A DNA stretch of 64,000 nt from Kondoa subrosea (Eukaryota): positions 620,001 to 684,000 of the forward strand of contig BCIN01000007.1 of NCBI GenBank assembly GCA_039545335.1. Direction: 5' to 3'. The notes beneath the pieces are model-generated. The model was given only the letters and a program-made list of their open reading frames with translations, was not told the DNA's origin and did not search any database. A program made the position numbers and the translations under genes. How positions within the stretch are numbered: position 1 is the stretch's first letter; each line of letters begins with the position of its first letter. Positions 1 to 64,000 of the stretch are shown piece after piece.

Positions 1-116
1 AGGACAATAGGTCTTGCTTCTGAGTAGCCAAGAAGCATATCTCACAGAGGCAAAGTCACGGAACAGGACAAGTGTTCGAAATTTCTCATGTCGACGAAAA
101 ACCGCCAATACACAAG

Positions 117-688
117 ATGAGCACTGGTCTGATCAATCCTGATTCGCAAGGGACAGTAGAGATTGTGCGGTCTCTCATATTTGGTTGGCTATCAAGCTGA
201 ATTCGCTTGCTCGCGAAAACAGCTACCTGGTCATGAAGAAGATTACTCTGCCTGTACATTTGTCCTGACTAAAGAGGATCACACTTTGGGCAATACTCTC
301 AGATATATGCTCATGCAAAAGTCAGTGAGGAATTGCTATGCATTCAGTCTCGCGCTGACACTGATAGTTCTGTTTCTTCGACAGCCCTCAAGTTGAATTC
401 TGTGGTTACTCTGCGCCGCATCCTTCTGAAGACAAAATTCATCTTCGAATACAAATGTATGATCGTCAAAATGCAATAGATGCTTTGATTCAAGCTTGCA
501 AAAATCTGGAAGACATGGCTGATGTGATGGGAAAGAAGTATCAAGAAGCTCTGGACAGGAATGATTACACCGTCGTGGAGAGCGAAGAACCGGTTGTAGA
601 TTGGGATACAGTGAAAGCGAAAGCAAGGGAATCTAGGGCGGAAAAGGCAAAGGCAGAAAGGCAGAAAGAGGAGGCAGCAAGGAGGTAG
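117..688 (+). CDS. RPC19: RNA polymerase I/III shared subunit AC19 (RPB11-like), 2 introns
   Basis: Spliced translation [72 protein letters not shown] contains the EDHTLGN and FCGYSxPHP motifs; GT-AG introns. Confidence 0.92.
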
Positions 689-899
689 CGCTTGCCTCGG
701 ACTGATGTATAAGTAAGTCTCTGAGTACTCTGGAGAAGATTCTATTTGCTGATTTCATTTTAACAGTACTATATCCACAAGCATATATACCTAAATTGGA
801 ATGACTTTTGAAAGATTCTGGATGCTTAGCTTTCACAACTCATCGGCAGCAGGCGGAGCTGAAGCGTTTCATTGATGCAACCAATACACTTCACGCCCT

Positions 900-1160
900 T
901 CGGATATCTCTAGTTCTCCAGCAATAGCTCGCGGTGAACTGGAGTCATGCGTTTGTTCAGGAAGAAAGCCGTGTATTGGTTCTCACATTCACACGAAAGG
1001 AAGCTAAATGAGCTCATTGGAAAGGAATAGAAAGGGCGAAGGGTCAGACATATGTCAAGTCTTGCTCGTGCTTCCTGCAGATTCAATCCGCCCAGCGCCA
1101 ACGAGATTGATAGTAATCTATGCTTGAGCTGTGATATCACTGCAGCCCTGGTATATCTGT
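900..1160 (-). pseudogene. Degenerate partial copy of the 5' end of the adjacent F-box gene
   Basis: Reads SPFLFLSNELI* then, after a frameshift, FLSCECENQYTAFFLNKRM, matching SPFLSLSNELIEHILLSCERKDRYKALFLNRRI of the 1220-2365 gene. Nucleotide similarity extends upstream (shared agctgtgatatc). Confidence 0.75.
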
Positions 1161-1219
1161 TTTCATTACTTGGCTGTCCAAAATATGTATATCGGATCTG
1201 CGGTCAATTTCCAGCATTT

Positions 1220-2365
1220 TTACATCCATTCCAGTACAACCTCGTTTTCCGCTGCCAGGTCCTATAGACAGATCAGCTTCAGCAGAATGCTGGGCGTAGC
1301 ACTCACCACTAGCTTGGCTTTCTCTACTTCCGTGTCACACATCGCTCTATCCAAATGCAGAGACCTCAATCTCTTATGCTTCAAAATCAGATAAAAGATA
1401 TAACCCAGATTAATTTGACTGTTGCGAAGGGCCAATTGAAAGACGCATTTGGGAAGATGATGCAGAGCAGCAGCGTAAAATATTGGTCCTGTAACGTCCA
1501 ACACTTGCAAACGATGTAATGATTTGATCCACAGTGAATCAGCTTGGTCCAAAGAGTCTTCGTCTTCCACACTCAAATGTAGCCTCTTTACCTGGCGACA
1601 ATTTTTCACGATGCATTGTACCAGATCTGACGTAGTCAATCCAGAAAGCCATTCACATCTGAGTTTATAGAAGGTGCCAGGCATAGACTTGAGAAGACTT
1701 TGAAGCAAGACCGGAGAAGTATTAATGTTTGAAAGATTGAGTTCAGATACAGAATTGGTAGCTTGCGGAAGAGCCAAAACAGATGTGGCATCGATTGATT
1801 CATTATGCCCATTGATCGTAAACTTCCTTATCGATTTTTCCTTGAGGAGTGTGAAAATATCCCTCCATGCGAATGTTTGAAGCGGACTAGGTGTTTCATC
1901 GTTGTTAATTATAGTCAAGTTCATAAGTCGGTGTAATCCCATCAGAGATTGCAGCCAGGCTTGCCGCGAGAAAGATGGGAATGCGTACAGCCGAAGCTCA
2001 TATAGGAGAGGCGTAAACTTGAGAAGTTGTAGCAGATTAGCGGACATGGTACTGATGTGTGAAGCGATAAAAGATTCGTCATCCAGCAATATTTCCTCGT
2101 CAAGGCGCCATATAATCGCTCGCACACTACTTCCGAGTTCGGGCCTAGTGATAATTCTTTCCAAGACATCTTGTGTCTGCAGCCCGCTCTGCACGACTAT
2201 CTCTTCAGCCAGAGCACGGCGAATAGTAATCGCGCTTATCCGCCTGTTCAAGAAGAGAGCCTTATACCGATCTTTGCGTTCGCACGAGAGAAGAATGTGT
2301 TCAATAAGTTCATTGGAAAGAGAAAGAAAGGGTGAACAGGAAGGTTGCGCCAAGTCTTGGTCCAT
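1220..2365 (-). CDS. F-box-like / LRR-like protein, one 3' intron
   Basis: Long ORF with N-terminal LSLSNELIEHIL and Leu-rich repeats; last exon DLAAENEVVLEWM*; paralog at 62670-63814. Confidence 0.8.
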
Positions 2366-2617
2366 GCTTGCTTTGAGCTTGCTGACCGCTTCCACCTTGC
2401 TGCAGTGGTATACAAGTAAGCTGTGATATCTGTCCAAGGGCCTCTGATATCTCTGCTGCCCGGTCTTTCGCTGTTCGAGACAAGAATATTCGAGCTGCAC
2501 TTGGTCTCTAGCCTCGACTTGCGCGCCCCTAGACTCAAGCTACATATACATCTGATCTATCTGCACATGTAACAGACCATCTTAGCCGTTTGACGCGAGA
2601 TCTGAACAAGTCGCATA

Positions 2618-4351
2618 ATGCCTGATGTGATTGTGTCTCATTTGCAAGCCTTGAAGCCTAGCTCACTCTACTTGTACAGATATTAGACGCCTTCGAACGC
2701 ATCCAAGCCTACAGCAACTTGATTGCTGATTGTCCCTTTGAACAAAACTTGGCTCTCACTCGAGCAGTCTTGCAACCTGCAGAATACTTTGAAGAACATT
2801 GTCTTCGCGAAGGAGAACCTCATGAAATCTCACTCTTCCGTCCTACTTCTTCTTCTGGAAGAGATGAAATGCAGCAACAGCAACAAATGGAAAGGATGAT
2901 GCGATTGAGGATGAGTATGAATGAAGCTCGTTGGGATGTTGGGGGACGTCGAGCTGGTCCGCAAAGAAGACAAGCTGTGGAGAAAGCAAGTCCGCTGAAG
3001 AAGGCTCAGATTGGAACGCAAAGTGATCCGGAGAAGTATCTCAGAGCGGCTCTCAAGTTGCTAGACATCTAGTGAATTATCTCTTTATCGTTTGAGAAGT
3101 TCATGCTGATAGTAGGCCTTAGTCCGAGTCCGCTGAAAAGAGCTAGAGAACATGTCGAGCAATTATTGGCCGAGCATGATAATCTAGTCGATGCTATACA
3201 GGATCGCGAAGAAGCTTTACAGGTAAGTAATCAATCTTTGTTCTTGATCAAGGACTAATATTATGTAGGGGCCTGTTTCAAGGGAGTCTTCTTCTAATCC
3301 ATTCACAAGCGGAAGTTCAGCAGAATCAATCGAAAGAGCAATCAAGCGAGAAGAGCTGGAGATAATAGCATTGACAGCGCTCAATGAAGAGCGAGAGAAA
3401 GAGGTGGGCATGCTTGCTCGTCTTGTTTGTTCAATCGAAATTGACCAACCAACAAATAGCTCAAATTACTGGATCAGTCTTTGCAAGCGAAGAAAGCGAC
3501 TGCTGCACCGCGAACTGTGCCCACGATCAAGAAACAGCCTTCTTTAGCTTCCAGACTACGGAAAGCAGCGGCTATTGAGCCTGTTGTCGAGGCTGAAGTG
3601 AAAGTCAGTGATGCTCTCTTGCCCATGACGCTGTGCTCATCTTTGCGGATAGAATGCAGTGGAAATCCCCACAGTTGGAGATGCAGCCGAGAGCGTCACA
3701 GTCGAGCAGTCGCCCCAATCAGAACAGTCTCACGAAACCACTCAAGCCGAACAGCAACCTGAGCCTGTCATTGGAGCGGATCCAATCATGAATGCTGAGA
3801 TCGTTGATCGAGTAGCAGTCAGTACTTTGCACTTCACAACTTAAAGAGCTCATTGTGTTTTAGGCAAAGATCAGCAATACTTTGAAGGATTCTTATGCGA
3901 TTGATGCAGCATCCCGTAGCGCAGCAGAAGTCATGTGAGTACTACTTAAACAACAAGCGTAGCTCGCTCATCCGATTTCAGGGACCTGCTGCAAAAGAAG
4001 AGCGAATCTGCAGAGTCTTCACTTCAACCTGTCAACCTCCTCGAATGTCATCTTCTTTTCCTCTTCTTCCAATCTCTTCTATCCCCGCCTTCGATAGTTC
4101 AGCCTGTTGTTCTTCTTCGCGACCCACCTTCCTCAGTTTTGATCTCGAACAGCGGTGCGAGTTTCTGCGATGCAAACGGAAAGATGGGCATGGTCCAGAT
4201 GAACGAAATGAAAGCTTGCTTGGTCAAATGGCTCAAGACGAAAGAATGGTCGGATGAATTGGCTACAAAGGCAATCTATGGATTAGTAGCCAAAGCGATC
4301 TTGAAGATCGACAGGCGGACAAGAGAAGTCTTTATCTACTTTGAGCCTTAG
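2618..4351 (+). CDS. SPC34: DASH/Dam1 complex subunit Spc34-like, with long C-terminal extension
   Basis: Spliced MPD|ILDAFERIQAYSNLIADCPF...LREGEPHEISLF and DPEKYLRAALKLLDIY...RAREHVEQL resemble Spc34 blocks as I recall them (IRDTEPHERALF; DVEVLL..AEKL..Y...AREHI). Confidence 0.7.
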
Positions 4352-4464
4352 TATGACTATAATGCATTGCGTCTACTCTGCATTACTGCCGTCCTATCCA
4401 GAGTCGAGCATTGCATGAGGAGAGAAAACTCAGTAGTACGCCTGTCGCGAACGTCAGCTTTCGC

Positions 4465-6792
4465 TCATGTATTTTCCCTGATTGAACTTACGTAACCATG
4501 CTCATCCGAACCATAATCATCGTCATCGTCAGTGTCTCCATCAATTCCAGCACTTTGACCATATGCTCGGCGAACATCCTGCATATGCTGAAGATCTTCG
4601 TAATCGTCATCAAGTTCATCGACCGAATGATAGCTGGACATCGAATTAGGAGAAGCGCGATGCAGCAAAGACGGAGCGGTCAATTGCATATGCGGACAAG
4701 GCGGGAGACTCGCAACTTCAGCGTCCGATAACCAACGCCAAACCATTTGACGGTCAGTTTGTGCAAGTTGATTATGCCCAGATCTCGAGTGCCCGATGGC
4801 ATAATCCTCAGAACGATGAAATTCAAAGTGTGGGAAGGGATCAGCCGCGACTGTAGGGTTGAGTTTTGAAGCAGTGGAGCGAGGCACTTGACCAGTGCAA
4901 CATTCGCGCTATCTTGCTGATGAGCATAGAGGGACGGGAATATCAAGCAACTCATGACCTCAGACCAAGAATGTAGAAGCGAATGGTATAGCGGTTCGTT
5001 GTTCGGCCTCGCAGTCCAATGGCTGCCCATTCTTTCGATATCTAGAGTATTCACATCTTCTGGCAATAGACCACTTTGTGTCAAAGCCCGTTCTAGCAGT
5101 TTAGTTGTTGCCTCGTCGAACGAAATGGTAGAAGGCACCATCTTAATCGCTGAAGTTGGTGACGATCGATTCTTTATGTTGTTGATATCGTACCAATGCA
5201 CTTGCAATCCAGCGTAATCGATGCCTTGTGCCGGCTCCTTATGTGATGCGTGACAAGCTGTAGATGTGCATTGAAAAGATATGGTAGCGCGAAAGAGTGG
5301 ATCGACAGAGCCAGTTTTGAGAAAGAGCTCGGGTATTAGGCTTCGTACTTGTGACTCAAAGTCTAACTGCCATTGATCTTCTAAAACAGGTAGCTGCCAA
5401 AAAGCGGCATTCCAATCACTTTCGACCGCTGATTGACCCAAAGGTGCGTGACAGAGTTTTTCGAAAGGAGTAAGCGTCATGACATCAGAGGCGCTTGGTC
5501 GTGGTGTAGATTGATGGGCGGCTCGCGGCCAAGGGAAACAGATCTGGTATGCAGCCAAACGTTGTGCGAGATATTTGGCGGCATTCAGGTCTTGAGCTTC
5601 TTGATGTGCTTGATCCAATGCTTCCTTCATGTTTGGTAAGATAGCTTCCCAGTATTCTTCGGTGAGAGGAGCGGAAGAAAGAAAGAAAGAAGCTTGCCAA
5701 AACTTGCATGAATCTGGAATACCGGCTGTCGACAGTTGAGACGCCTTGATAAACTTTTCAATAGCCTTCCTGCGCTTACGCCTGATCTTGCGCTGCTCTT
5801 TCTTTTGTTTGATCTTTGTATTCTGAAAGACCATTTGGAAGTTGGCATATTGATGATCGTATGAGTTACTCTGGTATGGACCGGATCTTTGAGGCAATGT
5901 CCCTAAGATGCCGTGCTCCGCCATATAAGATTCGTAATATGCCCTTCTGACGAGATGAAGTGTGAGATCTGCATCAGGATTCTTGTCTGCAACATTCAAT
6001 CTCTTGGCCCAGACTTCTATATTGGTCATATCAACCTCTTCGAAGTCTTCAAATCGAGCGTAAACCCGAGCAAAATCTTTCTTCAGGCATGTTACGGACC
6101 AACAACTGGACGGCTGCTCATATGCTTCGTTTACGCCAGTCCAGCCAGCTATTCCAGGCGTGATACTAGCATGCGCAAGATAAGGTTGGCGATGATTGCT
6201 CTTCAAATGATTGAGAGGGCTAGATCCTTTCTTGTATGCTCGGAACCTGGAGCACTGCAGACGCCTTGTAAAGCGCTATCGAATAGAATCAGATATAGTA
6301 ATACCCCAGAAAGGCGTGCTCTTACTATATTGGCCGACAATCTGGGCATAATCGTACTCCTAGCTGATAATTTGGTTCGAAACATGGGTTCGAGGGCAAA
6401 TCTTCTGCGTATTCTTCATGTATTGGCATGAGCGCTTCAGAGTAGCGAGAAATTGGAGGAGTTCGGCTGCAGAACTGCAAAAGGCACACCATGAGAGAAT
6501 ATACAGGCTGGAGTTGTACAAGACTAACTGAACAATCGCCGAACAGCATCATCTGCAGGTAGGTAGGCAAGCTCATAGTCGGCGGTGGAGCAGGTAAAGT
6601 GTCTAGATAGGTTCGTTTGACAGAGATTTGCCAGACAGACTCGCACTCCCTTGACAGCAGGATTGCTCGAAACGGTACAGAAACTCGAGAAAGCCGCAGA
6701 AGATCTTTGGGCTTGACATCCTTGAAGATTTCGAATAGCAATTCCGTGCTTAAGCTTTCAAAGGCTGATAGGTCTCGACTAATGATCTTCAT
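4465..6792 (-). CDS. F-box domain protein, multi-exon
   Basis: SLSTELLFEIFKDVKPKDLLRLSRVSVPFRAILLS..VW is a basidiomycete-type F-box, followed by Cys pairs (RLCPDC). The splice path around 6200-6325 is not firmly resolved. Confidence 0.72.
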
Positions 6793-7565
6793 AGTTCTGG
6801 AAGTCTTGCTGAAGCGAGACCAGTGACCAATGTCAAGCAGGATAGCCCAAATGAGCCGTGACCTGGTCAGCTCTTGCAGTACACTACGCCAGCTTCTATG
6901 CTGTTTCCCTCCGAGACTGCCTTCAATCAACTTCAATGCAAAGATCGCTTGTTGACTTGGTTTTCTACTTGCAGCCAATATTCAATCTCTGATTCCTCTT
7001 GCTCTAAATCTGCCCAGTGAGGTGCAGAGCTCTGAATGTAGCTACAAGCAGCGTTGACAGACGAGATGTGTTCCGTGGTTTCGAAAAACAGCAGCACTGG
7101 CACTCGAGTACTGACTTGGCATTAAACTATGCTGCCCGGTCGTTGGTTGCTTCCATATATCAATTATTCCATGCGCTATGTCTTCTATCGGCTTGTATGA
7201 GCTGTCGCCGCGACTGGTCCTACAATGCGCTGCTTTCGTGCTCTCTGTGTTCTTGTCTCACTGCGAGGCGAGTAGCTGTGCATAGAAAGCTTATAATGTG
7301 GTGTTGTGAATTCGTATTCGGCTGTACAAAGTATAGAGCGTAGCACGAAGACGGCATGCCCAGACTTCTGTCGTTTCTTATAGTTTCTATTGATTTTCCG
7401 CACAAAGCTGTTCAATGCAAGTTTGCACAGCTTCTTGGTGCCGCCGAACGTAAACTTAAGGCTAAACTTCCTCTGGCTGTGTGTCATACGTTTGCTGTGA
7501 TAACATCGCCCGAGCTTCCGCTTATAAGCAGTCAAGAGGCAGCTGCCTTTCTCACACCTCCACAC

Positions 7566-9090
7566 ATGACTAGCCGAACAAGTACCGCTAGGAATTCAGC
7601 TATCCGCATCCGCGATGCTCTGTCCAGTGACGTCCCCGGGATTACGTTGCTTGTCAATTCTGTTATTGCAGAAGGTTTACTCCCTTGGAACACTGAGCGG
7701 TCGGAAACAGAGACGTGGGATTGGCTGAGCGCCTTGATAAAGCATGATTATCCCTGCATTGTTGGTACTTCTTCCAGTGGGCTAATCCTGTGAGTCTAAA
7801 CAACTCTGTCTGGAACATCACGCTCATCTTTGTAGCTCTCTTGCCGCCTTCCGACCATTCGAACCAGTTAGGATTGGCTATGGCGTTGACTTTACAGTAT
7901 ATTTGGACTGTCTTGTTCACAAGGATTACCGACGCAAAACCCTGGGCACTCGATTGTTTCGAGAGCTTTGTCTGCACGAGAAGACCGAGAGTCGCAGACT
8001 ATATCTTGCCATGTGTTGGTCAATTCCGAGCCTGTGAAGGCTTGATATTGATATTGGGAATTAGGTACCAATCTGGCCTTCAATCAAGCTGGGCAACTAT
8101 GGCTGGAAAAACTTGAGTTCTGGCATTGCGGGAAGTGAGTCGAAGTCTAACTTTGGATCGCTCAGGGGCTCATACTCGTTGACAGCCTGGACAAAGTTGC
8201 AGAGAGGGATGGGAATTTTCACGATCAGGAGTGGTTTTCGACATTCCTATCGGGAGCTCCATCTGTTCGCGCTTGTGGCTTTCCTGAAGTGGAGCATTAC
8301 CCTGAACAATGCTCACCGAAGCAATTCACTCTGCCTATCGACCATAACAAGCTGCTGATCCGTGATGCAAAATGGTCCGACTTGCCAGAGATCGTTGGCA
8401 TTTTCAACCATGCGATCCTGCATACAAAATCTCACAACTATTCCAAACCCCTTCTGATAGTCGATCGCTTCGAATGGTTTAAGCATGCAATGGACAAGGG
8501 CTTCCCTTTCATGGTGGCTCTTTATCACGGTCAGGTGTTAGGCTATATCTACCTTGGCGGCTATCAAGCTGGAGAATGTTTCGATCGGTGTGTTACTACC
8601 AACACGCCTACTTCTTGAAGCCTGACCTTCTCTAGATGCCTTTCGATTGCGACCTATATGAGACCTGACATAACGCGCCAAAGGATTGGAAAGCGCTTGT
8701 TCGAGTGAGTCTCTATGCAGCGTGTGGTCATACCGTGTTGAAGAAATTCGAGTGCCGCTATTAAACATCGATATGTTATAGAGCATAAGATTAAAAACGT
8801 GGTAGCGATTGTTATGCACGATGTGTGTCTGTTACTTTCGTACTTCAATATGCTTACTTTGACTTCAGAATGCTATGGGTTGCGGTGCTGCAAAGAAGAT
8901 TGGCTTTTCGACGACAGTTAGGTATGCCAGAAGCAATACTCTTCAAGAATGGGCTGAAGCAGATTCGCACAGTGTTTCTCATTCTTGGTTCAAGTTCGGA
9001 GAGCATAGGTCGTGGTTCATTGGTCGTTATTGCCTGGATGAGGGGGACACAGCAAATGACTCTGGCAAAGGTCCCGATACTGATTACTGA
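7566..9090 (+). CDS. Tandem double-GNAT acetyltransferase (YncA/phosphinothricin acetyltransferase-like), ~7 introns
   Basis: Domain 1: IRIRDALSSDVPGI...VHKDYRRKTLGTRLF. Domain 2: LIRDAKWSDLPEIVGIFNHAI...GFPFMVA...YMRPDITRQRIGKRLF...WFKFG. Exons join in frame. Confidence 0.85.
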
Positions 9091-9146
9091 TTACTGAGCC
9101 CGAAAGTCTGTGTGCGTCTTGGCAGGTCACATTGTAGAAGCATTGC

Positions 9147-10487
9147 TTAGTAGATCATTTCCGTTGCCTGCAACTCTCTACCTTTGACCCAAGTCTTCAT
9201 CTGCTCCAACCAATCGATAACCAGCTCTCGTCTTTCCTCAACAGACCACATAGCCATGACCAATTCTCTCAACGCTCTTCCTTCTTGTATAGCCCGAAAC
9301 ATAGCTGAATCCTTCTCTTGAATTCTGTCGAACCAGACTTGTCTCAATTCTAGGTCCATAAACTCCTTGCTTTCTATTCTCCAGACCCAAGGAGGTGTAC
9401 CTAGAAAAGGATAAATCAGAATTCGCACTCTTTAAAAGCCAAGGTGACGATACCGATGTAAGGTAGACCTTCATCTGCTTCTTGCGGCGCATTAGCTATA
9501 GCCAAAGGTAAGGAAAGCCAAACAGGTCGGCGCGCAGGACTTTCCCAGTCTAAAATCTCCAAACTTAGTATGAGACCGCTACTACAGTAAGTCGAGCGAA
9601 TTACCTAGAAAAGCTGTCAAATGGCCTGTCTCCTCACTTAGCAGCACATTCCCTTCTTCGTGCTGGAACGCATTCTGGTCGAGCACCATCCATTCGAGCG
9701 AAAGACCAGTTGGATTTGGGTGTAACCGAATAAGTTGTGTCAAAAGAGTACTGAAAGAAGTATGAAGTTCCGAATCTGATTCTTTGAAACGCCAATCAAT
9801 CTCGTTCTGTAGCATTTGCTGCGTGTTGGGAGGCGTATCAATCAGAGCAGTATGAAAGAAGTTGTCTCGTTGAGCTACAGAAGCAGGAACCCCACAATGC
9901 GCTAATTGAATGAAGACTTCTGCTAGATCTTCAACAAAGACTTTGCGTTGATCTAAAGACAGTGTTGGCCAGACTTGAAACCAAGGTTGACCTGAGAGGG
10001 ATTTGGTAATTATGAAATCTTCCGAAAGACTGCTATCCAGGTCGACAGGCAGAGGAACAGGTATTGTAGAGTATTCTTTAGCGCCTACATCAGTCTCATC
10101 TATCTCGCAGATCAATGTATTTAACATACTTGCTACATGCTTGAGCACTTGAACTGTATCTTCGAAAGGTAGCATAGGTTCCGAACCATTCCGCCAACGC
10201 GCATAAAAAGTATCTCCAGATTGTGTATCTAGTCTATAGGTAGCTGCCCTGTTCTTATGGACAAGAGTTGCATTGGCATCTTGAAATGCAGCATGATTTG
10301 CTTCTAGGTAGAGTAAGAGGGTATCTATATCTGTCGACCTTGTTCGCTTCTTGTTGAGAAGTAAGTGGATGCCACAAAGTAATCCGCAAGCAATCGAAAA
10401 GATCTTGTAGCTTGTTGATCGGGAAACGCGTCTTCGTTTTGAGGAAATTGAAATTTTGCGCTGATGTTGCCCAAAACTTGCATACAT
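9147..10487 (-). CDS. APH/choline-kinase-like fold protein with N-terminal hydrophobic anchor
   Basis: IPVPLPV, FIITKSLSGQPW...WPTLSLDQRKVFVEDLA, GNVLL..GHLTAFL|DWE after splicing; basic N-terminus followed by a hydrophobic segment. Confidence 0.72.
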
Positions 10488-10833
10488 CGTCGTAGTTGAA
10501 GAGAGGAAGCATCAAAGCGTGTTTACTCAAGCGGCGCTCTGCCATTTCTTGCCAAGCAACCAAGTGAAAAGGGGGATTTTGCGATCGCCGGTATCGGCGA
10601 AAATTTGGGGGGTTTTGCATTTTCACATTTTCGAGCGGTGGCCCACCGAGCGGGAAGGATTTCATCAAAATAGCGAAGTCCAGTAAGAGGAAAGAGAGCC
10701 ATAACAGAGGAGAAGTGCAAGGAATAGTACTTTCCATGCCAAAACTCTGGAGCGAACCTAGACTTCTTTCAACTGCCATACCATATCAGCTTCAACCTCT
10801 TCTTTGCTGAAAGTGTACGCGACTCACCGCATC

Positions 10834-12250
10834 TCACAATCTAAAAGCTCCACTAACAGCACCAGCACCATCTTCAGCCCAACCAGCAGCATCTTTCAAC
10901 AATTTTTCCTTTTCCCAACTTTTACCACTAGGTAACAACTCTCCCAAAGTCAACATATTGCTTAACAAAGGTTGACAATTGAACAATTCTCCTGGTCGTG
11001 AGGTAGGTAAAGGTTTTAGAGCTTCAGTTGCTGATTCGAGTGATCCAGATAACAAGGAAATGACTGCTTGAGCGTTGATGACCTAATGTCTTATGATCAG
11101 CTGTTGTTCATGAGAAGCAAGGAGAGGAACGAACAGCTAAATCTTCCGCGTCTAGAGCAGAAAGCAAAGAAGTAGATTTCCCTAGGTCTCCTTTTACCAA
11201 AGCATAATAGAGACCAGGCAGAGCATCTTGTTCTGATTGCGGTAAATTAGGGAACAGATCATCGGCTGCTGAAATGTTACCGGAAAGAAGATGAATGTAG
11301 AAGAGTTGAATTAGCAGGATAGGTGAAGTCAAAGTATTAAGCTTAATCAAGGCTTGACACAAATCAGATGCGTTGACAAATTCCTGTACATCCTTGTCTA
11401 TCCGAACAACGCTATATTGCGCAAAGAAAGCAAGAAACGAACCTTGAGTTGAATCAGCAAGCCAAGTATCAAACAGCCGACTGCTACTAATCGAGTCTTC
11501 CAGAGTTGGATAGCATCTTCATCTTTCATTCGTTTCGCTTGAGTTAATTCACGTTTGCAAGCTTCCATCTATGTCTCTTCAGTCTGGTCTCTACATATAG
11601 AAGTAAACTACATAACTCACGATCTTCCATAATGCCGAAACAGATAGTTCTAGCTTACCATCGAATTCTGACAGACGAGCTTGCAGGACTATCAGAGGGA
11701 AAGGTATAATTGATGATAAGACGCCTTGATTGTTCATAGGCGGTAAGACATGAAAGAGAGCGATGACTTCCACTCTGAGCGTATCGTACAATCGTAGTTG
11801 CTGCAGAGCTTCAAAGCGTAGTTGCCAGAGCTTCAATCCATTCACATCAATGGGGATCTTTCATCACAACGGAGGAGGAAACACACATCAAGTAACCGCT
11901 CAGGCTCCTCTTCTGAGCAGGCTACGATATTATCCCTCGCATACAAAGCTAAAGCACGCCAAGATTTAGCTGCTCTAAGTTGCTCGACTGTTGATCCAGC
12001 GTAGATGCCAGTCAAGTTCCTGCTCGCTTTGGCTGCTGAGTTAGGGAAAGACCGTTCCAATAATTGACTGAGTGGATCATGCTGTCCTTATACAGCATAA
12101 GATAAAGAAAGGGAAACAGTCGAAACAGCACACGTTTGGCAGAGGTTGCAGATCTAATCTCGAAAGTCCATCTATTCGAGCGTGAGTCATCGGCACAGGC
12201 GAAGCAGGCAGGGGTATCTTCCCAGCACTCGAAGCAGACAGCAGATCCAT
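10834..12250 (-). CDS. TRAPPC12/TTC15-like TPR protein
   Basis: SWRALA, LWQLRFEALQQLR, IIPFPLIVLQARL, NAQAVISLLSG and LLSNMLTLGELL blocks resemble TRAPPC12; multi-exon. Confidence 0.72.
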
Positions 12251-12380
12251 CTTTCGTTGTGTCACGACAACAGAATAATACAAGCCAATGCCGAATCTCT
12301 GCAATGCATTCCGCCGGGCAATATATACAATCTTTCAGACCTTGCTCTTGCCTGTCCTTCGTCCTCTCTCATATGCTGGA

Positions 12381-12761
12381 TCAATCGTCTGACTCTGCTG
12401 GCGCTTCCTGGCCCAAAGACAAAGCTCGCAATCTTCTCAATTCAGCTTTCTGTGCACGTACAAGCCATGGTATCAGAGCTATTCTGACTATACATGACAT
12501 GAGACCGCACCTTTTGTTCGACAACCTTGATATTCCTCTCATTCATGTCGTAAAGGAAAGCTCCCGCTCCAGCCCAAGCGACCATAGATAAGGCATGTCC
12601 TCCTAGATCTGGTCGATCCACACAACTTCAGCTGACGAACACAGCGAACAGGTAAGCAGGGCCGAACTGTCTGATAAATTTCGCTTCATGATGCCTAATT
12701 GCCAAAACCTGGCTGCTAATCCAAATCCAGCTCCGCCGAGTACATACGACAGGAGAGGCAT
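12381..12761 (-). CDS. NDUFC2: NADH:ubiquinone oxidoreductase accessory subunit B14.5b (NDUFC2-like)
   Basis: MPLLSYVLGGAGFGLAARFWQLGIMKR..|NLGGHALSMVAWAGAGAFLY...; GFGLAxRFWQLGI is the fungal signature; 2 introns. Confidence 0.82.
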
Positions 12762-12910
12762 TGCTTTTAATCTAATAGATTCGAGAGAGAGAGTGGGAGA
12801 CTCGCAAAACTTGAGTTGCTTGTTGATGGTCGTTGACAACAATTGGGTCAAGGAATTATAGGACGCGAGAGAGAAAGTGTAAGAGCAAAAAGTGTCATAG
12901 AGTGTAGATA

Positions 12911-15249
12911 TCATCGGTTCCTATCCTCCTTCTTACTTCTGTCCTTGCTCATGAAAATCAAGCAACATGAAATCGCTGCTATCAAGACTGCCCAACCTGA
13001 AAATACTTATGAGAGGGTGGAATAAGTTTACTTAGAAGGAGCTGACCGCTATATAAAGGTCCATTTCCGACTGATTTGGTCAGAGGTTCAGCGCTAATTG
13101 TTCTGTTTAGTCAGTCTCGACAAGGTGATAGGATTGAATACGAACATAAACGCAGCTATACAGCCAAAGGTGCCTGTCGAATGAAATTAGCTTCATTCTA
13201 GGACGTTATGTGATAAACATAAATCACCTCTCAGAGCTGAATTGCAGGCAACAGCTGATGAAGATCTGCCACGATTCTTGTCGACAATGCATCAGTCGAG
13301 CATGCTAAAGCTGTGTGGGCCTACCTACCTTGTCAACAATAAAAGCCAATGTAGAGCTACCAGCATTCATCAAAACTACTGAGGAGCGTTCAATACATGA
13401 AAAGGACATAGCATACCTATAAATCCATATCGAGCTGAAGCCTGCCACGAACAAAGCAGCACAGATATAACCTATATGGACCGTTTCTTCCACAAGCCAA
13501 GCGTAAGCCACAAGACTAAGTGGTAAAAAGGGCATAGCAGGCAAAGTAGATTTCAATCGATACTTCGTTCCAATTCATCAATCAACATTCTCTTCTTGTT
13601 AGGTGAAGGAAAAGAATGCTCACTTCCGCTCGCCAAACTCCATCGTTTTTAGCTTTCTGCTTGAGTGCATATCGATCTGACCATCTTCCACCAAGCACAC
13701 TACCGGCTATTGATCCTACACCTAAACTGAGTAACACTAATCCAACATCGATAGCTTTGAAATTATAAGGCGCGGAAGCGAAATTTCTTGCTCCAGTGAA
13801 ACTGAGAGAATATTGTACAGCAAAGAGCTGTACTTTCAGTCAACGTCTTTAGCACCCTGATCTTGCAAAAGATTGCGAAGAACGCACTAAACCAGAAAAT
13901 ACTGTTGCTACCATATTGATTGGAACTCGCATGACTGCTCCTACTGCGTTGAGAGGATTGACATCACGTAGAGTGACTTTGAATTTGGGTAGTTCAGGTA
14001 CTTGAGGATCAGGTTTATCGGCGTGCAAAGGCATTTGAGAATTGGTAGTAGCAGGACTAAGATCATGGATGCTATCCATTGAATGACCATGTTTGTGAGT
14101 TTGAGCTGCTGCTGCTCTGTTTGCTGCATTTACCCATGCTCGAGATCGCTGAGGTCTGCATATGACTGCCTTAGTACGATAAGGAATAGCTCAAAAGTAA
14201 GCTGACCTGAAAGTATCAGGTAGGAAGATGAAGGTGAGAAGACAAAACGCGCCATAACCGACTAGGAAATAGAATGTTGCCTGAAGAATAGTCAAAGATG
14301 CTGAGACACAACATGTGACTCTTCTTACCCGCCAATCACTGGCTGAAGTGAGAGCGCCGCCCAATAGCGTTCCGAAAGAGGGACCGAGAAGTGGAGCTAT
14401 CTTCAGAATCAAATCAGCCAGGCATGATTATCGCAAGCAATACAGCTCACATAGTATACACCTAGTCGACGACCTCTTTCATGCGAAGCGTAAATATCTG
14501 CAAGCGACCCAGCTCCAATAGCTAGGACTGCAGATCCACCAATGGCTGAAATGATACGGCCGGCGAACTAAAGCCGATCAGATATGTATCATACTGATCA
14601 TGGGATACTCACAAAGACTCCGCCGTTCATCGCTCGAGATGCAACGAGACAACCTATCGAGAACAGACCCTGCCGTCAACATCAGCTTGCTGTGGGCAAG
14701 CAAAGTCACTCAAAGGCGTACAAGACTGATAATATATACAAGCCTGCGCATAATGTTCAGCATTGGTTATTTTGCATTCACGGTTGACTTACTTGCGACC
14801 GCTGACTTCCGATATTGTTGACCATAAAATCGGTATATTGCCTTGAAATAGGATGAAGATAGCAACATTAGCTGTGATGTATTGATCAGACACTTTCAAA
14901 TCAGCTAAAACATCATTGTCAGCTGGATACTATTCTCAAATTGATAGACCTACTCTGAAGGGCGTCTAGAGCTGGAAAGAAGATGTTCGCTGAGAGCGAA
15001 GAAACTGCTGCAGCGGTCGAGATGATTGCCAGACATGCCCTAAACATAATCTGAGCTTTCCGTTCCATGAGACCGATGTAGAGTGTACCATTTCTTCTTG
15101 CCGCTCCATTCGCGAGGATCGTTGTTTACAGGTACCGATTCGATATCATAGGTAATTGTAGCCACTCTTCTAGCTTTCGGCGGCTGCTCGTCATTTGTGG
15201 TAGAAGCAGCTGTACCGTCAACTGAGGGCTGTTGAACAGCTGCGGACAT
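12911..15249 (-). CDS. MFS drug:H+ antiporter (DHA1/QDR-like)
   Basis: DPREWSGKKKW, SANIFFPAL, WSTISEVSGRK, GSLADIYASHERGRRLG, WRATFYFL, GGRWSD; many TM segments and introns. Confidence 0.9.
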
Positions 15250-15803
15250 TAACTAGATGTGGCAGACAGGATGAAGGCAGCTGAGCTGTCTAGAGCAGCA
15301 GAAGGAGCAAGGATTGCAGGCCTGCATAACAGTCGCGAGTCATGTTTGTGGAAATCTTCTTTCAACAAGCAGCAACGAACTCTGAGAAGAGCAATAATGG
15401 ACACAAGAAGCCTCTGTGCAGTCTCAGTGCGAACGAATGTGACAACAGGCGCAGAAGCAGAACCGCGGAAACTGGACAAGATGCATCGACTTGAATGCGA
15501 AGTTACAATATCGCTGCAAAGTGACTGATTTTCGTCATGTGCTTCTCTCCATCGTGCAGACATTGTACATCAGCTTTTACATGCTATGGCTGTTATATTG
15601 TCAGAATGATTCGTCTTACAACTTGTCGCCTCTTTGTCCGGTCTCGAAGTCTTCTTCTTGTTCTCCCTTTCATCGCTGAGCCCTGGCAAGTGTCTTGTCA
15701 GGCTGTGTACTCTGTTAAGCGAGTCGAGGTGTACTTCTCAGGCGATGCCTAGCTTTGATGCAAGCCTGTCTGGCAATAGTCACGAGTCTAGCTCAAGCAC
15801 ATA

Positions 15804-17156
15804 ATGCAGCTATCTTTAAGGACACTCCAAAAACGGCAAGCGAGGAAGGTCGTACATGTGAACGTGGTAAACCAGGTGCATGTAGATCAAAATGGCAGAC
15901 CATTCACAAGTAAGTAATGCTTACTCTTGATAATAAGCTTACTGACGATATTGCCATCTACAGCTGAAGTCGAAACACAAGTCTCTACTGAAATCATTCC
16001 TGCTGCAACACCTCAACCTAGTCCAGATCCACCAAAGCAAGAACAGCCTCAACCTCCTGCCAATACCCAGAAGCCTGCAAATCCAGACCCAACGACAGGA
16101 ACAACACAACCAGCAGCACCTCCGTCTACTCCGAGCCCTACGTCTTCTACCTTTTCCCCTCGTCCAACAATTCCACAGACAACTCGCTCGCCTGATTCCG
16201 ATCGAGCTAGCAATCCTCCTTCTTCATCTTCCACTATCCGTACTTCTCTTTCGTCAATTAGCAGTAGCTCAATGCGGCCCGTTTCGATTGCTGGCGAGCC
16301 TTTACTACTAAGCTCTTCTAAATCTTCACCGCTTCAATCTTCCTCTGCAAGCGCTTCTTCAACGTCCAATATGACCACTAGCGAGCAATCTCAAAATCAA
16401 GATCAGAATACTGGTTCTCACAGCCCAGTAGCGCTGGCAGCTATCGTTGGCTCGGTTGCAGGAGCTATCATCGTCATTGCTCTACTTGTTTGGTTCATAC
16501 GCCGCAGATCAGTCCAAAAGAAGAATCAAATGGAACTTGAACGCTATGATATGGGAAAAGAGGGCTCCTTCTGGAACAGTGATGGATCAGAATCAATCAG
16601 ATCAAAGACTTCTTACCATTCACATCTTTCGCCAACCTCGATCAGTGGATCTCGCAGCTCTTTAGCAAGCAAGACTTTCTACACACTTCCACCCATTAAC
16701 ATCAAATACTCTGAAAGCAAAAGAAGCGATGCAGAAGAATTCGAAGAGCTGACAGTCTGCTCCCCGACCTCGCATTGGGGTAGAGACTTCGATGCTCCAA
16801 TGGCAATAGAACCACAACATGCTCCTACAAAACTGATGAGATCTTCTTCTACTTCTTCGCAATCCAAAACTCTTCGTCGAGCACCAACAGCTTTCTCGAT
16901 TGCGTTAGACGACAGTCTTACTTCCGTTTCTCGTAATATACTACGTCCAGCTGTTCTTGCACCCGAAAGCTCAAGTCGTCAGTCCTATACTGTACCAGCT
17001 AAAAGTAGTCAACCTTCATCAAGATCGGAACAGACGATTTCCCGCAGTTCTTTAGGATACGGACAGGGTTCAATAACAGGATCAGGAGTATCAGGACGAC
17101 TGTTGACCAGCACATTTATTCGGGACACCCATGGGACTGACTCAAACTTCGTGTGA
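15804..17156 (+). CDS. Ser/Thr/Pro-rich single-pass membrane protein (Mid2-like architecture)
   Basis: S/T-rich stalk, TM ALAAIVGSVAGAIIVIALLVWFI then RRR; first exon and start codon inferred. Confidence 0.75.
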
Positions 17157-17226
17157 ATATATATGGTTTATTGTCATTTGTACGAATGCGGAAATATAAG
17201 GTGTATAAGTAGAACGGTATCTGCAT

Positions 17227-18143
17227 TCAATTCCAAGGAAGCCCTTTGCAAACTTCTTGATGTTCCATCAAAGCGAAAGTAGCCATTACCATCTGTACAA
17301 TACAAGTTGTCAGCTTTAATTGTTTTTAAAACAGAAGAAGAATTTAAAACAGAAGAAGAAAACGCACATCTTGCATCTCGACAGCTTCACCATCCAAGTA
17401 CAGCGTACATTTAGCGCTCGTCTGCATCTTTTCGTCAGCGGGAAATTCTCATTGCTTCTCCGACACCCACATAATGCTCCAGACCGATCAATTCTTCACT
17501 TGTTGCGATCACCTTGTTCGAGATAGGCGATTTGAGCTCGAGAAATGTGGATGTTCTGCTTTTGATAGGTGGGTTCTCCATATCAATGTGATCTTGGATC
17601 CCATCATTAGATGCGAAGCGGTAGGAGAATTGGCAGCATACCAACCCAACGAGGATCTCTGGGTCGAGCAGTCCATTTGTATGTCTGACCTCTATAATTG
17701 AATGTCTTTCCTCTATTCGCAAATGATCAGCTCATTTCCCGCTAACTCGGAAATTGCTCACTGTCCGAAAGTCTTCTTCTTCAATACCTGCTTGAAAGGA
17801 CTAGCTTGCGAGCTTGAAGGACTTGAATCGACAGAGAGGATAATTTGACTCTTATCGATTGACGAAGGGTTGAAATCCGCTTTGACAAGCGTTGTAGAAA
17901 ATTGAGGTGATCCTTTGGCGAGAAAGAAAGAGCCGTCCTTGTCATATGATGTATAGAGCGTGTTTGGTTCATCGTTGCGTAGGCAATAAATATACTGAGC
18001 AGCAAATCGTCAACCATGACTTCGAACACGAGAGGTGTACATACTCTTTCTTCTACTGGTCTGCCTTGTGTCTGCTTCGATCCAAGCTGCATAGTAGTAG
18101 CAGAAAGATGCTTTGTGATGCAGACTGTGTAGTTAGGCGGCAT
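17227..18143 (-). CDS. Small multi-exon hypothetical protein (DUF6593-like segment KTFNYRGQTYKW)
   Basis: Consistent GT-AG exons ...KKKTFG|GKTFNYRGQTYKWTARP|...CTLYLDGEAVEMQD|MVMATFALME; family assignment tentative. Confidence 0.55.
17325..17360. repeat. Perfect 18-bp tandem duplication (tttaaaacagaagaagaa x2) in an intron
   Basis: Directly visible. Confidence 0.9.
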
Positions 18144-18345
18144 CTTGGTAATCAGTTTTTTCTTGCTTGCATATTCCTCTTCCTTGTCTGACGAAAGCGT
18201 AACGAATTGATGCTCGTATGTAGACGTAGGAGTGCTGAGTACAGTATTGCATCAGCCCGAGTGCAAGCACGTTCATGCGCATTGATCTCACAACGGCATT
18301 TTGACGCTCTTCTGACAGAATTGACACCAACAAGTGCTCTTAATG

Positions 18346-18392
18346 TGAGAGAGAGAGAGAGAACAGAAGAGAAAGTGAGAGAGAAAAAGAGA
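18346..18392. repeat. GA-rich low-complexity tract
   Basis: gagagagagagagagaacagaagagaaagtgagagag..., intergenic. Confidence 0.7.
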
Positions 18393-18740
18393 GCAAAGCG
18401 AAAACTACAGACACGCGATAATGTGAGACTTCGAAATAGGCAATAGGTTCTAGCTTTTGGCCGGCTAACAAGGCCGCAACGAGGTCAAAGCCAGAGGAGC
18501 AAAGCACAGTGCAGCGGTCTTGAGTTTGTAACTGTCTTAGCTCGAAAGTATGGCAGTTCATAAAGGTGATGTGTGACAGCGAATCGATGAATGTCAAACG
18601 AGAATCGATGTCAAAGGGTAAGGAGAAGAAAACGCTGTGCATTGACTATCAACGCCGCAAACAACTGTACAAGGAAGAAACACGATACGATACAAGCAAG
18701 CAAGTACTACCCTAAAAGCAGTCCAGCCCACTTGAATGGT

Positions 18741-19955
18741 TTAGTGGTGACGCTGTTTGCCTGAAGGAACGAAAGAGGGTTCCAAGCCAGAGTCCAATTG
18801 CACGTAAGCCGGACCAGCTACGGTGTTCTTGTCGTCGAGGGTTTCGCTTGTGCTGACGACAACGTAGACGACACCGGAAAGGTTCTTTGGGAACTGTACT
18901 GTATGGTCTGGCGCAATCTTGACAGAGTAATCGCTGCAGCAAGCAGGTCAGCAGGAATTCCGAGAGCAAGACATGATGAAACGTACTTAAGACCGTTCAA
19001 GAAGTGAGCGTAAAGAACGGCTTGACCAGTCTTGCATTCGAATTTGAGCTGAGCCTTGCCTTGCTTGTTGCATTTGCCAACAGTAAGGGCAGGGAAGTCC
19101 TGAACAGGAAGAGATGGGTTAGTTGAAGGGCAGCTCTTGATCTGTCAAAAGGAGTAAGCTCAAGACAAAGTAATTCAGATCTTCACACGAACGAATGGAG
19201 CAGCCAAAGAGTAGACTTGAGAGAAGTCAAGAGGAGTGTCGAAAGGGCTTGGGAAACCAGATCCACCGTTGACTTCACTATAGCACAAAAACAAGGGACA
19301 TGAGCAAAGAAGGAAGACACCCCTCAGGAGATCTCTTACGCGATGACAGCTTGATGACGAGCTTCAACAGTGAGGATGCTACCAGCTGCAGTCAAGTACG
19401 CGTCGTTCGTGACTAGAGTGAGAATGTCAATGCAAGAAATCAAGACAACCATATTGCACTCACTTTCGGCAGCTGCACCAAGGTAAGCTGATACTCCTAC
19501 GCTTTCCAAAATTCTAGACAAGGCCAAAGCTTCACCAACAGTCTTGTAGGGGAACTTGTAAGTGCAAGGTTTGGTAGCAGCATTGCCAAGAGCGCCAGAG
19601 AGGAAAGCAACATGTGTTGCCTCTTCAGCAGCCAACGCTTGAACGCGCTGGTAAACCCAGGTCGGGTATCCTGCAGCCTTGAAAGCTTTCTGGTTGAATT
19701 TCTTGAGTACACCATGGTAGAAGTTGTTTTCCAAGTGCTCCCTGACGAATCATGATCATGAGAGAACGGATGCTTCCTGAGAGCTCTAGACATACAAGGT
19801 GAGCGCGTAGTTGAGAATAGTCTAGAGGAATAGTAGTAAGAATCAGGCGCAATGCAGAAGCAGAAGAGACTCACAGTGTCAATGTCAGGCTTTGCTTGAG
19901 CAGCAACGCCAAGGGCGAGGGATGAGACGGCAATAGCAGCAGCAGTGATCTTCAT
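18741..19955 (-). CDS. Secreted ferritin-like domain protein (Rds1 family)
   Basis: Signal peptide; ILNYALTLEHLENNFY, EATHVAFL, ESVGVSAYLGAA, AAGSILTVEARH, PFDTPLDFSQVYSLAAPFI. Confidence 0.92.
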
Positions 19956-20626
19956 TGTGATAAGAGAGTTGTTAAAAGAGTGTGAGAGTTGAAAGGAATG
20001 TGAAGTAGTTGGAAAGTCTGGAGTCTTGAAAGTTCTTGATAAGGGAAGGAAGAAGAGAAACGTCTGAGACTTATAGAAGGTGTTGTTTGTTGTTATTGTT
20101 GTTCGGCGCCATTAATATGGGCTCACTTTGGGATCGCAGCGGGGACTGAAATGAGGTGATCGAAAGTCGCGACATTTTGACGGTTGCAGATCTTTTTGAA
20201 GTATAAATAAGTATAAGGGCAGAACCCGTGGAGCTCCAACGGGTTGAAATTGCATTGTTGTTCATTGTTGTTATTGCAGAAGCGCGCAGAGATCTCAAGA
20301 AGACAATCCTCCGAAGACAGCTCAACGGGTTTGCGAAGAAGTGCGACAAAGGCGGCCGAATGCAGGTCACAGGAGTAGTCTAGGAGCTGTCCTAGAATCA
20401 CACCAAGCAGAATATGCCATATACTAGACGATTCAATAAACGAAATATCGAGCGGAAACTCATTGAAGTCGGTAGCAAAGAAAACGCGTGAGATAGGCAA
20501 AGGAGCCGGGTCCTCGCTCGATGACTGCTCGTAAGGCAAAGAGACTGGTCTTGTGCAAGGAAGAGAAAGCCACTCCCGGAGTCCTTCCACAGATGCAATT
20601 CGAAATCTGCGGTTATTCCAAAACGC

Positions 20627-22192
20627 ATGAGAAGCGCGCTGTGGTCGCAATGCAAGCGCAGCGGCACGGCTAGATCTTCGAGAGTTCCGATAAGCAAGAG
20701 GTTCACTTATTCTGGCATCCACAATGTGAGACTTGACGCAACACCTGTCAATCCTCTAGAAGGATTAAATACGAGCATATGGAAGCCAATCTCGTTTGCT
20801 GTCTTGGTTGGAGGAGGTGCCTTCTTGTGGTCTGCGGAACGAACAAATTATGACACCAATACAAGATCGGAATTATTGCAGCAGTCAAGAGTTGGCAAAA
20901 GCATGAAAGTGGCTAGTCTGGCTTGGGGCAACTCTTCATGGCCGACCTCAGAGGATCTCAACAGATCAAGAGCGCAAGACATTCGTGCCAGTCTGGTCAA
21001 AGTGCTTGATAAAACCAGACGAATGACGGCAGAATTGGGCAGGTATGCTTCTTCTTCTGTTACCATTTGCATATTTCTAACACTACAAGAAGAGCGACTA
21101 TCATTATAGGCGAAGGCTGGCTGAATACACCTGAAGCCAAACGGACATGCTATGCTTTAGTCGCTGTTCAAGCTGTCGTCTTCTTGGCCTGGCAAGCTAG
21201 ACGTCTTCAGCCGTTCATGATGCGCAACTTCCTTTCCCATCCTCTCTCCAATCGAGTGTATACCAATCTAGTTTGTTGTCCTACTCTGTTTGATGTCTTG
21301 CGGCTGACAGTATCTCAGACTAGCGTCTTCTCACATAACAGTCTTGTACATATCGGCTTCAATAGCATTGCTTTTCTCTCCATAGGTGCATCTGCACATC
21401 AATACTTTTGGAATCTTTCTCGGCAAGATGATATTAAAGCCTCAACGGCACGATATGAGTTCTTAGCATTCTTCCTCGCTGGTGTGTACATCCGCAAAAT
21501 TATCCGCTGATTCTGACGGGTGCTTTACAGGCGGATTGGTAGCTTCTGCCGGATCTCAAGTCTTTACACTTGCAGTTCGGTTACCGAGGCTATTGAGGAA
21601 AACAGCAACTCCTTCCATTGAAGCGATCCGAGGATCGCTACTGCCTTCACTAGGGGCTAGTGGAGCTATTTGGTCTTGTCTGAGTGTGACCGCTTTGGGT
21701 CAGTCCCGCTGTCTATTCTGCTGACTTTGGCTGATCGTTTGGTCAGCTTTTCCTGACGGTCCGCTTTCCCGAACTGCATGGGAGTCGCGCTGATACTCTG
21801 TATAGCGGAAGTCCAGCTCATCATTTTGCCATTCTTCTCTTTCCCGAGTACATCGTTTTGCGTCATTATTCTACTACCAAGCTAACATCTTTATCAGTAA
21901 CGTACGGAGTAGGGGCCATGGCACTTGTAGACGTCTTAGGCCTACTCTTCCGCTGGCGAATGTTTGACCACGCAGCTCATCTTTCAGGTCAGCTATTGTT
22001 CTCTTAGGTCTCGCTATGTCCCTGATCGAAATTGAACAGGAGCGGCTTTCGGAGTTCTATACTATGCTTATGGGTGAATTTTTCTTTCGCAAATGTCAAT
22101 CTTAATACTTATTAATCCGGTTCAGACATGATTTCTTTGTATATTTGCGTAAAATGTTGAGCAATACCTCGGCACAGAAGAGTCGCGGATGA
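20627..22192 (+). CDS. PCP1: Mitochondrial rhomboid protease (PARL/Pcp1)
   Basis: Presequence-like N-terminus; SVFSH, SLGASGAI (catalytic Ser), FDHAAHLSG (catalytic His). Confidence 0.9.
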
Positions 22193-22590
22193 AGGTCATC
22201 ATGCAAGATCTCTTCAGTATAGACTGCATTGCAGAACATTACGAAATGACGATTCATATTTTGCGATACTTTGACCCACAACAACGAGACTCGCCAGAAG
22301 TGCGAAGAGATACCACTGTGGACTGTAGGATACCATATCGAAGTATACCAGCCTTTATTTGAGCTTCTTTGCAAGCCTGCCAGCTCGCCTCGATATATTC
22401 TGTCGGAAGAGCAGACTGAGAGCCTGGATTGCGATAGACAACCGGTACAGCTCAGGATATAGTTAAGAAGTCATCGCTGGGTGTAGCAGCAAGGGAAACT
22501 TGAAGCCTTTTGAATTCTTCATCGAGCTAGCAAAGTTGGTGAGGCATCGCATGTATATTCCGAAAGCCTTCTGATATGGTTTGTCTCAGA

Positions 22591-23976
22591 ATGGATAGCA
22601 TACCGAACGAGATACTTCTCGACATCTGTTCGCACCTAGCTGAAGAAAGTCATGCCTTTCTTGCAAAACTCTGTCTCGTCTCATCTCGCTTCAATGGAAT
22701 CTGCACACCTCTTTTGTATCGAAGAATCCCTGAAGGTGTTATTTCAAGTGACGAGCTACTGAACACTCTCAGCACAGCTAAAGGGAAGCGTTTAGCGGAA
22801 CTAGTACTGGAAGTGGAATGCTGCAGCCTAATAGATTCTACATCGCTGCAGAGAGCAATTGCTTTGGCTGTCGAATGCCGCGAATCAGACCTCAAGCGAA
22901 GCCTGGCATATTTACAGCACTTCAGCTCACTTCGAAGTTTTACGTTGCGTTTGGATTTTGGAACGATATCTTGGCTAAGCCAAACTCAAATGGAGGATTT
23001 GAGACTTTTAAGAGTTCCTCAAGCAGCTGAATTGAATTCGCTGCCATTCTTGCCTACTCTGACTCGATTGACACTTTGTGCGACTGGGATAGAAGAGCAT
23101 TGCCCAAATTATAGCTCCTTGGCGACTCTCATTGCCTCTGCACCTCGCCTCGAATCACTATCATTACTTAGCATCTGTTCTTCAGAATTCTACAAAGCCC
23201 TATCTTTCGCCTTACTTCAAGGTCATTTAGTCTGCCGGTCTCTTCGTAACCTGACCTGGAATTCTGGAGGACATTATCAATTTCCCCTGGACTCTACAAC
23301 ACTCGAGACTATACACCTACTCGCGGGTCTACCTCATATAGCGAAGTTGGATTTGGAAGCCTCTGTTATGCAAAAGAATATCGATAGTCTCACAATAACA
23401 TCATTATCAGTCGCAAGTATGGGTTATGCGCAATTTGCAGCGACCATTGGTATCTTCTGCGCCGGCTTGCCGAATTTGCGGAATTTGAACATGACGATTT
23501 TCGCCGACGACGCAGATCTGGATCAAAATACCCTGACTTATCTTCCTTTGACCTTCCCTCAAACCTCGCTCCGGCTGCAAAGAATCCAAATAATCAGACC
23601 CAACTGTTACATGAGTCGGAACGCGTTGCGTTTCGATATCCGACCTATCTGCGACCTTACTTCTATCTTTTACACTTCAAACATCTTTCCTGCACTCAAA
23701 GAGCTCGATATCCAATTGTGTTCAAGCTTTCATTGGGAAGATGCCGAAGATGCAGGAGTTGTTATTGATGTCGATCCCCCCGAAGGTCCTTGGGATATCG
23801 ACGAATTGGAGCAGACCGTACTTGATTGGGCTTCGAAGGGTAGCGGACGTATTCAGTCAAATCTGGTATTCGAATCATGCATGTTGGAGTGGTCCTGCAA
23901 ATTTTCGCCTGACGGATCACATGAAACAACCAGTCGGAGCACACAAGATCAAGTCGTCCGCAGTCAAGCTGAATAG
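22591..23976 (+). CDS. F-box/LRR-like protein, intronless CDS; probable 5'UTR intron 22539-22589
   Basis: MDSIPNEILLDICSHL...LAKLCLVSSRFNGICTPLLYR is an F-box; Leu-rich body. Confidence 0.85.
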   Translation: MDSIPNEILLDICSHLAEESHAFLAKLCLVSSRFNGICTPLLYRRIPEGVISSDELLNTLSTAKGKRLAELVLEVECCSLIDSTSLQRAIALAVECRESDLKRSLAYLQHFSSLRSFTLRLDFGTISWLSQTQMEDLRLLRVPQAAELNSLPFLPTLTRLTLCATGIEEHCPNYSSLATLIASAPRLESLSLLSICSSEFYKALSFALLQGHLVCRSLRNLTWNSGGHYQFPLDSTTLETIHLLAGLPHIAKLDLEASVMQKNIDSLTITSLSVASMGYAQFAATIGIFCAGLPNLRNLNMTIFADDADLDQNTLTYLPLTFPQTSLRLQRIQIIRPNCYMSRNALRFDIRPICDLTSIFYTSNIFPALKELDIQLCSSFHWEDAEDAGVVIDVDPPEGPWDIDELEQTVLDWASKGSGRIQSNLVFESCMLEWSCKFSPDGSHETTSRSTQDQVVRSQAE

Positions 23977-24173
23977 GCTGGAGCAGAGATGATTTCCTTC
24001 GGTCTGCTGTTCACCACGCAGTAGGATCATACATTTGCAGTGGCTTGTTATCCGAATTATGTACAGGGCTTTGTAACGCTATTCAGCGTCAAGCAGACCA
24101 GCTGCGCGCTAAACGGTTACGGATCGAGCTGTAGACCTAGAAAGTCATGATAATCGCTGCATTGCTTCAATGT

Positions 24174-25782
24174 TCAATCTCCCTAACTAACCTCTGGTTT
24201 GACAGTTTCATGGGCCGGACCGAGATGGACCATGACAGAAACTCTCCATACTTATAACACTCTCGACTTACACTGAGGGACTCAATTAGCATCGACAGAG
24301 TATGTATTGCGACGGGATTTGCCTAACTTTGGGAGCGAAGCCTAGCTTAATTGCAGAACCTGTTCCCGATGCATTCTGGACAATTTATCAGTCATATCCA
24401 CTTCAAATTGTACTTTTTGCTTACTTGATGCATTACATCTGCAATCAAATACAAGATGCGGCGCTCTTCTAAAGCTGGATGTTGAAGACAGGCTCTATGC
24501 CCATGCTTCAGATCATATTGAGTACTTTGAAAACACTCAAACTCACTCGAACAAACGTTGGCCGATCCGACATCTCGTTACCTCGGGCCTGAGATAAACG
24601 CTGACTGCTAGTGCGCTGTGTAATATTTCAATCACCACTGCAAAACAGATCATTTGGGTTCACTCGCCGTTCGAACCATTTCTGGTCAGCATAGGTCCCA
24701 AAGCACATAAATCCGACGACTTGGTGCTCTAGGACAGCAGCGAAGCACTACAGCCGGGACATATTCAGTCTCGTCTCTTGTACTATTGAAAAGCCTCACA
24801 GGCAAGCGCGAATCCAGCAAATGCCGCATCCAAGGAATACGGTCTGCAATCGAGAATGGTCTGCAGTAGCTGCGCGCCTAAGCGAGCTTTTGTAATCAGC
24901 ACGTTCTACTACAAGGCAGGCAAGACGACTGACTTTCGTGAACATTATGGCATGATTTAGGCATGACACAACTAAAGCCGCATATTAGCTCCACTCACAC
25001 AAAGAAGACGTCTTACTCTCTGGTAGATCACGCCATGTTGCCGCTCTGATAGTCAGCTTCTCATGATTCACAGGCAGAGTGAACTTTTGCGGCGACAGAA
25101 CATTCTGAGTATGTTCAAAGTCGGGAAAACCTAGTCCTTGAATTGCAGGAGCAGGTCCAATAAAAATTGAGTACCACTCTTCCCCTATAGTCTGACCATT
25201 TCGCTCTGCTATGTCCAGGCTATGCTGAGATTCAGTAGAGACAGATCGAGATGCAAGTATACCCTACGTGACATTGTGCCAGAAATTGAGACTTCTCAAC
25301 CACAAAGCCGCATCGGTGTTGATCGTGAGATTAGTGTCTGGGCTTGGCTTGAGTAACATAACAGACTTTAGCAGACTTCAAGACTTACGCAGAACAAGGT
25401 AGATTCTCCTAGCAATAGTAAAGTCGTGATCAAGAAGCCTTTGAAACATTTTGGCTCCCACCCTTTGTCGTCGATATTCCTTCTTGACCATGCATGTGAG
25501 CGAGACCGTAAATTCCATTCCGTTATCTGGCATGACATCCATCCAGGGAGCGAAAGCAGCACAAGCCAAGAGGTCGCCATTGTCCGCCATAGCAACCAAG
25601 CATGGGTAGTGATTCTCTTGCAAGAGACGTAGCCAAGCCAAAGTCTTGATTGGCGCTTGCGGTTCATCATCTGGTAGTAAACCTTCTGCAATGATTGAAT
25701 TTTGCAGATCGTTGATGACCTGTAAGTCTGCCAGGCTGGCATCTCTGATTATGAGGGAGTGCATATCTGACATTGATGACAT
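24174..25782 (-). CDS. Tandem double-GNAT acetyltransferase, paralog of 7566-9090, ~9 introns (2 GC-AG)
   Basis: The ORF track shows only exon 1. Hand splicing gives TNLTINTDAALWLRSLNFW, SPQKFTLPVNHEKLTIRAATWRDLPE, LNHAIMFTK, YLRPEVTRCRIGQRLF and CYKYGE, all co-linear with the paralog. Confidence 0.85.
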
Positions 25783-26389
25783 TGGTGGGGACAAACAAGT
25801 TGATAAAAGTGATAAGAAAACGAAGAGAGATGTCATATGCACAGCTTGTGCAATAAACACCGCATGGCCTTTTCTTACAATTCTATAGTGTAAGGCGTGA
25901 GTGTTGCTCATTGGCACAAGCCGAAGGTTATAACGCGCGAATCAGATCAAGCAGGACGATGCAGCTCGGAACCATGCATCTGCAGCGCACTGTCTCGCTG
26001 GAGCTCACTTGGCTGCAGCAAAAAGACTTCAGGGAAAAAACAGCAATATGACAACAGAAAGCAGAGGCCATGGGAGGTAGAGCAAGGTTCATAATCCCGT
26101 AGATACAGTAAGGATGCCGGCAGAACAGCGGATAAGTCCATCCATCGGAAGACAAGATGTGGAAATATAGTTGTGCGAGACCACAGATCTCAGAAGCAAT
26201 ATTTACTGTTGGCAGCGAGTTGACAACCAGATTCGTCGCATTAAATATTCCCTATGAGCGGTTCTTGCGACTATAGTGTAAGGTCGACGAGCAGAAAGAC
26301 GTCCACTAGACATAAGAGATCAGAATTTGACTACGAAGAAGGAGTCAGAGAACACACTGTCGTCCAAATGCCCGGGCGCCAGTAAGCGA

Positions 26390-27555
26390 TTACCAGCAGT
26401 CCACAACGACTTTCCCAATGTGCTTTTGAGCCTCCAAGTATTTCAAAGCTTCCTTCATTTCCTCTAGCTTGAAAACCTTCGGATCAAGAAGAGGATTCCA
26501 GCCATTAGCATCGATAGATGTAACGAGGTCTTCGAGCTGGGTTCGAGATCCAACGGCGATTCCCTTCACGGTACACGTCCTATACCACGCTTGGAGTAGA
26601 CCAGGCTCAGGTTCGCCATCTGTTTCGGCAACAGCTCCAACTATTGAAATGATCCCATCGACCTTGATTGCATTGAGAGAGTGCTTAAGTGTAGCTGAGC
26701 CCCCAACCTCCACAACGAAATCAACTCCTTGACCACCTGGAGTCAACTTCTTGACTGTCTCGCCCCATGAAGCATCTTCCCTGTAGTTGATAACGTGTTC
26801 CGCTCCAAGCGTTTTGAGCTGGACCGCCTTTGCCTCACTGGATGTTGTGCTGATAACAGTAGCGCCAGCCGCTTTGGCTATCTGAAGTGCAAAGACGGAA
26901 ACACCTCCAGTACCTAGAGTTACGTCAAAATCTTTGGTCCAGCCTCATGCATCTCGACAAAAGGGAATCGTAACAAACCCAGAGTCAGAACGGTATCACC
27001 ACTCTTGAGCGGCCTGCCTTGTACACCATAAAGAGCGTTCCATGCAGTGACACCAGCACAAGTCAAGGTACTTGCTTGTCTGAAATCTAGCGTTTTAGGC
27101 ATATGAACCAATCCGAACTCTTCAAAGACCCCATGTTGCCTCATTGTCCCATCCAAACTACCACCAAGACTTGTTTGCATAATTTGAGGCGTCAAAGATC
27201 CATCAATATGACCTTGATGTAGCATAGTGCAAACTGCATCACCGATCTTGAAGCGGGTCACTCGAGAGCCAATCTTAAGAACAGTTCCAGCTGCATCGGA
27301 GCCTGGAACCACAGGAAGATCCATTGGGAAGGGATATGTACCCTTTGACCCGAAAATGAGTACAGTAGTACCAGTGCCAGAAGAACTCGACATTACCTTG
27401 GGAACCATTGTATCCCTGAAGTTGAGAGAGATGGCCTCGATCTTGATTAGACAATCATGGTCGCCAAGTTGTGTTGGAATAGGCTGTTCGACGAGTTTGA
27501 TACCATCGATCCCTGAAAATGCTTCGACCTTCCATGCTAATGAAGTCTGGCTCAT
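26390..27555 (-). CDS. MDR-superfamily zinc-independent alcohol dehydrogenase/quinone reductase-like protein, 2 introns
   Basis: AISLNFRD, VPGSDAAG, LTCAGVTAWNAL, GTGGVSVFALQ, GVDFVVEVGG, HIGKVVV. Confidence 0.93.
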
Positions 27556-28128
27556 GTTGTCTATATCGATTGGATTGATGTAGGGCTAGATTGGGCAGGC
27601 TGAGCGCAGAAGAAGGATAGGAACCAGTACTGATTTCTTTGTGATTACTCATTGTACAGTCAGATGCCGGTCTTGTGCAGCGCGGCGCGGCGGTCGCTCT
27701 GTCATCGAGTATGCGCGAATAGCACAGACAAGTCGAAGCAGCAGGCAGTGCTATGTATTATGACGCGAGAAGGATGCGAGCTACGAAACTTGAGATCCAG
27801 TGTTGTTGAAGCAAGGCTTTGGACGATTGAGGAACTCGGAAAGGCTAGAGGCATTGTAGAGGCGCTGCGGATGCGGGTCAAGCACACAGGTAGAGCCAGA
27901 ACCCAGATATCGACAGGCCGTATGTGAAGAAAAGACATTGGACAACTAGAAGCGAGATTATAGCCGCGCGTCACAATTATGCTAGACCGATTCAAAGGTA
28001 TTATACTCAATTCACTTGCAGATACACGAAAAAGATATAGCACTGCTGCTGTTTTAAACACGAAGACTAAAGTTAATGAAAAGGGTTCTACATGTATCAT
28101 AGTCCATCCATCCATCCAGCATTACAGC

Positions 28129-29841
28129 TTAATAGCTACCTCCTGTTGTTCCCGACGAGTCAGTCTTCATCTATATCTAGGCAACCTGACAGGAAACTGA
28201 CCATAAGCTGCATCCTGAGGGTTTCGGATACTCAATCTTCTCCTTTCTACATCTTCTCCTCCGTACAATTGATTCTGACTTGCACTTCTAGTCGCCGATC
28301 CGGTAGAAGGGTTGCTAGCATGTCTGAAATAATACTGTGGGTCTGTCAAGTCCATTCCACAAGTATCAGCTTTAATACTGAAATCACAAGAGCAACAACT
28401 GACTGTGTTGTTCGGGAGTACCAGTCCTGTTGTGGGATCTAGCAAACTCATCTTCTCTTCCTTCACTGATTTCACTCAAGGGTCTTTCACTTTGAGCACC
28501 AGGGGGATAAACAACAGCTCCATTAGTAGTGGCAGAAGAGTTTGATCTTCCTAGCGAATCGCTGTAATTGTTTTGATTGTTATTGTAATGACTATTGCTG
28601 CTTCCCGAACGAGTACCAGCGGCATCTTGATAGTAAGAAGAAGTACTTGAATTAGCTCTGTCGAGGTTACTGGCAGCGACTGGAGCTGCGTTGCCATACA
28701 TTTGTTGTTGTTGCTGAGGATAGCCATATTGATCGTACTGCTGAGGTTGTTGGAAATATTGACCGACTTGAGCACCTTGGTAGTTCTGTTGCGGGAAATT
28801 AGCTTGAGCCGGTGAATTAGACGAATTGTAGTAGTGTCTTTCCAAGATGGAAGGAGGTCGCGGTCCTTGAGTGTTTCCGCGAGCCAAACCAGGTAAAAGA
28901 GCTCCACCGCCCATAGAGTTGGAATGCGATAAGTTGGAATGGTAGCCTGCTACACTTCCTGAACGCATCGACATTCCATCGTCATCGGGTAACATGGTAC
29001 TGTCTCTTCGAAATTCATTCTTGTCGAACTGCGAAGAGGCATAAGAATCATGCATAGCTAGAATTCGAAACACTTACAACGGCATCGTCAATGTCATCAT
29101 CGTCCTTTCCAGAGCATTTCGCTTTGAAGAAGTAACCTAATAAACTGGCAAGAACTACAACTCCGACCTGTACAATGAGAAGTTTGGAATGAGCTTTATT
29201 CGAAGCACAGTTCCCCTTCGAACGTACTAAAGAAGCAGCAACGATTCCCACGACAGCACCAGTACCAGGTCCGTCTTTAGGAGCAGAAGTTGTGCTACTG
29301 TCAGCCAGAGAAGCAGAGCTTGAAGGGGTTTGAGTGATGCTTCGAATAATAACATTAGTAGATTGGCCGACAGTAATAGTCGAGCGACTGAGTGAGACGG
29401 GTGGAGTAAAAGAAGTAGCAACTGAAGAGGGTAAGGTGGTTGTAGTACTTGAAAGAGCAGCGGCCGAAGAGCTGGGAGGGATCGCAACTGAAGATGAGCT
29501 TGGAACAGCAACAGAACTTGGAGGAGGTTCTGATGCCGTTGTACTTGTAGTGGCTGAATCGGCTGGTGGTGCAGTACTGCTAGTGGGTGGTGCCGCAGAA
29601 GCTTGTATCGAGAAAACAGTTTAGCATAATAATCTCGCAAAGGTACAAACACACATGTTGGAGGTACAGCACTAGATTGAGCTGCTCGGTCTGTTGCAGT
29701 TGTGGATTCAGCAGCCGCAGCAGCAAACGAGCCCAGAACGTCGCTAGCTGCATCTGAAGGTGTAACAGGTCGAGCTTGTCTTTTGGCCATAGCTTTGTGC
29801 TGGGCCAATCCACGGGCTTTGAGAGCAGTCTCTCTAGTCAT
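28129..29841 (-). CDS. Ser/Thr-rich single-pass membrane protein with Q/N/Y-rich cytoplasmic tail
   Basis: S/T stalk, TM GPGTGAVVGIVAASL|VGVVVLASLLGYFF, tail with GPRPPSILERH; ends ...AAYG|GSY*. Confidence 0.78.
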
Positions 29842-30658
29842 CTTTGCTTTTTGAGGTAAAGGAGCCCTATGGAAGTGCACGGTTCTCTCTTTTTCGGGAG
29901 TTATAACGAGTGTATTTGTTTTGATAGCTGATTGTTGAAAGAGTGTGTGGTGTAAGAAATCCCGAAGCAAGGGTCAAGAGCCAGTCCTGATGTATGCTTG
30001 CTTGAAGAAAAGGATCGATTCGGTTGGTTGAGTTGGAAAGAGAACGGCTTGCGAAAAATATCAAACGTTAGAAGCGACAAGAAGGTGAAAGCGTGTCAAC
30101 TTCAGGACAAATGATGCACAGCTGTATCAAGAGCACAGCTAGAGCGCGCAATTGGTCAGAATTAAGGCGTTGGCAAGACGACTCTAGATACAATCATCGA
30201 CTTTCTTAGCCTGCAAGTGTTTCAGCTAGCTACAACGCGTCACAGGGGACTCGTTATGAGCGAATAGTATGCAGTCACTCTTGTAGCATGTAGCAGTGTA
30301 AGCGCAAAGCAAATAAGCATGCATAACCTAAGTTGTATTAATATTACTAGCATGAAACAAAATCAATACCCTCGTCTAAGAAGGACAGAGATACTCACAT
30401 TGTGGAGCCAAATAAGCTTAGAGAGTCCATGTCTTCCTGTCAAACCAATGCTGTATTTCAATATCCTCCGGACTGCCATTCTGCCAGCTTTCCTACTCGC
30501 TCGCACGACACTAAACTGCGATATGAACCGGCATACAGGCCAAGCTTGCTCTTCTTCTGCAAAGTTGCACAAATTTTCAGCTCATTGCACTCGCAATTCC
30601 AAAACAGAAGTAAGACTCACCTTGACCGCCCAAACTTTCCTTGCTTCAGAGCCTCACT

Positions 30659-32237
30659 TCAATCCGAATCATCCTTTCTCTCATGCTCCTCTACTTCCAG
30701 CTCCGATTCAGCGAAAGGTTTTGGCCATTTCTCCGCCTGTTGCATCAATTCTTGCATGGATAAAACACACATATGAGCTTTCGATTCTTCAAGCCAAGCC
30801 ATAAGAGTAGAAGGCTCCTTTATTGTTGAATATAGTTTATCGTCTTCGAGTGGTTTGGGATCGTCGACCTGATAGCCTGGGACTTGAACATTGCTGTCGA
30901 CTAGAATCGCATGTCAGATCAGTGTCTACGAAAAAAGTATTGGTTGACAGAGGCTTACGAAGAGTGCACTGAAAGCCATACAAAGACATGTGAGATAGGG
31001 AAAAGTTGGCTTCCGGCCAACAATAAACGCACATGATGAATCATTACGGGCATGGACAGTGTTAGATTTCTCAACTTTGAATCCTCCAGTGTAGTATAAG
31101 CGACGGTTACTTCGAACGAGTTGAGAATCTGAATTGGATTAACAGGACCTTGCAAAGTTGACGGTCGAAAATGAATGCAATCTGGTAGTCGATTAGTAGT
31201 CGTGACAGTACAGCGTTGACCCTTTTCCAATCTCAGCAGAGGTTTTCCTTGTAGATGATGATGGTCTTCTATGATTGAAGATTCTGGGTTCACAATGCAT
31301 TGATTTCGCGGTATGGAGTCCTCAAGGAGAGTAACAACGTGCTTCAATTCTGGTCGTGTGTGGACTAATTCTGGGTTCTTTGTAGATCGCACACTCTGGC
31401 GTTGTATTAACGTCAGTCGACACTCATGAATAAAGATTGTAGTTGGCGGATCTTGGAATACCAAGTGACATCGGACCAGATTGCCGAGAGTAGCTGAAGC
31501 AGAATATAGCTCTAAGCGATAGATCTGCAAAATCCAGCATCAAAGCCCTGGCTGCGTCTGCCGCAACTAAAGGCACTGACTCCTAGATTTTCGTGAAAAT
31601 TGCTATGTCGCTGGTCTGGAAAGTCAGAGTGGACTGTTCCACATCGGGACATACTCACAATGTCCATCTCAGGTGCTGGTTGTCCTTGTGGTACAGGAGA
31701 AGCGAACAAGCGAATTCGTTTGCTGCAGGTAACAACACCCGAATCGCCTTGCGTTGTAGCTTCAAGCCGTATTACAATAGAACTATTCATAGGAGGAGTA
31801 TATCTGTTCATAGGAGGAGTATTGCCCTGCCTTACGTAAGCCACATAACTAAATTGTACAGAATTCAAGAGCGTACAGGAATAGCAAATTCGAAAGGCCA
31901 GCTGTAGGTGCCAGGTTGAAGATATTCATACACTGGAACATCCGTCTTGAGATTCATCAACTCTTCATCCAATTTCAGCGCAGGTGTATCAAGGGATAAT
32001 CGATTGATGAGTGATATATGCACTTCCGTCACATGTCTTGCTTTCGACAAGGTGAGAACTACTGAGCCTTGCAATAGAGTGGGACGTTCGTCAGGAGAGC
32101 CCGGATATACGAAATATACGCCTGCATTCGCAAGACTTGAGTTGCGATAGACAATGTTCTATACAGAATAGCTTGCCCAGCGGTACATTGATGGAAAGGG
32201 CGCAGGAAGATTTCTTATGAAAGATGCTAGACAACAT
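30659..32237 (-). CDS. Arrestin-like adaptor, copy 1
   Basis: QGSVVLTL, PGTYSWPFEFAIP, VTCSKRIRLFASP, SATLG; strongly similar to the adjacent gene. Confidence 0.78.
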
Positions 32238-32327
32238 GGCGGATGTAGGGCAAGGCTAGGGCAAGAAACAAATCGCGAGAACGTGGTATTAGGTCAACCT
32301 CACTAAATTGACATTATCACATCGCCT

Positions 32328-33909
32328 TCATGCTTCACTCAAATCATATTTCGCTCTCCGATTGCGTTCAATCTCAGACATCGCCAACTCTGCTTCAGCA
32401 AAAGGTTTGGGCCATTTACTCGCTTGTTCCATTAGATCTTGTATCGATTCAGCGCATACATGAGCTTGGGTTTCCTCTACCCAATTCATCAGATTCGAAT
32501 ATGTGATTGAATTATAGCGTTCATCTGCATCCAGGCTTGTTGGATCCTCAGCTTGGTATTCGGGCACCTCAACATTGCTAGGAACTGGAAAGAAAGATAA
32601 ATTGGGATGACAGAGGTGATGAGTGTGCCTACGGAGAGTACACTGATAGAGACCTAATTAACCACATTCCGGAACAAAGAGTACAGACGGACTCACGGTA
32701 TGAATCATTACAGGCATCGAGAGTGTCATCGTTTTCAAATACGAAGGTTCCTCGATCGTGGAATATGTGACTACAACCTCGAAAGAAGAAGTATTGCTGA
32801 TAGGACTGATGGAGCCTGGTAAAGAAGACGGCCGAAGTTTCTCGCATCGAGGCAAACGATCCAGATTTGTTACTGCGCAGCGCTGTCCCTTGTCAATTTT
32901 GAGCAGAAACTTGCTTCTATGGATCGAATCCAGATCTTGATTGATGCAAGACTCTGGATTGACTGCACAGCGATTTGACGGTATTACATCCTCGATCAAG
33001 GTGAAGACACGTTTTACTGGTGCTGAAGTGTATGATTGAGCAGGATTTTTGCTAGACCGGACGATCTGCTGCTGTACGCAAGCAAGTCGAAGTTGGTGAA
33101 TAAGAACCGCCTCAGGAGGACCTTCAAAGACCAGATGACAGCGCAAGAGAGAGCCAATGGTAGCCGTTGCTGAATAGAGCTCTAGGCGATAGATCTACTG
33201 TATGCGATCAGCTGAAGTCTTGTGAGACAAATGAAACGGACTCCAAGTATATTATGGAAAGCATTATGTCTCTGACCTTCTACGTCAGGTATTGTTCACA
33301 CGAGCGCAAGACAGAAAACGTACAATATCAATCTCCGGTGCTGGTTGTCCCTGAGCAACCGGGGAAGCGAAAATTCGCAAGTGTTTGCTGCACTTGACAT
33401 CGTTGCAATCCATTTTTACAGTAGCCTCCAGATTCGAGCGGACAGTAGCGTGAGATGTATGGTCCCTAGGAGCTGTGTTGCTCTATCTCACGCCATGCAA
33501 TAGTCAGCAAATAGAGTGAGCTTACAGCTAAGGCCCTTACCGGGACAGCGAACTCGAATGGCCAAGTGTACGTTTCTGGCTGAAGGTATTCATGCACGGA
33601 AACGATAGTCTTGAGCTCCAGGAGTACTTCATTCAGCTTCAGAGCGAGAGTATTCAGAACCAAGAGATTCCGGAGAGCCACTTGTATCTCTTGCACATGT
33701 TTCGCTTTGGTCAAGACCAGGATAACGGAGCCTTGTACGATGAGTTCCGGCACATCGTCTTCGCTACTAGCTATAGGATAGACGAAATGGGATCCTGTAC
33801 CGCGTACGGTCAATTTGTTTATTCGCTGGTCCGGCACAAACTTGCCTAGAGGAGCTTTGATGGTTGCGGAGGCTGAGGGCAGCTTCTTTGAGAAAACACC
33901 AGACAACAT
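32328..33909 (-). CDS. Arrestin-like adaptor, copy 2
   Basis: QGSVILVL, PETYTWPFEFAVP, ELYSATATIG; same exon layout as copy 1. Confidence 0.78.
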
Positions 33910-34165
33910 AGTTACAGATCAATCCTTGCGGCGACGAATCAGATTGCTTCCGCACAGTCGCTGACTCAGCAAAAGACTTAGGGGAATTACAAATCATGCA
34001 ACACGCGCCTAATGCCACGAGACATATCAATGACGTGCTTCAAGATATGTACACAACTGTTACGTGCTTAGCTCTTAGATGTGTCGACCAGCTCAAGATG
34101 ACTTCTGCGAAATGAGACATTAGGAATATAGTGACTTAGAGTGAAATTAGACGTACTCTCAGAAT

Positions 34166-35650
34166 TCAATCTTGCGACTCGGCTGCAACGCTCTCTTCCT
34201 CATCCTCTTCTTCGCTTTCTTCTTTTTCACTCTTGACTTCAATATCATCATCAATCCATTCCTTCTCTGCCCAAGGCTGACCAGTCGTCTCAACTCTCGC
34301 TTCACCATTGATCTCCCTAATAAGCCTTGCATGACCCATGCTGAATTCTAGCTCAACTGTAACCTGAAATTTATCGATACCAATAATTGACCATTCTTTA
34401 ATCTGAGTAACTAATTCTTCGTATCTGCTTGAAGGATGCGAGGTCCAGTTAAAGCTGATGTGAAGAAGTTTAAGCTGAGGGAAGACTTGTTTGTCGCCAA
34501 AGATTTTACAAAGATCTAGTAAGTGATCCAGATCGTTTAGCGGTTCTGACTCAAAGTTGCCGAATTGCAGCTGGATTTGAACGAGGTGCGAGAAAGAAGA
34601 GGTTGAAGTATATGATCCTTGTTCACCAATCAGAAAGCTGGTCAACTCGTGTAAAAGGCTACTGCGAAGGCAATCTTGGTAAACTTCGAGATGCTTCAAC
34701 AGCGGAAATGTTTTGCCAAGCTCTTCGAGAATACTGACTGCCGGCATGGAAGAACACGACTCCAGAGTCAGATGGGTGATATCTTGGCAACTTGTGCTTA
34801 GTTCGTAGATCTCGGTGGCAGATAGTTGACAGGCGATGAGTTCTAACCGACGAATACTAGGAAAGGCTTGCATCACAGACTGAATCTTCCATATTTCGAT
34901 AATATTTTCGTCGCTTGTATAGCCATTCGGTTCGGTTTGATCCCAAATGAGCTGTTCAAGAGTTGATTTGTAACCCTTTGGGAACTTACATTCGTCACAG
35001 AAGGACGGATCAATGAGGTGAAGATACAGTACGACGAGAGCTGGAGAGGCGATAATGAGATAAGCAAAGGTATCCGGGTACATTATCGCTCCGCAACTAT
35101 GTGACCGTAAAGAAAGAGTTTTGAGATTGGCCAGATTAGGTGCAATCTGCTCAACCTGATGAGAACTAGGAAGCATGGAGCGGGCTAGATGCCGGTAGAG
35201 AGGAAAGTCTTCTACATCTTCACTGCACCTAGGCTGAAAAGCAACTCTTCGATATTGGGGGCCGTGCTGATTAGAGCCAGTGATTTCTTTGCCCTGGCCT
35301 TGCACTTCTCAATGAGCATCTGTTGCTCAGCTGCTGAAGGTATCCACTCATCGCTGTTATATCGGAGTCGCCGAGCGGTCCTTCTAGCTGTATAGTGTTC
35401 GCAATAGCCAGTTTGCATACCATCTTGCCCAACTCAACGCCATTCTTCGATGTGGTGAGAACATGAAGTAGTTTGTCATCTTCAAGATAGCTTGCTCGAT
35501 ATCAGAGTAAAGAAGTGGGCGAGCAATGTCATTAAAATTCTTGCAGACCAAGCAGAGACTGGCTAAATCAGAGTGCTCATCTACACTTGCAAGAATGTGC
35601 ATGCACAGCTCCAAAGGTAGCTTCATAGAGAGCTCTTCAATGGAGTGCAC
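34166..35650 (-). pseudogene. F-box/LRR gene with three apparent frameshifts (related to 22591-23976)
   Basis: LPLELCMHIL...LASLCLVCKNFNDIARPLLY, then similarity to the paralog continues in successively different frames (EDDKLLHVLTTSKNGVELGKMV; KKSLALISTAPNIEELLF; long 3' ORF). Confidence 0.65.
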
Positions 35651-35842
35651 AGACTTGAGCTTGTTTCTGGCTCAAGTCGCGAGTGGGAAGGCTTCGAGCA
35701 GGAAGAAGCGCTTGTGCAACTAGAATCGTGTCTCGTGTGTCTGTGGCCAACCCAATAGTGACCTTTTGTGTCTGAGTTGGTTGCGCAATGCGAACAATGC
35801 ATTTTATCACATCAAACTGATCGAACACCTCTAGCCGCAAGT

Positions 35843-37477
35843 CTATACTCTTGATACCGTAGCAGTGATGAGACCGCTGTGAAGACATTCAGCGGAAATC
35901 TTCGCGACAAGAGATCGAATACCTTGGTCTGTCATCACATAATCAAGTCAGCTGAAGAAATGATGCGAGCCATAGCACGCACGCTGCAACTGGCATGAAG
36001 ACTTCCGCGTCTCCTACAGCTGTGTTCTTGTAACCTTTGTAGAACGACATATCGACAGCAAAGTAATCTATCAGACTCCTTCAGCAAATGCGAACAGTTT
36101 CCGCTTCGAAACAAACGCTGAAGCAAGGTATTAGAGCCATCAAAGACGTACGTAAGAAACTCACCTGATTTGGCAAACGATATGTCACATCTGAAACCTG
36201 CTTGTTATCGCTAATGATCTTTTCGCACATTTTGTACCTGCAAGTTCGTCAACAAACGCCGCATCGCCAATCACAATCTAAAACAGAACTCACAGCGTTG
36301 CTTGCACACTTGCGCTGTCGTGCTCAGCAAAGACGCGCAAAGTAGTATCCACCACCGATTTATAGACAGCATCAAAAGGTATACCCAAATCCGATATGTT
36401 ATCGACTGTGAGTGCCGTAGAAGGGATAACAATATCGTAGCTGCAGTCGACTGATGTTGAAAATATCCGATCGCTGACCTCTGTCAGGATTACTTTCAGC
36501 ATGATTCGTCGACTAGACGGAATTAGACATACCTGGGAGAGTAGTAAACTCATCACGGACAAAGTTCTCGAAAGCTGATCCAGTAGATTTTAGCACCAAA
36601 AGATCTTGCAAGCCTATTCGAACGTTTCTTCAGCTTAGCGCGACCCCAAATGTAAAGTGGTATACTTACCTGACTTCACTTTAGCAGAAATCTTATCCTT
36701 GCCTTGAGTAGCATCTACTTCTACGCTGACAATGCGCTTATCATCACCATCTCGCTGGAAAGAATGAGGGTGTGCTTGACCGTCGATAGGTATGCGAGAC
36801 CATTTCAGCTGAGTGATATCTATAAAAGCTTTGTGGATGTGGGCATAAGTCTTGACGAAATGTGTGCCTAGTTCTAGAGCGAAAGATTCAGGTTGTAAGA
36901 CATTCTTGCTTTCTTTCGCCTTGACTTTGTGAAAAGATTAGCTTCTCCCCGCTGGCTTATAGGGTTACTGACTGTAGATAGTGTTCTTGATGCTTTAGCA
37001 AGGTATCAGCACCATACACAGCTTCGCGAAGGGTAGCCTAACGAATCAGTCGCAACGACGACTAGACAAAGACATAAGCTCGCAAAGTAGTCATATGCAG
37101 AAAGACGTACCAGAATTATCTGATTGAGTATAGCTCGTTTCTACATCCCTGTTATACGATTAGAAGCTGTCTAAAGTAATCAAGCTCCAACGAACCCTTC
37201 CAGCAGAGCTCGACTATCTCAACGTTAGCTCCCTGCAGACCAATACAGCATGTGAAGCTCACACATTGTACTCTGCTACTTCGTGGAAAGCGCCATTGCG
37301 GACGACTCTAAGTACGCGGACCTTATAACAACAGAGCGATAAGGCCATGCATCTTGCATTTAGCCTTGGCTGCGGCTTACTTTATCTTTCCCACTACAAG
37401 ATCCAGATCAGCTAGGTCCACAATGGAAACGGAGCCAGTACGCACTATCGGGCAGCTGATAGTTTTACTGTGCTCAT
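35843..37477 (-). CDS. uox: Urate oxidase (uricase), ~15 exons including 1-nt and 6-nt micro-exons
   Basis: YGKDKVRV, SYTQSDNSVVVATDSIKNT, VLKSTGSAFENF..DEFTTLPE..DRIFST, SASVQATL, LPNQHYF, PSGLITATV. Confidence 0.95.
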
Positions 37478-37900
37478 GCTTTCAACTTGAATTTCTTAGT
37501 ATGACAAATTGAGGTTGCAGGGATGACTTGAGTGTCAGGAGCAGCCTATTGATCTTATGTCAGTGCAGATGGTGGTCCCAAGTAGAGCCTGGAAAGGGGT
37601 CTATCGTTTTGCAAAGTAAGCAGAGACATCAAACTTTGATTGGGCGATAAGGTGAAAAGGAGCGTTTAGCAGCTTATAGCAGATCAGCGGACTGCTAGGA
37701 CATGCAAAGGTGTATGAACAGGAACATCTTGGCCCTTCGCAAACCCGGAATTGCTTCACCGCAACAGTACAGCTATTCTTTTGTTTTCCCTTTCCACGAA
37801 TTCGCTATCGTTACATTCCTTGTTCCTGTACCAGCTTGGAGTAGCGTGCTCCAATAATCTGGTTTACCTACGCGCACATCCAGGCTCCATTCTCGTCTGC

Positions 37901-39733
37901 ATGTCAGAAACCGACTTCAAGGAAGTTACTGCTGCCCTCATCGAGAAGCTAGCAACCTCTTCTACCGGTGTACTTTTGCCGACGCGGCGATGGGATATCT
38001 TGGGCAAATGTGCCAATGCTCTAGCTATTCGCTGTACAGATGACTACTCGCTCGAAGTGTATGAGAAGAGGGGTGCTCACCGCTGTCGATGCAGCTCAAA
38101 AGAGTACTGAGGTGTTAGCTGGTCATTATCCTCTTGATCCTCGCAAGTTGAAACTATGGGATGCAAAGAAGGAACCTTTGTGATCAGTCTTCTCGCGGGC
38201 CAATATGCAAGAAATGGCAGCGCGAGTCAGAACATTGTCAAAGGACGATCCCTTGCGCAAACAAGCCGAAGAGTTGATGATGGGTCGCTTATACACCGAT
38301 GGAGAAAGTGGAATAGCTGCTGACAAGTCTCGACACGCCTATCCTGAAACGGGTCAAAATCCGCTTTTCGATTGCAGACAAAGCTTACAGCATCTTGGAT
38401 ATGCATTTGATGCTGGTAGTTCTGGTCACAAGCGCTTCATTATGCAGGATGAAGGGCAAATGAGCGCTATTGTGTTGCGGGTGAGCTACAATTCCCCTTG
38501 ATTCATACAATCTGCAGTACTCAATGAGGCGAGCAGCTGATTGAGGTTCGAAGATCACCTTCAGATGATCCTATTATACTCTTACAGTATCGCATCGCGA
38601 CAAAACAGTGAGTATATTGATTGTATGCCAATCCTGATTCACATGACATCTGGCTATAGAGATATGAAGCATACAGATATACAGGACTTTATGGATTGGA
38701 TAAGGCATGGGCACAAGCTTGGTCTCGGGTGGGAATTTTCTTTCTGCTTTTTTCCGACCATTGATGGTGTTCTCCTCAGTCAGCTCAAATCTTCAATTGA
38801 AGAGCAGGCAATAGTTCTACGCTTGCTGGAGCTCAATTCGACCCGATTGGATCCATCTTGGAAACCAAAAGCAGAACCGCATGAAGGGAAATTCAAGCTA
38901 TCGTTCCTTCTACCAACACTACCGCTAGATCAGGCTGCACTTTCGCGTTTGGAAAAGCTTGAGTCGTGCGCTGTCTGTGGTAACCTAAAGTCTGATATGA
39001 AGAGATGTTCCAGGTGAGCACTATTCTCCACTGGCCGAAGCAAATGTTAAATGCTTCTGCTGGTATAGGTGCAAAGGGGAAGAGCTGTATTGTTCTACAG
39101 GTTGGCAGAATCGTTTACCTCTACACAGTATCGCTTACCTCTGTGCTTACAGCCTGTCAGAAAGCGCACTATCCGAGGCACAAGATCATCTGTCGAGCTA
39201 TTGCAACTTCGGCTTCTCTTAATTTAACCGATGCATATGAATGCCGAGCATATGCCTTACATTACGCCTTTGAATCGCTTTTCGACTTCGAAAGATATGG
39301 CCAAGTCTTTGTATGCTACACCTGAAACGACTACTCCCCAAATTTCCCCGAACGTACATAAAGACAATCTGTTCCTCGTCAAAATTCAGTTGCCTGTATA
39401 CGACATGCTACCTAATTACTGTCCGAGTGCTCTGTAAAAACTGTCGAGCTATAGCTGCTGGCACATCTCATTAGTTGAGTATAGGATATATGATGCTCAG
39501 CGAAGCTTTACTATGCACATTTACCGATCTGACTCAGAACCAGACTTCAGTAAGCTTGTGCAAAAGGTCAAAGAAGCTGGTCCTATGGGTAAGAAGCTCT
39601 ATTGTTGGGCTCAAAGAACTGGTGAAGCGAAAATCAGTGCGCTGCCTGCTCGCTCAGAGACTTGTTTGATGATTGACTATCGTCCGTAGAGGTTCTGCAC
39701 GAACATTTGCCCAAACAAGACTTGCCATGGTGA
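37901..39733 (+). CDS. MYND zinc-finger protein
   Basis: Spliced CAVCGNLKSDMKRCSR|CKGEELYCST|ACQKAHYPRHKIIC; C-terminal FLVKIQ...IYDAQRSF...KLYCWAQR...LPW*. Confidence 0.85.
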
Positions 39734-39951
39734 TCGTTAGTGCGGGAAGCCAGGGACATATGAACCCGAACAAGTATTTGTGACACAATCACTGCCATAT
39801 TCCGCATGTATTCGTTTGTATTGCTATCATCTGCATGGATTGCTAAAATCCGCTCAGCTGATAGAGAGGTGGTCCTCCTTTAGCAAAGAGCCAGAACTCG
39901 TGCATTAATACGTCCATTGAATACACAAGACGCTTCCAACTTCCGTGCGGT

Positions 39952-41432
39952 TTAACTCTTCGACAAAGGCCATTCACTCCTTTCGTAACCACACTTTGCT
40001 AATGCTTTGTCGACGCCGTAGGTTTCGAGATCTCGATGCTCATATTCGGCTGATTGAATAAGTATCAGTATCGAGACTCTGATCTGGTGTCCTGATAAAC
40101 TCACTCGGCAAGAACCAGAGACCCGCATAACTAAATGTGTATCGTCAGCTTTGTCAAAGGTTGAAGAACGTGAGACAACATACGCTAACCCATTAATAGC
40201 AAGTTCCATATCACCTATCCCATCCCCATCTATATCGACTTCCCCTTCCTTCTCTCTATGCTCGCTCTCTTCCCTCGGTGCAGTGAAAGAACTTTTGCTT
40301 CTAGGTACGAGATGCATATGTCGAGTCGTTAACATCAGATTGTAAGAATCTCGTTTTTGTCCCGCTGGAGGTAAAGCCTCAACAGGGAGTTTGGATTTGC
40401 CTTCTGAGACTATGGAGAGGAGCGATTTATAAGCTTGGGAAAGGACAGAGAGAAGACTATCGGGAGGAAGCTCAGATATAGATGGAAGTCGGACAGCTGT
40501 GTAACACAATGAGATAAGGATCGAATACATGAAGGAAGAAAAGAGATTCTACCATAATGTACATGTCGTAGTGGTAGAAGATAAGGTTTACCGAGATCTG
40601 GCATATCCATATCTAAAGCGGTTCTTTCCAACGGCGGAGGTTTAGCATGTTGGAAAGGGATGAACTGAGTATGCAGATGAGGTTGAGAAGCTCCTGCTAA
40701 TGGACCGCCGCTATAGATTTGTCAAGGGTCGTATGTGGGCAGAAGGGAACGGCTTACTTGAAGAAGCAGAAGAATGGCTTGTCTACTTCTGCCCAGCTTG
40801 AGAGCATCCGGTATATAACGACTAGATCTTCATCAAGTAGGTCAGAGGCTTGAGGTCTGAACTTCGTTGGAACCTAAACCATAGCTTACAGTCAGTCAAA
40901 AATCAAGAGAGTCCGTAACATTTACCAGCATGATATGTTCCGGAAACATTGCGTTGGAATTGTTTAGTAGAGCATATTGACCGAGGTTCTTGATGCATTG
41001 ACCATCTGAGTAATTTGATGGTTCGAAAGGATCCGGTTTCTCTGCAGGTGCTTTCGTCAGATCAGGTGTTGATCCAGGAGCAGGCGGCTTTTCGTCAAGC
41101 TCTGGTACGATATTGATGATGTACTGGAGGAAGCAGAAGAGAGAAGTACAGGCAAGGTCAAGTGTATGACGCGACCATGGGAAACGACAACTTACTTCGA
41201 CGTCTTCATGAACGGACGTATATGCATGCTCCGTATCGAAGACCTCGACTAAGAAGCACAAGAAGCAATAAGAGCAAGAAATGAAACAGAGAATGGATGC
41301 CAAGTACTGTCACCTTTCTTGAGCGCTGCATCTGTACAAGAAGAGTTAGCAGTGCTACAGATGGTCTGGTCCATACTTACTGAAGCCCTCCTGCACGAGC
41401 TTAGGAATAATCGAATAGTCTATAGAGTCCAT
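39952..41432 (-). CDS. ATP adenylyltransferase / Ap4A phosphorylase (Apa1/Apa2 family)
   Basis: KPDPFEP, FEHIML-like segment (FPEHIML), FFCFFN|GGPLAGASQPHLHTQ, SYNLMLTTRHMHLVPRS, INGLAYAG. Confidence 0.9.
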
Positions 41433-41888
41433 TGATTGGAAAAGAGCTTACTTGGTAAGAGACAACGATGTCATGCATTTCTTTGCCTGCCGCATCTACA
41501 CGAGTACCTGTTCTAACGGAGGCTGCCTTGTTGTTCGGTCTTATACCCTGCTTGTGCAAGTGTTCGGCTTTCATGGAAACGCATGAATGTCAAATGCCTT
41601 ACCAAACCGAATCCAATTCTGGCTTCAGCTCTCTCGACGTGCTTACGTGCCGAATATCTACACGATGACACGGTTTAGAGACTATTCGCTTCCTGACTGA
41701 AGGCTTCGGCTTTCCGCTTATTGACTGTTATTGTTGACAATTGGCTCAAAAAGGAGTGAGGCGAGACCTATGCCTTTTGAGGAGCTCCACCATTTCTCTA
41801 TACGTTTCATTACACTGCACTACCACACTTCTACTCAACTACTGCTCTCCTGTATCGCTTCCGGTCTCCTGAACATACGAAACACATC

Positions 41889-43678
<1,790 letters not shown>

Positions 43679-43856
43679 TGTTGCATGCTTTGGCTTAGCC
43701 TCAATCAAGCTGTCCAGTGACCAACATCGCATCTTCTGTAATTGTAAGTCTGTAATATTATTCAATCTTGTAGCCTCTGTACTTTTTGTAACTTCTAGCT
43801 GTTGTACTGCATTGTCATTTAATTTGTCGCATCCTGCCTTTGATCTCTTGTCAACC

Positions 43857-44933
43857 ATGTCTTCTGCTTCGAAATCACTTCGACTAGCATCTCAGCTTCT
43901 GTCTCGATCAGCTGTTGCAGCGCCCAGGTCTCTCTTACCTCGCTTATCGCCAGTCTCACTGGTTCCTACAAGACAACTTTCAAATTCTTTGATTCGTCGA
44001 GGAGAAGGTCAAAGTGCGTCTCGATGTTCCCCCTAGCTGTTTGCAACAGCTAATAGGTAACCATTGGATGCACAGACGATCAAGCGTTGTCTGCTAAACT
44101 CGCTGCGGAACTGAAATATGAGCATGAAGCCACACCTACCTCTGAACCAGATTTCTTGCAAGAATTAAAGAATGAAGGTATATGGACGGTACGCTCCACA
44201 AGGTGATTTTTAGTCTGGCGCTGATTCACTTCTTTGGACTGTACAGGTCGAGGATAAATCTGGGAATGATGAAGTTGCTTTGGTCAGGAATTTCGGGAAT
44301 GAGCAGTCAGTGATACTCGCAGATATCAGTCTTTGTATTGATGTCGCTGGGGTGTGTGTTGACAGCATTCGAATTCTCTTCTCTATTTCAGATCTAGACG
44401 CACCTTCAGCAGCAGAAGATGTAGAAGAAATGGGAGAAAACGGAGAGGCGATCGCTCCATCCTCAGCACAAGAACCGGAAGTAACGGAAGAAGGAGGTGT
44501 AGCAGCTAAAACATCTGGAGATGGCGAATCTTTCCCTGTTCGAACGGCGATAACAATAACGAAAGAAGGGTCTGGAGCCTTGACTATTGATGCTGTTGCT
44601 CAAGATGGGTTGTTTATGATTGATGCCATTGCATATTACAAGGATGCAAAGATCGCAAATGATATGACTGCGGACGGAGACTGGAACAGGCGAGCACTGT
44701 ATATGGGTCCAGAGGTAAAACATCTCCGAATGTACGTACTAGGACCATGCTTATGATCGATACTACAGTTCGACGCACTCGACGAAACGCTTCAGCAAGA
44801 ATTCGAAGGTTTTCTAGAAGAAAGAGGCATTGACTCAAACTTGGCTCTCTTTATCCCTGATCTGGCAGAATGGAAAGAACAGAAGGAATACGTTTCCTGG
44901 TTAGATGGAGTCAAGCAATTCATAGATGCTTGA
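43857..44933 (+). CDS. MAM33: Mitochondrial acidic matrix protein Mam33/p32
   Basis: Presequence; LAAELKYE, LVRNFGNE, LYMGPEFDALDETLQ..FLEERGID, WKEQKEYVSWL. Confidence 0.93.
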
Positions 44934-45037
44934 AAATTCCTACATCAGGTCAAAAAGCTATTGTACAATCTATTCATCAGGTCATCAATACACACCTCTT
45001 CTTCCTTTTCTCAGTCTGTACAATTCCCCCTTTGACT

Positions 45038-46047
45038 CTACCACCATACAGGTCCACCAGCTTGACCATTTTGCCTTGTTCCAGAATGACTGCTCACATG
45101 AGTTCTTGTAAAGCCACTAGGCGAATAACCAGTTTGACTTCCTCCGTTCCTACTCGTTTGACTTCCAAACCTCGAAACCGGTTGTGCTCTTGTTCTTGTT
45201 CCCGAATGACTTGTATAACCTGATCTGGAACCAGAATGTGAGTGATGTGAAGTAATGTAAGAAGTATTTGGCATGAGTGGTGCTTGTATGAAAGAAGAAT
45301 GAGGAGAGAAAAGGTGTTGCTCTGTCGTCGGTAGGCCAGATTGAACGGATCGTGCATCTTCAGGTAAAGGACCATATTTTTCAGTGTCTTTCCTCTGTCT
45401 CTTCTTATACCAACACCAAAGCAGAAGAAGAAGCAGAGCAGCACCGCCAGCGACTGTTGAAATCTTTCGTAAGTACAGCGTCGAGTAAATGACTTGGAGA
45501 CGAACCTCCTCCGATGATAGCTGCAAGAGGTAACTTGTCAGACCCTGTATTAATTTGAGAGCTTTGTGCTGCGATAGATTGCTGAGCTGGATCGAGACTA
45601 GCTGTAGCTGTTGGTGTAGGTTTGGCTGCTTTGGCTTATACTTGCATTCAGCTTGGAACACAGTCTGCGAAGTAAACGGAGCTACTCACTAGTTGCTGCA
45701 GATGTGCTTGATTCTAGAGTATCGCTCAGAGATGAGAAGGTGTTCCCAAATCCTGCGTCGGAGTCTTCTCCATTCCCTCGACCACCTCCATTCGAAGTAG
45801 AGTCAGGAGCATCGTCTGGCGAAGAATCGTTTCCACCTCGAGGTGTGTCATTTCCTCCATCATTTCCGCTATTTCGATCCGGCCTCTTCGTAGGAGTAGA
45901 AGAGTTGGCAATATCGCTACTAGCTGAAGGCGTCTCTGATGGTGTACCAGATCCCTCATCCGCAGGAGGCCCATGTTGGGATCCTTCGATATCATCTCTG
46001 CCCGAAATTGGTATAAGTACAAGAGAAGCGCAAACGATGCGATGCAT
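45038..46047 (-). CDS. Low-complexity single-pass membrane protein
   Basis: G/N/D/S-rich stalk, TM VAGGAALLLLLLWCWY then KKRQRK; start codon uncertain. Confidence 0.6.
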
Positions 46048-46722
46048 TACCCTGGTCTGCCTTGGTGTTGTCCATTTCCTTGACCTTGACCGCGCTCTTG
46101 GCCTCCTGGAGGATCGAATTGCCCTTCTGGGGGACCTCTCTGTTGCCTTTTGAGCTGCTGAGAGCGTGTTACTCGCATTGCCGATCTGCGAGACAGCTCC
46201 AAAGGCTTTCGAGCACAGTAACACTTGAGCAGAAGCGACAGAGTGCAATAGCAAGATGCATACATCTGTTTTATACAGAAGATGCATCACATGAGAGCAA
46301 GAGACCATATTGAAACAAAGGGAAACACAGAAGATGCACTCCACGTTGATGTTTCGAGCTGATAACAGCAGAGTATATGTGCAAGGGAACGAAGTCTGAG
46401 AAGAGGAGTCACTAAGCGCAGCAAAGAAAGAGCTCGATATAGCAAAACGATGTGAAACGAATCTACTCTAACAAGATGTCATCATGACATCGGCTGATCA
46501 GGTCAAGCACGAGGACTCGTCACACAAATGTGAGCACCTGATAAGTATCTACCTGAACGAATTGGCAATTCTCGTTGTGGGAGGTCAAAACGACGCAAAT
46601 CCGCGAGGGCAGACAGAGTGTCGCCGCTATGCTTTGATTGCAACCAATACTACCAGGTTATGTCTAGGACAATCGCTACAATAATCAATGATAAGAGTAA
46701 TTACTATTTAAGCATCTTCAGC

Positions 46723-49700
46723 TTATACAGATTCCATAGGACCATACTTTGCTGCTGACCCGGTGCTAGATTGACCAAAGTTCAGAGTACACAGCGAGAT
46801 GAACACGCAAGGATCTCTTGCTAGGCTGTCGAGTTTTCTTAGCGAGTCGGCATCCAAACATTGAGGCTGAATGACTGCAGGTTGATGATCTGTTGAAGTT
46901 GCTGCTCTAGACTTGTTCAGATGCACGATGACCAATTGTTGCGAATCTACATCGGCCAAGAATTGCGCAATTGCTAAACCATGCGTCCATGAACTTGCTT
47001 GTGCAGAAGAATGACCAAACAGCTTGTCGAAGTTTGCTCGTATCTTATGCACGTCTATATGGCTTGGCAATACAAGCGCCAGACGGAAAAGACAAGAAAG
47101 AGCAAAGCCCAAACTACAGTAGTCGTAATCGAAGACCAAGGGAGCGTCAGTACCTTTGTGAGGTGCAATGCAGGTTTCAGCTGTCTTTGATGCACATTCG
47201 AAGACGACCATCGCTGCTGCCATTTGCTGAGGATCATTGAGAATAGCACTGCCATCTGCTATCGGCCAGACTGTAAGAAAAAGGTGAGATTGACCAATGC
47301 TCCTTGACAGTGCAGCGTAACTTACCAGCATAAGCATGAATAAGCATCTTTGCGAAATTGTATCCCAGTTCAAGATGGACAGGCATCGGTTCGTTGGCTG
47401 CAGGCATTCGTCCTTCTTCCATCCATTTCCAAGCTTCGGACCATCTCTGGACCCAAGCATTCAGTTGGGTGACATAATGTGCGACCGAAGCGAAAAGCGT
47501 TGGGTCTTGAATCGCATTGTTTTCTGATAATTCGCCTAGGTCGTGCTTCATTTGTGCCAAGAGAGAAACTAATTCAGCATGAGCGCTAAGGAGAAGATCT
47601 GATTCGCGATCTGTCTTCTGAGATGAGCGAAGAACTGCGCATTGTCGAGTAACCAATTCGCGAGAAGTATGGACCAAGACTGGCTCTTGCGAACATAGTG
47701 AGAACCTGTTTGCCAGTATAAGTCAATGTCTGTATAGGTGCAGTGATCAAACCTACAGATGAGAGTAGGTGAAGACTGTCAGCCATGCTCTGCCTTTCTC
47801 GATCAATATCGCTTCGTCCGCTTGACCTCGAAGGACCGGGTCGGTGAGCTTGGCAAAGACAGAGTGTAAGCCAAGATCATGAGCGATGCTATTGTTCACA
47901 TAAAATTGAGCATCACGATCTGGCGTGCCAGCTCCAACTCACCTGACTACGTGTGCTGCTAATTGAGGCTTGCAATGATAGATGAACATAATGGCCAAAC
48001 CCTTGACTATATCCTATCATCAGTACTGCTATGTGACAAGCAAGCGAAGCCTACAGTCTGAAAAACTTGGTGCTTCGCTGTTCACGTCACCAACAAACAA
48101 TAACCCTCTTCCCAAATTTTCAGCTTCGGATCCACATTGTTGCCATTGCGGTAATTGACGATAGCCACGGGAGACGACAGAACAGACTGCTGCTAGAATC
48201 AAAGGCGACCGAGTAAGGGAAGTGTGAAAAGCTGGATTGTTTTGCCATCCAAGCCGGTTTGCATAGACGTCACAAAATCTGAAAACATACTTTAGTACTA
48301 GTCAGTGAATCAGGACGGAAATAGCGTACCGAGAGTAATACTGGGCTGCTAGAACTTCCGGCACAATACCCTTCGACACGACATTTTCCGTCAAAGGTAG
48401 ATTTTCCGGAGAGTCGACATTCGCGCCCATGTTGTTTGAGGATTCTTGGAATGCTGGAGGAGGACTCAAAGCTCGGACTCGTTCATCCGCAGGATTGAGC
48501 AAGAAAGTTCTGATTGACATGCGATGACTTGATCGAGCTTGTTCGCCTGGTGTATCACAAAACGCTCGTTTCCTTTTAGCAGGTCGACTGCTAGTAGAGT
48601 CTGCGCTCAATGCTGAAGTAGGACGCAATTGGGTAGAATAACTCTGCTGTTGCTGCTGTTGATTGAGCATTGATTGAATTGATTGCTGAGGATTTGCTTG
48701 CATAGGTTGTGGTTGATGCGATGGATGTTGAGGCATGGGCATAGACTGCATTGGCTGCATCATACCGCTCGAAGTAGGAACGCCCATTGATTGCGGCGCC
48801 GGAGGCATAAAGAGGTTGTTAAAGGGAGGTTGCCCTTGCTGAGGATTTCCGCTGTGCACAAATGAAGCTGCCATAGGTTGACCAGTGTACGTTGGTAAGG
48901 CATAAGAGCTAGTGTCTGTGAACCCTTGCAAGTAGGGCGCTCGAGGTGGGACAGCTGCTTGCGACATTTGCGGAGGATATGTAGCGTTGCGCATTCTAGG
49001 ATCCACGCCATAGTCAGGTTGTACATGACCGTAATCGGGCATCATTGAGGTATTTGACTGTCTGTCGATTCCATTTGGTAGACTACCGATGTGATGAAAG
49101 TCGTTGCCATTGTTCACAGAAGAGGCGAAGTTTTGTTGTCTACGATACTGTCAGCATATTGACCAACCAGCAAGGAAGGGGACTCACTTTTTCTCAGCTG
49201 GAGGAGGACGTTTGGCAGCTGGTTCATAGATGCAATCCACGCCGTTCCTTTGACATCGCATACAGGGTCGACCTCCACTGCATTTCATCTGTATTGGAAC
49301 AGTCAGTCATGCACTCGATAACCAGATTTAACAAAACCCAACCTTTTGATGCCTCTGTACACATATCGCAAAATTTCAGCATCATGTCCTCTGAGCTCAC
49401 GGACTTTATCAGGACAAAGCTAGACATGCATGAGACAGTCATGCACGGCAAACTGATACCGGGATTGAAAATAGGGATTGCATGAGCGATCCGGAAGGGG
49501 AACAATTAAACTGCCTTCCGGGCGGGAGCAAAGGCCATGTCGGAACAAGAGTGCTTGGAAAGACTTGAATAGAGCTTACGCAGAGCTACCATCACATTAA
49601 GAACAATTCATTGAGCTCAAAATGTCAACTTATGCAAAATGAGTAGGACTTACAAGACATGCTGTTGCAGTGAACAAAGCACAGGCGTTAGCAAACGAAA

Positions 49701-49837
49701 CTTGCTATTCGAAGAGGCGAAGACGTGCCCATACTCGTCCGAGTCCTCTTCTTCTTGACCTCTCCTGCTTCTCTGCCTCCATTTGCCTCGAAATCTCGGT
49801 CTCCGTTGGTTGGCGACGCATAATCCGAGCCAGACAT
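46723..49837 (-). CDS. Zn(II)2Cys6 transcription factor with middle homology region
   Basis: Spliced KKKRTRTTCLLCRHQKMKCSGGRPCMRCQRNGVDC fits CX2CX6CX5CX2CX6C; Q/P-rich region; RSPLILAAVC. Confidence 0.9.
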
Positions 49838-50416
49838 CTATTCACAGCAGGATTTGGCCTGTATTGGTCGTTGAGAAAGGCGCAAATCCACAATAGCGAT
49901 GATCAAGCTGATAACGGTGCCTGAGGAACAATCAGGGTCGACACTCTCGAGGGCGCTCTTGTAGAAAAGTCAAGCACAACTATGTCTACGGCTAAACTCC
50001 ATAAGCCACTTCAGAAGACTGCTTCTATAATCATTTCGTAAACGCGAGAAGCTTGAAGAAGCTTAAACTCAAGTGGACCATCACGGAATTCGCTGTTTCG
50101 TCTCGCAAACCTTCAGATGATAGCAGTAGCACCTACTTTGGTGCAAAAACAGCTACTCAAATGCTCGATTCTCTGTTCTTCCTCAAAATGGCCTTGTTCC
50201 CTCTAAAACGCCGGCAAGCCTCCGCTGCTTCTTCCCGGATGCTTACCAAGCTGCATGAGTTCCGACGGGGCGATCCCATCAGTGCGAAAGAGTTATGCAT
50301 AGTCAGTGAAGGAAAAAGGGAAAAGGTCGAAATGAGGGGGAAAACCCGCAACGAAAAACGAGATTTCATATTGTACAAATACAGGTGAGCCCAAAAGAAA
50401 GAAGCGAGAGGCCGAA

Positions 50417-52677
50417 TCACAGTTTCGCACCCTGGATTTGAGCGATCTTGATCTGTTGTCTGACTCCCAAATCCAACATAATCTAAAGTCGAGCATAAGT
50501 TTCTTTCGTATGAAATCAAGGAAGCAGCGCACCTCCTCACTACCACCTGGAATGGTGTATGCTCTGACTTCTCTGTAGAGTCGCTCGATGACACCGCCTT
50601 GACCTCCCTTGGTATATCCGATGCCGCCAAAAATTTGCATAGCTTCAGCTGCACAGTAGGCGAAAGTGACTGTAGCTTGTGCTTTTAACAGCGCGACAAA
50701 TCCTCCACCTCTCAAAGTATATTCCTCGTGCGAAACTTGAGTGGTTTGATATATCTAAGGAAAATATCAATACAATCGATTTCTTTCATGACTATAGCGT
50801 CGCGCACGAGTGATTCCATCCACGAATGAGTCGCTTCAACCTGACGAGCCATGTGAGCGATCTTGTTTCTAGTTCATCCATCAGCAAATTGACGAAGCAG
50901 AAAATTATTACATACCGAATAACAGGGTGATCAATCAATTTGACACCGAAAGTTTCTCGCTTGCTAGCATATTTGATACTTTCTTCAAGACAGACTCGTG
51001 CGAAACGATTGGCTTGAATAGCAATACCGATGCGTTCTCCGTTGAACTTTCTCCACGATCAGCACTTTTCGTTCGTACGGAAGGTGCACAAAACATACGT
51101 TGGACATGATCAGGTTGAAGCCTTTGTTCTCTTTACCGACTGCAGTCATGTGAGAGTATGAAAACACACTACAAGAGATAGACACGTACTCAAGTTTGAG
51201 ACTGGTACTTTAACATCTCTGTGATTAATCATCAGATCTATACAGATCATCCGGGTTGAGGGTACTAACTCGAAGGTAATATAGGAAGTGCCAGAAGATA
51301 ATACACCCATGACATCCATTCGGCGAGTAACCACACCGGGCATATCTTTCTCGATAAGGAGCAAAGAAATACCGCCCATGCCTTTACCACCCGTTCGGAC
51401 TGCTACAGTGAAGAAATCTGACCAAATACCGTTGCTGTGTGTCCCAAATGCAATCTAATCAGAATTCGAGAGCTCAGATCAGACCCGAAACATACGTGAT
51501 CCATTTCTGCACATAACGTTAGCTTGCTCGGAATTTGTAAACTTGATTGACTTACCTTTTCACCATTGACGATGTAATGCTTTCCATCTTCAGTCTTCTT
51601 CGCGGTTGTAGTAAGATTTGCTACATCCGATCCAGCACTAATTATTGCTGTTAGTGAGCATGCTCGGCAAGCACGAAGCAGCAAACCTAGGTTCAGCTAC
51701 AGATCGTTGTTAGCGAAGAATGCCATAAATAAAGTTGAGGCCGTACTGATAGCAAGACAGATACGCTTCTCTCCGCGAAGACAAGGTGGAACAACTCGTT
51801 CTTGCATTTCGCTTGAACCAACTAGTGCAGGATAAGCAAGTTTTCAGTGAAGCCGAGTGCAATCGGCTTACAATGCATTACTGGTGGTAGACCAATGCCG
51901 AGACCACCCATCAGGCCCCAGATCACACTGCCACGCAATGAGAATGCAAGAGAAAGCGAATTCAAGCTGCACCTACCCTCCTGAAGCGCATCGACACAGC
52001 TCATCGGTGACGATGAAGGAATGGAAAGCGTCCCATTCTTCAGGCTTGACGTTACCGGGCACAGGAATGCCTTTGGCAAACTTGGAAGGCCAAACGTTAC
52101 TATTTGTCCATCGTTTATTAGCGGACCGTCAGAATGCACATGTCTTTGAACTGACCCAACTACGCAAGACAAGATCCCCATTTCACCTGCTTTGCGCATG
52201 AACTCTTCAGGTAGACTAGGCGCAGCTTCAGTATTCTGAGGCAATAGTCGAGGAGTAGAAAGACACTTACATTCTCGCAGCATCCCAATCGTCTACTTCA
52301 GGAATGACATACTCCTCAGTGAAGTCACGCATATACTTGCGTAGTCTACGATGAGACTCGTTGTAGTAAGGTGAGCTCCACTAGAGCGATGTCAGCGTCA
52401 ATCAATAATACAAGACGAGCAAGGCTTACTTGTTGGTAATGCATAGGGTCGCCAAAGGGAATACCACTGCCGAAAGCTTCCGTAGGGTCATCCTCTTCTT
52501 CTTCCTCCTCTTCTTGCTTGATAGCTTTCTGGATTGAGCGGAACATCAAAGGTCAGATTAGCTGATGACGGGTACAATGAAACAAGACGCACACTCTGCT
52601 CCTTGGACGGCTCGACTGATTAACAGGCATTGTCAGTCTCCATTGTACCGCAGTAGGCAATTGTGCGAACATTGCAT
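50417..52677 (-). CDS. Acyl-CoA dehydrogenase with C-terminal PTS1 (AKL); 5' end uncertain
   Basis: CLAI|TEPS|AGSDVA, NGEK|KWIT|NG, QIFGGIGY, IPGGSEE, ends QGAKL*. Confidence 0.92.
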
Positions 52678-53432
52678 CTTGAAGATTAGATAGATTGCTA
52701 AGGACAACGCATCAGTGATTGGCCAACACAGTCGAATGCAAGCGTTGAGCTCACTGCTGTGGCTTGATGAGAGATTCTAGACTTGAGTAGGACTGCTACT
52801 CTTGGCTGCTTAGAGTAAAGGGAGTGAGCGAAATCATTGGATTGGGACTTTCACATGTTGCACCGAACTGACGATTTCTGGTTTGGCGATCACGTCGCTG
52901 GTACACTTGCAGCAGAGCACTCAAACAGCGCGAGTTCGCGTTCACTTTGAAGCTTTCTCGGTAGATGCAATCTCTTCAAGAATCTGTCTTCTTCGGCTCG
53001 ACGCAAATGCTTCTTGTGGTCTGCCTATCCGTGTTTCCTACGTCGGGCTCTCGGAGCCGAGAATCTCTGTAGACTGTGAATCTTTGTCTTTCTTTGTAGG
53101 GGCTCTTTTCCGGAACCAGATCGAAATCTACTTCGCAACCTTTTTTCTCTCGCGCTTCTCTTCGTCCTGCAGTCGGTGTCTACAGTAACTATAAGGCGTC
53201 ATATGATTACCAAGACTCTTGTAACATCTCTCACGCCATGATGAATTTGAATATCGACTGAGAGCCATTTGCGCAAAGGCTACTTTTCAGACTCTTACCT
53301 CTTTCTTCTTCAATTCAGGGTCCATACTTGTCCTTCTGACAAGCCCGATTTCTTTGTAATCAGTAATCAGTACCTTAGTTGCAGTACCTCAGTATCAAGC
53401 CATCAGTAATCAGTATAAGAAGTGCATCAGTT

Positions 53433-53504
53433 GTCTTTTCTCTCATTCATCTTCTCAAGCACACAAAGGTCTTTTCTCTCATTCATCTTCTCAAGCACAC
53501 AAAG
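53433..53504. repeat. Perfect 36-bp tandem duplication upstream of the 53611 gene
   Basis: gtcttttctctcattcatcttctcaagcacacaaag x2. Confidence 0.95.
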
Positions 53505-53610
53505 ATCTGTTAAGCCTTCTTACTCATCTTATTGAATACTGGCTGATTTGCCCGGACAGCATTAATACCTTCCATCCCCGTCACACATCCCAAACAAAGA
53601 CTTACCCAGC

Positions 53611-54487
53611 ATGTATGCTCTACCTCGCACTCCACTTGCCCAGCACGCTTCGCCAATCCTCAACTCCTACTTCGAACATGCCTTAACTTCAAGCCCTCGC
53701 ATCTTGCCTTCTGCTCGATTGGCCTCTACACCAAGTGCCGGTTTCACCATCTCTTCACCAAAGAATACCACTTCAGCAGTCTTCCGCACTCACAATCGAC
53801 CTGGTACACCTTTGTATACACCACCTATCTGTTCTCAAAAATCATATTTCCCTACTCTGCCAACTGTCCATGACAAAACAACCAACACCCCACACAATAC
53901 ACCTTTCAATAACAACATATCTTCCTTCTCTTCAAGTCCTAAACTTCATTCCGCCATGTTCCCAGAATCGCGTGCAACCATACTCGAAGAAGAAGAAATG
54001 AACCTGACTTCACAATTCTCCGGTCTCGGTTTAGGCATTGGTGGAATACTCGAAACAGATTGCACCGGTTTCCCATCATCAACAATGAACAATATACCAT
54101 TCACTCGGACCCATAATAACACGAAGAAATCAAGACCTTCTTTCGCTCATCGAATCTCAAACATGCCTCTACCTGAATTATGTTTACCTAAACTCAGAAG
54201 GGGTGAATCAAACGTTTCAATGGGTAGCGCTACTTCTGAAACGACCATCAAGGGAGGCAATGGAAACAACAACACGGAAGGGGAATCGATGATATTGAGG
54301 TCAAACATGCACAAGAGACCGGTTCAGATTCGTTGGGACTCTTCTGCTTTGGCTGCGCCTCATGCACATTTGAGGAAAGGCACACCTCATCCTGGAAAAC
54401 TTGTAAGTTCACTCAGTGCCTGCTCTTTGCTTCCTGGCTGAGATATCATTGAATCAGTCGTGGATCGAAGATGATGAGATCGCTTGA
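53611..54487 (+). CDS. Ser/Thr/Pro-rich hypothetical protein, one 3' intron
   Basis: 276-codon ORF starting at ATG; donor gtaagt at ~54403 joins to SWIEDDEIA*; LRKGTPHP motif. Confidence 0.65.
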
Positions 54488-54630
54488 TGCGAATAGGTTG
54501 CCTTGGTACCCGTACATCATGCTGTGCATAATGTGACATCGAAGAATACCGAAATGTAATAGTCTCTTTCAACTTGTAAAACAGCTACTTCGGCTGTATT
54601 CTATTTCAATGTAATGCAATGTACAATTCC

Positions 54631-57600
54631 TCATGCCTTCTTTGCACCTGCGAACAATTTCCGCATGAAAGCTTCGTTGTTTGGTTCTCGTCCCAAAAAG
54701 TCCTTGAGCGTCTCAGTGGCATCTCTTGATCCTCCTGGATTGAGTACTTTGGTTCGGTAGAGCTTTCCAGAGGCTTCGGACATCGGATCTTTCTCGAATA
54801 TAGTTGCATACATGTCGGCAGAGTAAACTTGCGACCACTACAGATAATAGTCAGAGAGCAAATCTGCAATCAGAGAAGAAGAGACAAACAAGGTAGCCTG
54901 TGCGAGAAGTTACAGATCAGTTGCATAAAGTCAATGTTATACAGAAAAACTGACCATAATATCCTGGTGAATCAGAAAGTTGTCAGACGTTGCATTAAAG
55001 AATCGGCGAACGAAAGTTACCTGCATCGTATCCACCAATTAGGTGAGCAAAGCTTGTTTGACCTGGCGAGACAGTGTTTTCGCCATTCGTAAGGCAAATC
55101 TCTTGTCGCATCTTCTCGTATAGTTCTGAAACTTTCTCAGGTTGCTCTGCATCGAAAGTGAGCTATGAAGGTATATATGCAATCAGGGCCGACCTTTCAT
55201 CGTATGGACACGCATATCGAAAGTGCCTGTGTAGTGAATAACTCAGTCAATTCTGTCAACAGAGGACAGAGAACACACCGAAGAAGAGCTGTCTGAGATT
55301 GAAGAGGCCCTGACCATCTTTGAAAGTCATAGTATAAGCTGCTAAAGATTAAGGAAACACTTTGAAGCTCACGATCTCGTGCTGAAATGATCTTCTTGAC
55401 TATATGAAGCATAAGCAGAGCCTCACTACAGCAGAATGAGACATACTTAGATCGTCTGGAAGTTCTTTGCCTGTTTCGACGTGTTTGCTGATGCGTTTGA
55501 GAATCGCAGTCTCAAAGACCCAATTCTCCAACATCTGCGAAGGGGCTTCAACGAAGTCTGGCAAATCATCAGTGTGCGGGCTGATGTAGAGGCAAGGGTT
55601 TTACCTCGCTCGACATGTGTCCCGTGGAAGCGAGAATACTTTGTCCGAGAGCACAAGCCATGGAAAGCATGTCCAAGTTCATCTAAAACCATTCCGTCAG
55701 GTCTCTGCCGATAATCAAATTGTATCACGTACGGAAGAATGTGACAACATCATCGTGTTGCATCACACTGTCAAGACAAGTCTATCAATATGCCGAAATC
55801 GATATGACACTACTTACGCAGGCTTCCCGCCGGAGGGCTTAGCCAGATTGGCTACCATGTTTGCGATAGGGTAGCTGATGCCATCTGACACAGCGCAGCC
55901 TGGAACTGTATGACCTTGTCAGATGATGGCAGTCCGCAGTCTTGATACTTACTCAAGCCCCAGACTGCCTATAAGCGTAAGTATTAGTACGGCAAAAAGC
56001 GACGAAGACACTCTAAACATACCGCATGACCATCTTTTCGCAATAACCGTCAGAATTGACTCGACTGCGAGTCTATGTAGGGACTCACATTTGTTCTCTC
56101 GCGGGAACAAGCTGAATCATGCAGTCAGCTACGTGATCAAGTAAGAGGAGAATCGTCCCACTCCAAATGCATGAAGCCAAGAAAGCCTTCCGATCCCTGA
56201 GAGGCTTCAAGCTTCTCAGCGTCGAAGACAGCCCATTGGGTCGCTTCTTCGTGCCACAGCTTCGCACCTTCGATTTTGAAGAACTTGAGTGAGAGAAGCT
56301 CCTGATAAATAGCTAGAACTCTGTACTCGTGGTCAATTCGGCCGAAAAAGCACGGCTAATGCACTGACTCTTTGATAACATGCTCAACTGGGAAGTATTG
56401 CTTTGTAACTTCATTGTCCAAGTCAAGTGTCTTCTGTCGATCAAGTCGCTGCAGGTATCTCATATCCCAATGACGGAAAGAACTACGACAAATCAGTATT
56501 GCGAAGTGATATTTGCGAGAACCCACTTGTCGAAAGGAATACCCATTTCTTTGCTTTCCGATTCTTTTAACTTCATCAAGGTAGAAACTTCTTCTTTCCC
56601 AAGTATGATAACCTTCTCGCGTAAATCTGAAAGGAATTTTTTGACTGTTGGGACAGTCTTTGCCATTTTGGGCTGAGCACAGATCGATGTTATTAATCAG
56701 CTGAGTTGCAAATGTCAACACGGACCTCGAGACGGAATGCGGCCCAGCTTTCGTATCCTAAGATAGAAGCACATTCCTGACGCAATTTCATGATCTGCTC
56801 AAAGATAGGTTCATTCTGAACTGTTTTGCTTTCGTAGCCCAGCAACGCTCTCTTTCTTGTTTCAGGTCGCTTAGCATTATCAATGACTGGTACGTAGTCG
56901 GGTGTCTTGACTAGATACTGAGATCAGCCTTCTTGTGTCGACAAGAGTAGTGCAGACTTACAAGACATAGAGTATACCTCACGACCATCGCTATCTGTGG
57001 ATTTAGGAAAACCAGCAATAATGTCTTGCGGAACTCCTTCCAATTCGGCAGCTGTGAATTTGATGCTACCTTTCTCTTCGTTGCAATGCCTGTTGAAGTC
57101 GACTGAGAGTTTCGAGATTTCCTTCTTCTTAGCCATAAGCTCTTCTCGTTTGTCTTCAGGTAGATCCAATCCAGCGCGTTTTCGGTCCAGCTATATTGCG
57201 TCAGGAATGGTAGAGGAGCTGTAGAAGAGTGGCATACAAGCTCTTTCTCAAGTAATCTCTTCTGTTCAGCTGATAGCTTCGACTTATCGGTATTCTTCTC
57301 TGCACTTTTGAGGGCCTCGAAGACGTCTATCCTCATACCCGCACCAATCCCATACTCTGAAGTCTTCTTATCGACTTCAACAGAAGCATCACGAACCGCT
57401 TCCTCTGTTGAGACGTATTGCATAAACTCAAGAGGATTGAGAGCAAGTTCGTATTTTACGTCGTTCAAGGCGATAGCTTCTAAAACGGAATCGAAGTTGC
57501 ATTCATCAGCTTTTAAAGCAGCAATCTTATTCAACCCTTCTTCGTGTTGTTGAATGGCATCTTGACCGATTTTGGAGATATTCTCAGCAGTATGGGTCCA

Positions 57601-57704
57601 TGTGGGAGGATTTACAGGCAAAGGAGGGCCTGCACAACAAGACGATTGTCAGTTTATGACAATCATAGCATAGAGCAACCAGACGAACAGTTTCCGTTGT
57701 TCAT
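54631..57704 (-). CDS. PRD1: M3A metallopeptidase (saccharolysin / thimet oligopeptidase), very intron-rich
   Basis: LDLFPRENKYGHAA, FFH|ELGHAFH, DFVEAPSQMLENW, GYDAGYYGYLWSQVYSADM, FLGREPN. Confidence 0.93.
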
Positions 57705-58013
57705 GTTGATTGAGAAGAAGGTACGGCGACGACAGATAGGATTGGTACACAAGGAAGGAGCAGGGAAGCGAGATGACAAGCTCTGAAGCGATGACGAGGC
57801 TTTGACACTCTTCAAAGGGAACGCTACAGCAGCGCGAACAAGAAGATGGAGAGCAATGATGTTCTCTTGGTATCAACGAATCAGGTCAAGAGTATCCAGA
57901 TAGACTGAGGTATAACAGGAAAGCAGTGCTCGTAGCGATGCAAGCCAAAGTTATTAGTCATGCAATTGACTCGCGATGTGTACAAGCTATACACGTGTTC
58001 TAGAACGCCGTCA

Positions 58014-60339
58014 TTACAAGATCTCAACTTCCGTAGCTTCCTTCGCCTGTTTCTTCGCTTTCTTACGCGCTTTCTTCAAGGCAGCTTCCTTCTCCTCTTC
58101 TTCCCTCTCCTCAAGCTCTTCAACAGTCTCATCATTCAGATCATCCTGTACACTATGCACCGCCAATCCAAAAGCTCTGCTTTCTTCAAGAATAGCAATT
58201 GCTGACCTCCGATTGCAGGATTGATCTTCTTGAACCAGACAGACAGCAGCTTCAGGTACAAGAATCCTTCTGATGTAGGAGTCGATGTCTAGAGGTCGAG
58301 CTAGATGATCTGCCAAGATAGCTGATTGGACGAGGGAAATTTTGAGCTGATTGTAAATCGCTTCGAAACCAAGTCCACCATAGCTATCATCATCATTAGC
58401 CTTTGCACATTAGCAAAGAACAAGAGACCCACTAGCCAGGTATTTCAGCTTCGAAACCACCCACTACTTTGAACGTTAATAACATCACTGATCGAAGGAA
58501 GGGAGTGCTTACATTGAGACATGATGCTTCTCATCCCGAATCTTCCTTTGTCTCCCCATTGCTTGACAGCTTCATCTCTGAACGGACTACTCATCTTACC
58601 ATGCAAAACCAGGATCAAGCTATCCAAACATTTCGGACTAGCAACTCTTTTCTTGACTTGTTTGAAATCAATTTCTCCTTCACCTGGCCAACCTCTTTCT
58701 CTTCCTAAAGGCATAATAGAACTCTCTTCCCTATGTCGTCGACATAGTGTAGCTGTATCTGCTGAAGGTAAAGAAAGGCCATCTGGATTGCTTCGCGTTG
58801 GTCGAGCTTGAGCTTTGGAAGAATCTGTACGAAGCGAAAGAAGTTTCTTCAGTCGAGAAGATGGATTTCGAGGTAATGGTTCGTCGCAGAAAGGACAGAG
58901 CGGGACAGTCGGGTCTTCAGAGAAAACGTTAGCAAGGGAGACTTGGCGAGAAAAAGTGACTGGAATTCACCTCTTTGAGTATACATGAAAGACTCATCCA
59001 TTCCTAGATCTTCTAGATCAAGCTCTGGCGACCCTTCTGCTTCTCTCTGCGGTACAGGCACAATAGTTTCGTCTTCGATATCAGGCAATACGGCTCTCAT
59101 CTGATCTTCGATGGCTATGGTCACTCTAGGCTGACTTGGTTTAGCTTTTGGTCGTTTCGACTTCATGACTTCTTCAGTAATCGGTACTTTTGATGTAGAA
59201 GCTTCAGATTGGGATGACTTGAATGTAGGTTTCGCTTTGAACTTCCGTTTCGTTGGCACTGCAGCGGGTATATCAACAGGAGGTAGAGTAGCTGCGATGT
59301 CTTCTTCTATTGAGCGGGAAGTAGTGCTTGAGATACTAGAAGCGAGACTGTTCATGATTTCGATATCGCTATCTGAATCATCCGAAGGCATAATATGTCG
59401 CTTTTTGCTCTTTCTAGTCGGTTCCTTGATTGGGGAATCAGCTTTTGTCCTGTTTTAACAAAGCTTTTTAAGCTGATTGTCCAGCTGAGAAAGCATTCTA
59501 CTTACGATTCTTGACTGAACATATACTCTTCAGGTTCCGGAGAGCGAGCTCTCTTCTTAGATGATCTGGATGCATTTGAAGCCACACTAGAAGCAGGTTC
59601 TCGCTCTATAGCTTTGCCTTTTCCTTTTGGCGACGATCGGACATGCAGCATAGAGACCGCTGATGAAGGAGGAACTTGTGAGAGCGGAGGGAGAAAATCG
59701 ATTTCATCTGCTGATTCGCCAATGTTTATAGCTTTATTGCTAGATTTGGGTGCTAAAGCTTTGGTATGCTCTTTGGCTTTTACTCTCTCTTTCAATTGGC
59801 TCCAGCGAATCGCAGGATTGACTGTCTTCTGCTTTTGTTTAGCTTGTTGTCCAGACGCTGAGCCAGTCGGAGCAATGATCAGACTTGGTTGACTAGCCCG
59901 CGGGCTTGCTGCAAAAGACAACGGCGCTTTGCTACTGACGACTCAGTTAGTATAACACAGTCAAAAGGACAGCAACGTACGTTACCACGGGCATGTCCTT
60001 CATTGCTTTCGCTAGCTGCCGAGCCGACTTGGTTACCTTTGGCGAAACATCAGAGATCTCTGTATAGCCAGCCTTCTGTTCTCGTTTCTTGAAAGAAGGT
60101 ACATCTGAAGCTTCTGACTCCTTTGCCTTATCTGCTTTGTTGCTTGAGAAGTGAGCCAATGGTTTGCCAGATTTTGACTTGACGTTGTTCGCTGCAGCTT
60201 GCGATCCAGAAGCTCTGGCTTTGGAGGAAGGACCCACTTCAGGTATTTGCTGTAATGCTGGCTTTCCAGGACCCAAATGGACATTCTGCGGACGCTGTAG
60301 CTCAACACCTTTCAAGTCGCACTTCTTTCCAAATGACAT
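58014..60339 (-). CDS. RTC4-like domain protein with long disordered N-terminus
   Basis: CPFCDEPLP, CRRH, GWP..IDF, PGY|YG, ILVPEAAVCLVQED, ILEESRAFG. Confidence 0.8.
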
Positions 60340-60535
60340 GCTAGGCAGCAGGAAAGCGAGACAGATCGGTATTAGGAAGAGTATAAGGAATCTCTGCAAT
60401 CAATCGCGCATCTTCACGGTGCAAGTTTGCAAGACGAAGTTTCGTTTCGAAACAACAAGTGATGAGCTCGAAACAGGTGAAACAAAGTGTTACGAAAGCG
60501 CGTGTTTCAAGTGTCCATTTATCACTACTACTCAG

Positions 60536-62529
60536 CTACTGCATGCCCTGCTTCAAATTGTCCCATTTACTGTGAGGATAGCTAAGATGATTCTCTGTCT
60601 TGTCCAAATCTTTGCCGAAAGCAGCAGCCACAGCAGGAACGATAGCTTGAGGATTCCCAGCAGGATGATCTCCAGACAATTCCCTTAAGGTTCATGTGTC
60701 AGAATACTGATTAGGATCCTATCGAAGCGCAAGGCTCACCAATACATTCCGCCTCCCAAACCTAATTTGTTGATGTAATCCGCTTTCTGCCTGGTAATCT
60801 CAACAGTATCGTATGTGATCATCTCTCGAGTCGAAGGGTCGTAAGAATAAGACGCGACGAGCTTGTCATCCGTGAAGACTCGACTTCCATCTAAAGGCTA
60901 TTCCCAAGAAATTAGCTCGTTTTTACGGGATACGACAGAGGAGAAACTCACCAGAACTTTGTAATCGTAGCTTCCCTGTTCCCAACTGCCTGGTCCAACA
61001 CCTTGGAACGGTTTTCCAGGTCCATCGGTATTGGCGAAAGATCGACCATACAATGGCATACCGATAACGAGCTTGTCCTTAGCCACACCTTGAGAATGGT
61101 AGTATTGTACTGCACGACTATGGACCACAAAAAACGCCGAGTAAGCAGGAAGACTGCGAAGACTTCGAAATGGACGGACTCGGTCGAGAAACCGGATGAA
61201 GACCCGTAGAGATTCGCTTGATGACCTGCAACGGAATCCCAGCTTCCAGCATAACTACGAAAGTGTAATCAATGATTCCATCACGGAAAATTGACCCAAG
61301 AGCTTACTCATATCTGTAAGCAGGGAGACAACTCATCAGCAAGTAGGCTGAAACGCTGCATCTGTTCCTTACGACATCAAGTTCCAGAAAGTAAGGTACT
61401 GATCCATCTCTCTAATCTTGAGTTTCTGAAAATGTTCAGGACCGCAAGGCTGGACCAGCCTGTCAATGTTGTAACCATCAGGTCAGAAAAGACAGGACTG
61501 ACCGCAGCTATAGTGAGTTCATAAGGAGTTGCATCGCCTTTTGATTTAGCATGCTCATCTAGAGCCTTGCGACATTCTTTAAGCAGTTCGACATATTGCT
61601 GAGCTTCGTTCGAGTCCTTCGGGTCTGTAGGCGAATCACACGCAATTAATCACGTTGTGAATCATAATGTGAAGCAACCCACATTCCCAATCTATATCAA
61701 TCCCGTCCAAGCCGTAATCTTCTATAAGCTTGACAGCTGATTGAGCGAAAGTCGTTCTGGCTTGAGGCGAGCCTGCAAAGGGTGCAAAATTGGAGCTATA
61801 AGTCCATCCACCAATAGAGAGCAGTAACTTGAGTTGTCTGTTTTGTTTCTTCAGAAGGTAAAGCTGTCTACGCACGGGCTTTAGTCGTGAACGGACACTT
61901 GAAGGCGATTGGCTTACTTGAAACAGCCATAGACATTGTTCCCGACATCGTTCCATGAATCACCGTCCCAATGAATCTGCTCATCTGCCCAACTGCATAC
62001 AAGATCAACATATGTTCGATCTTTGGATGAGCAGAGACAAACCTATCCGTCGAGTAAACTTCCCCCGATTCTGGTCTGATATTGGCGAATGCGTATAATA
62101 TATGAGTGAGATCCGACGCAGGGATATCTTTTGGGAAATATTTCCTAGCATAAATGCTCCAATCTGACACAAATAGGTACGTGGTAAATGAAGGTCCAAA
62201 CATAAAGAAGAAAGAACGAAACTGGTGAAATAGCCTACGTTCCGCTTCATAGTAGAATGTGATATAGATTGAGAGGTAGATGCCTCGGATGATGATTTGG
62301 GTTTGCCAAAGAAATGCATGAAATCAAGGAAATTGAAATGGTATAAGATGAAGAGAAGTGCTAAGATAGGAACAATTCGCTGTCTACGTACTACTGCATG
62401 AGAAACGAGCCGGCTGTGCGAAGGCTATGAAAGCACGCACTTCCAACTAAAGTGACGCGGTATCTGGTCTTGCAAGTCTTGCTCTGGCGGAAAGTCTTCG
62501 TCTTGCAATGGCTCGTAAGAGGAGCTCAT
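60536..62529 (-). CDS. GH18 chitinase; predicted N-terminal type II membrane anchor via an upstream exon (alternative starts 62319/62250)
   Basis: [61 protein letters not shown]. Confidence 0.93.
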
Positions 62530-62669
62530 ACAGTCGACATAGCGGCTTCAGAGTCGCTGTTATGGAAAGAAAGCATTCGACCCCTCCTTGACCGCGAACA
62601 GTTAACTATTGCATATATCGTGGAAACGCTGGCACTGTGCAGCTTCTCAGTCCACTGGCAAGCGATCCA

Positions 62670-63814
62670 ATGGCGACATCTCGCAATTCTCCCTTTCTAT
62701 CTTTGTCAAATGAAGTGATTGAGCACATTTTGCTGCTGAGTGATCGAGAAGACTGCTACAATGCATTGTTTGTATGCAAGAGAATCAGTGGGATAGCGGT
62801 TGGGCGGCCTTTGTGGAGAGAAATAAAGATTGAAGAAGCCGCACAAGCTTATCAAATCCTGGATCTCATCAAAGGCAGCCCGCTGTATGGTCAGTATGTC
62901 CGTGAAATCAACTGGGGCGATGGATATCTGCAATCTGAGGATGACATCGGAGAGTTCACTGCTCAAACAAGTATCGTGTCAACACTTTTGCTGGAAATGC
63001 TGTCTTTTACACCGCTGCTACGACACCTAACCCTCTGCGATTTACCTATCTTTACGCATGATCGCTGGGTCGTTGCCTTGAGGACATTATCAAAGTTGTC
63101 GGAATTGTTTCTCAATAGCTATAGTCAAAAGCCTCAATCTTTCGGGCAACTGAAATGGTCGCATATTATATCTTTACTTGCCAACAATCGCATTCAGGAA
63201 TTTTCGTACGACGGATGCAACGAGGCAGAACTCGATCTTCCTGTTATCCCGATTTCTTGTTCAACTGCTCTCTCTGGACTGAATCTGGTGTCGACAGAAG
63301 TGAATTCCACTCTCTTCACGTCACTCTTGCGATCACTACCAGCATACTTCTCTATACTAGCTTGCGAATACTTGTCTGGCATGACACCAGCCCAGCTTGT
63401 CGAACACATCAGTCGCCTGTGCCGTCAAGTCCAACAATTGTACCTCAAATCTGAAACTAACCATCCTTTGGATGCTCCGATATCCTGGCTGAACCGACTG
63501 CACAAACTTAAGACTTTGGTTATTGAAGGCCGAGATATTATACATCCCGCATCTCTGCACTACCTACCCAACCGCGTATGTCAGCTGGAATTGATGAACA
63601 GCAATATAGAAATAGGATATGTGGGCATGTTGATTTGGAAGCAAAGGAAGAAATTGCGGTTTCTAGACCTGGACGAGGAAATGTCTGGTTCGCAAATCGA
63701 AAAGGATGCAATGACGGTATGCTGGTACCTTTTGATTCGTTATAAGCTGTGATCTCATAATTCATGCTTTAGAGATTGGCGAAGGATTTTGCTGTCAATT
63801 TACAATGGAAATGA
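62670..63814 (+). CDS. F-box-like / LRR-like protein, paralog of 1220-2365
   Basis: SPFLSLSNEVIEHILL; FTPLL, CEYLSG and LHYLP blocks shared with the paralog; 3' intron at the equivalent position; last exon RLAKDFAVNLQWK*. Confidence 0.82.
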
Positions 63815-64000
63815 AAGGCGGCATTATATTCAGGGTTCTCGCTTACTTGAGGATCAGATGATGTGATATATCGAGTCAGTGGGGAGCTGCTTGCCAGAAA
63901 ACTGGCTGTCAGCTCGAAGGGAGGATGCAGGAGAAACATTATGCAAGTCAGCGGAAGGCAAACTTGCTAGCGATCTGTAGCCCACGCTCGCTTAGCCGAG

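What the first reader, a model, noticed from the sequence alone, without database searches (positions are those of the whole stretch)
36068..36164. Single-nucleotide exon (C at 36117) builds the conserved His of the uricase PNxHY motif
Seen on the minus strand: ...TTG CCA AAT CAG | gtgagt...ctaat...cttcag | C | gtttgt...ctgatag | AT TAC TTT GCT GTC GAT. Two back-to-back introns of normal size for this genome (47 and 49 nt), each with its own donor and acceptor, flank one base. Including it gives LPNQ-H-YF. Established: uricases carry a conserved active-site PNxHY motif (Asn254/His256 in Aspergillus flavus). Skipping the base, or retaining the second intron, shifts the frame and loses the C-terminus. 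Inference: an obligatory 1-nt exon, spliced sequentially by intron definition or in a twin-intron-like way. One-nucleotide exons are very rarely documented and gene predictors generally miss them. Skipping could also act as an on/off switch for purine catabolism.
Basis: partly seen in the sequence, partly recalled or inferred. Interest (0 to 1): 0.9.

Follow-up and report, generated by a model that had tools for sequence, protein, structure and literature searches.

The report
One-base exon in fungal uricase gene
In a mushroom-type fungus, the gene for the urate-degrading enzyme uricase most likely carries an exon one base long that supplies the first letter of an active-site histidine codon; this is a rare, already documented kind of gene structure that gene finders miss.

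Summary
On the minus strand, a 47-nt GT-AG intron (36164-36118) and a 49-nt GT-AG intron (36116-36068) flank a single C at 36117, inside a uricase gene (37477-35843) that then has 15 exons and 14 introns of 46-59 nt.

Keeping the C gives LPNQ-H-YF. Dropping it shifts the frame and gives a stop 21 codons later.

Indirect evidence is strong:
- A fully spliced cDNA of a relative (89% protein identity) reads CAA CAT TAC at this junction.
- Codons downstream of the His show 18 synonymous against 5 replacement differences.
- All 160 of 185 fetched uricases that cover the motif have N-x-H with exactly one residue between.
- Read-derived contigs of two DNA runs show no indel, though they may be the assembly's own source.

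No RNA run of this organism was listed, so the junction itself is unproven.

The main rival is one 84-nt intron from GTACGT at 36151, which would insert VSFL before the His.

One-base exons are already published for Arabidopsis, other plants, Fusarium and Coprinopsis (13 cases). This scan also noted a putative one in Naegleria (e1-634989). This is a new member of a known kind.

The parts
35843..37477 (-). Uricase (urate oxidase) coding region, ATG at 37477 to stop TAG ending at 35843. It has 15 exons and 14 introns and encodes 306 aa.
   Evidence: The model was built by spliced alignment to the relative's cDNA L001 and completed with the 1-nt exon. It is 89% identical to P0002 over the full length with one 1-residue gap. 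Its largest exon matches solved uricases at E 6.8e-18.
36165..36237 (-). Exon 11 (73 nt), ending ...CGT TTG CCA AAT CAG (R L P N Q). The intron after it is phase 0.
   Evidence: It aligns to L001 bases 762-832.
36118..36164 (-). Intron A, 47 nt: donor GTGAGT, branch-like CTAAT with its A 14 nt before the 3' end, pyrimidine-rich tail, acceptor CAG.
   Evidence: Three truncated database proteins (P0014, P0046, P0165) end LPNK followed by V..., as if an ORF ran into an intron at this same position.
36117..36117 (-). Proposed 1-nt exon: C (G on the + strand), the first base of the His codon C|AT. This His is the equivalent of His256 of Aspergillus flavus uricase.
   Evidence: The relative's cDNA has exactly two bases (A and C of CAA CAT) between the HSPs that end at 36166 and start at 36067.
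36068..36116 (-). Intron B, 49 nt: weak donor GTTTGT (G at +5 and T at +6 kept), branch-like GCTGAAG with its A 13 nt before the 3' end, acceptor TAG. The junction after the 1-nt exon is phase 1.
   Evidence: The GCTGAA branch-like motif recurs in introns 8, 9 and 14 of the same gene.
35983..36067 (-). Exon 13 (85 nt), starting AT TAC TTT... (His bases 2-3, then YFAVDMSFYKGYKNTAVGDAEVFMPVA).
   Evidence: Only frame 2 is open and matches the relative. The other two frames give unrelated sequence, one of them with a stop. It aligns to L001 bases 835-914.
36146..36151 (-). Alternative donor GTACGT inside intron A. Paired with the acceptor at 36068 it gives an 84-nt intron and LPNQ-VSFL-HYF. This is the rival model.
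   Evidence: Second-best open path in the exhaustive enumeration, score 243 against 257.
35923..35928 (-). 6-nt exon ACCAAG of the same gene, between introns of 54 and 46 nt. It shows that ultra-short exons are normal for this gene.
   Evidence: It is needed to read ...PVAAPSGLITATV..., matching P0002.

Best explanation
The C at 36117 is a real, constitutive one-nucleotide exon of a functional uricase gene in an intron-dense basidiomycete (Agaricomycotina).

Shown by the sequence:
- Two ordinary short spliceosomal introns, each with its own GT donor, branch-like motif and AG acceptor, lie one base apart.
- Removing both joins CAG + C + AT TAC, so the mRNA reads Gln-His-Tyr. This restores the frame and the active-site His of the PN-x-H motif.

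Inferred mechanism:
- In this genome introns are about 50 nt and are presumably recognised across the intron (intron definition), so exon length does not matter for recognition.
- A's acceptor and B's donor overlap within a few bases, so two spliceosomes cannot sit there together. The introns must be removed one after the other, much like recursive splicing except that one base is kept.
- Either order is possible. Exon 11 and intron A both end in TCAG, so B's donor sees the same upstream context (TCAG-C|GTTTGT) before and after A is removed.
- A has the stronger signals and is more likely removed first.
- Direct joining of A's donor to B's acceptor (skipping C) would give a frameshifted mRNA with an early stop. 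This is probably a minor, unproductive by-product.

Inferred origin: intron A's position seems shared with other lineages, so B was probably gained one base downstream of an older intron. Alternatively, a cryptic AG-C-GT inside an older intron was recruited.
For: Anatomy:
- Sizes of 47 and 49 nt lie within the 46-59 nt range of the other 12 introns of the gene. Donors of the gene are degenerate, with G at +5 in 13 of 14, so GTTTGT fits.
- The gene has other tiny exons of 6, 13, 18, 19 and 20 nt, all validated against a relative's spliced cDNA.

Necessity:
- Without the C the frame breaks after LPNQ and stops 21 codons later.
- Of 1597 open in-frame paths using one or two GT/GC-AG introns of 30-250 nt, the A+C+B path scores best against the relative (257) and is the only one giving LPNQHYF.

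Expected mRNA:
- cDNA L001 of a relative (about 82% nucleotide identity in the largest exon, 89% protein identity) reads CCA AAT CAA CAT TAC TTT.
- It leaves exactly two bases between the alignments ending at 36166 and starting at 36067.
- A second relative's cDNA, L002, reads AAC AAA CAT TAT.

Functional constraint:
- Downstream of the His, 17 codons are identical, 18 differ only synonymously and 5 change the residue. Upstream the counts are 119, 119 and 27.
- The His aligns with the His of LPNKHYF in A. flavus uricase, E 8.6e-84.
- Passages of PMC7792999 place His256 hydrogen-bonded to Lys10 and Asn254 at the peroxo hole.
- 160 of 185 fetched uricases have N-x-H and none has a longer spacer. 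The other 25 are truncated or mis-predicted.

Not an assembly error: contigs rebuilt from the reads of two DNA runs (depth 145 and 55) cover 35800-37550 with 0 differences and 0 gaps.

Chance: 47 of 200,000 shuffles give such a split with C.

Precedent: one-nucleotide exons with RNA proof exist in Arabidopsis APC11 (PMC4674806, abstract and discussion), plant VPS55 (PMC8831610, passages), Fusarium CYP621A (PMC12940212, abstract, results and discussion) and 13 genes of Coprinopsis cinerea (PMC12230235, passages).
Against: - There is no RNA of this organism, so the junction CAG-C-AT has not been seen here.
- The relative's cDNA shows what the mature message should read. It does not show that the relative, or this species, builds it from a 1-nt exon.
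- The two DNA runs come from one sample that may be the source of the assembly, so they are not independent of it.
- Intron B's signals are weak: donor GTTTGT, and a branch-like motif ending in A rather than a pyrimidine.
- A canonical single-intron alternative that keeps a His exists: the 84-nt intron giving LPNQVSFLHYF.
- Seven genomic contigs of more distant agaricomycetes, in two sequence groups, have no intron at all at LPNKHY. The structure is therefore not ancient, and its conservation could not be tested.
- The lenient two-unit pattern alone occurs about 0.45 times per shuffled window.
Confidence: 0.85

Rival explanations
1. There is one 84-nt intron. The spliceosome ignores GTGAGT at 36164 and uses GTACGT at 36151 with the acceptor at 36068. 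Exon 11 is then 13 nt longer and the protein reads LPNQ-VSFL-HYF: a His is still made (C|AT), but four residues are inserted. An automatic gene finder would probably choose this model.
For: It is canonical GT-AG, open and in frame, and second best in the enumeration at score 243 against 257. GTACGT is also the donor of intron 5 of the same gene. It needs no rare structure.
Against: - 84 nt is 8 sd above the gene's other introns.
- It requires skipping a consensus GTGAGT that lies exactly at the codon boundary where three other lineages also seem to have an intron.
- It leaves the internal CTAAT...CTTCAG-C-GTTTG arrangement as coincidence, at about 0.1% of shuffles.
- It puts four residues between Asn254 and His256. 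None of the 160 informative uricases has any insertion there, and both relatives' cDNAs lack it.
- Passages of PMC7792999 describe Pro253-Lys255 as a short linker at the active site.
Confidence: 0.06
2. The gene is broken here. A single 97-nt intron is removed, or one base was lost at the acceptor in this lineage, and the product is a C-terminally truncated, inactive uricase, that is, a young pseudogene.
For: The simplest spliced alignment, with a penalty per intron, picks the 97-nt intron and a frameshift. Uricase loss is known in some lineages (recalled).
Against: - The codons after the break are conserved in the correct frame, with 18 synonymous against 5 replacement differences to the relative.
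- All the other 12 introns and the tiny exons downstream (6 nt and 34 nt) are intact.
- 97 nt is 11 sd from the gene's other intron lengths.
- The exact base needed for His sits between perfect splice signals.
Confidence: 0.03
3. It is an assembly or sequencing indel: the true genome reads ...GATAG|CATTAC and there is one 97-nt intron.
For: The two runs that could be laid may be the assembly's own source, so a systematic error could be shared.
Against: - Contigs rebuilt independently from reads of two runs, at word depth 145 and 55, match the window over 35800-37550 with no difference and no gap.
- The site is not a homopolymer.
- A 97-nt intron would be an outlier, and the internal splice signals would be coincidence.
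Confidence: 0.02
4. A non-canonical single intron restores the frame. Either TG-AG (equivalently GT-TA) boundaries shifted by one base give LPNQ-D-YF, or AG-AG boundaries give LPN-H-YF.
For: Both are arithmetically in frame (read from the sequence).
Against: - All 14 introns of the model are GT-AG.
- The first option replaces the catalytic His with Asp. The second deletes the residue between N and H. Neither is seen in any of the 160 informative uricases.
- The relative's cDNA has Q and H.
Confidence: 0.02

Closest known systems
One-nucleotide exons in Coprinopsis cinerea (long-read annotation; PMC12230235, passages read)
   Same: Same fungal class-level group (Agaricomycetes), short introns and many micro-exons. 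The paper reports 13 exons of 1 nt in 13 genes, 57 of 2 nt and 27 of 3 nt, and says that omitting them usually creates premature stops.
   Different: Those are supported by full-length transcripts; this one is not. The passages read do not name the genes, and uricase was not found in the three small supplementary tables that could be read. The PDF supplements could not be read and may list the genes.
Fusarium CYP621A one-nucleotide exon (Nelson and Syed 2026, PMC12940212; abstract, results and discussion read)
   Same: It is a fungal gene in which a single base between AG and GT completes a codon inside a strictly spaced conserved motif (G of PKG). It was inferred from a phase mismatch plus an intronless homologue used as a ruler, the same logic as here. 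The interval is about twice the normal intron length.
   Different: - The exon is G (AG-G-GT) and is the middle base of its codon. Here it is C and the first base.
- It is conserved in 20 or more Fusarium orthologues and confirmed by SRA reads. Here conservation and RNA are untested.
- It is in an ascomycete.
Arabidopsis APC11 and plant VPS55 1-nt exons (PMC4674806, abstract and discussion; PMC8831610, passages)
   Same: Constitutive single-base exons between two GT-AG introns, missed by annotation. The authors favour intron definition with one-after-the-other removal, the mechanism proposed here.
   Different: They are in plants with longer introns. They are experimentally validated (GFP fusions, RT-PCR) and conserved across land plants. 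VPS55 also shows alternative isoforms with and without the base.
Recursive splicing at zero-length exons (ratchet points) and fungal stwintrons (both recalled, not read here)
   Same: Two consecutive splicing reactions act on one intervening region, and a 5' splice site lies directly after a 3' splice site.
   Different: - At a ratchet point AG|GT abut and nothing is kept. Here one base stays in the mRNA.
- In a stwintron an inner intron interrupts a splice signal of the outer one. Here both introns are complete and independent.
Putative 1-nt exon in Naegleria gruberi CPRas noted earlier by this scan (e1-634989)
   Same: A single base between two tiny introns completes an invariant codon. It too was left without RNA proof.
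   Different: Different organism and gene. It is an unchecked AI note and is not used as evidence.

Membership tests
Uricase / urate oxidase (Pfam PF01014, cofactor-independent) | Sequence homology over the full length to solved uricases | tested here: met
   The exon-8 translation P0001 hits 11 PDB uricase sequences, best E 6.8e-18. The relative P0002, 89% identical to the gene model, matches A. flavus uricase at E 8.6e-84 over residues 8-306. Homologues carry PF01014.
Uricase / urate oxidase (Pfam PF01014, cofactor-independent) | Active-site residues equivalent to Lys10, Thr57, Asn254 and His256 of A. flavus uricase | tested here: met
   The model has ...RYGKDKV......VATDS... and LPNQHY, identical to P0002 at these places. 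P0002 aligns them with the A. flavus residues. Their roles are taken from passages of PMC7792999. His256 is met only if the 1-nt exon is used.
Uricase / urate oxidase (Pfam PF01014, cofactor-independent) | Enzymatic activity (urate to 5-hydroxyisourate) | not testable with these tools
Spliceosomal one-nucleotide exon (as in APC11, VPS55, CYP621A, C. cinerea) | One base flanked by an AG acceptor upstream and a GT donor downstream, each belonging to a complete intron of normal size | tested here: met
   CTTCAG-C-GTTTGT. The introns are 47 and 49 nt against 46-59 nt for the other 12, and each has a branch-like motif 13-14 nt from its 3' end.
Spliceosomal one-nucleotide exon (as in APC11, VPS55, CYP621A, C. 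cinerea) | Phase mismatch of the flanking exons that only the single base resolves, restoring a conserved residue | tested here: met
   Phase 0 after exon 11, and phase 1 is needed before exon 13. This is the only path giving LPNQHYF among 1597 open paths. The N-x-H spacing is invariant in 160 of 160 informative homologues.
Spliceosomal one-nucleotide exon (as in APC11, VPS55, CYP621A, C. cinerea) | Transcript reads of the same organism spanning the junction | not testable with these tools
   No RNA holder was listed. Only cDNAs of relatives (L001, L002) with CAT at the site are available.
Spliceosomal one-nucleotide exon (as in APC11, VPS55, CYP621A, C. cinerea) | Conservation of AG-N-GT in orthologues of related species | not testable with these tools
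   No genomic DNA of close relatives could be reached. Distant agaricomycete contigs (7 contigs in two groups) have no intron here. Three truncated proteins hint at an intron at A's position.
Stwintron (spliceosomal twin intron; definition recalled) | An internal intron interrupts the donor, acceptor or branch signal of an external intron, so the outer one becomes functional only after the inner one is removed | tested here: not met
   A and B do not overlap, each has intact signals, and one base between them stays in the mRNA.

The most novel reading that the evidence does not exclude
Inclusion of the single C might be regulated. When urate need not be degraded, A's strong donor would be joined directly to B's acceptor, or B would be retained, giving a frameshifted message with an early stop that is degraded. 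The one-base exon would then act as a splicing switch for purine catabolism.

An 8-bp pairing between A's acceptor plus C and B's branch region could set the order or efficiency. Nothing here tests this. The fold is no better than shuffles (z 0.44).
Probability: 0.07. Interest if true: 0.65.

Novelty: new member of a known kind. Interest (0 to 1): 0.42.

Why it matters
If confirmed, this is a clean case where one base, spliced as an exon, carries part of a catalytic residue of a well-studied enzyme.

- It is a practical warning for annotation of intron-dense basidiomycete genomes. A standard gene finder will truncate this uricase, insert four residues into its active site, or call it a pseudogene.
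- It offers a compact natural substrate, 97 nt in all, for asking how two spliceosomes deal with splice sites one base apart and in which order.
- It does not open a new mechanism. One-base exons are already proven in plants and fungi.

Tried and rejected
- RNA evidence: no RNA holder was listed. Only two DNA runs of one sample hold the stretch, and laying them showed identity only.
- Whole genome of the window: not held, so intron statistics come from this gene and a crude window scan. That scan shows an excess of intron-like units only at 45-59 nt.
They were two cDNAs of relatives (L001, L002), one more distant cDNA (L003), 7 genomic contigs of distant agaricomycetes without an intron at this site (L004-L009, L012), 2 bacterial-like intronless uricases (L010, L011) and 2 weak hits (L013, L014). 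The contigs behind P0014, P0046 and P0165, whose ORFs seem to run into an intron at A's position, could not be fetched.
- Introner-like or duplicated origin: A and B are not alike (about the middle of 91 intron pairs of the gene), and neither has another copy in the window beyond 9-13-nt chance matches.
- RNA structure: the fold of 36185-36050 is no better than shuffles, z 0.44.
- Other strand: no notable ORF on the + strand under the gene.
- Neighbouring long ORFs gave only F-box-like and ADH_N Pfam hits. They have no link to purine catabolism and gave no closer taxonomic placement.
- Coprinopsis supplements: the three readable tables hold no 'microexon', 'uricase' or 'urate'. The PDFs are unreadable here.
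- Literature: among 30 listed of 35 papers holding 'single-nucleotide exon' or its variants and 12 papers with other wordings, none concerns uricase. A uricase plus microexon search was swamped by papers holding only the two enzyme names and is uninformative.
- Structure prediction of the two isoforms was not done, because spliced sequences cannot be handed to the tools.
- This genome had no earlier notes in the scan.
Full report
**What is there.** Read on the minus strand, the window holds a uricase gene from ATG at 37477 to a TAG ending at 35843. Its largest exon (36924-36670) translates to 84 residues. These match 11 solved uricase sequences (best E 6.8e-18) and 36 database proteins, nearly all basidiomycete uricases.

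- The best database match, P0002, is 95% identical over that exon. It comes from a 1026-nt contig (L001) that holds an uninterrupted 307-codon ORF, so it is a spliced transcript of a related species.
- The named hits are Mycena, Marasmius, Dacryopinax and other Agaricomycotina at 54-72%. The window therefore comes from an Agaricomycotina fungus that could not be placed more closely.

**Gene model.** A spliced alignment of the L001 coding sequence to the gene, using GT-AG introns of 38-129 nt, recovered 14 exons. It chose one 97-nt intron between 36165 and 36067 plus a one-base gap. The resulting translation leaves the frame after LPNQ and stops.

- Inserting the single C at 36117 as an exon gives 15 exons and 14 introns of 46-59 nt. 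The protein is 306 residues and aligns to P0002 end to end with 89% identity and a single one-residue gap near the N-terminus.
- The gene is extremely fragmented. Besides the 1-nt exon it has exons of 6, 13, 18, 19 and 20 nt, and every one is needed to match the relative's cDNA.
- More distant agaricomycete genomic contigs (L008, L009) show about 8 interruptions in the same gene.

**The observation.** It holds exactly as stated.

- Exon 11 ends ...CCA AAT CAG at 36165.
- Intron A (36164-36118, 47 nt) has donor GTGAGT, a CTAAT branch motif and a pyrimidine-rich CTTCAG end.
- Then comes C at 36117.
- Intron B (36116-36068, 49 nt) has donor GTTTGT, a GCTGAAG branch-like motif 13 nt from its end, and acceptor TAG.
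- Exon 13 starts AT TAC TTT.
- The donors of this gene are degenerate, with G at +5 in 13 of 14, and GCTGAA recurs as a branch-like motif in three other introns. B therefore looks weak but native.

**Is it more than chance?**

- Conditional on the 97-nt interval, 205 of 200,000 shuffles of its inner 71 nt produced any AG-N-GTNNG split with both halves at least 40 nt and a branch motif. Only 47 did so with C.
- A lenient window-wide pattern for two intron-like units one base apart hit only this locus. Shuffled windows gave 0.45 hits on average. The pattern alone would not be remarkable. Its exact position and base are.
- 47 and 49 nt lie at -1.1 and -0.6 sd of the other 12 introns. 84 nt lies at +8 sd and 97 nt at +11 sd.
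- A crude window scan also shows an excess of intron-like units only at 45-59 nt.

**Is the base needed?** I enumerated all paths through 36237-35983 using one or two GT/GC-AG introns of 30-250 nt, from 313 candidate introns. Of these, 1597 are open and end in the right phase.

- The A+C+B path scores highest against the relative (257) and is the only one giving LPNQHYF.
- The runner-up (243) is a single 84-nt intron from GTACGT at 36151, giving LPNQ-VSFL-HYF.
- Next (239) is a 93-nt intron that loses the His.
- Skipping C gives 17 wrong residues and a stop. Retaining A or B alone shifts the frame, and retaining both gives a stop.

**Independent support.**

- The relative's cDNA reads CCA AAT CAA CAT TAC TTT. 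In the blastn alignment exactly two cDNA bases lie between the segments that end at window 36166 and start at 36067, one for the G at 36165 and one for the C. A second, less clean cDNA (L002, about 80% identity) reads AAC AAA CAT TAT.
- Against L001, the 40 codons after the His show 17 identical, 18 synonymous-only and 5 replacement differences. This is the same pattern as upstream (119, 119, 27). The C-terminal frame is therefore under purifying selection and must be reached.
- P0002 aligns to Aspergillus flavus uricase with LPNQHYF opposite LPNKHYF (E 8.6e-84). In chain numbering that starts one residue later, these are Asn254 and His256.
- Passages of PMC7792999 describe His256 accepting a hydrogen bond from Lys10 of the Lys10-Thr57 dyad, Asn254 holding the catalytic water, and Pro253-Lys255 as a short linker between two strands.
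- Of 185 uricase-like proteins fetched carry N-x-H with exactly one residue between and none has a longer spacer. The other 25 are truncated or mis-predicted.
- Contigs rebuilt from the reads of two DNA runs (word depth 145 and 55) cover 35800-37550 with no difference and no gap. This argues against an assembly indel. Both runs are from one sample that may be the assembly's source.

**What could not be shown.** No RNA run of this organism was listed, so the junction has not been observed here.

- No genomic DNA of a close relative could be reached, so conservation of AG-C-GT is untested.
- Seven contigs of more distant agaricomycetes, in two sequence groups, read LPNKHY without interruption. 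The two introns are therefore not ancient in the class.
- Three truncated database proteins (P0014, P0046, P0165, from unnamed metagenome or run assemblies) end LPNK followed by V... This is what an ORF gives when it runs into a GTN... intron directly after the Lys codon. It hints that intron A's position is shared more widely and that B is the newcomer. It is only a hint.

**Mechanism (inferred).**

- Introns of about 50 nt in fungi are taken to be recognised across the intron, so a 1-nt exon poses no recognition problem.
- A's acceptor and B's donor lie within a few bases, so two spliceosomes cannot occupy them at once and removal must be sequential. The authors of the Arabidopsis case reason the same way (PMC4674806, discussion).
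- Exon 11 and intron A both end in TCAG. B's donor therefore has the same upstream context before and after A is removed, and either order can work. A has the stronger signals.
- The process resembles recursive splicing, except that one base is retained. It is not a stwintron, because neither intron interrupts a signal of the other (both definitions recalled).
- A and B are not similar to each other and have no other copies in the window. The local fold is not unusual (z 0.44), although an 8-bp complement links A's acceptor plus C to B's branch region.

**Rivals.**

- The 84-nt intron model is the only serious one. It needs nothing rare. However, it skips a consensus donor at a codon boundary, gives an outlier intron, and inserts four residues into an invariant active-site spacing.
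- Pseudogene, assembly error and non-canonical boundaries are each contradicted by at least one test above.

**Comparison with what is known.** One-nucleotide spliceosomal exons are established.

- Arabidopsis APC11 (PMC4674806).
- APC11 and VPS55 across land plants, with RNA-seq and RT-PCR (PMC8831610, passages).
- Fusarium CYP621A, called the first fungal case by its authors (PMC12940212).
- 13 such exons in Coprinopsis cinerea from long-read annotation (PMC12230235, passages).
- None of the 30 listed of 35 papers using the term, nor the 12 using other wordings, concerns uricase.
- This scan earlier noted a putative case in Naegleria (e1-634989; an unchecked note, not used as evidence).

The finding is therefore a new member of a known kind: probably real, neat because it builds a catalytic His, useful as an annotation warning, and still awaiting RNA proof. 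The proposed on/off switch is possible but unsupported.

**Verdict.** Novelty: new member of a known kind. Interest: moderate.

Noticed in passing
window 35923-35928, 37381-37393, 37196-37213, 37043-37061, 36973-36992 (minus strand): The same uricase gene has further micro-exons of 6, 13, 18, 19 and 20 nt. With 14 introns in a 921-nt coding sequence, against about 8 in distant agaricomycete contigs, it is unusually fragmented. The genome may be rich in ultra-short exons.
   Followed up: partly
L002 about 100-110 (cDNA of an ~80% relative) versus window 37263/37213 junction: L002 lacks one base a few nucleotides from where the window gene has its exon 3/exon 4 junction, which shifts the frame. 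It also has an in-frame stop further on. This could be mis-splicing, an assembly error or a pseudogene transcript.
   Followed up: partly
P0091, P0187, P0188 (annotated Dichomitus squalens uricase): The public protein models lack about 10 residues around LPNKHY and part of an earlier segment. This may be a mis-annotation at the same motif or a degenerate gene.
   Followed up: no
P0014, P0046, P0165 (unnamed metagenome/run assemblies): Three truncated uricase ORFs end LPNK followed by V..., as if they read into an intron that starts right after the Lys codon. This is the position of intron A here. Their DNA could not be fetched.
   Followed up: partly
window 36124-36115 and 36086-36079 (minus strand): An 8-bp complement pairs CUUCAGCG (A's acceptor, the C, and the first G of B) with UGCUGAAG (B's branch-like region). 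It is present in both the MFE and the centroid fold, but the overall fold is not better than shuffles.
   Followed up: partly
window 35843-35855 (minus strand), C-terminus of the model: The protein ends -SRV, the relative ends -TRA, and other agaricomycete uricases end -SRK or -SRKH. None is the -SKL type peroxisomal signal of the Aspergillus enzyme (recalled), so targeting may differ.
   Followed up: no
window 22543-23976 (+), 34166-35671 (-): The long ORFs nearby are F-box-like or lack any family, as is typical of agaricomycete genomes. An ADH_N-domain ORF lies at 26920-27585 (-). No purine-catabolism neighbours were seen among the 15 ORFs of at least 220 aa.
   Followed up: partly
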